Virus record (IMG/VR): IMGVR_UViG_3300022934_000003
Origin: a virus
DNA length: 64,000 nucleotides
Direction: 5' to 3' (one strand)
Shown: positions 1 to 64,000 of the stretch, piece by piece
Numbering within the stretch: the stretch's first letter is position 1
Layout of the letters: each line of letters starts with the position of its first letter
The notes under the pieces: model-generated
The model's database searches: none
Seen by the model: only the letters and a program-made list of their open reading frames with translations
What the model was told of the DNA's origin: nothing
Translations under genes and position numbers: made by a program

Positions 1-459
1 TTGTGCTTTAATATCAACACCTGCAACATTAAAAGTAAGATCAGCAGTAGCATTACCGTCACCAGACTTTTGTGTTACTTTAACACCAGCTGGACCAACG
101 TTAGTTGCAACTGAGAACTTCTGAGAAGCTGCAGATTTTTTCTGTAGAAGGCCATTACCCTTCATACCTTTTTTGTTACCAGCCATAAGATCTAAACCAC
201 CAAGTTTAGTATCAATCCAAACTTGTGTAGCATTAACAGAATTATCTGAAGTGTCTGCGCCGATGTCTTCTAGCATCATAGTAACTGTAGACTCGCCAGA
301 CTTACCTTTAACTGTAAGATCTAAATCTTGAGCATAATTAGCTGGACCATTACCACCTGTAAAGGTACCTTCGTAATTACCAGTAATAGAAATATCAGCG
401 ATTGCTGATGTAGTTAAAAAAGAAGCAGCTACTGCTGCTGCAATAAAAGATTTTTTCAT
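1..459 (-). CDS. Outer-membrane porin-like protein, N-terminal part (runs off window edge)
   Basis: Not in ORF track. Read by hand: MKKSFIAAAVAASFLTTSAIA-DISITGNYEGTF...QDLDLTVKGKSG..., a Sec signal followed by alternating amphipathic beta-strands; SD AGGAG upstream; frame open to position 1. Confidence 0.7.
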   Translation of the reverse strand, partial: MKKSFIAAAVAASFLTTSAIADISITGNYEGTFTGGNGPANYAQDLDLTVKGKSGESTVTMMLEDIGADTSDNSVNATQVWIDTKLGGLDLMAGNKKGMKGNGLLQKKSAASQKFSVATNVGPAGVKVTQKSGDGNATADLTFNVAGVDIKAQ

Positions 460-517
460 TATAATCTCCTTTTATAAAATATATACACTTAAGGTGTGTA
501 ATTAACCTTCAAGAGAA

Positions 518-769
518 TTAATAAACTCCAAGAATAAATTCGTCGCTTACGAGAACACGATTAGTATCGATCCTTAAGCTTTTTTCCCAGATTAGTGCAA
601 CTTTATCGCCAACTTTAATTTCATATTTGTTGACATCTGGACCAACCGCGTCGACTCGACCTGGTCTAGCACCTACATCAACCGAAGAGCCAGTTAGTAC
701 AATACCACTGGCAGTTTTCGTTTCTGCTTCTTGCTGGGTAACTAAAACGTAATTTTTCAATGGATTCAT
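518..769 (-). CDS. groES: Co-chaperonin GroES (Cpn10)
   Basis: PLKNYVLV, mobile loop KTASGIVL, G.V.AVGP, KVGDKV, ILGV. Confidence 0.9.
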   Translation of the reverse strand: MNPLKNYVLVTQQEAETKTASGIVLTGSSVDVGARPGRVDAVGPDVNKYEIKVGDKVALIWEKSLRIDTNRVLVSDEFILGVY

Positions 770-786
770 AATTTCTCCTTCAATAT

Positions 787-1002
787 TTAATCAAATGACG
801 CGCAGTCAGCGATTAAATCTCCATCTTGATCAGTTGTAATAAATACATGATTTTCAATAACTTCATCGCCTATATTATAGTGAACTTCGTATTGAGCTTC
901 ATCTGAAGCATTAATTTGTACAAATGATGAATCATCAACAACGATACTATAACCGGCTTCTACAATCAATGCATTTATTTCATCAGTAGTTAAATTTTCC
1001 AA
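787..1002 (-). CDS. Hypothetical acidic protein
   Basis: ORF with SD GGAG, downstream of a late promoter. Confidence 0.55.
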   Translation of the reverse strand: MENLTTDEINALIVEAGYSIVVDDSSFVQINASDEAQYEVHYNIGDEVIENHVFITTDQDGDLIADCASFD

Positions 1003-1017
1003 TTTAATTCTCCGTAT

Positions 1018-1025
1018 TATTTATA
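1018..1025 (-). promoter_or_regulatory. T4-type late promoter TATAAATA
   Basis: Exact gp55 consensus upstream of ORF 787-1002, groES and the porin. Confidence 0.6.
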
Positions 1026-1114
1026 ACAAAAAGTGTTACACTTATAAAACAAAGTGTAACATTGTTAACACAATATTACTTTTTAATAATATTGATTTAT
1101 ATATAAAAGTTTTT

Positions 1115-1210
1115 TTATTCTAATGTAAATAAAATTATAAGTCCAACCGCGGCTGCTATACCTGCTGCAACTGCAGTGAAAACTTCTTTCACTGTTAAAT
1201 GTTTATTCAT
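1115..1210 (-). CDS. 31-aa single-TM peptide
   Basis: MNKHLTVKEVFTAVAAGIAAAVGLIILFTLE; SD AAGGA. Confidence 0.5.
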   Translation of the reverse strand: MNKHLTVKEVFTAVAAGIAAAVGLIILFTLE

Positions 1211-1225
1211 TATATTTTCCTTTAT

Positions 1226-1648
1226 TTATAAAGTTACTTCAAGAGCTTTAAAAGCTTCTAATGTTAATTCCTCTTCTAATTCATATGCTTCCACTTCCCA
1301 AGGAGCATCATGGTAATTAATATCTTCATGAACTAATGTACCTTTCCAACGATGTACACCGCCAATAATTTCTTTTAATTCACCACGTGCATATTGTTTT
1401 ACATGAATCATTTCGTGTACAACAGTACCAATTAATTCATACAAAGACATACCTTTACAAATTTCCATTTCAAATTCGCGATTTGTATCACCCATGAGGC
1501 AGTATCCATAAGCATCACTATTTTTAATAGTGACATCGATTTCGATATTACGGATACGCGGCATGAGTTTATGGAGACACCATTCGACGGTAGATGTTAC
1601 GATTTCACGTTCTTTAGATTTTCCACCGACTACATTAATATATTTCAT
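1226..1648 (-). CDS. HEXXH zinc metallopeptidase-like protein
   Basis: TVVHEMIHVKQY and PWEVEAY motifs. Confidence 0.7.
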   Translation of the reverse strand: MKYINVVGGKSKEREIVTSTVEWCLHKLMPRIRNIEIDVTIKNSDAYGYCLMGDTNREFEMEICKGMSLYELIGTVVHEMIHVKQYARGELKEIIGGVHRWKGTLVHEDINYHDAPWEVEAYELEEELTLEAFKALEVTL

Positions 1649-1686
1649 TGTGTAATATTACCACTCTTTTTACCATTTATAGTAAT

Positions 1687-1715
1687 ATTATAACATGATT
1701 TTCAAAAAATGTCAA
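1687..1715 (-). promoter_or_regulatory. Sigma70 early promoter
   Basis: TTGACA-N17-TATAAT. Confidence 0.8.
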
Positions 1716-1743
1716 CCTTTTTTTGAAATAAAAAAGCCTTATA

Positions 1744-1756
1744 AATCAATAACTTG
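1744..1756. promoter_or_regulatory. IHF-consensus site
   Basis: AATCAATAACTTG matches WATCAANNNNTTR, 28 nt upstream of the -35 box. Confidence 0.55.
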
Positions 1757-1765
1757 GAAAAAATT

Positions 1766-2278
1766 TCAGTCTTTTTTAAGCTTTTTGCAGAGATTATCGT
1801 ATTTTGCTTGGTCAACAACACCTTCTGATAGCAATTTTTCACGATTTTTCATATGTTTGGCCTGTACATCGTCCTTAGAGCCACCAAAATAAGGAACACA
1901 ATGTCCTTCCTTAATCATGATTTCTGTGACTAATGTGGGGGTTGTCATGCCATTATAATCCATTGAAGTAATAGGATACTCAACATAAAAATCGCCAAGA
2001 ATACGACCAAATTTACCTTTCATATCTTCGCCATCTTTATCTTCAGTAGTAACTAATTGTCCACCATTTTTCAAAAGTTCTTTTAATCTATTTTTAGCAG
2101 CAATACCAAATAGTTTTTCTACTTTGTCGCTTGTGCGTGATTCTGGTGTGTCAATGCCCATAATTCTTACACGCTCATCGCGTAGCCAAACACCAAAACC
2201 AAGGTTGATGTTAACATCGACTGTATCACCATCTACTACTTTAATTAGTTCTACGTCATATCTATTTTGCTGTGCCAT
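1766..2278 (-). CDS. Thermonuclease (SNase-like) nuclease
   Basis: VVDGDTV, VRIMGIDTPES, GKFGRILG. Confidence 0.85.
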   Translation of the reverse strand: MAQQNRYDVELIKVVDGDTVDVNINLGFGVWLRDERVRIMGIDTPESRTSDKVEKLFGIAAKNRLKELLKNGGQLVTTEDKDGEDMKGKFGRILGDFYVEYPITSMDYNGMTTPTLVTEIMIKEGHCVPYFGGSKDDVQAKHMKNREKLLSEGVVDQAKYDNLCKKLKKD

Positions 2279-2289
2279 TTTTACTCCTA

Positions 2290-3012
2290 TTAAGTGTTAA
2301 TTTTTCTCCACCACCAACATAATCTGCTCATATCTTGAAAATGTCCGCCGGTCCAATTTTGCAAAAAAGTCTCGCCGACTTTTTCTAAATTATACGTAGC
2401 TTCCATATTATTAATAAATTCTTCATTCCAGCCGTCATCTTGTATTCTAGCTTTTACAAAAATCCAATCACTTGACATTTTAACAACATATTTTAATTCT
2501 TCTTCAATCCAAGTTTGATCATCGCTATTTAAAGAACCAATACAAACAAAAACATCAGCCGCATTATCTCCATACATTTCATGCGCTTCTTGTGAAGAAA
2601 TTACACGAGTATTATCATCAGCAAACCAATTGATATATTTGTTATCATATGTAGTCCAAATTTTTTCATCATCTGTACCACCAGCATCTGAAAATGGTTT
2701 TCTTTCTGATGTTAAACTTTTTTGAAGCTTCTCATAAAACTCAAATTGATTTAGTATATCTGCTTCTAAATTGCCGCCCATAAACTCATCCCAGCTTCCA
2801 TCACCACATAGACAATCTGCTCTTCCGTGAGCTCTGTGTGGTAACCAATAATAGTTTCCAGATTGAATAATTCTTGTTGGGTTTTTCTCAAAAATTTCAG
2901 TTAATACTTTTCCTTCCCAATTAATTTTTTTAGCCCAGGAAAATGAATCATCTGAATCTGATATGCCAATCAGCTCTTTAATTTCATTATCAGTATAATT
3001 AAATTCTGCCAT
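2290..3012 (-). CDS. Hypothetical protein, possibly a degenerate class I SAM methyltransferase fold
   Basis: 240-aa ORF; DVFVCIGSLN...IFVKAR resembles MTase C-terminal strands; no clear motif I. Confidence 0.45.
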   Translation of the reverse strand: MAEFNYTDNEIKELIGISDSDDSFSWAKKINWEGKVLTEIFEKNPTRIIQSGNYYWLPHRAHGRADCLCGDGSWDEFMGGNLEADILNQFEFYEKLQKSLTSERKPFSDAGGTDDEKIWTTYDNKYINWFADDNTRVISSQEAHEMYGDNAADVFVCIGSLNSDDQTWIEEELKYVVKMSSDWIFVKARIQDDGWNEEFINNMEATYNLEKVGETFLQNWTGGHFQDMSRLCWWWRKINT

Positions 3013-3020
3013 TTTTCTTA

Positions 3021-3461
3021 TTAATCATTAAGTGGATTGTCTAAAGCTTTTTGAATTCGATCTTCTAGATCTGTTTTTGTCGTTTCTAGTTTATTTTCAA
3101 AACGATCTAATTTAGTATCATAATTTTCTAATTTTGCTGTTACTTTTGTATCAATACGATACATATTTGTTTTAGCATCATTTAAGTTTGTTTCCATTGA
3201 TGATAAAAGTTTTTGTTGATTGTCAATCTTTTGGTCAATTAATTCCATGCGCTGTTCAAATGCACCTACATCAAGATTAGCAACTTCCTCAATCTTTTGA
3301 TACATTGTAAAACCTGCATATAACATACCAATAACAGAACCAAGACCAGCAATAGCCATACTTAATGTTGTAGGAGTCATCTTCAACCCCATTACATTAA
3401 ATGATTTGTCTTTAAGTCCTTCTAATTTTTCTAGCTCTTCGCCTAAATCTTTATCTGCCAT
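3021..3461 (-). CDS. Single-TM coiled-coil membrane protein
   Basis: Hydrophobic segment LSMAIAGLGSVIGMLYAGF followed by a long heptad region. Confidence 0.65.
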   Translation of the reverse strand: MADKDLGEELEKLEGLKDKSFNVMGLKMTPTTLSMAIAGLGSVIGMLYAGFTMYQKIEEVANLDVGAFEQRMELIDQKIDNQQKLLSSMETNLNDAKTNMYRIDTKVTAKLENYDTKLDRFENKLETTKTDLEDRIQKALDNPLND

Positions 3462-3479
3462 GATTTACCTTTCTAGTTT

Positions 3480-3668
3480 TCAATATCTTTTAATTCTAGT
3501 ACGTGGATATACAATAGGATTTTGTTTATTATATTCCCTTTGCCTTTCCACTTCTTCTTTTGTAAATTTACTGATATAAGATTGAGCACATTGAGATGCA
3601 ATAGAGTAGTTGGGCTCATATGAATCCCAACACCATTTTATTGCATCGTTAACGTTTGCAAAATCCAT
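3480..3668 (-). CDS. Hypothetical protein
   Basis: Abuts the upstream gene within the operon. Confidence 0.5.
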   Translation of the reverse strand: MDFANVNDAIKWCWDSYEPNYSIASQCAQSYISKFTKEEVERQREYNKQNPIVYPRTRIKRY

Positions 3669-4127
3669 TTAACTCTTTCCTAGATAGAATGAACCAGCCG
3701 CAAGAATAGAAATCTTAAGCCACTCAAATGCAACTACCGCGTTCTCTAGTCTTACAAACTCTGTAACTGTTTGTGTATTATCAAATAAACCTAGTAAATT
3801 AAATCCTTTTGTAACTTCTACAGGAACAACAATATCTAATCCTGTTAAACCAGCAGTCATTGCCCATGCACCCATTGCTAACATAGATAATACAAAGATA
3901 CGTCTTGTCATTTTAGCGAATGGATCATTACCCACTCTTTTTGCAGCTGCGTTTGCTGAATCTGTTGCTGCCTGTTTTCTCTTAGCATCATTCTCTGTCT
4001 CGGCATTCATCTTACCGATTAAAAGTTTTTGCTGTTCTGCTTTATTTTTTTGAGCTTGGTCCATGAACTTAAAAAGTCCACCCATTGCGGCGCCACCTGC
4101 CATTGTAATTAGTTCTACTGGAATCAT
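3669..4127 (-). CDS. Holin-like 3-TM membrane protein
   Basis: N-terminal Gly-rich hydrophobic helix, coiled linker, TRR-TM, C-terminal GSFYLG typical of 3TM holin-like proteins. Confidence 0.5.
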   Translation of the reverse strand: MIPVELITMAGGAAMGGLFKFMDQAQKNKAEQQKLLIGKMNAETENDAKRKQAATDSANAAAKRVGNDPFAKMTRRIFVLSMLAMGAWAMTAGLTGLDIVVPVEVTKGFNLLGLFDNTQTVTEFVRLENAVVAFEWLKISILAAGSFYLGKS

Positions 4128-4504
4128 TTTTCTTTCCTCATTAATAATTTATATCTAATTGTATTTGCTAAATACAGCCCTCCAGAAAGTAAAAATATAA
4201 TTAATAATGGCCAAGGTAACCTTAATGGTTGCTCTTCGACTTCTTCCACCTCACCAACAATTTCTTGTTGATTAACTTCTGGTTTTTTCTTCTCTACTTT
4301 TTGAACCACAACTTCTGATCCATTCCAATTGTGATTCGAATCATAATATTTTTCTTCTTCATAAACATCTTCTGTTATTGGTTTTGTTTCTTCTAATACA
4401 GTTTTAACAGTAGTTGCTTTACTAATAATATCTATAATAGGATATGTTTCTAAAGTAGAGCATCCTGTTAAAAATATCATTAAACATATTATAGCATATT
4501 TCAT
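4124..4504 (-). CDS. Lipoprotein with C-terminal TM (u-spanin-like)
   Basis: Lipobox LTG-C with Ser at +2; C-terminal TM LPWPLLIIFLLSGGLYLA followed by basic tail RYKLLMRKEK. Confidence 0.5.
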   Translation of the reverse strand: MKYAIICLMIFLTGCSTLETYPIIDIISKATTVKTVLEETKPITEDVYEEEKYYDSNHNWNGSEVVVQKVEKKKPEVNQQEIVGEVEEVEEQPLRLPWPLLIIFLLSGGLYLANTIRYKLLMRKEK

Positions 4505-4947
4505 TTTTTCTTGTCAGAATCATTTTCAAATTTAAAATTTTTCAATTTATTAATTTCTTCTTGTAATTTAATTACCTCAAGTCTTTTCTTTCTTAACTCA
4601 AGTTCATATAATGAATTACAATTAATTCTTTCTTTTGGCGCATCTAACGGAATAATTATTCTCGCATAAACACCTACGTCTTTAGTACTATCAACATTTG
4701 GATTACTCGATCCAAATGGAGAATCATAATTATCAATAATACCAGTAACACCAAATTCTAAATTAGTTGCTCCGCCAATAGCATTTTTACAATCAAGACC
4801 ATCAGGAGATCTTATACTATCTTGTCCATAAGTACTACCAGCATTTGGTAATTGTAAATTTAATGAACTAGCAGCTAAAACTCCGCCGCTAAATATCATT
4901 GATAAACAAAATACAACAAATTTTTTCATTTCAATGTTCCTTCTCAT
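4501..4947 (-). CDS. Secreted protein with Cys pair and C-terminal coiled coil
   Basis: Signal peptide (likely start MKKFVV); LDCKNAIGGATNLEFGV...GVYARIIIPL...INCNSLYELEL. Confidence 0.7.
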   Translation of the reverse strand: MRRNIEMKKFVVFCLSMIFSGGVLAASSLNLQLPNAGSTYGQDSIRSPDGLDCKNAIGGATNLEFGVTGIIDNYDSPFGSSNPNVDSTKDVGVYARIIIPLDAPKERINCNSLYELELRKKRLEVIKLQEEINKLKNFKFENDSDKKK

Positions 4948-5330
4948 TTTATTTTAGAACATATCCTAGATAAGATAGCGGTTCTGATTTCATCTTCTTT
5001 TTTTATTTTAGATTTAGAACAAATATATAATGCTCTATCTTTATCTTTTTCTCTTATGTAAATATCTAATCTAACTCTACTAAGATATTTTAATTCTATA
5101 ATATTTTGTTTACTTATAGAATAAGAAGTTACAAACGGAACATTTTTCCAATCTTTATCAAATACTCCAACCTCATAATACTCTACATCTTTTCTTTTAT
5201 TTAACATCTCCATTGTAGTTTTTAGTACTCCTTCAACATGAGATGGTTCTAATTTTGGGTATGTTGGCGTCATTTCATGAGCGCTCAATGTTAAAGGTAA
5301 TAACGCCAACATCATAATAAAATATTTCAT
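4944..5330 (-). CDS. Secreted Ig-like protein, possible fimbrial chaperone-like
   Basis: Signal peptide ending LSA-HEMTPTYP; beta-rich; two C-terminal Cys (YICSKS...SRICSK). Confidence 0.6.
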   Translation of the reverse strand: MKYFIMMLALLPLTLSAHEMTPTYPKLEPSHVEGVLKTTMEMLNKRKDVEYYEVGVFDKDWKNVPFVTSYSISKQNIIELKYLSRVRLDIYIREKDKDRALYICSKSKIKKEDEIRTAILSRICSKIK

Positions 5331-5347
5331 AATCTAATTTTTCCTCA

Positions 5348-5848
5348 TTATTGTGCTACGCAACTTGCTTCAACAAGTGCTGTGTAACTTCCACCTGGAA
5401 AAGCTTTTGAGCCTCCCATAACTGCTGTAGATGAAGTCTTAAACCAAGTACTTCCTGTTGCAGTTAAATCATACTTATCCGTCATATCAAATTCAATTTT
5501 ATTTGTTTCATAATCTGCCATATTTGTAGCGTCTGATACTGCAGATACTTCAGTATCGCCTGACCATGTTACCACGTCTGGTAAATTTGGTGCAGATGAA
5601 AAAGCACTTGGTGCAGTAAATTCTACATAATACGCATCAGCTAATGTAACGTCTACGCGTGTTACCGCTAGAACACCACCATCAGCTACTGCTGTTGTTA
5701 ACGTATAAGCATTAGGGTTACCATACACACCAGCTGTGTCGGTAGAAATAATGCATCTTGACTGTACACTACCATTAATTGGAGTATCAGCCGCCGCACT
5801 AGTAATCATACCTAATGTAGCAATTGTGATTAATGTTTTAATGAACAT
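5348..5848 (-). CDS. Secreted fimbrial/pilin-subunit-like protein
   Basis: Signal peptide; DTPINGSVQSRC N-terminal strand with Cys; Thr/Ser/Gly-rich; C-terminal FPGGSYTALVEASC resembles the final strand of pilin subunits. Confidence 0.55.
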   Translation of the reverse strand: MFIKTLITIATLGMITSAAADTPINGSVQSRCIISTDTAGVYGNPNAYTLTTAVADGGVLAVTRVDVTLADAYYVEFTAPSAFSSAPNLPDVVTWSGDTEVSAVSDATNMADYETNKIEFDMTDKYDLTATGSTWFKTSSTAVMGGSKAFPGGSYTALVEASCVAQ

Positions 5849-5891
5849 ATGTTCTCTCCTAACTAGTTATTTTTTTCTTATCATATATTCA

Positions 5892-6776
5892 TCATCTATA
5901 TTGCGCGTTGATCATTTCTTCGTGCAATTTTTGAGTGGACCAATTCAAACGTCTTCCACTCTTATTATCTGGAAGTTGCCCTCCATCTAATTTTACAGTT
6001 TCTTTATATGAACCACCAGGAATAGTACTATTGATATAACTAGTCATATTAACCTGATTATTCATTTGTTGTAGCATTAATCCTTGAGCTATTGACTCTG
6101 CAAATAAAGCGGAATTATCTGCTTCTGCTAATGCTTTTTCTAATCTTTCTTTTCTATCTTTCTCTTCTTTTTCTTCTGCTTCTGCTAATTCTTCTTCAGA
6201 CTTTTCTTCTTCTTCGTCATAATTTTCTTCTTTGTTATCTGTTTCTTCTTCCTCTACTTCAAACTGCTCATATAAAGAAGATACATCAATTTCTGGAGGT
6301 TTGGGTGGAATAAATCCTGGACAATTAACATTTGCTTGTGGATTATAACAAGGATCTACTTTATATGTGTAAATCACTGTTGCATCTTCAACCGTACCAT
6401 CACCAGTTGTATTTAAAAATCCATCTCCAAACTGAGAACGATGTACATAAGGTAGTGGAACATTCTTAATAATCGCAATTCCGCCTGGAGCTCCATCCCA
6501 ATTATCTGTTTCTTTCCAAACATAACCAGACTTATCAGCATTCCAGTTACCAATGTCTACTTCAAAATTGGAATTGGTTTCTTTTATTGGAGTGTAAGTA
6601 TAAAATACATTATTAATACTTGTTCCACTCGGATCAGGCAATACACTATCCATACTCCAAGGATTGCCATAATTCACAGCATTCCCCGTGAATCCGTAAT
6701 AAGGCTTTATAGATTCAGAATAAGAATAATAAGGCAGCAAGGCCACCAAGGCCGTAAGTAGCAGTTTCTTTAGCAT
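5892..6776 (-). CDS. Secreted protein with beta domain, Cys pair and acidic coiled-coil stalk
   Basis: Signal peptide; DPCYNPQANVNCPG; E/K-rich region. Confidence 0.7.
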   Translation of the reverse strand: MLKKLLLTALVALLPYYSYSESIKPYYGFTGNAVNYGNPWSMDSVLPDPSGTSINNVFYTYTPIKETNSNFEVDIGNWNADKSGYVWKETDNWDGAPGGIAIIKNVPLPYVHRSQFGDGFLNTTGDGTVEDATVIYTYKVDPCYNPQANVNCPGFIPPKPPEIDVSSLYEQFEVEEEETDNKEENYDEEEEKSEEELAEAEEKEEKDRKERLEKALAEADNSALFAESIAQGLMLQQMNNQVNMTSYINSTIPGGSYKETVKLDGGQLPDNKSGRRLNWSTQKLHEEMINAQYR

Positions 6777-7266
6777 TTAATTTCCCGTCTGAAATATCTA
6801 ACTCTTGTTGAGTTGTTTCTACATGTGTTTCCCAAGCTAATCTAGCTTCGTTACCAATCAATCCATTATACGGACAAGGAGTTCCGGCGTGCATCATAGC
6901 ATCAAAGACTTTCTGGTCTTGACACATAATAGATACAGCAGCGACTTTCATACCCATATCATACATAGTTTTAGCATTTTTAAGTCTAATACAATTTTCT
7001 TCGGTAAATGTTGTACCTGCTGAGATACCAAGAATTTGAGTTTGAACTGCACCTGCTACACCAATAGTACATAGGTCACTATTATTACCTGCACTAAATT
7101 GCGGTGAGATCGCAGATGGCGGTGGTTGCTTGATGGTTGTATTCATCGAGCCATTAGTCGTCACAGTGCTATCTGTGGTCGAAATTGTTTCGATCGGTTC
7201 TGCATTCACTGTGTTAATAAATAAAGACATAGCAAAACCAATCAATAATGCATAAAATTTATTCAT
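6715..7266 (-). CDS. Secreted Cys-rich protein with C-terminal membrane anchor
   Basis: Signal peptide; PPPSAISP, four Cys, AGTPCP; terminal GLGGLAALLFLF. Confidence 0.7.
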   Translation of the reverse strand: MNKFYALLIGFAMSLFINTVNAEPIETISTTDSTVTTNGSMNTTIKQPPPSAISPQFSAGNNSDLCTIGVAGAVQTQILGISAGTTFTEENCIRLKNAKTMYDMGMKVAAVSIMCQDQKVFDAMMHAGTPCPYNGLIGNEARLAWETHVETTQQELDISDGKLNAKETATYGLGGLAALLFLF

Positions 7267-7320
7267 TATAATATTCCTTTAAATTGGTTTTTGAAAATAA
7301 GCTTAGCTTACTCTATTGAT

Positions 7321-7357
7321 TATTTATATATAATAAGTAATCAAATTATTATAAATA
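7321..7357. promoter_or_regulatory. Divergent pair of late promoters
   Basis: TATAAATA on - strand (7321-7328) and + strand (7350-7357) in the divergent intergenic region. Confidence 0.75.
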
Positions 7358-7386
7358 AAACAGATAGTATGAAAGAGGTATAAAAT

Positions 7387-8118
7387 ATGATTGAAAACTG
7401 TTCAAAAATGGCAAAAGCAGCACAAACTGCTTATTTAGATGGCAAACCGGCCAAGCCCGAATATAAAAAACTAGGGTATACAACACACAAATTTATTGAT
7501 ATTGATGGTGCTCAGTGTCATATTGTATCAAATAAAGATGAAGTTGTTTTATGTTTTAGAGGGACAGAACCTACAGAATTTTCTGATATTACAGCAGATT
7601 TAAATGCTTTTCCTGATAAAGCAAATAACGGACATGGATTAGTTCATAATGGATTTCAGGAAGAAGTTAATAAAGTATGGGATACTATTACAGCTTCATT
7701 AAATAAAATGAAACTTGATGGTAAAAATTTATTCGTTTGTGGACATTCACTTGGTGGTGCAATGGCTACAATCGCAACAAGTCGACTCGGTGATAAAGTT
7801 AATGCTTTATATACATATGGGTCGCCGAGAGTAGGAACAAGATCATTTGTTAAATCATTTGCTCAAATTCCTCACTATCGACACGTAAATAATAATGATA
7901 TGGTTACTAAAGTACCTTTTGCTTTAATGGGATATAAACATCACAGCAAAGCAAGATACATTAATTATTACGGTAATATTAGATCTCTTACACCTTGGCA
8001 AAGAATCAAGGATCAATGGAGAGGTCGTTGGGCAGCTCTTAAAAAAGGTTGTCCTTTTGATGGTGCATATGATCATAGTATGAAATATTATGTACAATAC
8101 ACCGAAGCGAATCAATGA
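7387..8118 (+). CDS. Class 3 lipase (alpha/beta hydrolase)
   Basis: FRGTE, VHNGF, GHSLGG nucleophile elbow, YGSPRVG, NNNDMVTKVP, DHSM. Confidence 0.9.
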   Translation: MIENCSKMAKAAQTAYLDGKPAKPEYKKLGYTTHKFIDIDGAQCHIVSNKDEVVLCFRGTEPTEFSDITADLNAFPDKANNGHGLVHNGFQEEVNKVWDTITASLNKMKLDGKNLFVCGHSLGGAMATIATSRLGDKVNALYTYGSPRVGTRSFVKSFAQIPHYRHVNNNDMVTKVPFALMGYKHHSKARYINYYGNIRSLTPWQRIKDQWRGRWAALKKGCPFDGAYDHSMKYYVQYTEANQ

Positions 8119-8429
8119 GTGATATGATTGATCGCATGTTAGGCGACACATTGTGGATTTATACTGCAATTGCTGGCGCTTTACTAGGTGCGGCATTCTT
8201 AGCATGGTTTAAAGAAACGCATGCAGGAATATGGTTAAACGGCAAGTTTGATAGTTTTTTAGATTATCTTGCCATTCGCTGGGGTTGGACTTGGTTACAA
8301 GAACCAGAAGATGCCTGGCGTAAAAAGTATCCGAAGATTACTAAAAAAATTGATGAGATTGAGTTACGTCTTAAAAATGTTGAAGGTAAAGCGGGTACTA
8401 AAATAATAAGACAAAAGAAGGAGAAATAA
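8115..8429 (+). CDS. Small membrane protein
   Basis: TM LWIYTAIAGALLGAAFLAWF; ATGA-coupled to the lipase. Confidence 0.65.
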   Translation: MSDMIDRMLGDTLWIYTAIAGALLGAAFLAWFKETHAGIWLNGKFDSFLDYLAIRWGWTWLQEPEDAWRKKYPKITKKIDEIELRLKNVEGKAGTKIIRQKKEK

Positions 8430-8430
8430 T

Positions 8431-8649
8431 ATGTTAAAACAAGTAGTAGGTTGGATTAATGAGGCTACATCAGCAGGTGTTGCTTTAATCGCACTAGCAA
8501 TCGTTTTACAGGTTATCTTTGGTGGTACTGTTCCATTCATCGGTGGCGACGTAATCGGAACAATCACTGGTATTGTTGCACAACTTGGTTCACAAGGACT
8601 AGTTGGTTTAGTAGCAGCAGCTGTATTGTATAAGATCTTTGCTAAATAA
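8431..8649 (+). CDS. Small 2-3 TM membrane protein
   Basis: Almost wholly hydrophobic 72 aa; SD GGAG. Confidence 0.7.
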   Translation: MLKQVVGWINEATSAGVALIALAIVLQVIFGGTVPFIGGDVIGTITGIVAQLGSQGLVGLVAAAVLYKIFAK

Positions 8650-8664
8650 GACTAAGGTCTTAAT

Positions 8665-8698
8665 AAAAAAAGAGGGAGCTTAATTGCTCCCTTTTTTT
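8665..8698. terminator. Bidirectional intrinsic terminator
   Basis: A-run, GGGAGC-TTAATT-GCTCCC, T-run between convergent genes. Confidence 0.8.
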
Positions 8699-8909
8699 AT
8701 CTAATGTGAGGATCTATATGGTCGTCATTATAAACTTCATCTCCAAGCGCCCTGATTTTTCTGGCTAAACCATTATATCTAAATTGCCAAGTATCAGCTC
8801 TTTCTTTTTCAGCTTCATACTTTCCTTTCCAATCAGTTTTTTTAAATTTTTCTGCTTGAAGTTTCCACCAGTTTTTTAAACTTGCCATATTATACTCCTT
8901 TAAACACAA
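8697..8909 (-). CDS. Hypothetical coiled-coil protein (likely start MASLKN at 8888)
   Basis: SD AGGAG precedes ATG at 8888. Confidence 0.55.
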   Translation of the reverse strand: MCLKEYNMASLKNWWKLQAEKFKKTDWKGKYEAEKERADTWQFRYNGLARKIRALGDEVYNDDHIDPHIR

Positions 8910-9193
8910 CCTGTGGGTTTAGGCAAACCACCATATTTAGTAATTGGTTTCATGGGACCTGTCATCCACATTTTGAATACTTCTTTTTTATCCATACCAA
9001 TTGCCTTTGCAAAATTACGAATAGCAGGAACAGCTGATGTATCCTCATAGATTTCTCTTGCTTTCATAATATGCTCAATTTTTTCATCAGTTAGTTCATA
9101 TCCATCTTCTTCTGCCATTGCATTCATAACATCGACAGACCATTCTGACATATCTAACAAATAACCGTCACCATCTCTTTCTGGTAAACTCAT
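8900..9193 (-). CDS. dsrC: DsrC/TusE-family sulfur relay protein, single C-terminal Cys
   Basis: RDGDGYL...W...MA..DG.ELT...P..R...GP...GLPKPTGCV. Confidence 0.85.
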   Translation of the reverse strand: MSLPERDGDGYLLDMSEWSVDVMNAMAEEDGYELTDEKIEHIMKAREIYEDTSAVPAIRNFAKAIGMDKKEVFKMWMTGPMKPITKYGGLPKPTGCV

Positions 9194-9225
9194 AATATAC
9201 TCCTAGGTATTTAATTAAAAAATAT

Positions 9226-9516
9226 TTATACTTCTTCAGTTGGTTTAAATTCTATTAACATATTTTTAAGATATGGATCACAACCTTTATCTTCTAATCT
9301 TGTCATCAACCACATCTCAAATGAGTCTTTGTCCTCGAATGTTCTTTTAAAGTAGAAGGTCTCGTTGGGTAACTCTCTTTCGAAAGATACCACAACAGGA
9401 CCAGCATATACATCTTTGATAAACATTACAGCTACAACGACATATGCAATTACCCCCATTAGCAATGCCGCTGCCCAACCTGGACAATTCTTTTCGTTAC
9501 AGCTTGAACCTATCAT
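9226..9516 (-). CDS. Hypothetical single-TM protein
   Basis: TM WAAALLMGVIAYVVVAVMF; SD GGAG. Confidence 0.6.
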   Translation of the reverse strand: MIGSSCNEKNCPGWAAALLMGVIAYVVVAVMFIKDVYAGPVVVSFERELPNETFYFKRTFEDKDSFEMWLMTRLEDKGCDPYLKNMLIEFKPTEEV

Positions 9517-9530
9517 AGATTTCTCCTATA

Positions 9531-9815
9531 TTACTTCTCTTGTACAGGGAAGTTGTAGTATGGTGATGCATAACCATAATTTTTATATGGATTATGCTGA
9601 TAAGATACAACGTAATCTGGATCGTCAACTTCGTTAATCATATTTACAAATTCAGTTGGATACCAACGTGGATCCATCATTGAATATGGATTAAACGAAA
9701 AGATACCGTTATCTTCTACATAACCATAGTTGTTGTTATTAAAAGGGCCAAAATCAAATGCTGAAGCAGTTGAAACGGCTGTTGCCATAATTGTTGCTAA
9801 TGCTAGCTTTTTCAT
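9531..9815 (-). CDS. Secreted sulfur-globule-protein-like protein
   Basis: Signal ending TASA-F; Asn/Gly/Tyr/Pro-rich low complexity; EDNGIFSFNPY..DPRWY core. Confidence 0.55.
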   Translation of the reverse strand: MKKLALATIMATAVSTASAFDFGPFNNNNYGYVEDNGIFSFNPYSMMDPRWYPTEFVNMINEVDDPDYVVSYQHNPYKNYGYASPYYNFPVQEK

Positions 9816-9927
9816 ATCTATTCTCCTATTAAGAATTAAATGATGCTCTTAAAGAGCGGGTTATAATAATTACGCTACTAGAGCGATTTTTTTACATGTT
9901 AGATAATCTAACTATGTTTGTTACTTT

Positions 9928-9935
9928 TATTTATA
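9928..9935 (-). promoter_or_regulatory. Late promoter TATAAATA
   Basis: Exact consensus upstream of the sgp-like/dsrC cluster. Confidence 0.6.
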
Positions 9936-10014
9936 ATACTAAATTACTATATTATAATATTTTAATATTAATTATTTTAATAATAACTATCTATTTTTTA
10001 AATAGTTAAATTAT

Positions 10015-10257
10015 TTAAGCGATAAACCAGCGATAGATTCCGAAAATATCTATCCAAAGAAAGAAAAAGTTTTGTGCAAACATTGGCCAATCTTTTTCTC
10101 TTGCAAAATATAATGATAGTAGTACATGTCCTACTAAGAACATCCAGAATCCCCATCGTGAAGATTCTATATTTGCTGAGAGGATAGTCCCAGCACTTAA
10201 AAACATTATTGTTGCTGTCCATTTTGCAAATGACTCATTCATTATAAGCTTGGTCAT
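10015..10257 (-). CDS. 3-TM PnuC-like small membrane protein
   Basis: KW.AT...G......N....GF..FLVG...W...AQN.F...ID..GIYRW pattern. Confidence 0.55.
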   Translation of the reverse strand: MTKLIMNESFAKWTATIMFLSAGTILSANIESSRWGFWMFLVGHVLLSLYFAREKDWPMFAQNFFFLWIDIFGIYRWFIA

Positions 10258-10451
10258 TATACTCCTGCATTTAATGGATGAGTAAGTTCATCTATCATTA
10301 GATAAATGTCTTGTTCTATTTCACACCAATCATCTTCTGAATAAAAGAAATCAAAATAACCTTCATCAGAAAGACGATTCATGATTTTACCTGAATCAGT
10401 CATTCCATCTTCAACAACAAATTTTTCAACAATTTTTTCAAAATTTCGCAT
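10257..10451 (-). CDS. Hypothetical protein
   Basis: SD AGGAG; first gene after an early promoter. Confidence 0.6.
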   Translation of the reverse strand: MRNFEKIVEKFVVEDGMTDSGKIMNRLSDEGYFDFFYSEDDWCEIEQDIYLMIDELTHPLNAGV

Positions 10452-10482
10452 AATATTACTCCTTATTGCATTATATAATCAT

Positions 10483-10511
10483 ATTATAACATAGTATACA
10501 GTATTTGTCAA
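10483..10511 (-). promoter_or_regulatory. Sigma70 early promoter
   Basis: TTGACA-N17-TATAAT. Confidence 0.8.
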
Positions 10512-10664
10512 CTATTTGTCTTTACCTCTTTCGCGATTAAAATGATCTTTTTCTTTTTGTGACATTTTAATGTATTTAGCAAAAGAAATGCATTCTACAT
10601 TACCATTCTTATCTGGTGTAGAACACCACATTCCACTTGATACGATATCAGAATTTTTTACCAT
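10512..10664 (-). CDS. 50-aa hypothetical protein
   Basis: Hand-translated MVKNSDIVSSGMWCSTP...; SD AGGAG. Confidence 0.5.
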   Translation of the reverse strand: MVKNSDIVSSGMWCSTPDKNGNVECISFAKYIKMSQKEKDHFNRERGKDK

Positions 10665-10676
10665 TTTTACTCCTTT

Positions 10677-10937
10677 TCATTTTATTTTGTTTTGTTTAAT
10701 GGGTTTATTACCTAAAGCCTTACGTGATTGTTTTTTAAATTGAGCATTCATTTTCTTTTGCTGTGCTTGCGCTTTTCTAGCTTGTACTTGCCCACGCTTT
10801 GTGTAATCAGTACCTTTTTTTGCTTTTTTATTAATTGTACGACGTACATCAAATATAATTTTAAATTTTGGAAGGATTTCAATTCTGAACCATCCTACTC
10901 TAAAATTAAATCTCATAATCTTATTGTTCCGTGACAA
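10677..10937 (-). CDS. Basic hypothetical protein
   Basis: ORF track; lies within a co-oriented operon. Confidence 0.45.
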   Translation of the reverse strand: MSRNNKIMRFNFRVGWFRIEILPKFKIIFDVRRTINKKAKKGTDYTKRGQVQARKAQAQQKKMNAQFKKQSRKALGNKPIKQNKIK

Positions 10938-11194
10938 GTACCATCATGACCAGTTCTTTGTCTATTTAATGGTCTCATGCCTGTACTAATTAAATCACCT
11001 AAACTAATATCACCAGCGGCTAATACTGCTACTAATAAATCTTGAGCATCATCTATAGTCATGTGAGTACATCCAGCACGACCACTTTGTACACAATTAA
11101 TGTTATGTTGAATATCATCCTGCCAAGTATCAACTTGTGGGATTCTAGTATCATCAGGAGTAACTCCCCAAACTAAAATATCTTTCATAATCAT
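10913..11194 (-). CDS. Hypothetical early protein
   Basis: Directly downstream of a conserved early promoter. Confidence 0.6.
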   Translation of the reverse strand: MIMKDILVWGVTPDDTRIPQVDTWQDDIQHNINCVQSGRAGCTHMTIDDAQDLLVAVLAAGDISLGDLISTGMRPLNRQRTGHDGTCHGTIRL

Positions 11195-11208
11195 TCCTTT
11201 TTAATTTT

Positions 11209-11246
11209 TATAGTTATATTATACACTAGTTCTAAGAAGATGTCAA
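11209..11246 (-). promoter_or_regulatory. Conserved 38-bp early promoter, copy 1
   Basis: TTGACATCTTCTTAGAACTAGTGTATAATATAACTATA. Confidence 0.9.
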
Positions 11247-11254
11247 GGCTTTTT

Positions 11255-11725
11255 TTAAAAAACTATGTATTTTCTTTGATCATCTACCCAATCATCAAAT
11301 GATCTGTCATCTTGTGGAATATATCTATCATCAGCACCAGCCATTGTATTAATTTTGTGCTTAATTGATCCATTTAATCTTCTACTTAAAGCATGTTTAT
11401 GAAAGTGAACTCCAACATGACCATCTTTAGGGTACCACATATCTACAATGTCAGTTTTCATAGCAAGCTTATCAATCATATTAAGAGTGTATCCTCCAAG
11501 ATCAGATTTTTTGGCTTGTGAACCATCAACATTATCCCAACCCCATTTAGGATGGTAGTGAACAGTATCAAAGATTAATGTTAACTTGTCATCATTGTGC
11601 ATAACGAAATCAGAATTACATGCGTCTAAAAGATCATTCATAATATCGTTAAGATCATTACGATTGTTGACTTTGAACCTTAATCTTGAAGCGTACTTGT
11701 CATTATCAGTAAATCTTTTTGCCAT
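11255..11725 (-). CDS. Hypothetical early protein
   Basis: Has its own strong promoter and SD AAGGA. Confidence 0.65.
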   Translation of the reverse strand: MAKRFTDNDKYASRLRFKVNNRNDLNDIMNDLLDACNSDFVMHNDDKLTLIFDTVHYHPKWGWDNVDGSQAKKSDLGGYTLNMIDKLAMKTDIVDMWYPKDGHVGVHFHKHALSRRLNGSIKHKINTMAGADDRYIPQDDRSFDDWVDDQRKYIVF

Positions 11726-11748
11726 TTTTAACGTCCTTGTTTATTAAA

Positions 11749-11786
11749 TATAGTTATATTATACACTAGTTCTAAGAACATGTCAA
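11749..11786 (-). promoter_or_regulatory. Conserved 38-bp early promoter, copy 2
   Basis: 1 mismatch to copy 1. Confidence 0.9.
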
Positions 11787-11839
11787 CTTATTTTAATAAT
11801 ATTTTTTTATTATTATAATAAATTATTTTTATAATTTTC

Positions 11840-11916
11840 TGGTGGGCCCACTAGGATTTGAACCTAGGACCAATGGATTATGAGTCCACTGCTCTAACCA
11901 ACTGAGCTATAGGCCC
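11840..11916 (-). tRNA. tRNA with CAU anticodon, probably tRNA-Ile2 (lysidine type)
   Basis: GGGCCTATAGCTCAGTTGG...CTCATAA...GGTTCAAATCC...GGCCCACCA; lacks initiator features. Confidence 0.9.
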
Positions 11917-11925
11917 AACTTAATT

Positions 11926-12801
11926 TTAAGGGAGTTTAATTTCTAAATTGTATTGATCTAAACACATGTCTTCTAGTGTTTTTGTGAGAGTAACTAAATT
12001 ACTTAGATCATCTACTACACTTGCTGTAGCATCACCTTCTCTACGAGGTGCAATTTCTTTTTCGATTTTAATACCTGTAACTTTTTCCATGCAATCAAGT
12101 ACTTCTAATACACTATATCCTTCATTACTTCCAAGGCATTCATATGGTGTATTTGCAGGACCTGTTTCTACTGCATTTACAATTGCATTAGTGAGATCCA
12201 AAATATGAATATAATCACGTATGCAAGTACCATCGCGAGTAGGATAGTCATTACCGTATATAGAGATTTTAGGAAGTTTGTTCGCAGCAACCATAGCAGC
12301 AACACGAATAAGATGGGTAGGAGCACCGAGCTGTCTGTTAACGCCATCAGTACCAGAAACATTAAAAAAACGGAAGATAGTATACCCATTTGCTTTCTCC
12401 TTAATAATATCTTCTGCTGCTACTTTACTTTTAGCATAAGGAGAAGCCATTTCCCAAGCACTACTTGTACTTGCAAAAATAAAATGGTCAGTACTTACGT
12501 TATCTAACATATTTGCAGTTCCCATAGCATTTACTCTATAGTATTCAGTTGGTTCTGACATACTTTGAGGAACAACACTACGTCCTGCTAAATGTACTAC
12601 AGCATCAAATTTACCACCAATCTGAGGATCGGTAATATCTATATTATACCAGTCTGGACAATAATCTGAAATATCATTATATTCACCATGAATATTAGTA
12701 TCCCATCCTGTAACATGATGACCATGTTCTTTTAACATTTTACATACATGACTACCGATATAACCAGTTGCACCTGTCACTAAAACATTTTTTACTTCCA
12801 T
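11926..12801 (-). CDS. galE: UDP-glucose 4-epimerase (extended SDR)
   Basis: TGATGYIG, HLAG...V..S, YAKSK, RFFNVSG, YPTRDGTCIRDYIH, RREGD. Confidence 0.88.
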   Translation of the reverse strand: MEVKNVLVTGATGYIGSHVCKMLKEHGHHVTGWDTNIHGEYNDISDYCPDWYNIDITDPQIGGKFDAVVHLAGRSVVPQSMSEPTEYYRVNAMGTANMLDNVSTDHFIFASTSSAWEMASPYAKSKVAAEDIIKEKANGYTIFRFFNVSGTDGVNRQLGAPTHLIRVAAMVAANKLPKISIYGNDYPTRDGTCIRDYIHILDLTNAIVNAVETGPANTPYECLGSNEGYSVLEVLDCMEKVTGIKIEKEIAPRREGDATASVVDDLSNLVTLTKTLEDMCLDQYNLEIKLP

Positions 12802-12823
12802 AATATAATCTATATTTTTTTTA

Positions 12824-13099
12824 TTAAGAAGGCATAACCAAACCTGTTACGGCTTGTGTATAACTCTTAGAAACCTGAGGAGCTGTTTCAGTTACAAAAA
12901 TTGCATTATTGAAAACTACTTCTTTAGGATTATCTTTACCTGTAAAACAAATACCACGAGCAAATCCAAGTTGACCTTCGTCATTCATTGTAATCATCTT
13001 TGGATTATCAAGTGTTATAACATTATTGCTCATAGTAACTAATTTACCAACATACTCACCTGAGGCTGTTTGTACTGTTACAATATCATTCTTTTCCAT
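12824..13099 (-). CDS. Sm-like small beta-barrel protein (start corrected to MEKNDIV)
   Basis: The track start overlaps tRNA-Cys; DIVTV...SGEYVGKL pattern. Confidence 0.65.
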   Translation of the reverse strand: MEKNDIVTVQTASGEYVGKLVTMSNNVITLDNPKMITMNDEGQLGFARGICFTGKDNPKEVVFNNAIFVTETAPQVSKSYTQAVTGLVMPS

Positions 13100-13125
13100 T
13101 TTTATTCCTACTTTTATAATTAAAC

Positions 13126-13201
13126 TGGACTTGGTGACAGGACTCGAACCTGCATAGAACGGATTTGCAATCCGATGCATAACCAATTCTGCCACACCAA
13201 G
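13126..13201 (-). tRNA. tRNA-Cys(GCA)
   Basis: CTTGGTG/CACCAAG acceptor, anticodon loop TTGCAAA, GGTTCGAGTCC, U73 discriminator, CCA. Confidence 0.9.
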
Positions 13202-13205
13202 AATT

Positions 13206-13283
13206 TGGCCTCGCCGGGAGGACTCGAACCTCCAACCTACAGCTTAGAAGGCTGTTGCTTCTATCCGCTTGAGCTACGGCGAG
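13206..13283 (-). tRNA. tRNA-Arg(UCU)
   Basis: CTCGCCG/CGGCGAG acceptor, anticodon loop CTTCTAA, GGTTCGAGTCC, CCA. Confidence 0.9.
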
Positions 13284-13287
13284 ATTC

Positions 13288-13737
13288 TTACTTCTTAAAT
13301 TTAACTGTTCTAGTTACACCATTTTCTGTGAATGTAACTACTGAATGACTATAAACTTCTTTCTTTTCTTTAGTATAGAGAATAACATCTCTACATTTTT
13401 CTACTTGTGTATAGCCAACAACATTGGTTTTGTTACTAACTGAATCAGCTCCAATAAGAGCACCAAGAACTGTTAATGCATCTTTACCAGATCCACCTCC
13501 AAATTGATTGCCAATAACTCCGCCAACAATAGCACCACCTAAAGTTTCAGAAGTAGTTGGTCTGCGAGTATGGTAAATAGGTTCTTCTACGATATTGCAT
13601 GTTTGTACAACTTTAGGAACTTTTACTGTTTCCGTTACAAAAATATCTTCAACATCGGCTGCATAAGCACCAGACGACAGCATTGTTGCTGCAATTGTAG
13701 TAAGTAAAGTACGTTTCATAATCAATCCTTTTTTCAA
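13288..13737 (-). CDS. Glycine-zipper 2TM secreted/outer-membrane protein
   Basis: Signal peptide; GGAIVGGVIGNQFGGGSGKDALTVLGALIGA. Confidence 0.8.
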   Translation of the reverse strand: MKKGLIMKRTLLTTIAATMLSSGAYAADVEDIFVTETVKVPKVVQTCNIVEEPIYHTRRPTTSETLGGAIVGGVIGNQFGGGSGKDALTVLGALIGADSVSNKTNVVGYTQVEKCRDVILYTKEKKEVYSHSVVTFTENGVTRTVKFKK

Positions 13738-13751
13738 TTTATAGTACCATT

Positions 13752-14117
13752 TTATACCATGTTTGTGAGAATGTCAACATAATTTTGCACAAAATTATTA
13801 GCATTATTGCTTGAAGGCATATAAAAACTATTATTTACCTGATAAATGCTATTATTTTCTATCATTATTTGCTTAACTTCTTCTAACATTTTTCCAATAA
13901 TATAGAGTACTTGATCAAATTCCAAATCTTTTGTACATACCATTAAAGTATATTCCTCTTCACCATTTTCATAGATTAGGCCATTTTTTCCATCATCGAA
14001 TGTTTCTGGCCAAGCTTCTACTGTTATTTTATTTGGAAAGATGTCTATTTGTGCACAAACATAATTAACAAATTGCTCTGTTAATATGGGATCTATGTTA
14101 TATGCTTCTACTTTCAT
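13752..14117 (-). CDS. Hypothetical protein
   Basis: Coupled to the gp52 stop. Confidence 0.55.
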   Translation of the reverse strand: MKVEAYNIDPILTEQFVNYVCAQIDIFPNKITVEAWPETFDDGKNGLIYENGEEEYTLMVCTKDLEFDQVLYIIGKMLEEVKQIMIENNSIYQVNNSFYMPSSNNANNFVQNYVDILTNMV

Positions 14118-15457
14118 TACATTTTATCCAAATCTTTTTTAAATTGATCATTTGGTGTAGTCGACTTCCAATATGCTAGTCGACTTTGACACTCTTTAAT
14201 CTCTTGTTGTAGTTCTTTAACCATTTCATCTGTTAGACTTAATATATTTATTCTAAGTAATCTATCAATATCTTCAGGAATAGCTTCCGTATTTAATTTA
14301 ATTTGATTAGCAACATCATCTTTTTTCTTATTTTTAAATTCAATTTTATTATCAAGTACTGCTTGAATAAATTGCATTTTAATTTTTAACCATCTTGCTA
14401 ATTCGCTTTCTTCCATCTTACGAAGATCAATTCTTTTTTGTAAAATACTTAAGCGATAATCACAAAAGTCTTTAACGAGCTGGCGTTCGTCAGTATATTC
14501 TCTAAGCTTTCCATCAAATCCAATTACAGTTAAATTTTCTGTAAGAGGTTTGCTTAATTTAAACTTAGAAATAACTTTATCATTATTCCAATTTGCTGAT
14601 GTATTTTGTTTTAACTTAACTTCAAATTGAAACCCAGTCTTATCGCATTGATCTTCATAAGATACGATGTCACCTTTATCTTCTAAAGCATCTAGTACTT
14701 TAACATATGATTCGCGATCATAACCATATGGAACCTCTGTAATTTGTAGAACCGTTTTACTTTTCTTTTCGAAATTACCTAATACGGTATACTTATTTTC
14801 AGCTTCATTGTACTTTACAGTTCCGCTGAACTCTGGAAAAGTTATAGGAATTCTACGAGCAATATTACCAGTATTAAGATACTCGTTACATGCTGTAGAG
14901 AGGTCACTAGGGTGACGTGGAAGAATATTTGTAGCAAATCCAGTTGCAATACCTTTAGTACCATTTGCTAATACTAATGGAATAACTGGAATATAAAATT
15001 TAGGTGGTTCATGTTCAGGATCATCATGTTTAGGTGCTAAGTCGACATCCTGAATATACTTATCAAAATTAGAATGAACTTTTGTATAAACATAACGAGG
15101 TGCACCAGCTTCTTGTACTAATCTTGTACCAAAAGATCCACGACCTTCAACTAAACAAACATTATTGTTCCATGTAGCAGCCATCAATTGACCAGCACCT
15201 GCAGCACTTGCTTCACCATGCGCATATCCATAATCAGAGATAATACCTGCAATAGCACTTACTTTCTTAAAATCTTTTTTAGAATTAAGTAGAGAACTAT
15301 ATAGATAAAATCTTTGTACTGGCTTAAGCCCGTCTATCATATTAGGAATAGCACGTGCTTCAACAGTATACATAGCAAATGAAAGCCATTCATTGCTTGC
15401 TACTTGAGAAATTGGATAATCTGTATTCATAGAGTTATTTGTCTTTAAATCATTCAT
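14117..15457 (-). CDS. DNA topoisomerase II medium subunit (T4 gp52-like)
   Basis: RAIPNMIDGLKPVQR, YAHGE, GAPRY catalytic Tyr, GIATGF. Confidence 0.95.
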   Translation of the reverse strand: MNDLKTNNSMNTDYPISQVASNEWLSFAMYTVEARAIPNMIDGLKPVQRFYLYSSLLNSKKDFKKVSAIAGIISDYGYAHGEASAAGAGQLMAATWNNNVCLVEGRGSFGTRLVQEAGAPRYVYTKVHSNFDKYIQDVDLAPKHDDPEHEPPKFYIPVIPLVLANGTKGIATGFATNILPRHPSDLSTACNEYLNTGNIARRIPITFPEFSGTVKYNEAENKYTVLGNFEKKSKTVLQITEVPYGYDRESYVKVLDALEDKGDIVSYEDQCDKTGFQFEVKLKQNTSANWNNDKVISKFKLSKPLTENLTVIGFDGKLREYTDERQLVKDFCDYRLSILQKRIDLRKMEESELARWLKIKMQFIQAVLDNKIEFKNKKKDDVANQIKLNTEAIPEDIDRLLRINILSLTDEMVKELQQEIKECQSRLAYWKSTTPNDQFKKDLDKM

Positions 15458-15498
15458 ATAATAATATTATAACATGTTTTAGTTTAATGTCAACAAGT

Positions 15499-17325
15499 TT
15501 ATGCCATCATATATTCTTTACGTAGCTCAGAATTTTTTCCAAACATCATTTGAAATATATTAGCATTATCAACTGTTACAACATCATAAACTGGTTTATT
15601 AATTATTTGATCATACTCGTTTTCTTGTAATGATCCTAAACCTTTTATGTAACGATGTTTCCAACCTGTCTGAGTCGACTTGAATTCATTAGCCTCTTCA
15701 TATGTATAAAACCATTTAACATCAGATCCTTTAGATGAAATCATAATTGGTGTACGAGTGATTTTAACTTTTTTCTCAGTTAATAATCTTGGCCAGAATT
15801 TATAAAAGAATGCAATAAGTAATGGACTAATATGTCCGATACCATCATGGTCAGCATCTGTTAATGTAGCAATATATTCATATGTCATATTATCAACAGA
15901 GTTCGGATTAGTGATATCGAGGCCGAGAACAGATACTAATTCACTTAATTCTTTATTTTTAAGAACTTCAGCTGGTTTCATATCCCACGTATTCATAATA
16001 ACACCACGTAATGGATATGCGCCTACCTTATCAGGATTTCTTACTTTAAGAAGGAATCCCATTGCAGAATCTCCCTCTACAATTTTAAGTGTTGCATTAT
16101 CAGTATTTGCTGCAATATGTTTTGCAACTTTAACTTTACGTAATTTCTTCTGTGCAAGAGTAGCAGCACGTCTATCTGCTGCAATCTTCTTAGCAAGCTG
16201 AGCTTCAATAATAGGATCAATAATAGAAGGTGTATTTAAAATCTTTTTAGCATAGAAAGATGCTTCTTTAATTCCAGCTTCAATTGAATGTTCCTTAACA
16301 TTACTCATTGGATTTGTTAGACGTTCTTTTGTTTGAGAATCAAATTTAGGATTTGTAAAATTCTTTGCAAACATTACAAATGTTAAACCATTCTTAATAG
16401 TCGACTTTGCAACTTCAATTTTATGTCTACGCTTAATCATTGCACCTAATTCATCTAAAACAATATTAGTCATGTAGTCGACATATGTACCACCCATGCG
16501 AGTGTTAACACCATTAATAAATGAATTAGATCTAAATCCATCATCGGATGCAGAGAAAAAGAAAGATAAATTATCAGTCTTTTCAATAATTGCTTCTTCG
16601 CCAAATAACTCAGAATATTTTTTAAGATTATTTACTTTAATACGACGTTTATTAAATGAGAATGCAATTTCTGGGAATGCCATTTGTAAACTCATTAAAC
16701 GATCTTCTACTAAATCAATCGTATCTAAATCAAATAGATTATCAGTTTCATATAAACTAAAATCTGGAACAAACATAACTTCAGTACCAGATCCTACAGG
16801 ATATTCTCTTTGTTCTACTTTAATATCCTCACCACCATTTTTACAAGTAACTTGAACCAATTTACCATTGGACCACGTTTTACCTACAAATTTAGTCGAC
16901 AAAAAGTTAGTTGCTGCTGAACCTACACCATTTGTACCAATAGTAACTCGTTCATCATCAAATGAAGTACCAGCATTTACTCTTGTCCAAGCAGCGACTG
17001 GTCTAAGAATTTTATCTTTAGTTGTTTCATCAAAGATTTCATCTTGTGGAATACCACGTCCATTATCTGTAATTACAACAGAATTATTATCTCTTATAGA
17101 AACATTAATTTTATTTCCATATTTAAAATTAGTACGAATTGCTTCATCAATAGAATTATCGAGAATTTCATCAATCATTTTAGACAAAGCAGGAACATAA
17201 GTATGTTTATCCCACTTACCTAAAACAAATCTTTCAATAACTTCTTGAGAAGAAGAACCCATATACATACCAATACGTTCTCTGACGTGCTGGCGTGCGG
17301 TTAATATTCTAAAATCTTCAGACAC
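15499..17325 (-). CDS. DNA topoisomerase II large subunit (gp39+gp60 fused)
   Basis: EILDNSIDE, DNGRGIP, GTNGVG, EGDSA, PLRG, TDADHDG, YIKGLGSL. Confidence 0.95.
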   Translation of the reverse strand: MSEDFRILTARQHVRERIGMYMGSSSQEVIERFVLGKWDKHTYVPALSKMIDEILDNSIDEAIRTNFKYGNKINVSIRDNNSVVITDNGRGIPQDEIFDETTKDKILRPVAAWTRVNAGTSFDDERVTIGTNGVGSAATNFLSTKFVGKTWSNGKLVQVTCKNGGEDIKVEQREYPVGSGTEVMFVPDFSLYETDNLFDLDTIDLVEDRLMSLQMAFPEIAFSFNKRRIKVNNLKKYSELFGEEAIIEKTDNLSFFFSASDDGFRSNSFINGVNTRMGGTYVDYMTNIVLDELGAMIKRRHKIEVAKSTIKNGLTFVMFAKNFTNPKFDSQTKERLTNPMSNVKEHSIEAGIKEASFYAKKILNTPSIIDPIIEAQLAKKIAADRRAATLAQKKLRKVKVAKHIAANTDNATLKIVEGDSAMGFLLKVRNPDKVGAYPLRGVIMNTWDMKPAEVLKNKELSELVSVLGLDITNPNSVDNMTYEYIATLTDADHDGIGHISPLLIAFFYKFWPRLLTEKKVKITRTPIMISSKGSDVKWFYTYEEANEFKSTQTGWKHRYIKGLGSLQENEYDQIINKPVYDVVTVDNANIFQMMFGKNSELRKEYMMA

Positions 17326-17398
17326 TAAATTTTGCTCCGTTTTTAACTTATAATAAATAATAACATAACTTTAAAAAAATGTCAACAGGTAAATTTCA

Positions 17399-17887
17399 AT
17401 GATTACAAATTATTTATCGCCGGTATCATTTCTTGTAACTATAGATAGAATACCCAATGTAGAGTTCTTTACTCAAAAGGCTACTATCCCTAGTTTAACT
17501 ATGACGCCTATATTACAAACTGCTCCTATTCACAATATATATAAAGAACCAGATCGCTTAGACTACACAGAACTGGATCTATCTTTTATTGTTGATGAAA
17601 ATATGACCAACTATAAAGAAATATTAAACTGGATGGAAGGTCTTGGTACTCCAGTTAAATCTGATCAATACGCAAATTTAGCCAAAACAAAAGAAGGTAT
17701 TGTATCAGATATATCTATACTTATTCAAAATAGCGCTCGCAATCCAAATATTAAATTTACTTTTACAGATTGCTTTCCAACTTCATTAGCACCCGTCATG
17801 CTAGATGTAACTTCTCCAGATGTTTTTTATCCAGAATGTAACGTTACATTTAGATATAATAACTTCTTTATGGAAACTATTAGTTGA
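17399..17887 (+). CDS. Tail completion/tube terminator (gp3-like)
   Basis: NYLSPVSF...FFTQKATIP...F.VDENM.NY.EI.NW...F.DCFPTSL. Confidence 0.85.
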   Translation: MITNYLSPVSFLVTIDRIPNVEFFTQKATIPSLTMTPILQTAPIHNIYKEPDRLDYTELDLSFIVDENMTNYKEILNWMEGLGTPVKSDQYANLAKTKEGIVSDISILIQNSARNPNIKFTFTDCFPTSLAPVMLDVTSPDVFYPECNVTFRYNNFFMETIS

Positions 17888-17912
17888 CATTTCTAATAAA
17901 CTATGTTATAAT
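17884..17912 (+). promoter_or_regulatory. Sigma70 promoter for uvsY/uvsW
   Basis: TTGACA-N17-TATAAT. Confidence 0.8.
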
Positions 17913-17950
17913 ATTATATATTGTGAAAAACTGAATGTCAAGGATTTGTA

Positions 17951-18388
17951 ATGAGTACTGAAGATATTAATAATATTTGGGCTGAAGATTCTCGTATAGA
18001 TGAATCAAATTTAGCCGGCGAGCTTAAAAAAATTCCAGCTTTGCATAACAAATATTATACATTATATTATAAAGAAGCATTAACTGTCAAAAAATTAAGA
18101 GCAGATTATAAAGTATTAGAGCTAGAAAAGCGAGAATACTATGATGGATCTATGGCAGAAGAAGATCTTAAAGAACGTGGGTGGGTCCCATTTCAGAAAA
18201 AAGTACTTCGTAATGATGTAGACAAGTACATCCAAGCAGATAAAGATATTATAAGATTGAGTCTCAAAATCGATCTCCATTCAGCAAGAGCAAACTTTTT
18301 AGAAGATATTGTAAAGACTTTGCATTCAAGAAATTTTATTATTAAATCAATGATAGATATTATTAAATTCCAACACGGCGAATATTAA
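17951..18388 (+). CDS. uvsY: Recombination mediator UvsY
   Basis: W.EDS.ID...IP.LH.KY...YYDG...R.F.IK..ID; adjacent to uvsW. Confidence 0.9.
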   Translation: MSTEDINNIWAEDSRIDESNLAGELKKIPALHNKYYTLYYKEALTVKKLRADYKVLELEKREYYDGSMAEEDLKERGWVPFQKKVLRNDVDKYIQADKDIIRLSLKIDLHSARANFLEDIVKTLHSRNFIIKSMIDIIKFQHGEY

Positions 18389-19881
18389 TGAGTGAAGTAA
18401 TAAAAATTGAGCCGCATGATGCTGTACACATGGTTGTACATGCAGATTCTGGTACTAAAATGGAATTAGAAAATTATTTCCGTTTTCAACCAAGTGGTTA
18501 TCAATTTTCTCCAGCATATAAAAATAGAGTATGGGATGGATGGATTAGAATTTTCCAGGCATTACGTCCAAAATTATATGTTGGTCTATTACCTCATTTA
18601 CAAAAATTTTGCGAGGAAAGAGGATATGATTTAGATGCTCCAGATCATATGATTTTTGGAGAAGATGTTCCTGATGATTATGCATATAAATTAGCAAAAG
18701 AAATTGATTGTAAATTTGAACCTCGTGATTATCAAAATCAATATGTAATTGATGCATTAAGAGATCAAAGATCTTTATCATTATCTCCCACATCATCTGG
18801 TAAATCATTAATTATCTATTTAATTCAACAACATTATTTTAAAACATATAATCATCGTACACTTATTATTGTACCGACAATTGGATTGGTCCATCAAATG
18901 GCAGGTGACTTTGTCGACTATGGATGTGATCCGGATTTAATTTATAAGATACAAGGTGGAGTCGACAAGAATACAGATGCTCCAATTGTTATTTCTACAT
19001 GGCAATCATTAGTTAAATTACCAAAATCATGGTTTGCTCCATTTAGAGTTGTACTTGGAGATGAAGCACATCAATTCCAAGCTAAATCTTTACAAAAAAT
19101 TATGGAGTCTTTACCTAATTGTTATTATCGACATGGCTTTACTGGCACATTAAAATCAGAAGAAAGTAAAACACATCGTCTTGTATTGGAAGGATGTTTT
19201 GGTAAAGTAAGAAAGCACGTGTCGACTAAAGAACTTATGGATAAAGGTACTGTTGCAGACTTTAATGTAAAAGCAATTGTACTTTCTCATTCACCTGATG
19301 TAAGAAAAAGTTTTTATTCTGCATATAAACAAATTAAAGAATCGAGTAAACGTTATCCTGCGGAAAGAGAATTTATTGTTAATAATACAAAAAGAAATAT
19401 TTTTATAAGAAATCTTTTATGGTCCCTTGAAGGACAAAATAATCTTGTATTATTTGATCTTGTAGAAAAACATGGTAAAATATTAGAACCTCTTTTACAA
19501 AAAGAAGATCGTCAATTGCATTTTATATATGGCGGAACAAAAGGAGAGGAAAGAGAAAGAATTAGACACTTAGTAGAAAATGATCCAATTAAACAGCATG
19601 ATATTCTTGCTTCTTATGGAGTTTTTTCAACTGGTGTTAATCTAAAGAAATTGGATAATGTAATATTCGCTTCTGGTTCTAAATCAGAAATTAAAGTATT
19701 ACAATCTATTGGTAGAGCATTAAGAAAAGGGAATGACGCTGATAAAGCGACATTGTATGATATTGCAGATGATTTATCTCTAAAATCTTTTGAAAATTAT
19801 ACGTTACAACATTTTAGAAAAAGAATGGAAATCTATGGATCAGAACAATTTCCTGTTAAGATTTTTACAGTTGATGTTTAA
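18388..19881 (+). CDS. uvsW: SF2 helicase UvsW
   Basis: WDGWIR, SPTSSGKS, DEAH, FTGT, QSIGRALR. Confidence 0.95.
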   Translation: MSEVIKIEPHDAVHMVVHADSGTKMELENYFRFQPSGYQFSPAYKNRVWDGWIRIFQALRPKLYVGLLPHLQKFCEERGYDLDAPDHMIFGEDVPDDYAYKLAKEIDCKFEPRDYQNQYVIDALRDQRSLSLSPTSSGKSLIIYLIQQHYFKTYNHRTLIIVPTIGLVHQMAGDFVDYGCDPDLIYKIQGGVDKNTDAPIVISTWQSLVKLPKSWFAPFRVVLGDEAHQFQAKSLQKIMESLPNCYYRHGFTGTLKSEESKTHRLVLEGCFGKVRKHVSTKELMDKGTVADFNVKAIVLSHSPDVRKSFYSAYKQIKESSKRYPAEREFIVNNTKRNIFIRNLLWSLEGQNNLVLFDLVEKHGKILEPLLQKEDRQLHFIYGGTKGEERERIRHLVENDPIKQHDILASYGVFSTGVNLKKLDNVIFASGSKSEIKVLQSIGRALRKGNDADKATLYDIADDLSLKSFENYTLQHFRKRMEIYGSEQFPVKIFTVDV

Positions 19882-19913
19882 GAGCCTTTTATTGGTTTCT
19901 AAGGCATAAGCCT

Positions 19914-19942
19914 ATTATACATGGCTTTTAAAAGTTTGTCAA
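19914..19942 (-). promoter_or_regulatory. Perfect sigma70 promoter firing antisense into the uvsW 3' end
   Basis: TTGACA(19942-19937)-N17-TATAAT(19919-19914); no credible - strand gene downstream. Confidence 0.7.
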
Positions 19943-19990
19943 CCCTTTTTTTAACTTTTTTTTAAAAATAATTTAATTTAATAAAAACAG

Positions 19991-20019
19991 TTGACATTTC
20001 ATTAAAAATATGTTAGAAT
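19991..20019 (+). promoter_or_regulatory. Sigma70 promoter for the gp55 operon
   Basis: TTGACA-N17-TAGAAT. Confidence 0.75.
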
Positions 20020-20052
20020 TATTTAAAATTATTACAACACGAGTGAGGAACT

Positions 20053-20574
20053 ATGGCTAAGCGTAACTACGTTAATAATAAAGACCTACTCGCAGCAATG
20101 GTAGATTATAAAGCAAGTTGCCAAGAAGCAGAAGAAGCTGGTGACAAAAAACCACGCGTTCCTGATTATATTGGTGAATGCATTTTACAAATTGCTACGA
20201 GATTGGCTACTAAACCAAATTTTTCTGGATATTCATATAAAGAAGATATGATTTCAGACGGTATTGAAAACTGTTTACTTTACATAAGCAACTTTAATCC
20301 AGATAAATCTAATAATCCATTTGCATACTTTACACAAATTATTTGGTATGCATTCTTAAGACGTATTGCAAAAGAAAAGAAACAAATGTATATTCGTTTC
20401 AAATCTTCTCAAGCATTTCTTGCAGCAGGTCAAACATATGAAGGTGATGAAGATTTAAGTTTACATTTAAATACTGCAGCAGATTATATGAATACATTTA
20501 TTGAAGATTTTGAAGATAAACTTAATCGTGATAAACAAAAGAAAAAAGAAAAAGAAGAAGAAAAGAAAAAATGA
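20053..20574 (+). CDS. Late sigma factor gp55
   Basis: YVNNKDL, PNFSGYSYKEDMISDGIENC, NPFAYFTQI..AFLRRI.KEK. Confidence 0.95.
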   Translation: MAKRNYVNNKDLLAAMVDYKASCQEAEEAGDKKPRVPDYIGECILQIATRLATKPNFSGYSYKEDMISDGIENCLLYISNFNPDKSNNPFAYFTQIIWYAFLRRIAKEKKQMYIRFKSSQAFLAAGQTYEGDEDLSLHLNTAADYMNTFIEDFEDKLNRDKQKKKEKEEEKKK

Positions 20575-20930
20575 GATTTACAAAAGAACACGAATGGATT
20601 AAAAAAGAAGGTGACTTATATTTAGTTGGAGTTACTCAACATGCTATTGAATTATTAGGTGATTTGGTTTATATTGAATTACCAGCACCAGGTGAAGTGT
20701 TTGATAAAGATACAGAATGTGCTGTAGTAGAATCTGTTAAAGCAGCTTCAGATGTTTATTGTCCAGTATCAGGCCTGGTGACTGAAATTAATGCATCATT
20801 AGAAGATACGCCTGAAGCAGTAAGTGATGATTGGACTACATGGATATTTAAATTAGAAAATGTAAACGAAGCAGATTTAGAAGATTTTATGGATGAGGAA
20901 GCTTATAATAAGTATATCGAGGGATTATAA
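20571..20930 (+). CDS. gcvH: Glycine cleavage system H protein (lipoyl carrier)
   Basis: FTKEHEW, VGVT.HA..LLGDLVYIELP, VESVKAASDVYCPVSG with lipoyl-Lys. Confidence 0.9.
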   Translation: MRFTKEHEWIKKEGDLYLVGVTQHAIELLGDLVYIELPAPGEVFDKDTECAVVESVKAASDVYCPVSGLVTEINASLEDTPEAVSDDWTTWIFKLENVNEADLEDFMDEEAYNKYIEGL

Positions 20931-21991
20931 TGAAAATAGCAATGGTTACAGACATGCACATTGGAGTGCGTGGTGATTCTAAAATATTTCAACAACATCA
21001 AGAAAGATTTTTTCGTGAAATCTTTTTTCCATATTTAGATGAGCATGATATTAAAATCGTATTTGATCTTGGTGATACATTTGATAGACGTAAATATATT
21101 AACTTTGTAAGTTTACAAAAAGGTAAAGAGTTTTTCTTTGACGAACTTGCTAAACGTAATATTGAATTTCATGCTTTAGTTGGTAATCATACAACATATT
21201 ATACAAATACAAATGAAGTTAACTCAATGAATCTATTGCTTCGTGAGTATGATAACTTTCATATCTATGAAGATAAATGTGAACATTTGACAATTGGCTC
21301 AACTAAGTTTATAATGGTACCTTGGATTAATAATTCAAATTACAAAGAAATGATGGATCAAATTCGTAATTCAGATGCTAATGTATGTATTGGCCACTTC
21401 TCAATTCAAGGATTTGAAATGGATAAAGGACATGTATGCGATCATGGTTTAACTAAAGAAGTATTTACAAACTTTGAAGCAGTATACTCTGGTCACTTCC
21501 ATCATCCATCTACATATAATAATATTTCTTACCTTGGTTCTCCATATGAAATGACATGGGCTGATTATCAAGGTAAACGTGGTTTTAGAGTATTTGATAC
21601 TGAAACAAGAGAATTAGATTGGATTTTAAATCCAAATCCTATTTTTCATAAGATTGAATATGATGATGCTGATATGACTATTGATGATGTTGCTAATCTA
21701 AATACAGATAATATCGAAAATACTTATATTAAAGTTATTGTAAAAAATAGAACTAATCCATATATCTATGATCTTTTTATTAATAGGTTAGTAGATTCTG
21801 GAGCAGCTGATGTAAAAGCAGTTGAAGACTCTTTAAATTTAGAAGCTGAAGGTATTGATGAAATACTAGATGAAACTAAAGACACAAAAGAAATATTACA
21901 TAACTATATTGATGCAATGGAAACGCGTGTTGATAAAGTTCATGTAAAAAGAATTATTGATGAATTATATACTGAGGCACAATCTATATAA
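20930..21991 (+). CDS. Mre11-like nuclease gp47
   Basis: TDMHIG, LGDTFD, LVGNH, SGHFH. Confidence 0.95.
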   Translation: MKIAMVTDMHIGVRGDSKIFQQHQERFFREIFFPYLDEHDIKIVFDLGDTFDRRKYINFVSLQKGKEFFFDELAKRNIEFHALVGNHTTYYTNTNEVNSMNLLLREYDNFHIYEDKCEHLTIGSTKFIMVPWINNSNYKEMMDQIRNSDANVCIGHFSIQGFEMDKGHVCDHGLTKEVFTNFEAVYSGHFHHPSTYNNISYLGSPYEMTWADYQGKRGFRVFDTETRELDWILNPNPIFHKIEYDDADMTIDDVANLNTDNIENTYIKVIVKNRTNPYIYDLFINRLVDSGAADVKAVEDSLNLEAEGIDEILDETKDTKEILHNYIDAMETRVDKVHVKRIIDELYTEAQSI

Positions 21992-23704
21992 ATGAAAATA
22001 CAATTTAAAAAGATCCGCTATAAGAATATTCTTTCAGCGGGTAATGCATTCACTGAAATTCTTTTCGATAAAAGCAAAACAACTCTGGTAAGTGGCACTA
22101 ATGGTAGTGGTAAGTCGACTATGCTTGATGCTCTTACATTTGCTTTATATGGAAAAGCTTTTCGTAAAGTAAAGAAGGACCAATTAGTTAACTCAATTAA
22201 TAATAAAGAATTAGAAGTTGAAGTTGAATTTGCTATTGGATCATCTTATTATAAAATACAACGAGGTATTAAACCAAACTATTTTAAGATTTATTTGAAT
22301 GGTAATTTAATAGATCAAGATGCTGCTGTTAAAGATTATCAATCTTATTTAGAACAAAATATATTACGTCTAAACTATAAATCTTTTACTCAGATAGTTG
22401 TATTAGGTAGCGCAACTTATGTTCCATTTATGGATTTAGCAGCAGGCCAACGAAGAGATATTATTGAAGACTTACTTGACATTGAAGTATTTAGTGTTAT
22501 GAATACGTTATTAAAAGATAAAATAAGTTCAAATAAAGAAAGCATTACAGAAAACAGTTATCAAAAAGATATGATCGAAACAAGAATTGATTCAGCAAAA
22601 GAACATAATGAATCAATACGAAAGATTAAAGAAAAAGAAGTCGACAAGATTAAAGAAAAGATGAAAGTACATCTCGAAAATATTGAAAATGAAAAAGCTT
22701 CTATTGATGTACTTGATAAAGAAATTGCAGAACTTAATGAATCTATTAAGGATAAACCAAATGTTAAATCTAAATTAGATAAAGCAAAACAACTTAAACG
22801 CGATTTAACATCATCATTACAAACTCTTATAAATGAGCATGCTTTTTATCATAATAATGATAACTGCCCAACTTGTGAGCAAGCTATTGCTCATGATTTT
22901 AAGCAAGAAGCAATGACTAAAAAATCAAATAAGATGGATGAAATTAAAAGTGGTACTGTAGATCTTGATGCTAAAATACAAGAATATGAAACTCGTATGA
23001 ATGAAATTTCAGATGTCGAAGATAAGATTTCTGATAAAGCACTTACAAGTGCAGATCATAGAGCTCATATTAAAATGGCAAAGAATGCTCTTGTGTCTTA
23101 TAAAAATGAATTAACAAGTGCTGAGGAAGAAGTCGAAGCAGTTGACACATCTAAATTAGAGGAATATAATAGACAATTAGAAAAGATTGAAAATCAGCAA
23201 ACAGTTTTATTTGAAGAAAAAGAAGTGATTGGAGTTATTAGAGCAATGCTGCAAGATGGAGGTATTAAAGCTAAGATTATTAAACAGTATGTACCTGTTA
23301 TGAATAAACTTATCAACAAATATCTAACAGCGTTTGATCTCTTTGTCGACTTCCAACTAGATGAAAACTTTAATGAGATTATTAAATCTCGTTTCCGTGA
23401 TAAATTCTCTTATGCTTCATTCTCAGAAGGTGAAAAGCTACGTATTACATTATCAATTATGTTAGCGTGGCGAGCTGTAGCAAAATTAAGAAATTCAGTA
23501 GCAACTAATCTATTATTGCTAGATGAAACATTAGATGGTGCTCTTGATGGAACTGGTATCGAGATGTTAATTGATACTTTACATAACTTAAATGCTGATG
23601 ATAATATCTTTGTTATCTCTCATCGTGGACATCAGTTTGGTGACAAATTTATGTCTCATATTAAATTTGAGAAAGTAAAAAACTTCAGCCAAATTGCAGC
23701 TTAG
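21992..23704 (+). CDS. Rad50-like ATPase gp46
   Basis: GTNGSGKS, CPTC hook, FSEGEK, LLDE, SH. Confidence 0.95.
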   Translation: MKIQFKKIRYKNILSAGNAFTEILFDKSKTTLVSGTNGSGKSTMLDALTFALYGKAFRKVKKDQLVNSINNKELEVEVEFAIGSSYYKIQRGIKPNYFKIYLNGNLIDQDAAVKDYQSYLEQNILRLNYKSFTQIVVLGSATYVPFMDLAAGQRRDIIEDLLDIEVFSVMNTLLKDKISSNKESITENSYQKDMIETRIDSAKEHNESIRKIKEKEVDKIKEKMKVHLENIENEKASIDVLDKEIAELNESIKDKPNVKSKLDKAKQLKRDLTSSLQTLINEHAFYHNNDNCPTCEQAIAHDFKQEAMTKKSNKMDEIKSGTVDLDAKIQEYETRMNEISDVEDKISDKALTSADHRAHIKMAKNALVSYKNELTSAEEEVEAVDTSKLEEYNRQLEKIENQQTVLFEEKEVIGVIRAMLQDGGIKAKIIKQYVPVMNKLINKYLTAFDLFVDFQLDENFNEIIKSRFRDKFSYASFSEGEKLRITLSIMLAWRAVAKLRNSVATNLLLLDETLDGALDGTGIEMLIDTLHNLNADDNIFVISHRGHQFGDKFMSHIKFEKVKNFSQIAA

Positions 23705-23712
23705 GAGAAAAT

Positions 23713-23928
23713 ATGCAACACAAAATTAGTGACTTCTGTAAAAAAATTAATCTAATGCACGAGAAAGCATCATACCTTCGTTATGAAAAATACAGTGTGC
23801 CAAAGGAAAGACGTGATGAAGGAATGATTAGAGCTCTTATTGATGACATTCAAGCTCTTGCTATTGAAGTTGCGCATGACCGCGGAATCCACCCAAAAAT
23901 GTCAGAAAAGGATGTAAATAATAGTTGA
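23713..23928 (+). CDS. Hypothetical protein
   Basis: SD GGAG; ORF track. Confidence 0.55.
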   Translation: MQHKISDFCKKINLMHEKASYLRYEKYSVPKERRDEGMIRALIDDIQALAIEVAHDRGIHPKMSEKDVNNS

Positions 23929-23953
23929 CATTAATGCGCTTTTTTGATATAAT
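23925..23953 (+). promoter_or_regulatory. Sigma70 promoter for DNA polymerase
   Basis: TTGACA-N17-TATAAT. Confidence 0.8.
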
Positions 23954-23988
23954 GTTAACTATAATGTACAAAACACATAAGGAAATTC

Positions 23989-26568
23989 ATGCCTGATTTT
24001 TACACCAACGTAGATCGAATTGGTAACTTTATTCTATGGCGAGGATATCAAGCCGGACGAAAGTTCGAACGTAAAATTAAATACGAACCTACTATCTTTG
24101 TAGGTACTAATAATAAAGAATCGATGTGGAAATCTCTTATTGATGATAGTCCACTTCAGGCTACTAAAAAAGGTACGATGAAAGATACTCGTATCTATAT
24201 CGAAGATCATAAAGATGTTCATGGATTTAAAATTGCTGGTAATAGTAATTATGTTGCGCAATTTATTCAAGAGCATTATCCTGATAATATTGAATTTGAT
24301 CCATCATTAATTAATATCGTTTCGTTTGATATAGAGGTTGATATATCTGATGGTTATGCTAATATTAACCAAGCAGATAAAGAAATTACATCTATTGCTT
24401 ACAAGTCGACTAAACACCTAAGGTATCATTTGCTTGGTCGTAAAGACTATGATAAGACTCAAACTATTACTGATATTAATCCAGATAATATCGAATTTAA
24501 AAAGTTTGATACTGAACATCAATTACTTCAAGAGTTTAAACGTATTTGGATGGAAGACTATCCTGATATTGTAACTGGTTGGAACGTTGAATATTTTGAT
24601 ATTCAATATATTATAACTCGTATGATTCGTTTATTTGGCGAAGACTGGGTTAAAGATCTATCTCCTTGGCGTAATATTCGTCAGCAATCTCGTGAAGTAT
24701 TTGGTAAAAAACAATCAACTTGGTCTATATCTGGTATATCGATTATTGATTATATGGATGCTTTTAAGAAGTTTGGTTACAAATATGGTCCACAAGAATC
24801 TTATAAACTAGATCATATTGCTTACGTCGTGCTTGGTGAAAAGAAATTAGATTACTCTGAATATGGTTCTTTGACTGCTTTGTACGAACAAAATCCACAA
24901 CTTTATTTGGATTATAACCTTAAAGATACATGGCTTGTTGAAAAGCTTGAAGAGGAATCAGGTCTACTATCTCTTGTAATGACTGTTGCTTATGGTGGAG
25001 GTGTAAACTATTCTGATGCATTTGGTACCGTGAGTATTTGGGAAACAACTCTTTATCGTCGACTGATGAAAAAAGGTATTGTGCCTCCATTAAAAGGTGG
25101 TCCTGGTGAACGCGTTGCTGAACTCGTTGGTGGTTATGTTAAAGATCCAAAGGTTGGAATGCATCCTTGGGTTGTCTCATTCGATCTAAATTCTCTATAT
25201 CCACACCTGATGTTACAATATAACTTGTCACCAGAAACATATGTAGACAACGCACGAGAATATATTAACCAAGATATGGTGCTCAATGGACAAGAAGTTG
25301 CAGATCCTAATAATCCTGGTAGTACAATGCGTGTACCATATCAAAACAGATCTAGGTATGCAACATGTGCTAATGGTGCATGCTTTAGAAAAGATAAACT
25401 TGGTATCATTCCTGAAATCATTGATGAATATTATGCTACTCGATCTGGAATTAAAAAGCGTATGTTACAAGTTGAACAAGAACTTGAAACTGCGAAGGGT
25501 ACTGATAAATTAGCTCTTAAACGAGAAGCTAACCAATTACATAATCAGCAAATGGCGATTAAGATTGCTATGAACTCTTTGTATGGCGCAACAGCAAATA
25601 TTTACTTCCTATATTATATTAACGATATGGCTGAAGCAATTACAACATCTGGCCAATTGTCAATTCGTTACGCTCAAAAATCTGTAAACGAATATCTAAA
25701 TAAGTTATTGAAAACAGATAGTGTTGATTATATTATCTACATCGATACAGATTCTATCTATGTTAATATGGGACCTGTTATTCAAGCTTCGTTTGGTACA
25801 ATGGATATCGATCGTGCTAAAGGTGAAGAGTTCCTTGATAAAATTTGTGAAATGAAAATTGAACCTATTATTGATGCTGGTTATAAAGAACTTGCTGAAA
25901 AGATGGGAGCATATCGACAAGCAATGAGTATGAAGCGAGAAAAGATTACTGATAAAGCAGTATTCATTGCAAAGAAACGTTATATTTTAAATGCACTTAA
26001 CTCAGAAGGTGTACATTATGAACAACCTAAGATTTCTGTTACAGGTTTGGAATCAGTACGATCTTCTACTCCGGAAGTTTGTCGTGATAAACTGAAAGCA
26101 GCATTTAAAGTAATTATGAATGAAGGTGAAGAAGCAATGCAAGAATTTATTGCTAATTTTAAAGATGAGTTCTTTAAACTACCACCTGAAGCTATTGGCC
26201 GTAACTCCGGTACAGATAATATAGATAAGTATAGGAATAGAGAAACATTGTACAAAAAAGGTTGTCCAATGCACGTAAGAGGTTGTATTCTTTATAATTA
26301 TCATTTGAAAGAAAAGCAGTTAGATAAAAAATTCGAATCTGTTATTTCAGGTGATAAAGTAAAGTTTGTTTATCTTAAAACACCTAATCCTATTCGTGAA
26401 AATATTATATCGTTTCCCGGAGTACTTCCTAAAGAACTTGGATTGCATGACTATATAGATTATGAAAAGCAATTCGAAAAGGTTTTTCTAAGTCCTCTTG
26501 AATCTATCCTCGAAGCGATCGGTTGGTCTGCAGAGAAGGTAAATACTCTTGAAGACTTTTTTGTTTAA
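23989..26568 (+). CDS. Family B DNA polymerase gp43
   Basis: FDIEV exo [29 protein letters not shown]; C-terminal TLEDFFV. Confidence 0.97.
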
Positions 26569-26579
26569 GGAGATATACG

Positions 26580-26762
26580 TTGAATGACGAAACAAAACGA
26601 TGGAGATTAGATGTGCTAATATCAAAACATGATCACCAGCATAACATAGTAGAACAACTTATTGCTGAAGGTTGCTCAGATGATATTGTAAGCAAAGCTA
26701 AGAAAGAAAAATTATTATTAAAGGATGAAATAAGAAAATTAGAATTAGAACTAGGAGAATAA
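26580..26762 (+). CDS. DUF465/YdcH-like helical hairpin protein
   Basis: L..KH....VEQL...KKEKL.LKDEI. Confidence 0.65.
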   Translation: MNDETKRWRLDVLISKHDHQHNIVEQLIAEGCSDDIVSKAKKEKLLLKDEIRKLELELGE

Positions 26763-26763
26763 C

Positions 26764-27279
26764 ATGAGTAAAGATTGGGCCCAAGATATTCATGAAATGC
26801 AAAACAAGTTCCAACTACCTAATTGGGTAAAGGATAATCCAGATAAACTTAAAGAGTTTTTAGAGTTTAGGATTCGTTTTGTTCGTGAAGAATTGGAAGA
26901 AACAGAAAAAGCGTTTGCAAATAAAATTGACGCAGAAGAAATTGTAGATGGTTTAATTGATATATGTGTAGTTGCTATCGGCACACTTGATGCATTTAAA
27001 GTAAATTCTCATCAGGCATGGGATCAAGTTATGGAAGCTAATATGTCAAAAGAAGTTGGTGTAAAACCAGAAAGACCAAATCCACTTGGTTTACCAGATT
27101 TAATGAAACCAGAAGGTTGGCAAGCTCCATCTCATGCTGGTAATCACGGTTTATTAGCAAATCTATATCGTCTTGATAAGATTGGACAAGGACTAAAACA
27201 GCAAGTAGAATCAGGAACTTTGTCTGCAGATGATCTAGATTATATTGAAAAAATTGCAAAAAGTTTGAAAAAAGGCTAA
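26764..27279 (+). CDS. All-alpha NTP pyrophosphatase (MazG/PRA-PH-like; candidate dCTPase or dUTPase)
   Basis: EELEE...EEIVDGLID...V.EANMSK...KPEGW..P. Confidence 0.8.
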   Translation: MSKDWAQDIHEMQNKFQLPNWVKDNPDKLKEFLEFRIRFVREELEETEKAFANKIDAEEIVDGLIDICVVAIGTLDAFKVNSHQAWDQVMEANMSKEVGVKPERPNPLGLPDLMKPEGWQAPSHAGNHGLLANLYRLDKIGQGLKQQVESGTLSADDLDYIEKIAKSLKKG

Positions 27280-27286
27280 AAAAGGG

Positions 27287-27324
27287 TTGACATCTTCTTA
27301 GAACTAGTGTATAATATAACTATA
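27287..27324 (+). promoter_or_regulatory. Conserved 38-bp early promoter, copy 3
   Basis: Identical to copy 1. Confidence 0.9.
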
Positions 27325-27348
27325 TTAAATAATAAAGCAAGGAGATTT

Positions 27349-27624
27349 ATGATTACAAAAGAAAACTTTAGAATTGAATCTAACTATCTAACATTTGTAC
27401 CTTCAACTGCGAAGACTCATGCTGACTTTACTCATGTTTGTTCTAGAGATCGTAGATTCCACAAATGGACTTGTGCTAAAGTCCGTAATCTTATCATCAA
27501 AGAATTAAATGATAATAACATTACAGAAGATAAAGTTAATCGTGATCTTATTGAGTCTTTCTTAAATGACGGTGTTGTTAAAGATTACATTACTGCTAAC
27601 GTACCATCTTTTATGAGAAAATAA
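27349..27624 (+). CDS. Hypothetical early protein (start corrected to MITKEN)
   Basis: The track start lies inside the promoter; SD AGGAG precedes ATG at 27349. Confidence 0.65.
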   Translation: MITKENFRIESNYLTFVPSTAKTHADFTHVCSRDRRFHKWTCAKVRNLIIKELNDNNITEDKVNRDLIESFLNDGVVKDYITANVPSFMRK

Positions 27625-27639
27625 TTTAGGAGTTATATT

Positions 27640-27888
27640 ATGTTAAAATATGAAAATGTTGCTGAAGTTGGTGATACTATCAAAGCTTTAGATTTTGAAC
27701 CTTGGGTTGGCCGTGAAGATGTTTATCTAATTGGTAAAGTTACAGATAAAGGTATGAACGAGCTTGGTTATGCCGCTTATACAGTAAAAGTTTTAGAATC
27801 TCCAGGATTCGAATCTCGTGTTGGAACAACTATGTATGTTCCATATCAATCAAACTTTGATTTTGAAGGTCGTGTATGCCGGGTTTAG
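27640..27888 (+). CDS. Hypothetical small beta (SH3-like) protein
   Basis: SD GGAG; within operon. Confidence 0.6.
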   Translation: MLKYENVAEVGDTIKALDFEPWVGREDVYLIGKVTDKGMNELGYAAYTVKVLESPGFESRVGTTMYVPYQSNFDFEGRVCRV

Positions 27889-28124
27889 TTTATTGTGATT
27901 ATATTGCAGATCGTGTTAAGACTGCATTAAATATTGATTCTGAAATAGAAGGATCATTATTACAAGAAGTAGGTAATATCGAATGGGATCTGCATCCAAA
28001 AGACGGATACTTATTATCTACAGATAAATGGCTTTATGCCACAGATATTAACGGTAATAAATATCGAATATCTGTAGAAAAAATAGAAGAAGAATATGAA
28101 CGAATTGCTGATAGAGCTATTTGA
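27876..28124 (+). CDS. Hypothetical protein
   Basis: Overlapping operon ORF. Confidence 0.55.
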   Translation: MPGLVYCDYIADRVKTALNIDSEIEGSLLQEVGNIEWDLHPKDGYLLSTDKWLYATDINGNKYRISVEKIEEEYERIADRAI

Positions 28125-28269
28125 AAAATTAGAGCAACCATATAATAGTTTAGTTGTATTAAAACTAGCTGATATGATAGACACTATGATAGAAGATGGT
28201 GTTTTAGATGAATCTGATGCACAAATAGCTGAAAATATCGAATTTATTTGCAAATTACCAAAAAAATAA
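28096..28269 (+). CDS. 57-aa hypothetical protein
   Basis: Hand-translated MNELLIELFEKLEQP... Confidence 0.45.
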   Translation: MNELLIELFEKLEQPYNSLVVLKLADMIDTMIEDGVLDESDAQIAENIEFICKLPKK

Positions 28270-28282
28270 TTGAAAATAATTC

Positions 28283-28295
28283 TAAGTTATTGATT
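28283..28295. promoter_or_regulatory. IHF-consensus site
   Basis: TAAGTTATTGATT, 28 nt upstream of the -35 box. Confidence 0.55.
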
Positions 28296-28323
28296 TTTAA
28301 TGAAAACTTTTTTCACAAAAAGG

Positions 28324-28361
28324 TTGACATCTTCTTGAAACTAGTGTATAATATAACTATA
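28324..28361 (+). promoter_or_regulatory. Conserved 38-bp early promoter, copy 4
   Basis: 2 mismatches to copy 1. Confidence 0.9.
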
Positions 28362-28383
28362 AAATAAAAAATTAGGAGATATT

Positions 28384-28662
28384 ATGCGATACTACGAACC
28401 CAACTACAATCCTACTGATGCTGAGAAATACGCTGCCCATCTTGGTCGTATTCTTATGGATTATTCAATGAACATGCCTATGAAAGGCTTATCAAATGAC
28501 GAGGTCGCTCGTTCTAATCGTATGTCTGCTTTTGGTGATAGACTTACTCGTATCGGTTCAGAGTTTGGACCAAAAACCTTTAATGATGTAATCGAATCTG
28601 CTGGTGTCACTATGACAGAAGCAAAAGAATTTCTTAAACTAGCTAAAAAGGAGGACAAATAA
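28384..28662 (+). CDS. Hypothetical early protein
   Basis: SD AGGAG. Confidence 0.65.
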   Translation: MRYYEPNYNPTDAEKYAAHLGRILMDYSMNMPMKGLSNDEVARSNRMSAFGDRLTRIGSEFGPKTFNDVIESAGVTMTEAKEFLKLAKKEDK

Positions 28663-28663
28663 A

Positions 28664-28810
28664 ATGTCAGCAATTAGCGATATTATTATTGATATTCAGG
28701 AAATGCTTGCGGAAGGTTTTCCTTCTCTAGCGATTGCTCAAGCTCTGGAAATTCCAGTAGAATGGGTTGAAGAAGAAAAAGATAAGATGAGACGTGAAGG
28801 AGATTTATAA
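28664..28810 (+). CDS. 48-aa HTH-like hypothetical protein
   Basis: MSAISDIIIDIQEMLAEGFPSLAIAQALEIPVEWVE; SD GGAGG. Confidence 0.5.
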   Translation: MSAISDIIIDIQEMLAEGFPSLAIAQALEIPVEWVEEEKDKMRREGDL

Positions 28811-29154
28811 TGAAATACACATTTGATGAAAATATTTTTTCTGATCTATATAAAGATGCTTATGGTGTTCGTCCTCGTGGACATGCATTCTATACTGCTT
28901 CAAATGAAGAGAAGCAAAAAATATGGGATGATACTTTACAAGCTCAGATAGATAATGAAAAATTCGAAAGAGCAGTTGAAAAAGAATGTATTAATAAGTT
29001 TGAAAAAACTGTAGATCATTTAATTAAAATTGGAGCTAATAAACGTTCTACTGCTATTCGTTGGATGATGGATGCAAGTGATGCTGCCGGTGATTGGGAT
29101 TACTTCTCTTATCAAAATAACTTACCTTACGATTATCTTAAGGAGGCTTCATGA
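28810..29154 (+). CDS. Conserved phage early hypothetical protein
   Basis: SDLYKDAYGVRPR motif common in T4-like early genes. Confidence 0.7.
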   Translation: MKYTFDENIFSDLYKDAYGVRPRGHAFYTASNEEKQKIWDDTLQAQIDNEKFERAVEKECINKFEKTVDHLIKIGANKRSTAIRWMMDASDAAGDWDYFSYQNNLPYDYLKEAS

Positions 29155-29330
29155 ATATAGAAGAGTTTGAAACAGTATTAAAAAATCATGATTGGTTTTC
29201 TGCTATGAGTGATGATCATAGAGTATGGAAACGCGGTCAGGAAGAGTTTGCAAAAATTCGTGAGATAGTTAAAGAAAACCCACAATTTGAAAATATTTTT
29301 AATCAATATGTAGAAGAGAGGATGATATAA
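29151..29330 (+). CDS. 59-aa hypothetical protein
   Basis: LKNHDW...SDDHRVW.RG motif; SD GGAGG. Confidence 0.6.
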   Translation: MNIEEFETVLKNHDWFSAMSDDHRVWKRGQEEFAKIREIVKENPQFENIFNQYVEERMI

Positions 29331-29331
29331 A

Positions 29332-29589
29332 ATGGCAGAACTAAAAAGAACCCCATGTTACAAATTTACAGTTCAAATGAAAGAAGGAAAACCAGTTGGT
29401 AATGACGCTAAATTAGTTGAACTATTACGCCAAAATGTTAAAGCAGAAAATGTTTTTGCAAAGCGTGGTAAAAAGAAATATGTTAAATTGCAAGGACGAG
29501 GCCATCGTTATGGTAGCCGTCGTTTTTGTCGAAGTCTTCCGCTATCATTAGCAGAAAGAGCAGATGTTTATGTTTATGATCGCTATTAA
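29332..29589 (+). CDS. Basic hypothetical protein
   Basis: VKLQGRG...ADVYVY.R. Confidence 0.6.
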   Translation: MAELKRTPCYKFTVQMKEGKPVGNDAKLVELLRQNVKAENVFAKRGKKKYVKLQGRGHRYGSRRFCRSLPLSLAERADVYVYDRY

Positions 29590-29593
29590 TTAG

Positions 29594-29622
29594 TTGACAT
29601 TTACAAAAAAACATGTTATAAT
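29594..29622 (+). promoter_or_regulatory. Sigma70 promoter heading the DNA-modification operon
   Basis: TTGACA-N17-TATAAT. Confidence 0.8.
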
Positions 29623-29657
29623 ATACTATTAAATACTTCGCGATACAAAAATATACT

Positions 29658-30296
29658 ATGAATATAAAAGCAGAAACGAAAGGTCAAGAGACTTTTAATG
29701 TTGATGGTGAATATACACCACTCATTAATGGAATAAGGCAAGTAATGCCAGAATTACAAAAAGTTTGGAAAGAGAAGTGTATTCCAGCTTTTGAAGATTT
29801 TAAAGGTGTTAATATTGTCGAATATTTTGATTCATTACCAGTTTCACAACGATCAGTAGAAATGAGTAAACAACTTGGTGATTCAATTAATAATTATATG
29901 GAAAAGCTTTTAATTGAATTGGGTGTTGGCATTCGAGTTGAACAAGAAGATGGATATGATTGGGTATACACTAACAATCGTGAAACTAAAATTGAAGATA
30001 AAAATGCAATGTCTCAAAAGCCAGATAATAGACAATGGGTTGGTAATAGTGGCAGTGGTAGGAAAGTTCCTATGCACCTACTAAAGAAATTTAAGATTAA
30101 TGATAAACTTGAAATCATTGGTGCTCATGCTTCATTAGTTAATCTTGATAATACAACTCAATACTGGGTAAATAGTGCTGGTGCAAGATCAACACTTTCG
30201 TTTAATTGGAATGATATCAATGGTATTATTCCTGCTTATGGACACTGGGATGGTAAAAAGAAAAACTTATTCCCACGTTTTGAATCAATCAATTAA
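29658..30296 (+). CDS. Putative PD-(D/E)XK restriction-like endonuclease
   Basis: E-helix ...DGYDW...IEDK spacing consistent with a D...(D/E)xK active site. Confidence 0.4.
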   Translation: MNIKAETKGQETFNVDGEYTPLINGIRQVMPELQKVWKEKCIPAFEDFKGVNIVEYFDSLPVSQRSVEMSKQLGDSINNYMEKLLIELGVGIRVEQEDGYDWVYTNNRETKIEDKNAMSQKPDNRQWVGNSGSGRKVPMHLLKKFKINDKLEIIGAHASLVNLDNTTQYWVNSAGARSTLSFNWNDINGIIPAYGHWDGKKKNLFPRFESIN

Positions 30297-30308
30297 AGGT
30301 TATATGGC

Positions 30309-30698
30309 ATGAAACAAAAAGTAACAAAAACTCCCGAAGCTTCAGTAAAGTATTCTAAAAATACTCCTGAGGCTGTAAAAGTACTTCAAGAGTGTATTGA
30401 TTTACAACTTAAAAAATCTAGAGATTATCAAAATCCAAACTCACCAATCAAACAAGCAGATTATTATCCAAGTGGTGTACAAACAATTTATGAAGTTATG
30501 TGGGCTAAAATGCTTCGTATGAAATCTGTTATGGAAGCAATGAAAGCTTCTGATGGATATGATCCTAATTTTGAAAGCCTAGAAGACAGCGCTAAAGATC
30601 TTGCTAACTATGCAAGCTTCTTTGTTTCTTATTGTCGTGGAGGTATTGGAGGACAAACTGAAGGTAAAGATATTTTCAATAAACCAATAAAGAAATAA
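30309..30698 (+). CDS. Nucleotide-modification-associated domain protein (DUF1599-like)
   Basis: L.EC..LQ.KK..DY...K..R...ESLEDS..DL.NY. Confidence 0.75.
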   Translation: MKQKVTKTPEASVKYSKNTPEAVKVLQECIDLQLKKSRDYQNPNSPIKQADYYPSGVQTIYEVMWAKMLRMKSVMEAMKASDGYDPNFESLEDSAKDLANYASFFVSYCRGGIGGQTEGKDIFNKPIKK

Positions 30699-30710
30699 AG
30701 AGGTAATATT

Positions 30711-31406
30711 ATGATGAACGTTGCTGATATTAAAAATTACTTTGTTGGTGAACTTGAAGCTCAACGCTTTACCGTAGATAAAACTGGTGCAAAAACTATT
30801 GAGATGCTTGGTGCATCTTTTAAAGCAGATAAACCAGCCATTTTTGGAGTACCTTCTGATGAGTATATACAAAAAGAAATCGCGTGGTATGAAAAGCAAT
30901 CAACCAACATTAATGACATCTATGGTGAAGAACGTGATGCTCCTGCTGCTTGGAAATATGCTGCTGATGCTTATGGGAATATTAATAGTAATTATGGAAA
31001 AATAGTTTTTTCTGATCAATACTATAATCAATTTGAAAATGCATTAAATGAACTGAGAAACAATCCAGACTCTCGTAGAGCTGAAATGGTTTATAACCGT
31101 CCAAGTATTTGGAAAGAGTTTGATGAGAATGGTAAATCAGATTTTATTTGTACTAATGCACAAACATTCTATATTCGTGATGGTAAACTTCATTTGGTTT
31201 CTCAAATGAGATCTAATGATGTTGTATTTGGTTATAAAAATGATTATGCTTGGGCTCAATATCTAATGGATAAAATGGTTACTGCATATAATGATACTAT
31301 AGATCTAGATAGTGATTACATTACTAAAGGCGATCTTATTTGGCAAGTACAAAACTTACACGTTTACGAAAGACATTTTGAATTAGTTGAAGCGTATGGG
31401 ATGTAA
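30711..31406 (+). CDS. dCMP hydroxymethylase (T4 gp42-like, thymidylate synthase fold)
   Basis: INSNYG, SRRA, SDFICTN catalytic Cys, MRSNDVVFGYKNDYAW (Asp at the dCMP-specificity position, as in T4 RND), LHVYERHF. Confidence 0.88.
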   Translation: MMNVADIKNYFVGELEAQRFTVDKTGAKTIEMLGASFKADKPAIFGVPSDEYIQKEIAWYEKQSTNINDIYGEERDAPAAWKYAADAYGNINSNYGKIVFSDQYYNQFENALNELRNNPDSRRAEMVYNRPSIWKEFDENGKSDFICTNAQTFYIRDGKLHLVSQMRSNDVVFGYKNDYAWAQYLMDKMVTAYNDTIDLDSDYITKGDLIWQVQNLHVYERHFELVEAYGM

Positions 31407-31408
31407 TT

Positions 31409-31582
31409 ATGGCTAAATATAATATACAAATAACAAAAGACGGAAAATTTTCAGCGAATGCATGTATGGTAATTAATGAAGATCATAATACATACGTGCA
31501 TGAATGTCCATTGTTTGATACTATTGATGAAGTACAAACATGGATTATTGAAAACGCTAAATATATAACAGAATGTAAATAA
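31409..31582 (+). CDS. 57-aa hypothetical protein
   Basis: Hand-translated; fills an operon gap. Confidence 0.45.
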   Translation: MAKYNIQITKDGKFSANACMVINEDHNTYVHECPLFDTIDEVQTWIIENAKYITECK

Positions 31583-31869
31583 TGAAAAAATCACCTATTA
31601 ATAATATGCAGCAATTGTTAGCAATTACTGCTGAGGAATGTGGAGAATTAACTCAAGCTTGCATGAAAATAATGAGAATGAATAATACCAAACAAGGAAT
31701 GTTTGATAATAACGAGTATTATAATTCTTTATTAGATGAAGTTGGAGATGTTGCTTGTATGATTGGGTTACTTATAGAGCACGGATTTGTAGATGAAGAT
31801 GTTATAACAAACCGTGCAATAGCTAAAAGAGAAAAGTTAAGACAATGGAGTACATTAATTAATGACTGA
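31582..31869 (+). CDS. MazG-like nucleotide pyrophosphohydrolase
   Basis: AEECGELTQA..K...L.DEVGDV. Confidence 0.8.
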   Translation: MKKSPINNMQQLLAITAEECGELTQACMKIMRMNNTKQGMFDNNEYYNSLLDEVGDVACMIGLLIEHGFVDEDVITNRAIAKREKLRQWSTLIND

Positions 31870-32311
31870 TAAGTGGGATAAGCGATTTATGAATGTCGCA
31901 AGAGAAATCTCTACGTGGAGTAAAGATCCAAGTACTAAAATTGGTGCTATCATTGTTAATGATGAAAGACGTATTCTTGCAACTGGTTATAATGGTTTTC
32001 CAAAAGGTATTGAAGATACTGATGAAAGACTATATAATAAAGAACAAAAATATACTCGCGTAATTCATGCAGAAATGAATGCTCTTATGAATGCATTATA
32101 TAATGGAGTATCAGTTAAAGATTCTACTTTATACGTATGGGGTTTACCAGTTTGTTCTGAATGTGCAAAGAATGTTATCCAAGCTGGTATTAAAAGAGTT
32201 GTAATTCCCGATTATGAAGTTATAGATTTAAGATGGGAAAAAGTTTGGTTAACTAAATCTCAGCCAATGTTTGAAGAAGCGGGTTTACAAATCTCGTATT
32301 TGGAGTTATAA
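31862..32311 (+). CDS. dCMP deaminase
   Basis: [28 protein letters not shown]. Confidence 0.92.
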
Positions 32312-32318
32312 TAGTATT

Positions 32319-32651
32319 ATGAGTTATTTAGTTATAGATAATTGTGTTAAATGTAAGCACACTGATTGTGTTGAGGTTTGTCCTGTAGACTGCTTTTATG
32401 AAGGACCTGATATGTTAGTAATCAATCCAAGCGAATGTATTGATTGTGGTGTATGTGAACCTGAATGTCCTGTTGATGCAATTGTGTTAGAAACAGATTT
32501 AAAAGAAGATGAACGTAAGTTATGGACAGAAAGAAATGAAAAGTATTCTGAAATCTGGCCTAATATTGTAGATAAAAAAGATCCTCCATTTGATTTTGAT
32601 GAGTGGGAGGGTGTACCTAATAAGTTTGAAAAATTTGTGGAGCCAAAATGA
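32319..32651 (+). CDS. fdxA: 7Fe ferredoxin, FdxA type (start corrected to MSYLV)
   Basis: [21 protein letters not shown]...[16 protein letters not shown]...WPNI. Confidence 0.9.
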
Positions 32652-33745
32652 AAAAAGTTTTAATTACTGGAATGAATAAATTACAATGTACAAAAGATTT
32701 CTTTTTGCAACAACAATTGCAAGTTGTACCTTCTCACTATTCTGTTATTCGTTCTCTTGAAGATATGGGTTATCAAGTAGAACAAAGACCTGTAGCACTT
32801 GGTGAAGATCTATCTGGTTATGATGAGGTTATTGTTTATATTCATAGTATTCAATCGTTTTGTCAATTCATTTGGTCTGGTTTATATGCAGTACATGCCC
32901 GCCCTAATTGTATTATTGCCTTTGATGATTGGCAATTTAATCAAATCTATGGAGCCATTCAAACATATAAAGAGAACCTCGAGAATGACGATCCAGGTGT
33001 TTTTAGACAATACCTATTTGATCTATGGCAGGGTAAAGAAGATAAAGAAACAGTGATGAAATATAAAGACGCATATATTGATGGCTGTAATATTATTACA
33101 AGTAAACAAAATAGATTATTAGTAAGTGCATTCGCTGGTGGTGATTTATCAACACTAGAATTAGGATGGAGTCCAGAAAATACATACACATTTAATCCAA
33201 ATCCATATCATCTTAATCGTCGTGCAGACAATGGATATGGAACTGGAACAGTGGGATTAGATAATTTCTTTGGTGATACACCAGAAAAAGAAATGAAATG
33301 GAACTTCGCTTCTCTAGTGCAAGAGAAAACGAGGAAATGGTTAAAGGCACAGCAACCTGACGATTGGAAGTGGGAAATTGTTTATTATGGCGCTAAGCGC
33401 GGAAAATACAAGTCAGAGCGTAAAACTGAGCCCGAGATGGTGAAGGTATTCGAACAACAGTGGGGTTGTTTAATGCCAGGATACTTTCACGCAGGATCCG
33501 GGTGGTGGCGAGCACGCCCGCTTCAGGTTGCCGATGCCGGTTCTATTATCATTGGTGATAAACCAGAAATGATGGTATATTATCAAGATGATTATTTAGC
33601 GGGACTAAAAGTTTCAGATGTAGAAGCAATGGATCTTACACAACTTAAACAAACTGCTCAAGCACAAAGAGATGCATTATATGATAATCATCCTCTAGAT
33701 AAAAAAGTACAACAAGAAGAAATGAAGAATATTTTAGAAGCATGA
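32648..33745 (+). CDS. GT-B fold glycosyltransferase (DNA beta-glucosyltransferase-like)
   Basis: N-terminal Rossmann strand KKVLITG; C-terminal [19 protein letters not shown] parallels T4 BGT LRVWETMASDAVMLID; genomic context. Confidence 0.55.
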
Positions 33746-34761
33746 ATATATTAGTAGTAGGCGCAGGATTATCAGGAGTAACAATTGCACGTGAGATGGC
33801 TGAAGCCGGACATATTGTAGATGTAATTGATAAACGCGATCATATTGCTGGTAATGCTTATGATTATATTAATGAATATGGTATTCGTGTACATCAATAT
33901 GGACCCCATTTATTTCATACAAATAATAAAGAAGTGTTTTCTTATCTTTCTAAATTTACCGAATGGGTTCCATATAAGCATAAAGTGAAAGCATTATTAG
34001 AAGATGGTCGTTATGCAACTCTACCAGTAAATAAAGAAACAAAAGAAATGGTTGGTGAATCAAATGTACTTGATATTTTCTTTAGACCATATACAAAGAA
34101 AATGTGGGGAGTTGAGCTTGATGAATTAAATCCTGATATTGTAAATCGTGTTCCAATTCGTGATGATGATAACGAATATTATTTTCCAAACGATGCATAT
34201 CAGTTTATGCCAAAAGACGGTTATACTAAAATGGTGGAAAATATTTTATCTCATATAAACATTACGGTAAAATTGAAAACAGAATACGATAAAGAAATGA
34301 ATAGTCATTATGATCATGTATTTAATTCAATGCCAATTGATCAGTATTTTGATTTTAAACATGGAGACTTACCATATCGATCTATTAAATTTGAAACTAT
34401 AACAGTACCATTACCTATAGCATTACCAACTGCTACAGTTAATTTTACTCATGATGGTCCACAAACTAGAGTAACAGAATGGAAGCGCATCCCGTTTCAT
34501 GGTATAAATAAATATCATACAACATTAACTTTTGAAACTCCGTGTGATTATAAAGATAATAATATGGAGCGTTACTATCCTATTAAAGATAAAGATGGTA
34601 CAAATAGAAAGTTATATGAACAGTATAAAAGTGAGCAACCGGATAATATGACTTTTATCGGTAGATGTGGATTATATGCGTATTTAGATATGCATCAAGC
34701 TGTAAATTCTGCATTAGCTACCGCAAAAAGATTTTTAGAGAATGAAACACGAAACCAGTGA
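33742..34761 (+). CDS. glf: UDP-galactopyranose mutase
   Basis: VVGAGLSG, HIAGNAYD, HQYGPHLFHT, YTKKMWG, YQFMPKDGY, LPYRS, TRVTE, YYP, GRCGLYAYLDM. Confidence 0.93.
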   Translation: MNILVVGAGLSGVTIAREMAEAGHIVDVIDKRDHIAGNAYDYINEYGIRVHQYGPHLFHTNNKEVFSYLSKFTEWVPYKHKVKALLEDGRYATLPVNKETKEMVGESNVLDIFFRPYTKKMWGVELDELNPDIVNRVPIRDDDNEYYFPNDAYQFMPKDGYTKMVENILSHINITVKLKTEYDKEMNSHYDHVFNSMPIDQYFDFKHGDLPYRSIKFETITVPLPIALPTATVNFTHDGPQTRVTEWKRIPFHGINKYHTTLTFETPCDYKDNNMERYYPIKDKDGTNRKLYEQYKSEQPDNMTFIGRCGLYAYLDMHQAVNSALATAKRFLENETRNQ

Positions 34762-34874
34762 AAGTATTCCTATTAAATATTTAGATCGAGCAAAATATTT
34801 GATCGATAAAGGTTATGTCGTGAAACAAAATGCTGAGAAATTAGCATATAAAATATGGAAAAAGAATAAAGATA

Positions 34875-36074
34875 ATGAGTGAGTTTACACATGCAAGTAT
34901 AGTACCTTTAATTGGTGGTGAAACAATAGGATCTGCAAATGCTTTTGGATCTCCTCCATTACATTTTATGTCATATGAAGCGTTTGCTAATAACGATCAG
35001 CATATTAGAAATTATTATAAAGATACGCCATATTACGTTTTAGATAAAGGTGATAAAATACCAGAGCAAAGAGCTGATGTAGTTTCATCGGTATGTCCTT
35101 GTGCTGGTTTATCAATGATGTCTCACGGTTATGGCGATGATAATCAAAATAATAAATGGATGGTAGAAACAGCAACTACTATTCTTGGTGATTATAGACC
35201 AAAAGTATTCTGGGGAGAAAATGCTCCAGGATTTGCTGGTAAGATTGGAAAAAATATTCGTGAACAATTAAGAGGTATTGGTAAAGAGAATGGATACACA
35301 ATGAGTGTATATCGTACTCGTTCTTTATTGCATGGTGTACCTCAGGTAAGAGAACGTTCTTTTTATTTCTTTTGGCAAGGTAATCAAGTTCCTATTTTTG
35401 ATTATTATAAAAGAGATTATACACCAATTGAAACGCTTATTCGTAATGCAAAAGGTACTCAAAATAATCCTATTAATAAAAACACACCATCTGAAAATCC
35501 ATATTACAAATATATTCTTGAAGAGATTGAAGGTGGTAAAACACATGCTCAACATTCCAATTCAGTTCCTCCAACATCAGCAAGAGGTGTAGATGCTTTT
35601 TCTTATATTGAAAGAGCAGGTAAAGATTATAGCCAAGTTGGTAAATGGATGGGTGAAAATGGATTTGAAAAAGAAGTAGAAAAATGTGAATACAAATATG
35701 ATAAACTAAAAGCCGGTAAAAGTATTATGAGACGTGGAGTAATTATTCCTAAAGATCGTATTGGTGCTTTTGTTGGTCATTATCCTACAATGCTTACACA
35801 TCCAGATGAGGATAGATTTATTACATATCGAGAAGCTATGTCTATTATGGGATTGCCAGAAGATTTTGAATTAGTAGATGCTAGTAAAAAGAATGCTAAT
35901 CATATTTGTCAAAACGTTCCTGTAAAAACTGCTCAAGATATGGCGCATGAAGTATTACAAACTTTAAAAGGTAAAAGAAAAATGGTTGACACGGAGTACG
36001 TTTTGCAGTATAATACTACTAATAAGCTTGAATTTGATGAGAGCTTAAGTACCCTAGAGGATTTTTTAGTATGA
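34875..36074 (+). CDS. Divergent DNA cytosine-C5 methyltransferase
   Basis: Motif IV CPCAGLS, motif VI ENAPG, motif VIII PQVRER, motif IX/X HPDEDRFITYREA...GLPEDF...QNVP; atypical motif I IVPLIGG. Confidence 0.8.
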   Translation: MSEFTHASIVPLIGGETIGSANAFGSPPLHFMSYEAFANNDQHIRNYYKDTPYYVLDKGDKIPEQRADVVSSVCPCAGLSMMSHGYGDDNQNNKWMVETATTILGDYRPKVFWGENAPGFAGKIGKNIREQLRGIGKENGYTMSVYRTRSLLHGVPQVRERSFYFFWQGNQVPIFDYYKRDYTPIETLIRNAKGTQNNPINKNTPSENPYYKYILEEIEGGKTHAQHSNSVPPTSARGVDAFSYIERAGKDYSQVGKWMGENGFEKEVEKCEYKYDKLKAGKSIMRRGVIIPKDRIGAFVGHYPTMLTHPDEDRFITYREAMSIMGLPEDFELVDASKKNANHICQNVPVKTAQDMAHEVLQTLKGKRKMVDTEYVLQYNTTNKLEFDESLSTLEDFLV

Positions 36075-36700
36075 GAACAGACTTTATTTTAGACTTTGAA
36101 ACTATTGGACAAGTTGCATCGGAGGTTCCAGCAATTGAATGTTCATATACAACATTTGTATGGGATCGTTTTTTAGAAGATCCATATACATTTGAAGAGC
36201 TTGTTTCAAAAATAAAAAAAGATAAACTTTCTATTTCGGATCAAATGAAAAATTATGATTTTAAATATAAAGAGGATGATCTTAAATGGTGGATGAATCA
36301 ATCACCTGAAGTAAGAAAGTTGCTTAAACCAAAAGATAGTGATCTTACAGTACCTCAATTTATTGAACGTATGATAGAATATTTGAGAACATCTGATAAG
36401 ATTGAATATTGGTGGGCTAGAGCAAATGGTTTTGATCCAGTTATATTAGATCATTTGTCTCGTTCTGCTAATAAAGATTTATTACTCAATGAGTATATTC
36501 CTTATTGGAGAGTAAGAGACACTCGCACATTTATTGATGCGAAGTTTAATTTTACAACAAGAAACGGTTTTGTACCAATTGCAGATGAAGAGCATTGGAA
36601 TAAAATTTTTAATGCACATGATAGTACTCATGATGTGGCGGCTGATGTTCTACGATTACAAGCTATTCATAGAGCAGAAAATGATTTAGAACAAGTATAA
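36071..36700 (+). CDS. dexA: DexA-like 3'-5' exonuclease (DEDD)
   Basis: LDFET, WARANGFD, RDTRT, HDSTHDVAAD. Confidence 0.85.
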   Translation: MRTDFILDFETIGQVASEVPAIECSYTTFVWDRFLEDPYTFEELVSKIKKDKLSISDQMKNYDFKYKEDDLKWWMNQSPEVRKLLKPKDSDLTVPQFIERMIEYLRTSDKIEYWWARANGFDPVILDHLSRSANKDLLLNEYIPYWRVRDTRTFIDAKFNFTTRNGFVPIADEEHWNKIFNAHDSTHDVAADVLRLQAIHRAENDLEQV

Positions 36701-36712
36701 GGTAGCGTAAAT

Positions 36713-37591
36713 ATGGAAATAAAAGTAACAATCGAAGAACTTAGAAAGCATAAAGTATTTGTGGGAACACCAATGTATGGTGCTCAATGCGCTGGTACTT
36801 ATACTAAATCAAGTACTGACTTAGCAATGATAGCAGCTGCAAATGGTTTAAATTTCAGATTCTATTATCTATTTAATGAGAGTTTAATTCAAAGAGCTCG
36901 TAATTATATTGTAGATGAGTTTATGAGATCTGATTGTACTCATTTATTGTTCATTGATTCTGATATTGGTTTTAATGCAAGAGATGTTTTATCTTTATTG
37001 GCTGTTCAAACATCAGATCCAGAAAAATATAATATTGTTACTGGACCATATCCAAAGAAAACTATTGCATGGGAAAAGGTATACAAAGCAGCACAAGCAG
37101 GTAGAGCAGATGAAAATCCATTTGAATTAGAAAACTACGCTGCTGATTTTGTATTTAATCCAGTAAAGAAAGTTAATCAGTTTAATTTATCTGAACCAAT
37201 TGAAATTGGTGAAGGTGGTACAGGATTTATGTTAATTCCTCGTGAAACTTTTGAAAAGTTTGGTAAGGCATATCCTGAATTACAATATAAACCAGATCAT
37301 GTTAGAACACAACAGTTTGATGGTTCTCATGATATTATGGCTTATTTCGATTGTATAATCGATCCAGTGTCTAAGCGCTATTTGTCTGAAGATTATTTCT
37401 TCTGTCATAAAGCACGTGAAGCTGGAATGCATGTTTATATGTGTCCTTGGATGCAATTACAACATATAGGATCTTATATTTTCAAAGGAAATATGGCTGC
37501 TATTGGAAGTCTTGGTGTTTCTGCAACAGCAGATTCTTCTGGTAGTCGTAAAACTTATGAAAAGAAAAAGAAAAAGAAACGTAAAAAATAG
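36713..37591 (+). CDS. GT-A fold glycosyltransferase-like protein
   Basis: GTPMYG, ESLIQRARN, LFIDSDI (DxD), GTGFMLI, LSEDYFFC. Confidence 0.75.
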   Translation: MEIKVTIEELRKHKVFVGTPMYGAQCAGTYTKSSTDLAMIAAANGLNFRFYYLFNESLIQRARNYIVDEFMRSDCTHLLFIDSDIGFNARDVLSLLAVQTSDPEKYNIVTGPYPKKTIAWEKVYKAAQAGRADENPFELENYAADFVFNPVKKVNQFNLSEPIEIGEGGTGFMLIPRETFEKFGKAYPELQYKPDHVRTQQFDGSHDIMAYFDCIIDPVSKRYLSEDYFFCHKAREAGMHVYMCPWMQLQHIGSYIFKGNMAAIGSLGVSATADSSGSRKTYEKKKKKKRKK

Positions 37592-37620
37592 TTGACAACA
37601 GTTGACTATTGTGATATAAT
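37592..37620 (+). promoter_or_regulatory. Sigma70 promoter for the clamp operon
   Basis: TTGACA-N17-TATAAT. Confidence 0.8.
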
Positions 37621-37658
37621 TATAAAAATAATCGTGAATCATAGGAGCAAACTATATT

Positions 37659-38324
37659 ATGAAATTTTCTGAACAAACTCTTACTATTTTAAAGAGCTTT
37701 GCATCGATTAATAAATCGATTCTAATGAAACCTGGTAATACACTTAAAACTGTAACACCGGAAAAAACTTTGATCGCAACTGCAGATATTCCGGATACAA
37801 TCCCATCTGAAGCTTGCGTATATGATTTATCAAGATTTTTATCAATTCTTGGTCTTTATTCTGACCCAGATGTGGAATTTCATGATAAATACTTTATGAT
37901 TAAAGATGGTAAGCGTAAAACAAGATATGCTTTCGCTGACATCTCTATGATTCATGCAGCGCCAGAGAAGACAATTCAATTGCCTTCTAATGACGTTGAG
38001 GTTGATGTATCATGGGACGACTTACAGTCTGTTATTAAGGCTGCTGGTGTTCTACAATTTTCTGAGATTGCTTTCGTTGGTGAAGCAGGTAAAGTTTACC
38101 TAAAAGCCGTTGATAGTACATCTGAAAATTCTGATGATTATGGAATTGAAATTGGTGATACGTCTGATGAATTTAAGATTATTATTAAAAGTGATAATCT
38201 TAAGCTTTTACCTCAGGATTACAAAGTTACTCTTTGCGCGAAGGGTATCTCTGAGTTTAAAGGCAAGGGTGCTACATATTTTGTAGCAATTGATACTAAG
38301 TCGACTTATAAGGAAGGAAATTAA
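37659..38324 (+). CDS. Sliding clamp gp45
   Basis: MKFSEQTLTILKSFASIN.SI, YDLSRFL, NLKLLP.DY.V. Confidence 0.93.
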   Translation: MKFSEQTLTILKSFASINKSILMKPGNTLKTVTPEKTLIATADIPDTIPSEACVYDLSRFLSILGLYSDPDVEFHDKYFMIKDGKRKTRYAFADISMIHAAPEKTIQLPSNDVEVDVSWDDLQSVIKAAGVLQFSEIAFVGEAGKVYLKAVDSTSENSDDYGIEIGDTSDEFKIIIKSDNLKLLPQDYKVTLCAKGISEFKGKGATYFVAIDTKSTYKEGN

Positions 38325-38325
38325 A

Positions 38326-38598
38326 ATGAGTGAAGAAAACGCACAAGCACAAGAACAACAGCCGGTACAGGTTTCTTTGCAAGACATTGCAACTGTAGTA
38401 CAGATGATTGATGTAACATCACGTCGTGGTGCATTTGAAGGTAATGAATTGCAAGGTATTGGTATGCTACGTAATAAGCTAGAAGCTTTTTTACGTCAAA
38501 ACGCTCCTAAAGGTGAAGTACCTGAAGGCGAAATGCCAAACCCAGAAATGCCAGCGGATGTTCCAGCAGACGCTCCATTAGCTGATAAAGTTAGCTAA
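38326..38598 (+). CDS. Conserved T4-like hypothetical protein (start corrected to MSEEN)
   Basis: SD AGGA; L.D...V.MID...RRGAF.G.EL motif. Confidence 0.65.
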   Translation: MSEENAQAQEQQPVQVSLQDIATVVQMIDVTSRRGAFEGNELQGIGMLRNKLEAFLRQNAPKGEVPEGEMPNPEMPADVPADAPLADKVS

Positions 38599-38606
38599 TA
38601 AAACTT

Positions 38607-38631
38607 GAGGGAGGCAACTCCCTCTTTTTTT
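38607..38631 (+). terminator. Intrinsic terminator
   Basis: GAGGGAG-GCAA-CTCCCTC followed by a T-run. Confidence 0.85.
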
Positions 38632-38657
38632 CTTTTATATTATGATAAGGTGAATGA

Positions 38658-39611
38658 ATGGCTATTGACGCTAAAGAAAACGAAATTCTATTTGTAGAAA
38701 AATATCGTCCACAAAAGATTGACGATACAATTCTTCCAGAAAAAACAAAGAAAGCTTTTAAAAAATTTGTACAAGATGGAAGTATTCCAAACCTATTACT
38801 AACTGGTGGACCAGGTGTAGGTAAAACCACAATCGCTAAAGCAATGCTTGAAGAATTAGGTTGTGATTATATTGTAAAAAATGGTTCACTAAATGTAAAT
38901 ATTGATACACTGAGATATGATATATCAACATATGCATCAGCAGTTTCTTTAACTGGTGGTCGTAAATATGTAATTTTTGATGAAGCAGATTATCTAAATG
39001 CTGCATCAGTTCAACCTGCCCTTCGTAATTTTATTGAAGAGTATTCATCTAATTGCGGTTTTATTTTTACTTGTAACTTTAAAAATCGTATTATTCAACC
39101 ATTAAGATCTCGTTTATCTGAAATTGACTTCACGATCGAAACAAAAGATCGTCCTAAATTGGCAATGGACTTCTTTAAACGTGTTAATAATATTCTCGAT
39201 AATGAAAATATTGAATACGATCAAAAAGTAGTTGCAAAAGTAATTGAAAAGCATTTCCCAGATTTTCGCCGAGTATTAACTGAGCTTCAATCATATGCTG
39301 CTTCAGGTAAAATCGATGAAGGCATCTTTGTTAATCTTAAACAAGACTCTATGGATGCATTGTTTAAGTTATTAAAAGAAAAGAATTTTACTGAAATGCG
39401 TAAATGGGTTGCAAAAAACTCTGACCAAGATATGAATGAAATGTTTAGACGTATCTATGATATGGCAACAGATAAAGTTGAAATGAGATCTATGCCTGGC
39501 TTTGTTGTAACACTCGCTGATTATATGTACAAATCTAATTTTGTTGCCGATCAAGAAGTAAACATGGTAGCATTTTTAACAGAAGTAATGTTAGAAGCTG
39601 AATATAAGTAA
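38658..39611 (+). CDS. Clamp loader ATPase gp44
   Basis: EKYRP, GGPGVGKTT, DEAD, SR. Confidence 0.95.
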   Translation: MAIDAKENEILFVEKYRPQKIDDTILPEKTKKAFKKFVQDGSIPNLLLTGGPGVGKTTIAKAMLEELGCDYIVKNGSLNVNIDTLRYDISTYASAVSLTGGRKYVIFDEADYLNAASVQPALRNFIEEYSSNCGFIFTCNFKNRIIQPLRSRLSEIDFTIETKDRPKLAMDFFKRVNNILDNENIEYDQKVVAKVIEKHFPDFRRVLTELQSYAASGKIDEGIFVNLKQDSMDALFKLLKEKNFTEMRKWVAKNSDQDMNEMFRRIYDMATDKVEMRSMPGFVVTLADYMYKSNFVADQEVNMVAFLTEVMLEAEYK

Positions 39612-39790
39612 TGGGATTATTTAGTAAAAACAAAGCAAGTTGTTTTAATTGTGGTTCTAAGTTGAAAAAAAATAAAACATACACAGTTAAAATTAACACC
39701 ATCGAAGGTTTAATGAATGTTAAAGCTTGTGAAAAATGCGGTTTAGAACTAGATGAAATAGTTAAAGAATTTGAGCAGGTAATGAAATGA
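39611..39790 (+). CDS. 59-aa zinc-ribbon protein
   Basis: Hand-translated: CFNC...CEKC; coupled to gp44 and gp62. Confidence 0.6.
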   Translation: MGLFSKNKASCFNCGSKLKKNKTYTVKINTIEGLMNVKACEKCGLELDEIVKEFEQVMK

Positions 39791-40185
39791 GTAAAGATTA
39801 TAGCCCGTTTGATTTTATGAATGCTGTATCTTTTACTAAAGAAGATCTTATTGGTAATTCTGATTTACCAGAAATGGTAGAAAAACAATATACACCTTAT
39901 ATGGTTAATCGTGGATTTACTAATTTTGAAGATACGATTTTACATGCAAACGAAATGAATATGAGACATTATCTTTTTCATGATGCTCAATTTCAATATT
40001 ATCGTGCAGCATTACGTAAAAGAAAACGTTTTAGTAAATGGCCAAAAGCAGATAAAAGTATTGATTTAGATGCAATACAAGAAGTCTATCAATGTAATAG
40101 AACTGTTGCTAAACTATATTATAAAGCATTATCTGAAAAGGATATGAAATATGTACATGATAAGCTCGTTACTGGCGGCGCATGA
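39787..40185 (+). CDS. Clamp loader subunit gp62
   Basis: PFDFMN, Y.PYMVNR, ANEMN, RKRFSKW. Confidence 0.92.
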   Translation: MSKDYSPFDFMNAVSFTKEDLIGNSDLPEMVEKQYTPYMVNRGFTNFEDTILHANEMNMRHYLFHDAQFQYYRAALRKRKRFSKWPKADKSIDLDAIQEVYQCNRTVAKLYYKALSEKDMKYVHDKLVTGGA

Positions 40186-40265
40186 GATTATTGTTTTAAT
40201 AAATAATGTAAACGGTACATTCGAACCGATTGATTTTAACAATAATTATAAGGTGCTAACTTATT

Positions 40266-40670
40266 ATGCAAACGGAAGATATTTTTAAGGGAGTTGGTGT
40301 GGAAATTACATTACCTACTCCAGACAGTTTCTTAAAAATTAAAGAAACTTTAACCAGAATTGGTATTTCTTCTCGCAAAGAAAAAACTCTCTATCAAACA
40401 TGCCACATCCTTCATAAACAAGGAAGATATTCTATTCTACATTTTAAAGAATTATTCATTTTAGATGGCAAGTTAGATACATTTTCAGAAGAAGATAGAG
40501 CAAGAAGAAATACAATAGTGAACTTACTTGAAGAATGGGATTTACTTAAAGTTGTTGATAAAGAAGAAGCAGAAGCAGTTGTTACTCCATTAAATCAAAT
40601 TAAAATACTATCCCATAAAGAGAAAGGTGATTGGAATTTAGAAGCCAAATATAATATAGGAAAAAAATAG
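40266..40670 (+). CDS. regA: Translational repressor RegA
   Basis: FLKIKETLTRIGI, LYQTCHILHKQGRY.I.HFKELF.LDG. Confidence 0.95.
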   Translation: MQTEDIFKGVGVEITLPTPDSFLKIKETLTRIGISSRKEKTLYQTCHILHKQGRYSILHFKELFILDGKLDTFSEEDRARRNTIVNLLEEWDLLKVVDKEEAEAVVTPLNQIKILSHKEKGDWNLEAKYNIGKK

Positions 40671-40673
40671 ATC

Positions 40674-41186
40674 ATGAAAATTTATAAAGTGAATAAGGAA
40701 GCAACTCTTCCTGAATACGCAACCGACGGTTCCGCGTGTTTCGATGTTAAAGCATGTGTCAAAAAAGGTCAAAGACTTAAATCATATAATAACTGGAATA
40801 AAGAGATGGCGATTGTTGTCAAAGGTGTTGGCAATTCTCAAGATGCATTTCAACTTCCACCAGATTGTAGATGTTTAATCCCAACAGGTTTAATTTTTGA
40901 TATTCCAAAAGGCCACGTAATGAAAATGTATATTCGTTCTGGTACTGCTCTAAAGAAAGGATTACAACTATCAAATGGTACTGGTATTATTGATTCTGAT
41001 TATGTAGAAGAAACATACATTATGGTTACTAATGTAACTGATTCTTTAGTTACTATTGAAAATGGTGAAAGACTTGCACAATGTTTAATAGAAAAAACGT
41101 TACAAGAAGAAATTAAAGAAACTAAAACAGCTCCAAAACAAAAGACTAATAGAGATGGTGGTTTTGGAAGTACTGGAAAAAAATAG
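40674..41186 (+). CDS. dut: Trimeric dUTPase
   Basis: ATDGSACFD, RSG, GIIDSDY, GERLAQ, RDGGFGSTG. Confidence 0.95.
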   Translation: MKIYKVNKEATLPEYATDGSACFDVKACVKKGQRLKSYNNWNKEMAIVVKGVGNSQDAFQLPPDCRCLIPTGLIFDIPKGHVMKMYIRSGTALKKGLQLSNGTGIIDSDYVEETYIMVTNVTDSLVTIENGERLAQCLIEKTLQEEIKETKTAPKQKTNRDGGFGSTGKK

Positions 41187-41228
41187 TTGACAAAAGTTTA
41201 ATACTGTGTTATAATAGTATTATAAATA
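41187..41228 (+). promoter_or_regulatory. Tandem sigma70 and late promoters for hsp20
   Basis: TTGACA-N17-TATAAT (41187-41215), then TATAAATA (41221-41228). Confidence 0.75.
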
Positions 41229-41316
41229 GGATTATAGGAATGCCAATTGGGTTCCTGTATTAGACGCCGAGCCTTAGGCTGGCAATTTTAAACTCGCTTA
41301 ATAAAAGGAGAAAAAT

Positions 41317-41790
41317 ATGACACGTTCAATTACGCAAACGATGCTTAACGACCCATTCTTTATCGGCTTCGACCGAGTTGTAGATAGAATGCTTTCGGCC
41401 ACACCTGGCCAATCAAACTACCCTCCATATAACATTGTCAAACTCAATGACGAAGAATATCAGATTCAAGTTGCTGTTGCAGGCTTTAATCGCGATGAAA
41501 TCGATATTGAAGTTAAAGATGGTGTTCTTACAATTACTGGAGAAAAAGAAAGCGAAGATGAGACTAATTTCCTATATAAAGGAATTTCTGCACGTCAGTT
41601 CCGTCGTCGTTTTACTCTAAATGATACAGTTGAAGTTCAAACAGCTGATCTTAGTGATGGTATTCTAACAATTGATTTAGTTAATATCATTCCAGATGCG
41701 AGAAAACCTCGTAAAATTGCGATTGGTTTAAACTCAAATGTATTAGAAGGAGAGAAAGCAGAAGCCGAACTTCTTACTGAGGAGAAATAA
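41317..41790 (+). CDS. Small heat-shock protein Hsp20 (IbpA-like)
   Basis: IGFDR, NYPPYNI, AVAGF, KGISARQF.R.F.L, GILTIDL. Confidence 0.95.
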   Translation: MTRSITQTMLNDPFFIGFDRVVDRMLSATPGQSNYPPYNIVKLNDEEYQIQVAVAGFNRDEIDIEVKDGVLTITGEKESEDETNFLYKGISARQFRRRFTLNDTVEVQTADLSDGILTIDLVNIIPDARKPRKIAIGLNSNVLEGEKAEAELLTEEK

Positions 41791-41806
41791 AACACCACGT
41801 GTTTTG

Positions 41807-41830
41807 AAGGAGCCTTCGGGCTCCTTTTTT
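41807..41830. terminator. Intrinsic terminator with cUUCGg tetraloop
   Basis: AAGGAGCC-TTCG-GGCTCCTT-TTTT between convergent genes. Confidence 0.9.
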
Positions 41831-43586
41831 ATGATACGAAGCCAAATCCAGTACCAAATCCACCACCATTACCGCCATTACCGCCATTATTAACATTTGC
41901 AAAAGTACTAGTTCTGTTTCCTTCATTAACAGTTACAGGTGCTCCACTTACATTATTAATAATTGGCATGTTTATAGCAGTATTATTACCACCAGCACTT
42001 GATAGCATTTTTATTGCTTCATTGAAGCTACTGTTATTATTACTTTGTAAATCTAATATTTGATTATCATAATCAAATTTATTCATTCCTGGCTGTGTTT
42101 TATTACCTGGAATAATTTTTTGTATCGATCCATCAGAATTGAATTTTTGTTCTAGAAGTTCTGTATAAACTCTTCTTAAAAAGTCTTTTTGGCGCTTAGG
42201 TAATATAGCAAAGTCTTCATCATTAATTTTAATATCTTGAAATTCTTTTAAGAGCTGATTTGTTAATTGTACTGCTTGTGCTTGTACCATAGGATCTGCA
42301 TTTGCTTTTAACTCTTTTAATTTATTAATAAGTGCATCTGCTTTCTCTTGATCTAAACCACCTTCTACACCAAGTTTATCTCTAATTAAAGTATTAATTT
42401 CATTTCGTAAACTTGCCATTACTGGAGCATAATCTTGATCAGCAATGATTTTATCTTTTGCTGTTTGTATAGCAGCTTCTACTTTTAATTGTGATTTCTC
42501 ATCACCGTCAATTGCTTTATTAATATCATCTTGATTAATTAAATCTAGATTCATAGCTTGTTTTGTAGCATACTGAGTATTGATAGTTTTAGATACATCA
42601 GATTCCGACTTTTCTGGATCTAAACCCATAGCTTTTAAATCCGCAGTCATTTTTTCTCTTGCAGCTTTCATTGCTGCTCTTCTATCTTCCAAATATTTGT
42701 ATAAAGAATAACCAATACCTACAGCAAAACCTGCTATCGCTCCAACTAACATACCTCCGGGCCCAAACATTGCGCCTAACGCCATTCCTGAAATAGCACT
42801 ATTTGCTAAATTTACAGTTGTATTAGCCCAGTCTTGATCCACTCCCAAATTTGTTAGCCAAGATTTCATATCATCGGCATACATGTATGCAAGACCCGCA
42901 ACCATTAAAGCTGCACTTCTCGTTATTCCCATTCTTAAGGTACCACCAGTAGACAATTTAGTTCCTAGTACTCCTTGAACTATACCTTTAACACCAGCAG
43001 TAATAGCAGCACTTCCAAGTATAAAGCTCATAACTCCATCTAAACCTAAAGCAGCGAAATCATTTAATACAGCACCAACTTTATCAACGGCTGTTCCAAT
43101 AATTCCAAATCTTTCTTTTAATTTTGCTACTGGAATACCAAGTTCGTCTTCAAAAAACTTACTTGCACCACCATAAGCATCGAAAAAACCTTTAGCAACT
43201 AAGAATCCAGTTACACCTACTGCACTTATTCCTGCAAATTTTAATGCATCAGATACAATTCCTTTTACTGTAACTTTTTCTTGCTCTTTCTCTTTTTCTA
43301 CCGTGTTTGAATCTTCTGCCATTTGATTAGTTGCAGCAGCGCTATTTAATTCTGCTAATTGTTCAGAAGTTCTTTGCGCTTCAAGCTGATCGGACATAAT
43401 CCCAGCTTGATTTCTTAATATATTTGTCGAAGCTCTTATATTATATTCAATAGATTTAAATAATGGCGCAAATTTTTCTAACTCAATTTTTACATTACGA
43501 ATTGAATTTGTTCCTGAATTTCGTATAAGATCGCCTTCAGCTCGAAGTCTGTCGATTATAGCCTGTGTGTTTTCAGAAATAGCCAT
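41829..43586 (-). CDS. Tape-measure/baseplate hub protein (gp29-like)
   Basis: Helical, Ala/Gly-rich hydrophobic segments, Asn-rich tail; lies after gp26/gp51. Confidence 0.6.
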   Translation of the reverse strand: MAISENTQAIIDRLRAEGDLIRNSGTNSIRNVKIELEKFAPLFKSIEYNIRASTNILRNQAGIMSDQLEAQRTSEQLAELNSAAATNQMAEDSNTVEKEKEQEKVTVKGIVSDALKFAGISAVGVTGFLVAKGFFDAYGGASKFFEDELGIPVAKLKERFGIIGTAVDKVGAVLNDFAALGLDGVMSFILGSAAITAGVKGIVQGVLGTKLSTGGTLRMGITRSAALMVAGLAYMYADDMKSWLTNLGVDQDWANTTVNLANSAISGMALGAMFGPGGMLVGAIAGFAVGIGYSLYKYLEDRRAAMKAAREKMTADLKAMGLDPEKSESDVSKTINTQYATKQAMNLDLINQDDINKAIDGDEKSQLKVEAAIQTAKDKIIADQDYAPVMASLRNEINTLIRDKLGVEGGLDQEKADALINKLKELKANADPMVQAQAVQLTNQLLKEFQDIKINDEDFAILPKRQKDFLRRVYTELLEQKFNSDGSIQKIIPGNKTQPGMNKFDYDNQILDLQSNNNSSFNEAIKMLSSAGGNNTAINMPIINNVSGAPVTVNEGNRTSTFANVNNGGNGGNGGGFGTGFGFVS

Positions 43587-43599
43587 TTAATTTTAACCT

Positions 43600-43773
43600 T
43601 TATTTTGATTTATTTTGTTCGTTCTGTTCTTTTATATATTCAATTAACATAGTAAAGTAAATATCTCTCTCATAAGGTAACATATTTTCTATATCACTTA
43701 TAGAATATTTATGATGCTGAGCCAAAGCGAATACAATTTTATAATACTCACTAAGACTTGTATGACTCAGCAC
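43600..43773 (-). CDS. Baseplate hub assembly catalyst gp51-like
   Basis: Not in track: (V)LSHTSLSEYYKIVFALAQHHKYSISDIENMLPYERDIYFTMLIEYIKEQN. Confidence 0.85.
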   Translation of the reverse strand: MLSHTSLSEYYKIVFALAQHHKYSISDIENMLPYERDIYFTMLIEYIKEQNEQNKSK

Positions 43774-44477
43774 TAGATAAAAAAAGTTCGCATTCCCTCC
43801 ACTACAAACGTTTTTTCATCTCCATTACTATTCGTATATTTCATTTCATGTCTTAATTTAGGCATAGTTTCAAAAAACTTTTGAATGCTTTTAATAACAT
43901 TCCCGTCTAAATTATCCATAAAACCATCAATATCTTCAGCAGAATGATCTTTAAAATAATGCACTTCATCTGCAGAAGCAATTTTATCTAAACAATTAAT
44001 CATTACATTATAGTTCGTAAGAGCATCATCATCTTTATTACTTAATAATGCAAAAAATTCATTAATTGTCGGATACTTTAAATATAATACAAAATCTTCA
44101 TTAACTTGTATTTCATTTGTATGTTCATCATCATATGTTAATACTGGATCAGATTCTACATCTATACTTAGTGTAACTTCTTCTTCAGTATCCGGGTCTT
44201 TAATCGTAAATGCAATATTATTATCTACTGATTTAGATCTTAACATTAATAAAACATACTCCAAGTCAAACATTGCTAAATCATCCACATCCATATCAAT
44301 TAAGCAATTATTTACAACTTGTTTTGCAGCAAGTACCTCTTGCTCCGGTTCTTTTGATTCTTGTGCTACCAAAAGAATTTTTTCTTCTTTAACCGTAAAC
44401 GGTCTATATTTAATTTTTTCTTGTGTTGATGGTAAAATCAACTCAAATATTGGCAAATCAATTTTTGGTAAAGCCAT
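43773..44477 (-). CDS. Baseplate hub chaperone gp26-like
   Basis: MALPKI..P.FEL.LPS...YRPFTVKEEKILL, FFETMPKL, EGMRTFF. Confidence 0.9.
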   Translation of the reverse strand: MALPKIDLPIFELILPSTQEKIKYRPFTVKEEKILLVAQESKEPEQEVLAAKQVVNNCLIDMDVDDLAMFDLEYVLLMLRSKSVDNNIAFTIKDPDTEEEVTLSIDVESDPVLTYDDEHTNEIQVNEDFVLYLKYPTINEFFALLSNKDDDALTNYNVMINCLDKIASADEVHYFKDHSAEDIDGFMDNLDGNVIKSIQKFFETMPKLRHEMKYTNSNGDEKTFVVEGMRTFFI

Positions 44478-44492
44478 AATATTAACTCCTCA

Positions 44493-45266
44493 TTATCTAG
44501 TTACTTGATTTATCTCCCTTGAAATTCTATCAACTGAATTAGTAACTCTTGTAAATTTATTTACTGCATCTTGTACACTTCTTGGTATAATATTTTGTCC
44601 AATTAATTGTCCGACTCCTCCGATAGCGCTTATAAGTCCTAATAAGCCATTACCGCGTCCAAAAGGTGCAGTTGGTGAACCAATTTTTTCACCAGCATAA
44701 TGAATTCTATCGTATTGAAAACTTACTGGTAATACAGAAAATTGGTCATTGTTTTCCCAAGCCAAGTCTACATCTCCCATTTGTAAAGGAAATGCACCAT
44801 CTAAAACAACTTCATAATATTGGCCTGAGATATAATAGTTTGTAGAATAAGCTCTAATAATAACACGAGCTGAATACTCATCTTTATATCCTACTTCAAA
44901 AGGTAATTTACCATCTACTTCGGCAAAATCACCACCTTCATTAGAAAAGTTGATTACATTTTGTGCCCATGAATGCATGAATGATAATACTTGATGATCA
45001 GAATCTAGCATAAAAATAGCTTGCACTGGTTCTGGATTCCAAGTCATTGGCATAACTTTTCTCATTTGTGCAACAGGTTCCCAAATTTGAGATTGGAAAA
45101 CCATTCCAGGAATAGTAGCATTTTTACAAAAGAAAGTCATATCTCTAGAATTAGCTCTAGATCTAACACCAGGATAATTTACAATCTGTAATTCAAATAA
45201 AGAAGGTTTGGCTGGGCCACCAAACCAATCCATTTGTGATTTAAATTCTGATACATTAAATGCCAT
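44493..45266 (-). CDS. Tail tube initiator gp54-like
   Basis: Tube-protein fold motifs (C..A.IPG, AFP...G...L.W). Confidence 0.7.
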   Translation of the reverse strand: MAFNVSEFKSQMDWFGGPAKPSLFELQIVNYPGVRSRANSRDMTFFCKNATIPGMVFQSQIWEPVAQMRKVMPMTWNPEPVQAIFMLDSDHQVLSFMHSWAQNVINFSNEGGDFAEVDGKLPFEVGYKDEYSARVIIRAYSTNYYISGQYYEVVLDGAFPLQMGDVDLAWENNDQFSVLPVSFQYDRIHYAGEKIGSPTAPFGRGNGLLGLISAIGGVGQLIGQNIIPRSVQDAVNKFTRVTNSVDRISREINQVTR

Positions 45267-45267
45267 T

Positions 45268-45879
45268 TTATCCTCTTATAATTCTTCTAGAATCAGTATA
45301 AACTTTATTTGCCGTTGCACCAACAAATCTTTGTGATGGTAAGAATAAAGCAATATCCCATTCCGATGGTAATATATGAGCAGGTTTAGTTCTTACATGC
45401 TCACTTAAATAATGTTTAACACAAGGTTTAAATTCTTTAAACTTTGTTATACCATTTAACATTTTATAAGACGCTCTTATCTTAGTGCTTTCATCAAACC
45501 TTTTATTATTAAGAACTGTATATAATTGATCCATCAATTTAGCTCTTAAAATAGGTGGTAAGTAATGAAAGTTTATTCCTAAAAATCCGCCCTTAGCATT
45601 ATTTATTGGAAATATTAAAGGATATCTATCATAATATGGTAAAGTTTCTTTATGTTTTGGGTCATAACCAAACATATACATATGACCTAACATAAATGTG
45701 CCTTTTCTATTAACGCGAGATTGACTTATTGCTCTAATAGTTTTTTCTGGATCTGCTCTAGATCTACTAACGCCTTTAGCTTGTTCACGATACCATTCAC
45801 GAGCTTCGGCTGTACGAGCTGGTACTTTACCACCACGTATTCCGTCTAATAAAATATCGTCAAAAAGTTTAGAAGCCAT
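45268..45879 (-). CDS. DNA end protector gp2
   Basis: YDPKHKETLPYYDRYPL, GINFHYLPP, KPCVKHYL. Confidence 0.92.
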   Translation of the reverse strand: MASKLFDDILLDGIRGGKVPARTAEAREWYREQAKGVSRSRADPEKTIRAISQSRVNRKGTFMLGHMYMFGYDPKHKETLPYYDRYPLIFPINNAKGGFLGINFHYLPPILRAKLMDQLYTVLNNKRFDESTKIRASYKMLNGITKFKEFKPCVKHYLSEHVRTKPAHILPSEWDIALFLPSQRFVGATANKVYTDSRRIIRG

Positions 45880-46332
45880 TTATTTTATTCCTAGCTGATC
45901 TTCCGTATAAATTGCAAAATCCCATCCTCGTCCTGTGCACCAAGCTCGAGCCGCTTTCCATTTTGCTTCGTTTATTCCCCAAGTTTTAACCTCGTTTAAA
46001 TACCTTCTTGAAACCTTTCCGTTTGCAGTCTTTTTATTTCTAATATCTGGCGGTCTAGTTTGAGACTTAGGTTTGATTTCAATCATCAAAGTTCTAGGTC
46101 CTGCTGGTGTTTTCCTATGTATTACTACATCTGGAAAATACCTATGTCTTTTACCGTCAATTGGTGAGTAATATGGTATTACGTATTCCTCACTTGCCCA
46201 CCAAATAACATCAGGATGAATATCTACATGCCTAAAAAATTTAAACTCCCACATTGAGCGGTAGTATATTTTAGACGGATCACCCTTATATTTGCTAGGA
46301 TTTTTTGGACGAAATCTTCCACTATAAGCCAA
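45880..46332 (-). CDS. Head completion nuclease gp4
   Basis: P.NP.KY.GD, YRSMWE, WASEE, RYFPD, IEIKP, N.AKW.AA. Confidence 0.92.
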   Translation of the reverse strand: MAYSGRFRPKNPSKYKGDPSKIYYRSMWEFKFFRHVDIHPDVIWWASEEYVIPYYSPIDGKRHRYFPDVVIHRKTPAGPRTLMIEIKPKSQTRPPDIRNKKTANGKVSRRYLNEVKTWGINEAKWKAARAWCTGRGWDFAIYTEDQLGIK

Positions 46333-46351
46333 ATCGTTCCTCGCAATTCAA

Positions 46352-46380
46352 TATAAATAGAAATAATAATTTTATTTATA
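46352..46380. promoter_or_regulatory. Face-to-face late promoters between gp4 and gp48
   Basis: TATAAATA on + (46352-46359) and - (46373-46380). Confidence 0.75.
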
Positions 46381-46398
46381 AGAAATAAGGGCGATCAT

Positions 46399-47400
46399 AT
46401 GGCAAGAACTAAACGGGTTGAGTTTTATAGTAGACTAGCAGAAAAAGAAAATGCTGGTGCTATGTCTCATTTAAGATTTCCTGATAAGCCATTTCCACAT
46501 ACAATGTTAATGGTATTTAAAAAATATGATTTCCAACAATATAAAAGTGGTTTTGGTTTAAACGAATCTGCGTTTGATGCTGCTGATAGAGGATCTGGGA
46601 TTGGACTAAGAAGTTCTGATTCTATAGAATTGCCTTTTCCAAAACAATTAGTTGATACAAATACAATGAGACTTAATGGATATGAAAGGTCTCCAATTAC
46701 AGAAAACCTTACTTTACAATTAACAAAAGATATGGGAAAGGGAGAAGCTACTATAAATCAACTACCACAATTAATACAAGCTCAAGGTGCTTCTATTGCT
46801 GGTTTAGCTCAAAGCACAAGTGGCGGTGAAGTTATGGATTCTATAAAAGGTTTTAAGGTACAAGATGTTGCAAGTGCTGCTACATATTTAGCAAGAAAAT
46901 TAATTCCTGGCGATATTGCTAGAAGTATTAACTCAGCTACAGGACAAGTAGTTAATCCTCGTGAAACACTTGCTTTTGAAGGTGTTAACTTAAGAAATCA
47001 TCAATTTAATTGGGATTTATATCCAACTAACCAACGAGATTCAGAAAGGATTAGAGAAATAGTTGAAAAAATTAAACAAAATTCTTTACCATCTGTACAA
47101 GATTTACCAGGAATTAGAAGAGCATTCTTAAAATATCCATCAGTTGTAGATATTTACTTATTAGGTGTTAATCAAGAATATTATATGAAATTTAAAACTT
47201 CTATGGTTACTAACTTTACTGTTGATTATGGTGCAGGTGGTAATTTAGCAATTATAAAAGGTGGTAAACCAGCAGGTGTAAATATCGCATTACAATTATC
47301 AGAACTAGAAATTGAAAGTGCCCAAGATTATGGAGTAACTGCTCCTGATAAAGCAAAAACATTTGCTACAGGATATGATGGTGAAGGAGATACAGACTAA
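46399..47400 (+). CDS. Baseplate tail-tube cap gp48-like
   Basis: I.LP.P, NP...AF.GV.LR.HQF.W.L.P, L.LSELE. Confidence 0.85.
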   Translation: MARTKRVEFYSRLAEKENAGAMSHLRFPDKPFPHTMLMVFKKYDFQQYKSGFGLNESAFDAADRGSGIGLRSSDSIELPFPKQLVDTNTMRLNGYERSPITENLTLQLTKDMGKGEATINQLPQLIQAQGASIAGLAQSTSGGEVMDSIKGFKVQDVASAATYLARKLIPGDIARSINSATGQVVNPRETLAFEGVNLRNHQFNWDLYPTNQRDSERIREIVEKIKQNSLPSVQDLPGIRRAFLKYPSVVDIYLLGVNQEYYMKFKTSMVTNFTVDYGAGGNLAIIKGGKPAGVNIALQLSELEIESAQDYGVTAPDKAKTFATGYDGEGDTD

Positions 47401-47777
47401 TGACTAGATACTTTGAAGAATTTCCAACTGTAGAATACGAAGGACAACAAGTAAAAGATATTACTCGTAGAAATTCTTTAACTAACTTTGTATTAAATAA
47501 TCCTATGCTGTATATGCCTTATACAGTAAAAGAAGGTCAGCGTCCAGAAGATGTTGCAAGTTTTTATTATGGCTCAACAGATTATACATGGTTAGTTTAT
47601 ATGTCTAATAATATCATTGATCCGTATATTCAATGGCCAATGGCGACTGCAGAATTTAATGACTATTTAATTTCAAAATATGGTGAGCAATCTGGCAAAG
47701 TTGGAGAAGAAGTTGTTGAATGGGCATTTGAGCAAAACGGTGAAAACATTGTTTATTATTATAAAGTAGTAGGATAA
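47400..47777 (+). CDS. Baseplate wedge gp53, N-terminal LysM-like part
   Basis: YFEEFP, Y.V.EG.RPE.VA..YYG...W.V...N.I.DP...WP. Confidence 0.85.
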   Translation: MTRYFEEFPTVEYEGQQVKDITRRNSLTNFVLNNPMLYMPYTVKEGQRPEDVASFYYGSTDYTWLVYMSNNIIDPYIQWPMATAEFNDYLISKYGEQSGKVGEEVVEWAFEQNGENIVYYYKVVG

Positions 47778-47780
47778 AAT

Positions 47781-48038
47781 ATGGCTGTAGAAATTGTTAA
47801 ATTAGCACCAGAATCTTTTAGAACAATATATCTTCGTAAAGAAGATCGTGTTATTTTACGCACAGAACTTGGCCGTAAAATTATTGTTAAACGTATTATT
47901 CCAGACGAGTGGATTGAATGGAGAATATACGATCAAGAAATTACCGATAATGAAAATAGAAAAGAAATTTTCTTACTCGATCGAGATTATTTAAACCAAA
48001 TTAGTGACGAATTCCGCAGAAAGATAAGAAGTAGATAA
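47781..48038 (+). CDS. gp53 C-terminal part as a separate in-frame ORF
   Basis: YDQE...NE.RKEIFLL...YL..I..EF matches gp53 C-termini. Confidence 0.65.
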   Translation: MAVEIVKLAPESFRTIYLRKEDRVILRTELGRKIIVKRIIPDEWIEWRIYDQEITDNENRKEIFLLDRDYLNQISDEFRRKIRSR

Positions 48039-49426
48039 TGGCTGACACATCATTTAATCCGTCTGAAGCCGAAATAATTTCTATTAAAATTACTTCATAT
48101 GATGGATCAAAAACAGAAGATTTATCAACAAACTTTTATTATGAGTTTGGCGTAAAACAGAGCATAGATTCTCCTGCTTGGCAAGGTTATATCAAAGTTA
48201 TTGATGCTATTGGTTTTTTAGAAAAGTTTCCATTAAGAGCAGAAGAAAAAATGGAATTAAAATTAATTGCTTCTGATTTAAATACGGAAATTAATTTATA
48301 TACAAATATAATAAAAGTAACAGATATTCAACCGCTTCAAAGTAATAATGGATCATCATATACAATTCATTTTGTATCTGAAGAAACATTTAAAGGTGGT
48401 ACAAGATCAGTATCTAAAGCATATGATTTACAAACAAGTGATACTGTAAGAGAAGTATTTAATACATATTATTCTAATATTCCTACAAAAGAAAATGCAT
48501 CAACACAAGATTCAGTACATGATAGAGTATTACCGTTTGGTGCAAGAAGATATTTAATAACAGAAACACAAAAAAGAAAACAACAAAGAAATCTTTTTAT
48601 ACAAGATACTGCATCTCGTTCTAGATTAGTAATACCGCGTTTAACTCCTGCAGAAACAATGCAAATGTTAGGAGCTAGATCATATAATCCAGAAACTCCT
48701 TCTTGTACTTTTAGATTTTTTGAAACTTTAGAAAATTATTATTTTTGTACAGATGAATTCTTAGTAAAAGATATCGAAAATGATCATGTTATACAATTGT
48801 ATTACAGCCCAACGGCAAGTGTAGATCCTAAAGCACCTTTAGATCAAATTAATAGAATAGAATCATTACATATCGCTCAAAAAAGTATTGATTTAGAAAA
48901 AGATGTTTTTTCTGGCTCATACAGAAGTGAAGTAACTGAATTAGATTTTGTGAGAAAGAAAGCAAATATAAGAAATTTCAATTATGATACTGATGGTAAA
49001 TATATGGATATGAAAGGTGATATTAGAAGCCTGGATGATAATCCTCATACAGAAGAATTTCGTAATGATATATTCACAAAAGAAAATGCAAGATCATTTA
49101 TGATCTTTAAAGATTATCAATCTAGTGGTGATCTAAGTTCTAATATACATAGAAATAGATTTCTATCTGAAATAATTCAGAATAGAGTATCTTATCTTTC
49201 TCATTTAAATAATACACAAGTTGAAGTATCTTTAAAAGGTAGATTAGATATTAGACCTGGTTATATTGTAAATTTAAATATACCAGAATTATCTACTGGC
49301 ACTTTAAATAACGAAACATTATCAGGTAGATATTTAATAAAAAGTACTTCACATGTAATTAGTGAGGGTGTTTTAGAAACAAGTTTACAACTTTCTAAAT
49401 TTGATTGGAATAGAGGCGATGTTTGA
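48038..49426 (+). CDS. Baseplate hub protein (gp27-like)
   Basis: Position before gp5; FRFFET, G..V.L..P...LSGRYLI...H. Confidence 0.7.
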   Translation: MADTSFNPSEAEIISIKITSYDGSKTEDLSTNFYYEFGVKQSIDSPAWQGYIKVIDAIGFLEKFPLRAEEKMELKLIASDLNTEINLYTNIIKVTDIQPLQSNNGSSYTIHFVSEETFKGGTRSVSKAYDLQTSDTVREVFNTYYSNIPTKENASTQDSVHDRVLPFGARRYLITETQKRKQQRNLFIQDTASRSRLVIPRLTPAETMQMLGARSYNPETPSCTFRFFETLENYYFCTDEFLVKDIENDHVIQLYYSPTASVDPKAPLDQINRIESLHIAQKSIDLEKDVFSGSYRSEVTELDFVRKKANIRNFNYDTDGKYMDMKGDIRSLDDNPHTEEFRNDIFTKENARSFMIFKDYQSSGDLSSNIHRNRFLSEIIQNRVSYLSHLNNTQVEVSLKGRLDIRPGYIVNLNIPELSTGTLNNETLSGRYLIKSTSHVISEGVLETSLQLSKFDWNRGDV

Positions 49427-51545
49427 TTTTGGTGTAGGTCTTAAAGATCCGGTATTTTTTGTAGGAGTGGTCGAAAATAATATCGATCCTCGCAAAGAAG
49501 GACGCGTGCAAGTAAGAGCCTTTGGTGTGCACGGAACTAACTCTGATGTCCCTACAGATATGCTTCCTTGGGCTATTGTTGTGCAAGGTGACTATAACCC
49601 TAACAATATTCCAAAGATAAACAGCTGGGTGTTTGGTGTGTTCTTAGATAGTAGAGATGCACAACAACCAATGGTACTTGGATTAATTCCAACTCAAATG
49701 ACAGAACCATTAACACCTGATTCAATTAAAAAACAAGGATGGGGTGTAATACCAGATAGAGATAGTAAACTCTTAGCACAAGGATCTGAGCCAGAAAGTT
49801 TTGGACAACCTCAAAATTCAAGACTTGCTCGTGGTGAAAAGATTGAGGAAACAAAAGTCTTTCAACAAGAAATGGCTAGAAAGAAAAACGTTAAAGTCGG
49901 AGGTAAAGATGAAACGTGGGATGAGCCTGGCACTGCTTATAATGCTGAGTATCCCTTCAATAAAGTAATAGAAACCGGAGCGCATACTATTGAACTAGAC
50001 GACACTCCAGGTGCCGAAAGGATTATGATCCATCACGGTTCCGGTTCCTTTGTGCAAATTGATACTAGAGGTACTGTTACAGAAAAAGCAGTATCAGATA
50101 AATTTGAAGTGATGGACCGTAAACAACACGTAGTTGTTGGCGGGATGAGCACAGTAACCATTGAAGGTAATAGTTATGTTTACGTGAAAGGAAATAAAAT
50201 AGAAGAAATCGAAGGAGATTTACAAACATTAGTTCACGGTAATCATATGTTATCAGTAGGTGGACAAAGCACGATTAATGCTTCTGATCAAGCTCAAATG
50301 AGAGGAGCTGATGTTAAGATAGAAGCCAACGTAGGTACAATGGCAATTAATGCTAATAAAGAAATGCAAATCCAAGCTGGTAAGTTTGGTAATCCATATG
50401 GAGCACTTTCAATTAAGTCAGAAAAAATTCTTGTGGATGCTACAGATAAATTACATTTAAGAGGTAATACACAAGTTAATGTACAATCTGTTGCAGAAAT
50501 GAATTTCTCGGCACTTACAATTAATCAACTTTCAGCGACTTGGTCAGCACAAGCTTCATTAACAACTACAATATCTAGTGCACTTACTACAGATATTACT
50601 GGAGGCATTGATGTTGCTATTGGAGGTGGAGTACAAACAAATATTAATTCTCCAATTGTAAATATTGATAACTTTGTTAACTTAGCTGGTGGATTAGCAC
50701 GACCTGCTATACCTTCATTAGTAGCAGCTAAATTCACAATTCCGCCAATACCAAGTAAAGCATTTATTCCAACATCACCTATTCCTGAAATTGCTTGGGG
50801 AGCCGCTACAGTATTTGCACCTGAACCAGTTAATAAATCAACTGCTCTTATTACAGCAGATTTAGGTTCGATGGGTAGTACTGGTTACAATTCTATAGAT
50901 CATAAAGGTGAAACTCGTACATTATACGCAAGTAATGTGATTGCTTCTGTTTCTGCTGGAGCAGCTGCACCATTATTAGACTTTATTGGTGATTTAGAAA
51001 GTAACGGATATGATGATATTTCTGGATTAGTTTCCAAATCAAGATATCCGGCCAAGAAGCTTACTGATATGACTATTCAAGAAGTACTTGATTGGCAAGA
51101 AAGTATTGATAGTAAACAAAGCTCAGAGGCTGCTGGTCGTTATCAAATTATGGAAGATACTTTACGAGGTTATAATAATGATAATAATAATGGTCCAGGA
51201 AGACCATTATATAAGAGAGCCGGCTTAAGTGCAAGTGATAAGTTTAGTGCTGCAAACCAAGATAAATTAGCAATTGCATTATTAAAAACAAGAGGATTAG
51301 ATTCATACTTAAAAGGTAAAATTAGTAGAGAAAAATTTGCTTATAACCTAGCATGTGAATGGGCTTCATTACCATTAGTTACTGGACCTAATGCTGGTAA
51401 GAGTAGATATGATAGTAATACGAATAAATCTTTAACTAAAGTAAAAGACTTTTTACAAGTATTAGATAAAGTTAAATCTAGTTATTCTATTAAAGAAGGT
51501 ACTGCATTAGCTCAAACTATAACGCCTGGAGGTAACATCGCATGA
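49419..51545 (+). CDS. Baseplate spike gp5 with C-terminal muramidase domain (start corrected to MFDFG)
   Basis: OB fold DPRKEGRVQVR, LPWA, YPFN, ELDDTPGAERI; C-terminal LES..Y...AAGRYQI...NQD...EWASLP. Confidence 0.88.
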   Translation: MFDFGVGLKDPVFFVGVVENNIDPRKEGRVQVRAFGVHGTNSDVPTDMLPWAIVVQGDYNPNNIPKINSWVFGVFLDSRDAQQPMVLGLIPTQMTEPLTPDSIKKQGWGVIPDRDSKLLAQGSEPESFGQPQNSRLARGEKIEETKVFQQEMARKKNVKVGGKDETWDEPGTAYNAEYPFNKVIETGAHTIELDDTPGAERIMIHHGSGSFVQIDTRGTVTEKAVSDKFEVMDRKQHVVVGGMSTVTIEGNSYVYVKGNKIEEIEGDLQTLVHGNHMLSVGGQSTINASDQAQMRGADVKIEANVGTMAINANKEMQIQAGKFGNPYGALSIKSEKILVDATDKLHLRGNTQVNVQSVAEMNFSALTINQLSATWSAQASLTTTISSALTTDITGGIDVAIGGGVQTNINSPIVNIDNFVNLAGGLARPAIPSLVAAKFTIPPIPSKAFIPTSPIPEIAWGAATVFAPEPVNKSTALITADLGSMGSTGYNSIDHKGETRTLYASNVIASVSAGAAAPLLDFIGDLESNGYDDISGLVSKSRYPAKKLTDMTIQEVLDWQESIDSKQSSEAAGRYQIMEDTLRGYNNDNNNGPGRPLYKRAGLSASDKFSAANQDKLAIALLKTRGLDSYLKGKISREKFAYNLACEWASLPLVTGPNAGKSRYDSNTNKSLTKVKDFLQVLDKVKSSYSIKEGTALAQTITPGGNIA

Positions 51546-53185
51546 TTCCACATTTAGATCCTTGCTTAACTCCATCATCAGCTGCAATAAATATTAGCTC
51601 CGGAATACTAACGAATAATAACGGAGAATATACAAAAGATCAAATTGCAGTATTTGAAAAAGAATTTAAAGATTCAATTGTAAGAGAAGTAGAAACTAAT
51701 CCATTATCTAAAATGGTTAAAGAATATGGAAATGATTTTTATGACGTTCATAATTATTTAAATCAAGCTCTAAAAAATAATAAAGATAAATTAAATAATT
51801 TTGGTGCTCTTAGTGAAAGAACAGATGGCGGAAAAAGTCCAGCAATAACTCCAGCAGAAACTGCTGCAATGATGGATGATTATGGATTTACTGTTAACAC
51901 TCTTACAAAAGCAATTAATGAAAGATTTGATGGTGTATTAACTCAATTAGATGGATATTATAGAGATAGTTTTTCATCTAGTATTATGGGCGGATTTTGT
52001 GGATTATTCCAAAGCGCATTTGTATTAATTAATGGCTTCTTTAATTTAGTAGGACAAGTTCAAGGTTTAATAAGTGATGCAATATCTTTTGTAAATAAAA
52101 TTAAAAATATTGAAGATGCGGCTAAAGCATTCTTTGAGCAATTAAAAGTTAAAGCATTAATTGAAGCAATTAAAAAGAAAATTGTTGATACTGTTGAAGG
52201 TGTTATTAAGAGCGTTGTTTCCGCGATTGAGAATTTTGATATAGGTGAAGTTGTTAATGATATTGGAGTTTTTATTCAAGAAAATATTATTAATAGAGTT
52301 GAAGATATTAAAAATGGTATTGTAGAATTTTTTAGTGATGAAAATATAGAAGGTATTAAAAACAAAATCACTGGATTATTTGATTACGCAGTAGGATTAT
52401 TTGAAAATCCTTCTTTAGAAGAAATTCAATTTTTAATTTTGAGAATTTGTGGATTTGCAGCAGGTGTCGAAGGATTAATTAAAGGAACAAGAGCACCATT
52501 AGACGATTTCCAAAATAGATATAGAGAAGTTTTTAACAATTTACAAAATGCTTCTAATAGAATTGAAGGTGAATCTATTAGAGCTGGTGCAATAAGATTT
52601 TCTGAGCCAAGACGTAAAGAGGTAATAAATAATACTAAGGAAGAGTGGGCAAATATAGATCCTGATTATCAGTATCAAATAACAGAAACTACTCAAACGA
52701 CTACTGAAGATGATGGTGAAATACCAGTATCTAAATATGATGGTTTAGTAGAACAAATGAAGTCTCTTCCTAAATGGAAAGATTTGAAAAACGGAAAAGA
52801 TTCTAGATTTAAAGTAGAAGGTGATTGGGTTAAAGATCTTGGTGCTGACGGTTGGAATAGAATACTAGATAAAGTTAAACTTCAATTACAAAGTTTACAA
52901 AAATCTGCTAAAGAAGCAGGAATTACAGATCAATTAATTATTATGAGTGGCTGGAGAAGCCAAGAATATAATAAGAAGCAAGTTGAACAAGATCCTGGAA
53001 CTGGATCACACAGCTTTGGATTAGCTGTTGATGTTACTTGGGATGATTTTTATGCTCGAGCAGATAAAACGGATGAGTTTGCCGAATTGGCAAAAAAGGC
53101 AGGATTTAGAAATATAGGAATGAGAGATAAGTTTATACATCTTGGTATGGGACAAACTAATTATTGGGATGTAAGAACACAATAG
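51542..53185 (+). CDS. Virion protein with C-terminal peptidase M15 domain
   Basis: SGWRS..YN, SH..G.AVD, FIH. Confidence 0.7.
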   Translation: MIPHLDPCLTPSSAAINISSGILTNNNGEYTKDQIAVFEKEFKDSIVREVETNPLSKMVKEYGNDFYDVHNYLNQALKNNKDKLNNFGALSERTDGGKSPAITPAETAAMMDDYGFTVNTLTKAINERFDGVLTQLDGYYRDSFSSSIMGGFCGLFQSAFVLINGFFNLVGQVQGLISDAISFVNKIKNIEDAAKAFFEQLKVKALIEAIKKKIVDTVEGVIKSVVSAIENFDIGEVVNDIGVFIQENIINRVEDIKNGIVEFFSDENIEGIKNKITGLFDYAVGLFENPSLEEIQFLILRICGFAAGVEGLIKGTRAPLDDFQNRYREVFNNLQNASNRIEGESIRAGAIRFSEPRRKEVINNTKEEWANIDPDYQYQITETTQTTTEDDGEIPVSKYDGLVEQMKSLPKWKDLKNGKDSRFKVEGDWVKDLGADGWNRILDKVKLQLQSLQKSAKEAGITDQLIIMSGWRSQEYNKKQVEQDPGTGSHSFGLAVDVTWDDFYARADKTDEFAELAKKAGFRNIGMRDKFIHLGMGQTNYWDVRTQ

Positions 53186-53194
53186 GAAAAATAA

Positions 53195-53611
53195 ATGTCA
53201 CAAACTTTATTTACAGGTAATACAAAAAAGATAACAATCTATCAAGATTTTAAAAAGAATCTTGAAAAAAGTCCTGTCTCTGCAGATCTTACGGTAAATA
53301 AAGATGAAGAAGCTGTAAAAGAATCAATCAAAAATCTTATTCTTACCGATAGAGGTGAAAGATTAATGCAACCAAATTTAGGTGCAAGTATTAGAGGTTT
53401 ATTATTTGAAAATATTACTCCTGCAACTCTTAAATTAATTCAAGATAGAGTTGAAGAAACAATCAATTTATACGAACCAAGAGCAGAGCTTATTGATGTT
53501 GTCGCAGAATCAAACATCGATGACAATATAGTACGTGTTAAAATTGTATTTTACATATCTAACATTCAACAGCCTATAACAGTGGATGTATTTTTAGAGA
53601 GGACGCGATAA
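53195..53611 (+). CDS. Baseplate wedge gp25
   Basis: AVKESIKNLILT..GERL.QP..G, YEPR. Confidence 0.92.
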   Translation: MSQTLFTGNTKKITIYQDFKKNLEKSPVSADLTVNKDEEAVKESIKNLILTDRGERLMQPNLGASIRGLLFENITPATLKLIQDRVEETINLYEPRAELIDVVAESNIDDNIVRVKIVFYISNIQQPITVDVFLERTR

Positions 53612-55405
53612 ATGGCTAAACTAAATATTTCAGAATTAGATTTTGAAACGATTAAATCAAACTTTAAAACATATTTAAAAGATCAGACTCAATTTAAAGA
53701 TTATAACTTTGAAGGATCTAATATGTCTGTATTTTTGGATGTATTAGCTTATAATACATTTCAAAATAACTTTTATACCAATATGGCAGTCAATGAAATG
53801 TTCCTTGATTCAGCCGTACTAAAAAATTCTATTGTATCACATGCGAAAGAATTAAATTATCTACCGCGTTCTAGAAGATCAGCTCGTGCTGTTGTTAATG
53901 TAACTATTACAGACACAACTGTATCAGGACAAACGGTAACTATTCCTGCTTATTCAGCGTTTACAACAAGCTTTAAAGGTACAAATTATAACTTTATTAA
54001 TGCAGAAACATATATCGCTCGTAAAACTGCGCCAGGTACTTTTGTTGCAAGTAATGTAGAAATTTTTGAAGGAGAAATGCTTTCTAGTTTTGAAAGAGAA
54101 GGTTTCTTTATAGATGATGATGGTATTTTAAGAGTTATTCTTTCTAACGAAAATGCTGATACTGATTCTATCGAAGTGTTTATCGATGCTGAAGCAACAG
54201 ATAATGAAAATGTTTTCATTCGTAAAAATGATGTTTTTGGTGTAGGTCCAACAGATAAAGTATTTTATGTAGAACCATTTTATGATGGAAGATATTCTAT
54301 TTATTTTGGTAATAATATATTTGGTCTACAACCTGCTGAGTATGAAGATGTACGTGTAAGATATCGTATTACTTCTGGTCCTGAAGCAAACGGTGCATAT
54401 ACTTTTTCATTAGAAACAACATCATCAAATTCAGAAGCAACAGTTCAAACAGTTGAAGCAGCAGCCGGCGGAGCTGAAAGAGAAACTCAAGAAAGTATTA
54501 GATATTTTGCTCCAAAATCATTACAAATTCAAGAGCGTGCTGTAACAACAACAGACTATGAAATTTTATTGAAAAAGCAATTCCCAGAAATTCAAGCCAT
54601 TTCAGCTTATGGCGGTGAAGAATTAGATCCACCACAATTTGGTAAAGTTGCTATTTCAGTTTATCTTGGTGAAGGCAGAGAAGGTTTATCAAGTACATTA
54701 TCTTCTGCATATATTGAATATTTAAAAGATAAGAGTCCGTTAGCAATCGAGCCAATCTTTATCGAATCACAATTTATGTATGGTTGTACATATGTTGATG
54801 TTTATTTTGATGCAAAAGGAACTAATAAATCTGCAGCACAAATTGAAACATTAGTTAGAGACGCGGTAACTACTTATAATAAAGATAAGCTTGATAACTT
54901 TAATGTTACATTAAGACTATCTAAATTAATTTCCGCAATTGACGCAGCTGATAGTTCAATTCAATCTAATCAGGTAGAAGTAAATCCTTATGTTTTATAT
55001 TCACCTGTTGCTGGTATTGCAGAATCGCCTTCATTTAAATTCTTTGCCGAATTAAAGAAACCATATCCATTTAGAGATTCAAACTTTACTGATTATAAAC
55101 CTGCTGTTAAAAGTAGTGTATTTGAATATAATTACGTAGATGCGTATTTACAAGATGATGGTGAAGGTAATATCCAAATTGTAACATCTAATATTGTAAA
55201 CCCAGAAGTAATCGTTCCTGTTGCAGGAAGTGTAAATTATAAAACTGGTGCTATTGAATTAATTAATTTTAAAGTTACTGCATTAGAAGGATCTAGTATT
55301 AGAATTATGGTAACTACTAAGAGAGATGATATTGTTTCTCCTGCTGGTAGAATATTCTTAATTCAAGATGATGACGTAACAGTAAATATGATTGAGGCAA
55401 AGTAA
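53612..55405 (+). CDS. Baseplate wedge gp6
   Basis: LDF..IK, DYNFEGS, LDVLAYNT, Q.RAVT..DY. Confidence 0.93.
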   Translation: MAKLNISELDFETIKSNFKTYLKDQTQFKDYNFEGSNMSVFLDVLAYNTFQNNFYTNMAVNEMFLDSAVLKNSIVSHAKELNYLPRSRRSARAVVNVTITDTTVSGQTVTIPAYSAFTTSFKGTNYNFINAETYIARKTAPGTFVASNVEIFEGEMLSSFEREGFFIDDDGILRVILSNENADTDSIEVFIDAEATDNENVFIRKNDVFGVGPTDKVFYVEPFYDGRYSIYFGNNIFGLQPAEYEDVRVRYRITSGPEANGAYTFSLETTSSNSEATVQTVEAAAGGAERETQESIRYFAPKSLQIQERAVTTTDYEILLKKQFPEIQAISAYGGEELDPPQFGKVAISVYLGEGREGLSSTLSSAYIEYLKDKSPLAIEPIFIESQFMYGCTYVDVYFDAKGTNKSAAQIETLVRDAVTTYNKDKLDNFNVTLRLSKLISAIDAADSSIQSNQVEVNPYVLYSPVAGIAESPSFKFFAELKKPYPFRDSNFTDYKPAVKSSVFEYNYVDAYLQDDGEGNIQIVTSNIVNPEVIVPVAGSVNYKTGAIELINFKVTALEGSSIRIMVTTKRDDIVSPAGRIFLIQDDDVTVNMIEAK

Positions 55406-57727
55406 ATGGCATTTTATAATAATCAGCCTTTAATTGAAAAGAAAATATCTTTTAAGATACCACAGCAATTCCCTGCTCACTTTAGAGAGAATGGCCCCGA
55501 ATTAGTTCAATTAGTAAAAGATTATTATGAATTCCTTGAAACACAACCAGATATGAGTGTCTATAATAATAGACGATTATTTGAATATAGAGATATTAGT
55601 CAAACATTAGATTCAATGCTTGATTTCTTTAGAAAGAAATTCATGGCAGATCTTCCTGTATTATCTGATGAAAAAACAAAATTTGTAATTAAAAACATTT
55701 TAGATCTATATCGAAGAAAGGGTACTGAATCAGGTATTAGATTATTTTTTAGAATGTTTTATGAAGAAGATATTGATGTAATCTATCCTTCTAAATATAT
55801 GTTAAAGCCATCTGATTCAAAATGGCAAACTGGTACTTATTTGCAAATGATGCAAAATAATAATGAGTTTCCAAATAGAGCGGGTACAATTATATACACG
55901 TATTTAGATTTAATTAGTAGAGATATTGTCGGATCTATTTCTAAAGCAAGAGCAGTTGTAGATAAAATTAATTTTGTTTTTCTTAATAAAACACTCACTC
56001 CTATTATTTACATTTCTAATCCAAAAGGTAAGTTTGTAAAATTTGATGAGATCGTTTCTCGAATTGATGGAGAGGATATTTCATTCGGAAAATTAAATGG
56101 TTCTGCTGATGAATTAGAAATAAATTTAGGATACGGCGGAACAACTGGAAATAAAGTAGGTGATATATTTAATTTAGAATCTGAATATGGTAAAGGCGGT
56201 ACATGTATCGTAACCGATCTTGAAGATGAATTTACCGGTACTATTGATTACAATCTTCTTGATGGAGGATTTGGATATACAATAGAAAATACTAAAATAC
56301 TTGTATCTAATCAAGTATTAGTTATACCAAATGAACCAAGAAGATTTACCGTATTAGAAAGATTAAAAGATAGTGCAAATAATGTCGGTACTGTTATTGG
56401 ACAAAATGGTATTGCAGTTGGTTTAAAAATGGAAGGTGGACAAGAATTTGCATGGGGCCGCACGATTGAAACAATGGACAGAAGTCCAAATATTGTAATT
56501 CCATTTTATAATGCTAATTCAGCGCCTGATGGTATTTTAACAGTAGGTGGAAAAAATGATTCATCGCCTGGTCCGTTATATGCAAATACCGGTGATCCTA
56601 CTCATGCTAAAGTAGAAACATTAAGTAATATTGAAACTGTTAGTCTCATTACAGATAAATTAGCAGGCTTTTTAAATGTACCATTAAATTCATCGAATTT
56701 TAATGCTGTCCCTCCTGCGACCCAACCAATGTCTGGTAATACAGATCCAGTAACACTTGCTACAGCATTAGAAGATGCTTTCGATTTAACTCCATTTGAT
56801 ATTGGTACTATTGAAACATTTGAAAATATCGATCCTGGCGAAAATTATGTTAATGATGTTTGGACTCTCGTTAAAGATGAGGTAATGATTGGTTTTGACA
56901 GAAGAAACCAAATTTTAACATTTGATGATTTTAATGCATCTTTTTCTGAAGGAGATGTTATATCTCAAAATCAAGGTGGGGGTGTAATTGTTAGTGGTGT
57001 TATTTTAGGAGTTAATAGTAATTTAAAATATATTAATGTAAGACCTTATAGTTATTATGGATTTAAGAAAGGCTTTAATGTTAACCATTTCGGTAATTAC
57101 TTCGAAGTAATTTCTGTTGAGGTAGATTATAGCTCTGAACAATTTGGTGATAACGCTGATTTATTTTCAAAAACATTATTTTCACAAGGAAGAATTGCTG
57201 CAGCAAAAGTTTTAAATTCTGGTTTTGGTTATATTGATAAAGAAACAGTATATCTAACAGATGATGAAGGAACTCGTCATGCAGAAGCAGAATTAAGAGC
57301 AAATTCACAAGGTATTACTGCAGGATTTTGGGGATCAACAACATCTCATATTAATGGATATACTAAAACATTAGCAGAAGATGGAGAAGATTTTTATTAC
57401 GATTCTCAAATGAAAATACAAGATAGTGATTATTATCAAGAATTTTCTTATGAAATTAAATCTACAATTGATCCTAAACGTTATGAAACTGTATTAAAAG
57501 AAAGTATGCATTTAGCAGGTACTAAATTATATGGAGACTTCATTTATAAAAATAAAGCTTCAGTTGGACTTGGTGCTAAGATGTTTGTACAAACTAAAGA
57601 TGATTATATTAAAGGCGGTAATCCAATTGTCGGTCCAGGTCAAAGTATAGGAAGTCAAGTTGTAACAGCAGATAATTATGTTTATACAGTAGATACTACT
57701 TCATTTGCTGCTGACCTTGCAAGATAA
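55406..57727 (+). CDS. Baseplate wedge gp7-like
   Basis: YRRKGTE.G..LFFR; IQDSDYYQEFSYEIKS; HLAG. Confidence 0.8.
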   Translation: MAFYNNQPLIEKKISFKIPQQFPAHFRENGPELVQLVKDYYEFLETQPDMSVYNNRRLFEYRDISQTLDSMLDFFRKKFMADLPVLSDEKTKFVIKNILDLYRRKGTESGIRLFFRMFYEEDIDVIYPSKYMLKPSDSKWQTGTYLQMMQNNNEFPNRAGTIIYTYLDLISRDIVGSISKARAVVDKINFVFLNKTLTPIIYISNPKGKFVKFDEIVSRIDGEDISFGKLNGSADELEINLGYGGTTGNKVGDIFNLESEYGKGGTCIVTDLEDEFTGTIDYNLLDGGFGYTIENTKILVSNQVLVIPNEPRRFTVLERLKDSANNVGTVIGQNGIAVGLKMEGGQEFAWGRTIETMDRSPNIVIPFYNANSAPDGILTVGGKNDSSPGPLYANTGDPTHAKVETLSNIETVSLITDKLAGFLNVPLNSSNFNAVPPATQPMSGNTDPVTLATALEDAFDLTPFDIGTIETFENIDPGENYVNDVWTLVKDEVMIGFDRRNQILTFDDFNASFSEGDVISQNQGGGVIVSGVILGVNSNLKYINVRPYSYYGFKKGFNVNHFGNYFEVISVEVDYSSEQFGDNADLFSKTLFSQGRIAAAKVLNSGFGYIDKETVYLTDDEGTRHAEAELRANSQGITAGFWGSTTSHINGYTKTLAEDGEDFYYDSQMKIQDSDYYQEFSYEIKSTIDPKRYETVLKESMHLAGTKLYGDFIYKNKASVGLGAKMFVQTKDDYIKGGNPIVGPGQSIGSQVVTADNYVYTVDTTSFAADLAR

Positions 57728-57768
57728 AATAAATAATAAATTAAACAAATTAAAATAGGAATAGAAAA

Positions 57769-58935
57769 ATGGCAAAGCAAACAATTAATATCGGATTAGC
57801 TCCTAATGATGGAAATGGCGATCCTATAAGAGATGCTTTTGATAAAGTTAATGATAATTTTACAGAATTGTATAACTTCGATGCGGGTTTGCCGGCAGTT
57901 GCAACATCTGGAGATTACGGAGATTTACAGGGTTTGCCAACCTTATTCACAGCAAATAATATTAGTGTTAATACTGCTAACACAGCAAATACTTTTTCAT
58001 TAAACTATAATAATACAACTGCAACAATAACTTTAATACCAGGAAGAATTCCAGATGATTTAACTGATTTAGGAATCGCAGACGGGGCTAATGGTACTGT
58101 ATTAACAACTGATGGTAGTGGAAATTTTAGATTTTTATCAGTTGGAGCTGTTGGTGGCGGTGGAATCGCTCTTACTGATTTAAGTGTTGGTACTCCAGCT
58201 TCCGCTAATAGCAGTGGTGCTTTAGCATATAATAATACTAGCGGTGTATTTACATACACTCCTCCAGTTATTCCAGCAGATTTATTAGACTTGGGTATTA
58301 GCGATGGTTCTAATAATCAAGTATTAACAACCGATGGTGCAGGTAATTTTACATTTAAAACAGTTACAACTGGTGGTGTTTCATATGCAGATTCCGATGT
58401 AGATGCTCATTTAAATACAAGTTCTGCCGCAAATAATGAAGTATTAAGTTGGAATGGTACTGATTACGACTGGGTTGCACAAAGTAGTGGCAGCGGCGGT
58501 GGATTATCAAATACAGAAATTATTAATCTAGTATCTGGATCTGGCCTAGTCATGTTACCAACAAGAACTACAAAAACTGGTACAACAACATCTCTTGCTG
58601 ATGGCGCTAGTGGTAATTTAGACATTACAGGATTTAAATCTTATGGATTAATGTCAATTCAAACAGATAAAGCTGCTTGGGTAAGAATTTATACAGATGA
58701 TGCTTCAAGAACTGCAGACGCATCTAGAGCAGAAACAACAGATCCTACTCCAGATGCTGGTGTTGTTGCAGAAGTAATTACAACAGGAGCAAGTACTATA
58801 TTAGTTTCACCTGGTGTATTTGGATTTAATAATGAAGCAACTCCAACTACAACAATTCCTTGCGCAGTTAAAAATAAATCTGGTTCTACAGCTACTGTAC
58901 AAGTTACACTTAAATTATTACAACTAGAGGCTTAA
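57769..58935 (+). CDS. gp9/gp10-like baseplate/fibre protein with internal repeats
   Basis: MAKQ.INIG..PNDG.GD..RDAF.K.N.NF.ELY; two IP.DL.DLGI.DG....VLTTDG.GNF.F repeats. Confidence 0.7.
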   Translation: MAKQTINIGLAPNDGNGDPIRDAFDKVNDNFTELYNFDAGLPAVATSGDYGDLQGLPTLFTANNISVNTANTANTFSLNYNNTTATITLIPGRIPDDLTDLGIADGANGTVLTTDGSGNFRFLSVGAVGGGGIALTDLSVGTPASANSSGALAYNNTSGVFTYTPPVIPADLLDLGISDGSNNQVLTTDGAGNFTFKTVTTGGVSYADSDVDAHLNTSSAANNEVLSWNGTDYDWVAQSSGSGGGLSNTEIINLVSGSGLVMLPTRTTKTGTTTSLADGASGNLDITGFKSYGLMSIQTDKAAWVRIYTDDASRTADASRAETTDPTPDAGVVAEVITTGASTILVSPGVFGFNNEATPTTTIPCAVKNKSGSTATVQVTLKLLQLEA

Positions 58936-58936
58936 T

Positions 58937-60625
58937 ATGCTAAGAGAATGGATTGTCACTCTCCATAATAAAGAAGATCTCGAAGATTTCTATAATGATA
59001 TGGAAACACCGGGAGGCAATTTATATATTCCAGACAGAGCTGTTGACCTAGTAAATAGAAGAGAAATTAGTCGTAATACGCATTATATGTTAACTGATGA
59101 AGAAGTTGAAGAAGTTAAAAAAGATCCAAGAGTATGGGGTTGTGATTTAAGAGAACTTGTTGATAATACAACAAAACCCTGTGGTTATTCTCTTACAAAT
59201 GCAGATTTTGAAAAGTCTTGGCTTAGTGCTGCTGCAACGGATATTAACTGGGGATTATTAAGAGAAACAGAAGTTGATAATAGAACTAACTGGGGAGATA
59301 ATGGAACATCATTAGTTACTGATAATTTAACAATTACTGCTTCGGGAAAAAATGTAGATGTATTAATTGTAGATGGTCATATTGATCCAGATCATCCAGA
59401 ATTTGCAGTTAATTCAGATGGCTCTGGTGGTTCAAGAGTTGTACAATATAATTGGTTTCAAAATAATGTTGGTTCTGGTACAGGTACTTATACTTATGAT
59501 AGATCTGGTTCTTATACAAATGCTTTAGATGCGGATGATAACGATCATGGTTGTCATTGCGCAGGAACAGTAGCAGGTAATACACAAGGATGGGCTAGAG
59601 ATGCAAACATTTATAATATTAGTCCTTATGGTTCGAATCCAAACTGGGGTAATGTAGGCTACGGCTCTTCTACAATGTGGGATTATATTAGAGCTTGGCA
59701 CAATTCAAAACCAATTAATTCTGCAACTGGCAGAAGAAATCCTACTATATCAAATAATAGTTATGGATCTAGTATTATTTCAAATTATTCTGGAAGTTAT
59801 ACTACAGGTGCTATTACTAGAATAAATTATAGAGGAGTTGATTTTAATCCTGGTAGAGATCTAACCGTTGCTGAGTTAGAAGCAAGAGGTTGCTATACTA
59901 ATGCAAGTACTACAATGAGTATTCCGAATTATTTTACATCTCGTGAAGCTGATATCCAAGATGCTATTGATGATGGAATTATTATTGTAGCTTCTGCAGG
60001 AAATGATAGTTGGAAGATTGTTAATAGTAATGACCAAGATTATAATAATTATTTTGAAATGGTTTATCAAGGCGTTAATTTTAGTTGGTATTTACATAGA
60101 GGTACAGGATCAGCAGCAGGCTACGCCCCTGTTATAACAGTTGGTGCCGTATGTAATAATACAACAGAAGAAAAAGCAACATTTAGTAATTGTGGAAGTC
60201 AAGTAGATGTTTATGCCGCAGGTGAAGCGATTAATAGTTCTTTACATAGAGCTTCTAGTGGAGGAGCAGGTAGTGGTGTAAATGATCCAAGAAATGCTAG
60301 TTATGCTATTGGTAAATATCAAGGAACAAGTATGTCCGGACCGCAGGTTGCAGGAATACTTGCTTTGCTTGCTGAAAGTTGGCCAAATATGAATCAAGAG
60401 GAAGCTCATGCTTGGATTGTTGATAATGCTAATGATAATAAAATGTACGATACAAATACAGATGATCCTACAGATAGAGTAAGTTTACAATTTGGCGATA
60501 ACAAATATGCTAGATGGATTAATCAAAGACAAATAGATGGAAATAATTTTCCACAAAGAAATTTTGCAGTAAGACCTACGTCTGGTACTGCATATCCTAG
60601 ACCAAGAATTAGAAGAAGAGGCTAG
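58937..60625 (+). CDS. Subtilisin-like S8 serine protease
   Basis: Triad VLIVDG / HGCHCAGT / GTSMSGPQVAG; oxyanion SAGND; N-terminal prodomain. Confidence 0.92.
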   Translation: MLREWIVTLHNKEDLEDFYNDMETPGGNLYIPDRAVDLVNRREISRNTHYMLTDEEVEEVKKDPRVWGCDLRELVDNTTKPCGYSLTNADFEKSWLSAAATDINWGLLRETEVDNRTNWGDNGTSLVTDNLTITASGKNVDVLIVDGHIDPDHPEFAVNSDGSGGSRVVQYNWFQNNVGSGTGTYTYDRSGSYTNALDADDNDHGCHCAGTVAGNTQGWARDANIYNISPYGSNPNWGNVGYGSSTMWDYIRAWHNSKPINSATGRRNPTISNNSYGSSIISNYSGSYTTGAITRINYRGVDFNPGRDLTVAELEARGCYTNASTTMSIPNYFTSREADIQDAIDDGIIIVASAGNDSWKIVNSNDQDYNNYFEMVYQGVNFSWYLHRGTGSAAGYAPVITVGAVCNNTTEEKATFSNCGSQVDVYAAGEAINSSLHRASSGGAGSGVNDPRNASYAIGKYQGTSMSGPQVAGILALLAESWPNMNQEEAHAWIVDNANDNKMYDTNTDDPTDRVSLQFGDNKYARWINQRQIDGNNFPQRNFAVRPTSGTAYPRPRIRRRG

Positions 60626-60633
60626 ACTGTGAT

Positions 60634-60641
60634 TATAAATA
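60634..60641 (+). promoter_or_regulatory. Late promoter TATAAATA
   Basis: Upstream of gp8. Confidence 0.75.
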
Positions 60642-60662
60642 TTACAAAAGATTGGATAAGAA

Positions 60663-62309
60663 ATGGCTGAAGTACTAACTACCACACTAAAAAACGATAT
60701 CGCTAGATTATTCTACGAAGATTTAACTAATAATGATTATTACGTTATGGTTTCTTCTGTCTCTAACCAAGAATTAGTAAGAGTTGACGCTGTTAATTCT
60801 CAATATAGTAAAAACGAATTTAAAGAAAAAGTTCTTTTTGGTAAAAAATTATATCAAAATGATCTTAAGTTTATGATTAAATATTATCCTTGGCAAAAGG
60901 ATGAAACATATACTCAATATGATGATCAAGTTGATTTAGAAGGAACTAATTTCTATGCTGTAGTTGGTCCAACTAATAATGACTCTGGAGATTATAGAGT
61001 TTATAAATGCTTGTCAAATAATAATGGCAATCCTTCTACGGTACCACCTAATTATAATCCAACAACAATCAATCAAATTTATAGAACTGCTGATGGTTAT
61101 GTTTGGAAATTTATGTATTATCTTACAGAGTCTGATTTCGAAGCTTATAATGCTATTGGTTTTATTCCATTACATGGCACGTTTGAAATTAATCCAAATC
61201 CTTCAGCGAATGCAAATAATATTATTACAGGAGCTGAGGTAAGTGATATTTTTGTAGAAAATTATATTGATAATAATGGTTATACTTTTGTATCTGTTGG
61301 AAATGTTCCATCAACACCCGGTAATCAATCTCAAGTTCAATTATCATCTTCTGAATTAAGTCAGATTACAGATTATTATTCTGGAATGACTCTCGTCCTT
61401 ACTAAAAATACACAAACATGGACTTATTTAATTGATTCATATACTTATAGAGATTCTTCTGGCACTGGTTTTGCCACGGTCGTTGGTGATCCGCAAGGTG
61501 ATGGTGTAACATTAGGCGCGTCATTTAAGATTGTTCCTACAATAGAAATTAAAGGTGATGGCACAGGTGCTGTAGCAATACCTTATGTAAATAGTGAAGG
61601 ACGTATTACTTCAGTACAAGTATTAGAAACAGGTTCTGGCTATCATAGAATTACTGCAACCGTAAAAGATCCAGCTTTTGATTTTGATCCTGATGATCCA
61701 ACAACAATTGATGTTAGAGCAACTTTAAGACCAGTACTTTCTCCAGAAGGTTATCATAATTGGAATCTAATTGATGAAATGCATTGTCGTCATATATTGC
61801 TTTATGGTTATATTACAGAAGATGATAATAACCAAATAGGTGCAACAAATAATTATTCAGCAATTGGTATTATAAAAAATCCAGAATTTACTTCAGATGC
61901 AAGTGGTAATACAGCATCGCCACATGTATTTGATAATAGAATTCAAGTTATAACAGACGATTATGGAAAAGCAGTTGTCGATGGAAGATTATATCAAGTA
62001 GATACAGATCAAAATATAATTTTTGATTCTAGAGTACATGACATATATGGACAAGCAAACACTGTATACTTATGTGATTATATGGGACCATATATTAATC
62101 AAACAAACAATGATATTTCTTTTGATTATACAAAAGATTTATTTAATTCAACAGGACAGAGAATACAAATAAATAATCCAGTAGCCAATAATGTTATTGA
62201 GTCAAGATATGTACAAAGATCTGGCACAGTATATTTTATGGAAGACTTCTTCCCGTTAGAAAGATCGGAAACTTCTAGAGAAGAATATAAACTGGTTTTA
62301 GAATTTTAA
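60663..62309 (+). CDS. Baseplate wedge gp8-like
   Basis: YRVYKCLSNN...S...P, DGYVWKFMY, EEYKLVLEF. Confidence 0.85.
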   Translation: MAEVLTTTLKNDIARLFYEDLTNNDYYVMVSSVSNQELVRVDAVNSQYSKNEFKEKVLFGKKLYQNDLKFMIKYYPWQKDETYTQYDDQVDLEGTNFYAVVGPTNNDSGDYRVYKCLSNNNGNPSTVPPNYNPTTINQIYRTADGYVWKFMYYLTESDFEAYNAIGFIPLHGTFEINPNPSANANNIITGAEVSDIFVENYIDNNGYTFVSVGNVPSTPGNQSQVQLSSSELSQITDYYSGMTLVLTKNTQTWTYLIDSYTYRDSSGTGFATVVGDPQGDGVTLGASFKIVPTIEIKGDGTGAVAIPYVNSEGRITSVQVLETGSGYHRITATVKDPAFDFDPDDPTTIDVRATLRPVLSPEGYHNWNLIDEMHCRHILLYGYITEDDNNQIGATNNYSAIGIIKNPEFTSDASGNTASPHVFDNRIQVITDDYGKAVVDGRLYQVDTDQNIIFDSRVHDIYGQANTVYLCDYMGPYINQTNNDISFDYTKDLFNSTGQRIQINNPVANNVIESRYVQRSGTVYFMEDFFPLERSETSREEYKLVLEF

Positions 62310-62321
62310 GGAAATAGATAA

Positions 62322-64000
62322 ATGCCAATTAATACAGATTTAAACATAGCACCATATTTCGATGACTTCGATATAGAAAATCAATTCTATAAGATATTGT
62401 TTAAACCTGCATATGCGGTTCAAGCAAGAGAATTAACTCAACTTCAAACTATTTTACAAAACCAAGTAGAGCAATTTGGAGATAATATTTTCCAAGATGG
62501 AAGTATTATTAAAGGTTGTACATTTACTGATTTGGACGGTTTACAATATGTTAAAGTAGTTGATAAATCTGGTGTTGATGTACAAACACTTATTGGTGGT
62601 GCAGATACAGATATTATTGGTGGTGTTGAAACAGAAATTGATGTTGCATATGAATTAGAAGGTGTACAATCTGGACTTAAAGCAAATATTGTTTCTGCTA
62701 CTCGTGGATTTGAAACTCGTCCACCTAATTTAAATACTTTCTATATTAACTATACAAATTCAAATGAAACTGGCGGTTATAAACAGTTTATTGCTGGTGA
62801 GCAATTAAGAATTAATCGTTACAAATATAATGGTGGAGCAATTTATAGCTCAGAATTAAATATAGAAAATATTAACGTTACATTACAAACAGATCCAGTT
62901 GGTAAATCATTTGGTATTCAATCATCTGCTGGTGTAATTTTCCAAAAAGGTCATTTCTTATTTTCTGATGCACAAACATTAATTGTTTCTAAGTATGACG
63001 ATAATCCTGATGGTGTATCTGTTGGCTTTGAAGTAAAAGAAGAATTAATTTCATCATTACAAGATCCATCTTTATATGATAATGCAAATGGATCATCTAA
63101 TGAAAACGCGCCGGGTGCAGATAGACTCAAATTAATCCCATCATTAGTTACTAAAGACACAACTCTTGCAGATGTTGACTCTAATTTCTTTTCATTAATA
63201 AGATATAAAAATGGAGCTGCTGTTACGTTAAGAGATGTTTCTCAATTTAATTCTATTGCAACAGAACTTGCAAATAGAACATATGAAGAATCAGGTAACT
63301 ATGTTGTTGAAAGATTTAAAGTTAATGCAGAACGTAGAAATAATGTATTAAATGCATTAGTTGGAAAAGGTATTGCATATGTCAAAGGTTATAGAGTAGA
63401 ACAAAGAGGTGATTCTAATTTTGCAATTGATGAAGTTGCAAATACATTTACACAATCAAGTGCTACATCATTTAATTATGGTGCATATGTAAATATTACT
63501 ACTGCAAATACTGGAAGTCAACTTAATTTAGAATATGATCCAGTTGATTTAATTAATTCAAGTAATGCAAAAATTGGTACAGCATTTGTAAGAAATATTA
63601 CGCCGAGTGAAGTATACTTATTTGCTGTTAATATGACAGGAAGTAATTCTATTAAAGATGTTGTTTCAATTAATAACAATTATTTAAATGCTGATAAAGT
63701 AGGTATTGATGCCAGTTCAATTTTACATGAACAACATAAAGCTCCTGCTATTTTCCCAACCGGTACGTCAAGTATAAAATCTATTACAAATATTAATTTA
63801 CCAGTAAGAGTAAGTAAAGACATTACAGGTATTGCTGCTAATCAATTTACTGTTGTTGCAGATGCGGATACAGATTTTGCGGTAGAAAATACTGATATGT
63901 TATTTGTAGATGCTTCTAATAAGATTATTCCTATTACAAATTATACTACTTCAAATAACAATACAGAACTTAATATTGATTTAGATCCTGCCTATAGTTC
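62322..64000 (+). CDS. Large virion structural protein (DUF4815-like), partial
   Basis: MPINTDLNIAPYFDDF...ILFKP..AVQARELTQLQ.ILQNQ; NAPGADRL; RTYEESGNY; open to window end. Confidence 0.85.
   Translation, partial: MPINTDLNIAPYFDDFDIENQFYKILFKPAYAVQARELTQLQTILQNQVEQFGDNIFQDGSIIKGCTFTDLDGLQYVKVVDKSGVDVQTLIGGADTDIIGGVETEIDVAYELEGVQSGLKANIVSATRGFETRPPNLNTFYINYTNSNETGGYKQFIAGEQLRINRYKYNGGAIYSSELNIENINVTLQTDPVGKSFGIQSSAGVIFQKGHFLFSDAQTLIVSKYDDNPDGVSVGFEVKEELISSLQDPSLYDNANGSSNENAPGADRLKLIPSLVTKDTTLADVDSNFFSLIRYKNGAAVTLRDVSQFNSIATELANRTYEESGNYVVERFKVNAERRNNVLNALVGKGIAYVKGYRVEQRGDSNFAIDEVANTFTQSSATSFNYGAYVNITTANTGSQLNLEYDPVDLINSSNAKIGTAFVRNITPSEVYLFAVNMTGSNSIKDVVSINNNYLNADKVGIDASSILHEQHKAPAIFPTGTSSIKSITNINLPVRVSKDITGIAANQFTVVADADTDFAVENTDMLFVDASNKIIPITNYTTSNNNTELNIDLDPAYS

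Follow-up and report, generated by a model that had tools for sequence, protein, structure and literature searches.

A secreted protein of a T4-like phage belongs to a SUP05 protein family with sulfur globule protein-like members

SUP05 bacteria are the dominant sulfur oxidisers and dark carbon fixers of oxygen-minimum zones, vent plumes and many animal symbioses, and dsrA, dsrC and sox genes have previously been described from their phages. The dissimilatory sulfur genes known from viruses comprise dsrA, dsrC/tusE, soxC and soxD, as well as soxYZ (PMC8190135; Anantharaman 2014, Roux 2014, Kieft 2021). The SUP05 bacterium Ca. Thioglobus autotrophicus stores elemental sulfur (S0) in periplasmic globules (PMC6509183). 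A 64,000-nucleotide stretch of viral DNA (IMG/VR record IMGVR_UViG_3300022934_000003, referred to as the window) raises the question of whether a phage could also act on such a store. It contains, near a dsrC-like gene, a small ORF (9531–9815, minus strand) that a preliminary description assigned to a protein like the sulfur globule proteins (Sgp).

The secreted protein and its phage

The ORF and the parts of its product are as follows.

9531–9815, minus strand: ORF for a secreted phage protein of 94 aa, a short homolog of the SUP05 family termed family X below (Sgp-CV1-like)
9759–9815, minus strand: Sec signal peptide, residues 1–19, with predicted cleavage between A-S-A and F, read from the sequence and alignments
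9621–9722, minus strand: conserved family core, residues 32–65, Y-x-E-D-N-G-I-F … D-P-R-W-Y … N-M-x-N-E-x-D-D
9534–9620, minus strand: short Y/N/P-rich tail ending F-P-V-Q-E-K, corresponding in reduced form to the long repeat tails that the host proteins have

The signal peptide, as read from the sequence, is made up of MKK, a hydrophobic stretch and A-S-A followed by F. Alignments show that its n, h and c regions and an AxA site followed by F or W are kept across the homologs, which bears out the signal peptide ending in ASA-F that had been described. The mature chain is 75 aa long, contains no cysteine and is acidic, with a net charge of about −7. Measured against the window's proteins as background, the residues N (14.7% vs 6.6%), Y (14.7% vs 4.5%), P (10.7% vs 3.7%) and also F (9.3% vs 4.7%) are over-represented in it, but glycine (5.3% vs 6.7%) is not, and a repeat unit is lacking; the earlier characterisation as N/G/Y/P-rich thus holds for N, Y and P and fails for G. 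The same description had called the mature chain low-complexity, which did not stand up, as its sequence entropy lies at the 12th percentile of the background (mildly low-complexity only) and it holds a conserved, non-repetitive core (DNGIF-x-FNPY-x3-DPRWY-x-TEF-x-NM-x-NE). Enrichment in N, Y, P and F combined with only mildly lowered entropy indicates a chain that is compositionally biased and not a repeat.

The ORF has no match in Pfam, NCBIfam or PHROGs. Of the cluster representatives related to it, 9 are close and about 30 are more distant, and 24 alignment columns are invariant; the core columns are invariant in the close alignment and near-invariant in the wider one. Close homologs end in F-P-V-A-P-V-A-K, whereas the phage protein itself ends in FPVQEK. 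Close viral pairs of the gene have dN/dS values of 0.15–0.19. Judged from its sequence, the ORF encodes a real protein of about 75 aa that is predicted to be exported by the Sec system to the periplasm.

A chance ORF of low complexity was also considered and is ruled out by the conserved core and the dN/dS values.

AlphaFold2, run with the family alignment, predicts a mostly disordered protein (pLDDT 55) with helices in the signal peptide (residues 3–14) and in the core (residues 51–64), and pLDDT reaches 73–74 solely in the core part. Such a mostly disordered chain with one helix is as expected for a structural coat protein.

The window is T4-like, encoding topoisomerase II subunits, a gp43-type polymerase, gp46/47, UvsY and baseplate hub and wedge proteins, together with a weak match to a gp55-like sigma factor. 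It also carries three phage tRNA genes.

11840–11916, minus strand: tRNA-Met(cat)
13126–13201, minus strand: tRNA-Cys(gca)
13206–13283, minus strand: tRNA-Arg(tct)

At least 23 contigs, drawn from many assemblies and up to 216,746 bp long, encode a protein identical to the product of the ORF, and the source phage has the genome of a T4-like myovirus, about 217 kb in size. Genes of this kind (termed sgp-like here) are present in T4-like and in unrelated phage contigs, and in a phylogenetic tree the window protein falls in a clade of viral and metagenome sequences only, with support of 99/99.

These data bear on the possibility of a host fragment that is carried along passively (a moron) and is of no benefit to the phage. 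The gene is small, has no detectable domain and is shorter than the host copies, and a tblastn search of 50,697 reference phages (INPHARED) returned chance matches only, the gene being absent from the reference SUP05 phages, all of which would suit passive carriage. The dN/dS values, by contrast, argue for a selected function, as do the age and diversification of the viral-only clade with its invariant core, the spread over T4-like and unrelated phages, the identical protein on the many contigs noted above, and the intact signal peptide and Shine-Dalgarno sequence. Passive carriage is hence considered very unlikely.

In three viral loci the encoded proteins, of 133–137 aa, contain two tandem cores, reflecting an internal duplication (L061 and L062, 6001–6411; L066, 6001–6399).

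Family X in SUP05 bacteria and its relation to sulfur globule proteins

Searches starting from the phage protein led to a secreted family of SUP05 bacteria, which is here named family X. Using phmmer, 30 cluster representatives were found with E-values from 3e-24 to 6e-4, and a tblastn scan of 185,579 species genomes returned 40 loci, nearly all labelled as SUP05-clade and the others mostly carrying generic labels, the E-values between the phage protein and host loci being about 1e-17 to 1e-4. The SUP05-clade loci belong to Ca. Thioglobus, Ruthturnera, Vesicomyosocius, Thiodubiliella and Bathymodiolus symbionts. One locus, L006, lies on a 7,066-bp contig (CAZEKF010000031.1) of a MAG labelled ‘Methanosarcinales archaeon’; its copy is of the viral type and groups with IMG/VR sequences in the tree, and the contig is probably that of a phage mis-binned into an archaeal MAG.

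Family X proteins are built from a signal peptide, an N-rich stretch, an acidic-aromatic core with one helix and a tail of aromatic/N/G/P repeats, the core following the pattern D-N-G-[IF]-[FI]-x-[YF]-N-x(4-8)-P-R-W-[YF]-x2-E-x2-N-x3-E. The phage protein has the signal peptide, the N-rich start and the conserved core, all shared with host members of the type of Rmag_0508 of Ca. Ruthia magnifica (UniProt A1AWF5), and by these features is an unambiguous member of the family. The viral copies differ from the host proteins in reading S/Q-T/E-E-F-T-N-M where the latter have E-E-M-S-N-M, and in the tail that follows the core, whose median length is 24.5 aa in viral and 47 aa in host proteins (p 2e-4). 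There is a single copy in the reduced clam symbionts, and tandem secreted N/G/W/P-rich paralogs in free-living Thioglobus. A third host architecture (L033, L034, L037, L043 and L044) is tailless, with the core at the very C-terminus; here the signal peptide is followed by an unrelated stretch of 50–70 aa starting D-F-H…Y-D-W-N-N-D.

Within the order, the family X profile matches 72 of 122 genomes, with E-values down to 4e-35. All of these are among the 78 genomes with soxB (72/78) and none among the 44 that lack it (0/44), and 67 of the 72 also have dsrA; this co-distribution is a single clade-level pattern that does not separate phylogeny from function. The host locus is conserved, in the order ribBA-ribH-nusB, metH, family X, ssb, MFS and bamD, and contains no sulfur genes between metH and ssb. 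The latter observation would suit a family of SUP05 periplasmic or envelope proteins unrelated to globules, belonging to the outer membrane, S-layer or peptidoglycan, in which case the phage copy could serve in envelope remodelling or masking, for example in superinfection exclusion or lysis timing. The confinement of the family to the sulfur-oxidising part of the order speaks against such a role.

Whether the phage protein is itself a canonical Sgp was examined with Pfam PF17228 (SGP), which represents the SgpA/B type and has a gathering score of 26.7 bits. As a positive control, this profile matches 52 of 401 sampled other Gammaproteobacteria, usually with several paralogs per genome, and 12 SGPs from PF17228-positive Gammaproteobacteria were taken as the canonical reference set. 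The profile gives no match to the phage protein at E<=1, no match to 17 host family X homologs even at E<=10, and none in the order's 122 genomes. Aligning the phage family with the 12 canonical SGPs by hhalign pairs the signal peptides and nothing else, and an HMM of mature SGPs gives the phage protein −0.1 bits (z of 0.7 relative to shuffles). For the phage protein itself, the comparison of profiles with Sgp proteins that the preliminary description had put forward as a check therefore came out negative, and the outcome it had named as refuting, a lack of similarity to the Sgp proteins of sulfur oxidisers, applies at this direct level.

The likenesses to SgpA/SgpB (CV1/CV2) of Allochromatium vinosum are of a general kind. 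The phage protein resembles them in its Sec signal, cleavage after AxA and before W/F, aromatic-rich chain and lack of cysteine, and also in a mature size of about 8–11 kDa and a predicted periplasmic location; as in PF17228-type proteins, a cleavable Sec signal would release a small mature periplasmic protein. It differs in having a unique conserved acidic core (DNGIF…DPRWY…NM-x-DEFD) where SgpA/SgpB have the GWGDGxGD…DFSMSF centre, in having Asn and not Gly as the dominant small residue, and in a tail cut to about 25 aa, and its association with globules is putative. Regular Gly/Tyr tandem repeats and a PVAPxAPAAK-type C-terminus are absent from it. The A. vinosum Sgps have been described as ‘extremely hydrophobic’ (PMC10386293), in contrast to the acidic mature chain of the phage protein.

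True membership of the canonical SgpA/B (CV1/CV2, PF17228) type, as the UniProt names of the host relatives would have it, could appeal to those names and to the shared architecture, with F/W at position +1, a chain rich in aromatic residues and, in close homologs, an end of the PVAPxAK type. Set against the missing PF17228 matches of phage and host proteins, the hhalign alignment limited to the signal peptide, the mature-SGP score, the absence of Gly/Tyr tandem repeats and the unenriched glycine, such membership is extremely improbable.

Among rejected candidates, canonical PF17228 identity of the phage protein is largely refuted by Pfam, hhalign and the mature-SGP HMM.

The host members of family X come closer to Sgp proteins. 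They have a signal peptide, an F/W-W start, a G/N-aromatic stretch and an acidic centre, followed by a C-terminal part of GYG/PYG repeats and an APVAPAAPxAPAK end; this repeat region and end, and the presence of several paralogs per genome, are like those of SgpA/SgpB. Their tails score 20–28 bits against the mature-SGP HMM, with a median z of 5.2 over composition-preserving shuffles, and the match spans the C-terminal module GYG-x-NPY…APVAPAAPVAPAK. The segments that match are of low complexity, and their similarity could have arisen by convergence. In UniRef, Rmag_0508 and three symbiont proteins carry the automatic name ‘Sulfur globule protein CV1’, and among named ESM clusters those closest to Rmag_0508 are PF17228 SGP (0.85, 172 shared features), which is a lead only. 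The earlier designation of the phage protein as Sgp-like thus survives in part: direct similarity to Sgp is lacking, whilst the protein is a homolog of a family whose host members have SGP-like tails.

On these grounds we infer that family X may be one type of sulfur globule envelope (Sgp-like) protein of SUP05. The SGP-like tails, the SGP names and the SGP-like language-model neighbours of its host members weigh against an envelope function unrelated to globules, for which the missing Pfam SGP match can be cited in turn.

A second SUP05-specific secreted family, family Y, consists of proteins of 171–196 aa (L109, L110, L081 and L090) that contain a DSDWGFHYNNKN motif as well as GSN-x-GPF and ADAYAKG repeats. 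In strain EF1, four family Y paralogs stand in tandem beside icd (L109, G090:C1:132500-137500, 1061–4022; L110, 1001–1516). Like family X proteins, these are tandem paralogs that are secreted and specific to SUP05, and their signal peptide and N-rich start are similar; the overlap between the two families is limited to that portion (profile positions 3–47, E 1e-8 to 1e-5); unlike family X, they lack the family X core, have Ala/Lys-rich heptad-like repeats and, in the accessible part of the proteome data, are highly abundant in EF1.

EF1 loci were tied to that part of Dataset S1 of Shah et al. 2019 by exact matches of the protein lengths of ssb, metH and the HIT protein and of the ssb peptides. 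In it, the family Y proteins SP60_00725/30/35 are among the most abundant EF1 proteins (813, 646 and 311 spectral counts). The family X genes of EF1 lie between SP60_00050 and SP60_00100, in the ssb/metH region, where the accessible data contain a neighbouring 145-aa paralog alone, weakly detected with 5 spectral counts. The core-bearing EF1 proteins of 111 and 143 aa have nearly no tryptic sites, so their absence from the proteome means little. In these data family Y, but not family X, counts among the abundant proteins of EF1, which would nevertheless fit a family X unconnected with globules. The putative Sgp of Shah et al. 2019, as far as the accessible part of that source goes, is probably family Y (SP60_00725/30/35) and not X, because ‘four putative sgp, three detected’ fits Y better. 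Families X and Y are both likely candidates for the non-canonical globule proteins of SUP05, in which canonical SGP was not found. Their putative role in globules is addressable in cultured Ca. Thioglobus autotrophicus EF1.

Sulfur genes beside the viral copies and a proposed role

On the minus strand of the window the ORF is followed by a 96-aa ORF and then by the DsrC-family gene, as had been stated in placing it two genes upstream of dsrC. Together with a further small ORF these form a four-gene unit closed by a hairpin, and secreted and membrane proteins lie on either side of it.

9226–9516, minus strand: N-terminally membrane-anchored protein of 96 aa, phage-only, between the sgp-like gene and dsrC
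8900–9193, minus strand: DsrC/TusE-family sulfur-relay protein of the single-cysteine class (Pfam DsrC 9.6e-22, TIGR03342 1e-18)
8697–8909, minus strand: ORF of 70 aa, last gene of the unit, also called in L111
8673–8692, minus strand: terminator-like hairpin and T-run closing the four-gene unit
7387–8118, plus strand: class-3 lipase flanking the sulfur unit (Pfam Lipase_3 1.6e-23)
6715–7266, minus strand: secreted protein of 183 aa flanking the sulfur unit (phrog_20531)
10015–10257, minus strand: membrane ORF of 80 aa weakly matching the nicotinamide mononucleotide transporter PnuC at its C-terminal end (E 0.008)

The 80-aa membrane ORF may be a remnant or mini-version of PnuC. The 96-aa protein has 36 unnamed metagenome relatives and adjoins the sgp-like gene also in L046 and L111, and no host copy of it was found in 5 SUP05 genomes. 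The window dsrC is 70.7% identical in nucleotides to the dsrC of the SUP05 podophage Lau218 over a 174-nt aligned segment. The C-terminus of its product (…T-K-Y-G-G-L-P-K-P-T-G-C-V) has Thr at the first conserved Cys position, so that the C-x10-C cysteine pair that marks DsrC sensu stricto is absent. The single-Cys class is TusE-like and accounts for most of viral DsrC, and its role in dissimilatory sulfur oxidation has not been validated (Kieft et al. 2021, PMC8190135).

Comparable arrangements occur in other viral loci. Of 28 IMG/VR loci with an sgp-like gene, 8 have dsrC within 6 kb. In L063/64 (L063, 6001–7041) and L051 (5989–7001) the sgp-like gene is followed by TusA (PF01206, 5e-26) and then by a two-Cys DsrC, and TusA also comes after the sgp-like gene in L067/69, L059 and L060. 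Family Y takes part in such arrangements as well: L138–140 have the order DUF3050, an X-like gene, a 101-aa ORF and dsrC, with a shortened family Y homolog 1.9 kb further on, which in L139 (10137–10550) encodes 137 aa with 44% identity to the EF1 protein (E 9e-33), and L137 has dsrC, a Y-like gene (5682–6029) and tusA. These shortened phage homologs of family Y, each less than 2 kb from a viral dsrC, are candidates for a second ‘viral sgp’; the window itself contains no family Y homolog. In L069 (3499–4078) an Amt ammonium transporter gene (390 aa) lies between dsrC and the sgp-like gene.

Taken together, the arrangements of X, Y, TusA and DsrC indicate that phage sulfur islands combine these genes in several ways, and the recurrent linkage with dsrC, tusA and a second secreted family supports a role in sulfur metabolism. 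A family X envelope protein without any connection to globules would require the proximity to dsrC to be no more than that of neighbours in a hypervariable island of host-derived genes. Consistent with this, the neighbours in the window include the lipase and other secreted or membrane proteins, and most viral loci with close relatives of the window's DsrC have no family X gene (only 3 of 35 have one within 8 kb). The direct adjacency to tusA and dsrC, however, recurs with diverged partners, and family X co-occurs with family Y. With the host locus, the taxonomic distribution and the proteome data also weighed, a function in the envelope apart from globules is judged somewhat unlikely.

The reading to which we give roughly even weight, based on these comparisons, is that the ORF encodes a periplasmic, shortened version of a SUP05 globule-coat-type protein, which would modify the S0 store alongside the sulfur carriers of the phage. 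During infection the protein would be exported to the periplasm, where the S0 globules are located, and would dock on the globule coat through its conserved core, lacking most of the lattice-forming tail. It could thereby keep or make the stored sulfur accessible, either by standing in for host coat protein whose synthesis has ceased or by loosening the coat. The released S0 would feed the cytoplasmic oxidation route through TusA, DsrC and DsrAB, which the same phage lineages would boost with carrier genes of their own, yielding energy for phage replication. A more specific proposal, which is rather doubtful, is that the shortened coat proteins (X and, in some phages, Y) encoded next to TusA and DsrC form a phage module directed at the periplasm, whose members would act as coat-opening or capping factors that release S0 on demand.

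Like the viral dsr and sox genes, the phage family X gene is host-derived, under purifying selection and clustered with dsrC and tusA, and the proposed benefit, faster use of reduced or stored sulfur, would be the same. It is unlike them in that its product is neither an enzyme nor a sulfur carrier, having no cysteine, and family X is absent from the list of known viral dissimilatory sulfur genes (PMC8190135). As a host-derived gene retained under purifying selection in a bona fide phage genome, it has the properties of an auxiliary metabolic gene, and that it represents a new type of sulfur auxiliary gene is plausible, the arguments for and against being about evenly matched. The searchable literature yielded no report of a viral sgp, and a single-protein scan together with tblastn, both of limited sensitivity, found no canonical SGP in viruses.

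If the proposed role is correct, viral auxiliary metabolism would extend from enzymes and carriers to the storage compartment, and this would be the first such viral gene to act in the periplasm on the sulfur store itself, as well as the first viral auxiliary gene to target the protein envelope around a storage inclusion of bacteria. The non-canonical globule coat used by SUP05, a globally abundant clade, would also have been identified, providing an entry point to how stored S0 leaves the globules.

Leader and promoters of the four-gene unit

The sgp-like gene is preceded by a structured leader.

9816–9935, minus strand: 5' leader with the Shine-Dalgarno sequence AGGAGA (9827–9822), three predicted hairpins and TATAAATA (9935–9928)

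The AGGAGA sequence sits 6 nt before the ATG. The motif TATAAATA at 9935–9928 on the minus strand matches the T4-type late promoter consensus and lies 113 nt upstream of the sgp-like gene, and no terminator-like site is found between the start of this gene and the 8692–8673 hairpin. The ORF and dsrC had been placed behind the same late promoter, which is not demonstrable. The late motif is no commoner in the window than expected (11 occurrences vs 16.7 expected), a second copy of it occurs at 9230–9223, just ahead of dsrC, and the 199-bp spacer upstream of the sgp-like gene also holds a sigma-70-like site (10/12). Since the motif is not enriched, the timing of transcription is not readable from the sequence.

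The leader has a minimum free energy of −22.3 kcal/mol (z −3.0 vs shuffles), and the last of its three hairpins includes the Shine-Dalgarno sequence of the sgp-like gene. Two perfect sigma-70 promoters (12/12, TTGACA-17-TATAAT) are found at 11246–11218 and 10511–10483, both on the minus strand and both preceding small ORFs just upstream of the sgp-like unit, which suggests that those small ORFs may be transcribed early by the host polymerase.

Follow-up and report, generated by a model that had tools for sequence, protein, structure and literature searches.

The tail of the DNA polymerase recurs on a C5-methyltransferase-fold enzyme of a marine T4-like phage and may dock it on the sliding clamp

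Why does a phage equipped to make hydroxymethylcytosine (hmC) keep an enzyme with the fold of a cytosine C5-methyltransferase, and why does this enzyme end in nearly the same residues as the DNA polymerase? Both questions are raised by a stretch of 64,000 nucleotides from an uncultured marine T4-like phage (IMG/VR record IMGVR_UViG_3300022934_000003), which at its full length is called the window here and to which no near-identical DNA was found in the phage collection searched. An earlier note on this DNA had proposed that the modifying enzymes ride the sliding clamp and had pointed to the oddity of a C5-methyltransferase acting beside hmC. Three genes from the surroundings of the methyltransferase are listed first.

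30711..31406, plus strand: dCMP hydroxymethylase, homologue of T4 gp42 (E 4.2e-66 to PDB 1b49, residues 2-228)
33742..34761, plus strand: UDP-galactopyranose mutase (Glf), a sugar-donor enzyme without the tail (Pfam GLF, E 3.3e-53)
36713..37591, plus strand: phrog_1574 protein (E 3.5e-60), constant neighbour of the methyltransferase, probably GT-A-like (putative), with a poly-Lys tail

The FICTN motif of the hydroxymethylase, with the catalytic Cys, and its NDYAW motif, with the counterpart of the cytosine-specifying T4 Asp179, align to FMCTN and NDYAW of T4. In 33/33 loci, the methyltransferase is found together with a dCMP hydroxymethylase of the T4 gp42 type. Hence, the paradox that the C5 of hmC is already occupied and yet a C5-methyltransferase fold is kept is real and conserved. 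The phrog_1574 neighbour, with its Lys-rich ends, was present in 65 of 80 loci.

The enzyme itself was analyzed at the level of the fold and of the individual motifs listed below.

34875..36074, plus strand: C5-cytosine-methyltransferase-fold enzyme of the PLIGG subfamily, 399 aa (Pfam PF00145, E 7e-21; AF2 model; VIA-align)
34899..34919, plus strand: divergent motif I, IVPLIGG replacing FxGxG, residues 9-15 (residue conservation and HMM alignments)
35094..35114, plus strand: motif IV, CPCAGLS, containing the catalytic Cys76 (matches the HhaI/HaeIII PC motif in the alignments)
35214..35228, plus strand: motif VI, GENAP, with Glu115 (60/60 relatives)
35343..35357, plus strand: motif VIII, QVRER, with Gln157, Arg159 and Arg161 (both Arg in 60/60 relatives)
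35910..35924, plus strand: motif X, QNVPV, Asn347 retained (56/60 relatives)
35976..36047, plus strand: C-terminal extension, residues 368-391, a small beta-meander and a variable linker outside the canonical methyltransferase fold (the HhaI structural alignment stops at residue 367)
36048..36071, plus strand: C-terminal tail STLEDFLV, proposed gp45-docking peptide (tail conservation and pattern counts)

The PF00145 profile scored 75.4 bits against a cut-off of 22, covering residues 59-360 only, and NCBIfam TIGR00675 (dcm) gave 37.9 bits, under its cut-off of 100.65. The AF2 model (pLDDT 94.4) aligned to M.HhaI with Z 26.1 and rmsd 3.2 Å over 298 residues (model 2-367 against chain 10-325); the N-terminal Rossmann part superposed wholly, from HhaI residue 10 onward. 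With Z 25.6, DNMT1 ranked among the best structural counterparts of the catalytic domain. The canonical enzymes M.HhaI and M.HaeIII (PF00145) share the fold with the window enzyme, along with the Cys of motif IV, the Glu of motif VI, the QxRxR of motif VIII and the Asn of motif X. When aligned to HhaI/HaeIII, the residues of motifs IV (PC), VI (ENV) and VIII (QxRxR) proved almost invariant, C76, E115, R159 and R161 being found in 59-60 of 60 relatives (C76 itself in 59, the preceding P75 in 55). Unlike in M.HhaI and M.HaeIII, PLIGG stands in place of FxGxG, the motif II acid is unconserved, a 32-residue C-terminal extension bearing the tail is added, and the gene lies inside an hmC pathway.

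The atypical motif I reported in the earlier note was confirmed, but it turned out to be no peculiarity of the 34875-36074 gene. Among 60 relatives of 28-55% identity, P11, L12, G14 and G15 of motif I were invariant or nearly so, and position 35, the site of the motif II acid, was acidic in just 14 (S20, P9, D9, K8, E5). Judged by these alignments, the enzyme lacks the SAM-binding FxGxG together with the motif II acid, and the divergence of both motifs is a trait of the entire subfamily. The PLIGG subfamily is large and occurs in other phages, e.g., S-TIM5 and XG4. Two of the glycines in motif I were retained, together with Phe37, Asp57 of motif III and Asn347 of motif X, as was the strand-loop-helix geometry in the model.

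Our best guess at the chemistry, drawn from these residues, is SAM-dependent C5 methylation of cytosines that escape replacement by hmC, which would give a mixed 5mC/glycosyl-hmC genome; methylation is proposed because the motif X Asn and the catalytic motifs are retained. The presence of the gp42-type hydroxymethylase, the unconserved SAM residues of motifs I and II and the dcm score below the cut-off count against methylation. To judge whether cytosine is fully excluded from the phage DNA, the 171-aa MazG-like protein (26764-27279) was compared with the dCTPase gp56 of T4, and it gave generic MazG-like matches only, none to T4-type phages. No TET/JBP dioxygenase converting 5mC to hmC was found among 39 window proteins scanned with Pfam. 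A CpG odds ratio of 0.70 and a TG/CA value of 1.13 came out of the dinucleotide and palindrome statistics, which revealed no clear methylation footprint and are not decisive.

An unlikely reading, albeit one with several points in its favor, is that the enzyme retains the covalent Cys-C6 chemistry of the fold while working with a different cofactor or on a different substrate, and belongs to the hmC hypermodification pathway, with no separate methylation system. It might, for example, perform a substitution at the 5-methylene of hmC in DNA or add a different one-carbon unit to residual cytosine. The fixed place of the gene in the hmC module in all 33 loci, beside a variable glycosyltransferase cassette, fits such a role, as do the PLIGG motif I and the variable motif II position. 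HMM alignments to solved methyltransferases, beginning at residue ~43-63 and so omitting the first 43-63 residues, point the same way. In vitro, C5-methyltransferases have also been reported to couple aldehydes to cytosine and to form derivatives of hmC. A natural precedent within the fold is CmoX, a DNA cytosine C5-carboxymethyltransferase with the cofactor Cx-SAM, which has an SPPC motif and Arg350 where HhaI has Asn304 (PMC12783734). The identity of the window enzyme with CmoX was considered and rejected: it has VCPC and Asn347, and both SPPC and Arg350 are missing. The complete superposition of the Rossmann part on HhaI and the retained glycines, Asp57, Phe37 and Asn347 also speak against other chemistry, and the PLIGG subfamily is present in S-TIM5 and XG4 with no hmC pathway shown beside it. 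A rather distant prospect is that a clamp-tethered, non-methylase enzyme patches the modification. Its remodelled pocket (PLIGG, no motif II acid) would take a non-SAM partner and turn hmC, or a cytosine that has slipped into nascent DNA, into a substrate for the likewise clamp-tethered glycosyltransferases, by DNA-level hydroxymethylation or by substitution at the 5-methylene, to name two examples. Such a role would account for the constant presence of the enzyme in the hmC module of all relatives. SAM-dependent methylation of residual cytosine is nevertheless the reading that we prefer.

Whatever reaction is catalyzed, the C-terminus of the enzyme raises the second question, in which the polymerase is involved.

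23989..26568, plus strand: family-B DNA polymerase, gp43 homologue, 859 aa (RB69 gp43 alignment)
26542..26565, plus strand: polymerase tail NTLEDFFV (RB69 tail alignment; conserved in 14/14 related loci)

The methyltransferase ends with ESLSTLEDFLV, and its tail was modelled by AF2 at pLDDT 64, with a short helix at 394-398. Both tails could be read from the open reading frames as the earlier note had given them, and they are the sole pair of C-terminal octamers identical at 6/8 positions among the 84 window genes, the next pair reaching 4/8. In the chance control, in which one random internal octamer was taken per protein, some pair reached 6/8 in 10 of 2,000 trials. Their coding sequences have diverged at synonymous positions (19/27 nt identical), which shows selection on the peptide; the likeness is maintained at the peptide level and does not come from a copied piece of DNA. 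The 140 C-terminal residues of the polymerase aligned to RB69 gp43 765-901 (E 6.5e-9), and NTLEDFFV matched the RB69 tail (...kkaSLFDMF) column for column. The RB69 gp43 peptide was crystallised on gp45 (1B8H), and the gp43, gp33 and gp55 peptides have been reviewed (PMC2988020); gp43 of T4 ends with SLDFLFG (PMC6212786). The assignment of the polymerase tail to the gp43-type clamp peptides therefore stood.

The earlier note had named lack of conservation in homologues among the results that would speak against docking. About 115 of 120 methyltransferase homologues (63-80% identity) end with [ST][LI][ED]xF[FLI], so this objection falls, and the linker columns before the tail vary in the alignment while the tail stays. 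In all 14 loci holding both the methyltransferase and the polymerase, the motif was found on both proteins, and the matching tails persisted with polymerases of only 45-47% identity, as in locus L012 (NTLESFFA and NTLESFFE). The strict tail pattern was then run on 1,219 genes of 80 related viral loci. It matched 119 genes: all 14 polymerases, 73 of the 80 methyltransferases and 32 proteins of the cassettes; the ~1,100 others had no match. The 32 cassette proteins fall into four kinds of glycosyltransferase: AGT-like (474-479 aa), weakly GT4/GT1-like (406 aa), TAGT (279-281 aa) and one with a weak GT match (417 aa). Neither Glf (17 homologues, none with a match), GalE, UDP-glucose dehydrogenase nor the nucleotidyltransferases carry the tail. 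By this pattern, the tail is restricted to DNA-acting enzymes, the sugar-nucleotide enzymes being without it. The nearest cultured homologues, from the cyanophage S-TIM5 and the Pseudoalteromonas phage XG4 (~31% identity), have no such tail, which makes them unsuitable as models. Other members of the subfamily, on contigs of 2-31 kb, show a second tail class, K-x-L-F.

The presumed partner of the tail and its loader are encoded downstream of the methyltransferase.

37659..38324, plus strand: gp45-type sliding clamp, proposed docking hub (Pfam gp45-slide_C, E 1.3e-19)
38658..39611, plus strand: clamp loader large subunit, gp44-like (named by position and translation; synteny gp45-gp44-gp62-regA conserved)
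39787..40185, plus strand: clamp loader small subunit, gp62-like (phrog_225, E 1.3e-33)

The gene at 37659-38324, taken for gp45 in the earlier note, is indeed a full-length homologue, its profile matching T4/RB69 gp45 from end to end (E 1.7e-42), and the order in relatives is MT-DexA-GTA-gp45-gp44-gp62. The folding check on the docking of the tail, suggested in the same note, gave weak support. The clamp folded with methyltransferase residues 360-399 gave an ipSAE of 0.37 (runs 0.34-0.40), and the best of three controls, in which the partner or the hub was an unrelated protein, gave 0.00. The runs shared at least 46% of their contacts, and the peptide was poorly modelled, the pLDDT of the partner being 38 or more. 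The ipSAE mark applied is reached by 58/80 solved complexes and 2/110 mismatched pairs; with a value of 0.60 or less, it is reached by just 7 of the 80 solved complexes, yet by both mismatched pairs, and a pass at that level is wrong more often than right unless a strong prior exists. Since similar complexes had already been solved (RB69 1B8H; T4 gp45 with a ligase peptide), the pass may also reflect memory.

Altogether, we consider it likely that the methyltransferase tail (TLEDFL; [ST]-L-E-x-F-[FLI]) serves to dock the enzyme on the gp45-type clamp of the phage itself, being the same peptide as that of the polymerase. As with the gp43, gp33 and gp55 peptides of T4/RB69, it is short, acidic and hydrophobic and stands at the extreme C-terminus after a variable linker. 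The enzyme bears the peptide of its cognate polymerase, and the gene of a gp45-family clamp lies close by. The carriers differ, being the polymerase and transcription factors in T4/RB69, but here a C5-methyltransferase-fold enzyme and, in relatives, glycosyltransferases. The gp55 homologue of the window was examined and has no such tail, unlike T4 gp55, a clamp client with the peptide; this counts against clamp docking.

That the tail is a genuine docking tag for a hub other than the clamp, such as the SSB protein, the clamp loader, a packaging or scaffold factor or another replisome or DNA-bound protein, seems quite improbable to us. The evidence covers the tag and its distribution only, the ipSAE of 0.37 in the gp45 fold test is weak, and T4 glucosyltransferases failed to pull down gp45 (10.64898/2025.12.06.692756), all of which leave room for such a partner. 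Against it, the polymerase tail is colinear with that of RB69 gp43, whose partner in the crystal is gp45 (PMC2988020, PMC6212786), the acidic and hydrophobic L-x-x-F-F class is that of the known gp45 ligands, and the folds with an unrelated partner or hub stayed at 0.00. A functionless likeness, due to chance, to the structural end of the fold or to a leftover of recombination, is barely credible: although protein ends of this short acidic and hydrophobic type are no rarity, and 6/8 identity arose in 10 of 2,000 random trials, this reading is already contradicted, on the sequences at hand, by the conservation over more than 100 homologues despite a varying linker, the 14/14 co-occurrence and the counts in 80 loci, where the tail is on four unrelated glycosyltransferase folds and off ~1,100 other genes, as well as by its position beyond residue 367, where the methyltransferase fold ends, and by the different codons of the two copies.

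Docking on the clamp may extend to the glycosyltransferase of the window, which offers an internal candidate motif.

32648..33745, plus strand: GT-B glycosyltransferase with a T4 beta-glucosyltransferase-like fold, 365 aa (AF2 pLDDT 82.6; Foldseek)
33254..33274, plus strand: internal loop motif GLDNFFG, residues 203-209, candidate clamp-docking loop (homologue conservation)

Foldseek matched the model to T4 BGT (1qkj/1j39, E 2.5e-7 to 4.4e-7, TM 0.54-0.57; for 1qkj, E 2.5e-7 and TM 0.54/0.56) and also to SenB and T4 AGT. Pfam gave no match for the 32648-33745 protein, and so it shares the fold but is not a member of the family by sequence. The GLDNFFG pointed out earlier was found in place, and L-x-x-F-[FL] was retained in 20 of 23 homologues, in a loop that varies in length and is flanked by the conserved anchors NPNPYHLNR and WNFASLV (pLDDT 63 for residues 201-210). 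A precedent is T4 DNA ligase, the internal loop of which, EGLDFLFD, was solved bound to gp45 (PMC6212786). In both proteins, an L-D-x-[FL]-F motif sits in a flexible loop that interrupts an enzyme domain; the enzyme families differ, however, and the loop of the window is a candidate.

DNA modification is probably hooked to freshly copied DNA, much as DNMT1 works on PCNA. According to the proposed mechanism, the gp44/62 loader would leave clamps on newly replicated phage DNA, and these would recruit the methyltransferase via its tail. In relatives, the clamps would also recruit the hmC glycosyltransferases, and in the window phage the BGT-like glycosyltransferase would dock by its internal loop. 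Modification would then trail the fork closely, ahead of host nucleases meeting unmodified DNA. A literature search, with few subscription journals among its sources, returned no paper in which a methyltransferase of a phage docks on a clamp. DNMT1, the maintenance cytosine methyltransferase, is tethered to PCNA by a PIP box (PMC9690074). It likewise combines the C5-methyltransferase fold with a short linear motif for the replication clamp, the docking being a prediction in the case of the window enzyme. The phage version would be an independent invention: its clamp is gp45, its motif is C-terminal, whereas that of DNMT1 is N-terminal, and it has no domain reading hemimethylation. Binding of a DNA-modifying enzyme of T4 to gp45 has a single experimental precedent, the interaction of alpha-glucosyltransferase proposed in 2004; the pull-downs of a 2025 preprint failed to reproduce it (10.64898/2025.12.06.692756), which weighs against clamp docking. 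The idea of coupling hmC glycosylation to the fork through gp45 is the same, but no polymerase-like tail has been reported for T4 AGT, whereas the AGT-like, TAGT and GT4-like enzymes of the relatives carry an explicit polymerase-type tail.

Since it marks DNA-acting enzymes and is missing from nucleotide-sugar enzymes, the tail offers a simple sequence rule for spotting DNA-acting modification enzymes in viral metagenomes. The conserved pairing of a C5-methyltransferase-fold enzyme with a dCMP hydroxymethylase bears on the question, already raised, of whether a single genome has both pre-replicative and post-replicative modification of cytosine (10.1101/2023.12.21.572611). If the tail binds gp45, the disputed alpha-glucosyltransferase-gp45 story of T4 would be recast, because it is AGT-like, TAGT and GT4-like enzymes that bear the polymerase-type tail in the relatives. 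Phages would also have reached independently the solution that animals found with DNMT1 and PCNA, in which marking enzymes are tied to the replication clamp, and new DNA would never be left unmarked.

The methyltransferase-fold ORF (399 aa) and the family-B polymerase, the gp43 homologue (859 aa), terminate in like octapeptides, STLEDFLV and NTLEDFFV, respectively, as the earlier note had claimed. Every other pair among the C-terminal octamers of the 84 window genes was identical in at most four of eight positions, and six identities arose among random internal octamers in 10 of 2,000 trials. Because the DNA sequences of the two tails (19 of 27 nt identical) differ at synonymous sites, it is the peptide that is conserved. 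The features concerned are the following:

1226-1648, minus strand: phrog_10499 protein of 140 aa (function unknown), with HEMIH as its HExxH motif
11926-12801, minus strand: GalE
20053-20574, plus strand: gp55 late sigma homologue (phrog_234, E 1.4e-61)
20571-20930, plus strand: H protein of the glycine-cleavage system (Pfam GCV_H, E 9e-35), encoded between gp55 and gp47
23989-26568: polymerase
30711-31406: T4 gp42 homologue (PDB 1b49, E 4.2e-66) that retains both the catalytic Cys and the Asp specifying cytosine
32648-33745: GT-B glycosyltransferase, 365 aa
33742-34761, plus strand: UDP-galactopyranose mutase
34875-36074, plus strand: methyltransferase
36713-37591, plus strand: probable GT-A-like protein (phrog_1574), constant neighbour of the methyltransferase, with a DSD motif and a poly-Lys tail
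37659-38324: sliding clamp, full-length gp45 homologue (E 1.7e-42)

The window represents part of a T4-like myovirus (G+C approximately 32%). No close relative was found among the deposited phages searched; marine metagenomes contain many, on contigs of up to ~220 kb. The gene order is uvsY, uvsW, gp55, GcvH, gp47, gp46, gp43, MazG-like, DUF1599-like, gp42-like, MazG-like, dCMP deaminase, ferredoxin, GT-B glycosyltransferase, Glf, methyltransferase, DexA-like exonuclease, GT-A-like, gp45, gp44, gp62, regA and dUTPase. Across the whole window, GTCGAC occurs 18 times (5.9 expected under a Markov model), and the palindromes CCATGG (0 vs. 3.3 expected) and GGATCC (2 vs. 10.5) are avoided.

Nearly all of the 120 metagenomic methyltransferase homologues (63-80% identity) end in [ST][LI][ED]xF[FLI] plus 0-2 residues, with the ~12 preceding residues varying freely; the lack of conservation that was to speak against docking was thus not seen. 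Both enzymes carry the motif in 14/14 IMG/VR loci containing the methyltransferase and the polymerase end, including three with a polymerase only 45-47% identical (NTLESFFA and NTLESFFE in one of these loci, L012). When the 1,219 genes (80 aa or longer) of 80 related loci were scanned for [LIV][ED]xF[FLIYM] followed by no more than two residues, a strict criterion, 119 matched: 14/14 polymerases, 73/80 methyltransferases, 32 others and nothing else. All 32 are glycosyltransferases encoded in the variable cassette that separates the dCMP deaminase gene from the methyltransferase gene: AGT-like (474-479 and 469 aa), TAGT (279-281 aa) and, as weaker matches, GT4/GT1 (weak, 406 aa) and GT (weak, 417 aa). 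The enzymes that supply sugar donors in these cassettes (Glf, GalE, UDP-glucose dehydrogenase, cytidylyltransferase, nucleotidyltransferase) never carried the tail in the 80 loci; the tag therefore separates DNA-working from metabolite-working enzymes. The 140-aa HExxH protein has LTLEAF ten residues before its C-terminus and could be a further clamp client, or the motif could merely be part of a terminal helix.

The GT-B model (pLDDT 82.6) was closest to SenB and T4 beta-glucosyltransferase (1qkj, E 2.5e-7, TM 0.54/0.56), then to T4 AGT. The internal GLDNFFG reported for this protein was located at residues 203-209, within a loop that varies in length, is modelled with low confidence and is flanked by two invariant anchors; L-x-x-F-[FL] is present in 20/23 homologues with identity down to 49%. 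The loop mirrors that of T4 ligase, which binds gp45 via internal EGLDFLFD, T4 gp43 itself ending in SLDFLFG (PMC6212786).

The last 140 residues of the polymerase aligned with RB69 gp43 765-901, its tail with the terminal peptide crystallised on RB69 gp45; T4 gp43, gp33 and gp55 carry corresponding tails, clamp-binding epitopes that can replace one another and that follow variable linkers (PMC2988020). Folding of the clamp with methyltransferase residues 360-399 supported docking weakly, at an ipSAE of 0.37 (runs 0.34-0.40; best of three controls 0.00). The ipSAE mark was reached by 58/80 solved complexes and 2/110 mismatched pairs, but only 7 of these 80, along with both of the mismatches, did so at values up to 0.60. 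At least 46% of contacts agreed between runs, with a partner pLDDT of at least 38; because like complexes are already solved, this fold shows likeness at best. The proposal that the modifying enzymes ride the clamp is well supported by comparative evidence, namely tail conservation, carrier distribution and the RB69 gp43 alignment. DNMT1-PCNA is the eukaryotic analogue (PMC9690074). A T4 alpha-glucosyltransferase-gp45 interaction, proposed from in vitro work, was not reproduced in a 2025 preprint using C-terminally His-tagged enzymes (10.64898/2025.12.06.692756), and our literature searches yielded no account of a phage methyltransferase or glycosyltransferase with a tail that docks on the clamp. 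Unlike T4 gp55, the gp55 homologue lacks the hydrophobic clamp-binding epitope and ends Lys/Glu-rich; late transcription may use clamp coupling of another kind or via another protein. The GT-A-like protein, without a match in the Pfam search, has homologues with Lys-rich ends and may be a DNA-binding enzyme not using the clamp tag.

gp42 was present in 33/33 related loci having enough upstream sequence, in the order gp42, (usually) deaminase, variable glycosyltransferase cassette and MT-DexA-GTA-gp45-gp44-gp62. The presence of AGT-, TAGT- and BGT-type DNA glycosyltransferases implies that the DNA contains hmC. With gp42, cassette and methyltransferase in all 33 loci, the methyltransferase-fold enzyme is thus a fixed member of the hmC module, despite the substituent that hmC bears at C5, and the paradox raised earlier holds. 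As to full exclusion of cytosine, no T4-type dCTPase was recognised, and no TET-like gene was seen among the window proteins scanned with Pfam.

The methyltransferase model (pLDDT 94.4) superposed over residues 2-367 on M.HhaI (Z 26.1, rmsd 3.2 Å, 298 residues) and also on HaeIII, DNMT1, MET1 and CmoX; residues 368-399 lie beyond this fold and comprise a small beta-meander, followed by a short linker and then the tail. Cys76, Glu115, Arg159, Arg161, Gln346 and Asn347 are (near-)invariant in 60 relatives (28-55% identity), and methylation of residual cytosine is our best guess for the enzyme's chemistry, a different one being less likely. It is on the cofactor side that the enzyme departs from the usual pattern. 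Motif I is indeed atypical; as PLIGG runs through a large subfamily (1,287 clusters with E no higher than 0.001, including S-TIM5 and XG4 proteins), this is a family trait. The motif II acid position is occupied by S, P, D, K, E or T in the 60 relatives, HMM alignments to solved methyltransferases start only at residue 43-63, and the protein scores under the cut-off of the NCBIfam dcm family. A Cx-SAM enzyme is unlikely, since Asn is kept where CmoX has Arg350 in place of HhaI Asn304 (PMC12783734).

The cassette is swapped among relatives (L023, L029, L033, L038, L042, L044, L048, L052, L057 and other loci), its variants comprising BGT-like GT with Glf (with or without GalE), AGT-like 474 aa with a 338-aa protein and cytidylyltransferase, GT4-like 406 aa, full AGT of 410 aa without the tail, and TAGT with GalE and UDP-glucose dehydrogenase. 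Otherwise syntenic phages therefore seem to decorate hmC with different sugars. In the window, GalE and the mutase provide a route from UDP-glucose to UDP-galactofuranose, and together with gp42 and the BGT-like transferase they fit a furanosyl-hmC modification. Other members of the PLIGG subfamily end in K-x-L-F, and 25/132 full-length cluster representatives have L-F as their last residues. On three such contigs (L081, 274-3614; L083, 728-1531 and 9950-11224; L089, 1140-4815) L-F also terminates the neighbouring Glyco_transf_25, another methyltransferase and two proteins of unknown function. Judging by these ends, a second common docking tag would mark DNA-modifying enzymes of another phage lineage.
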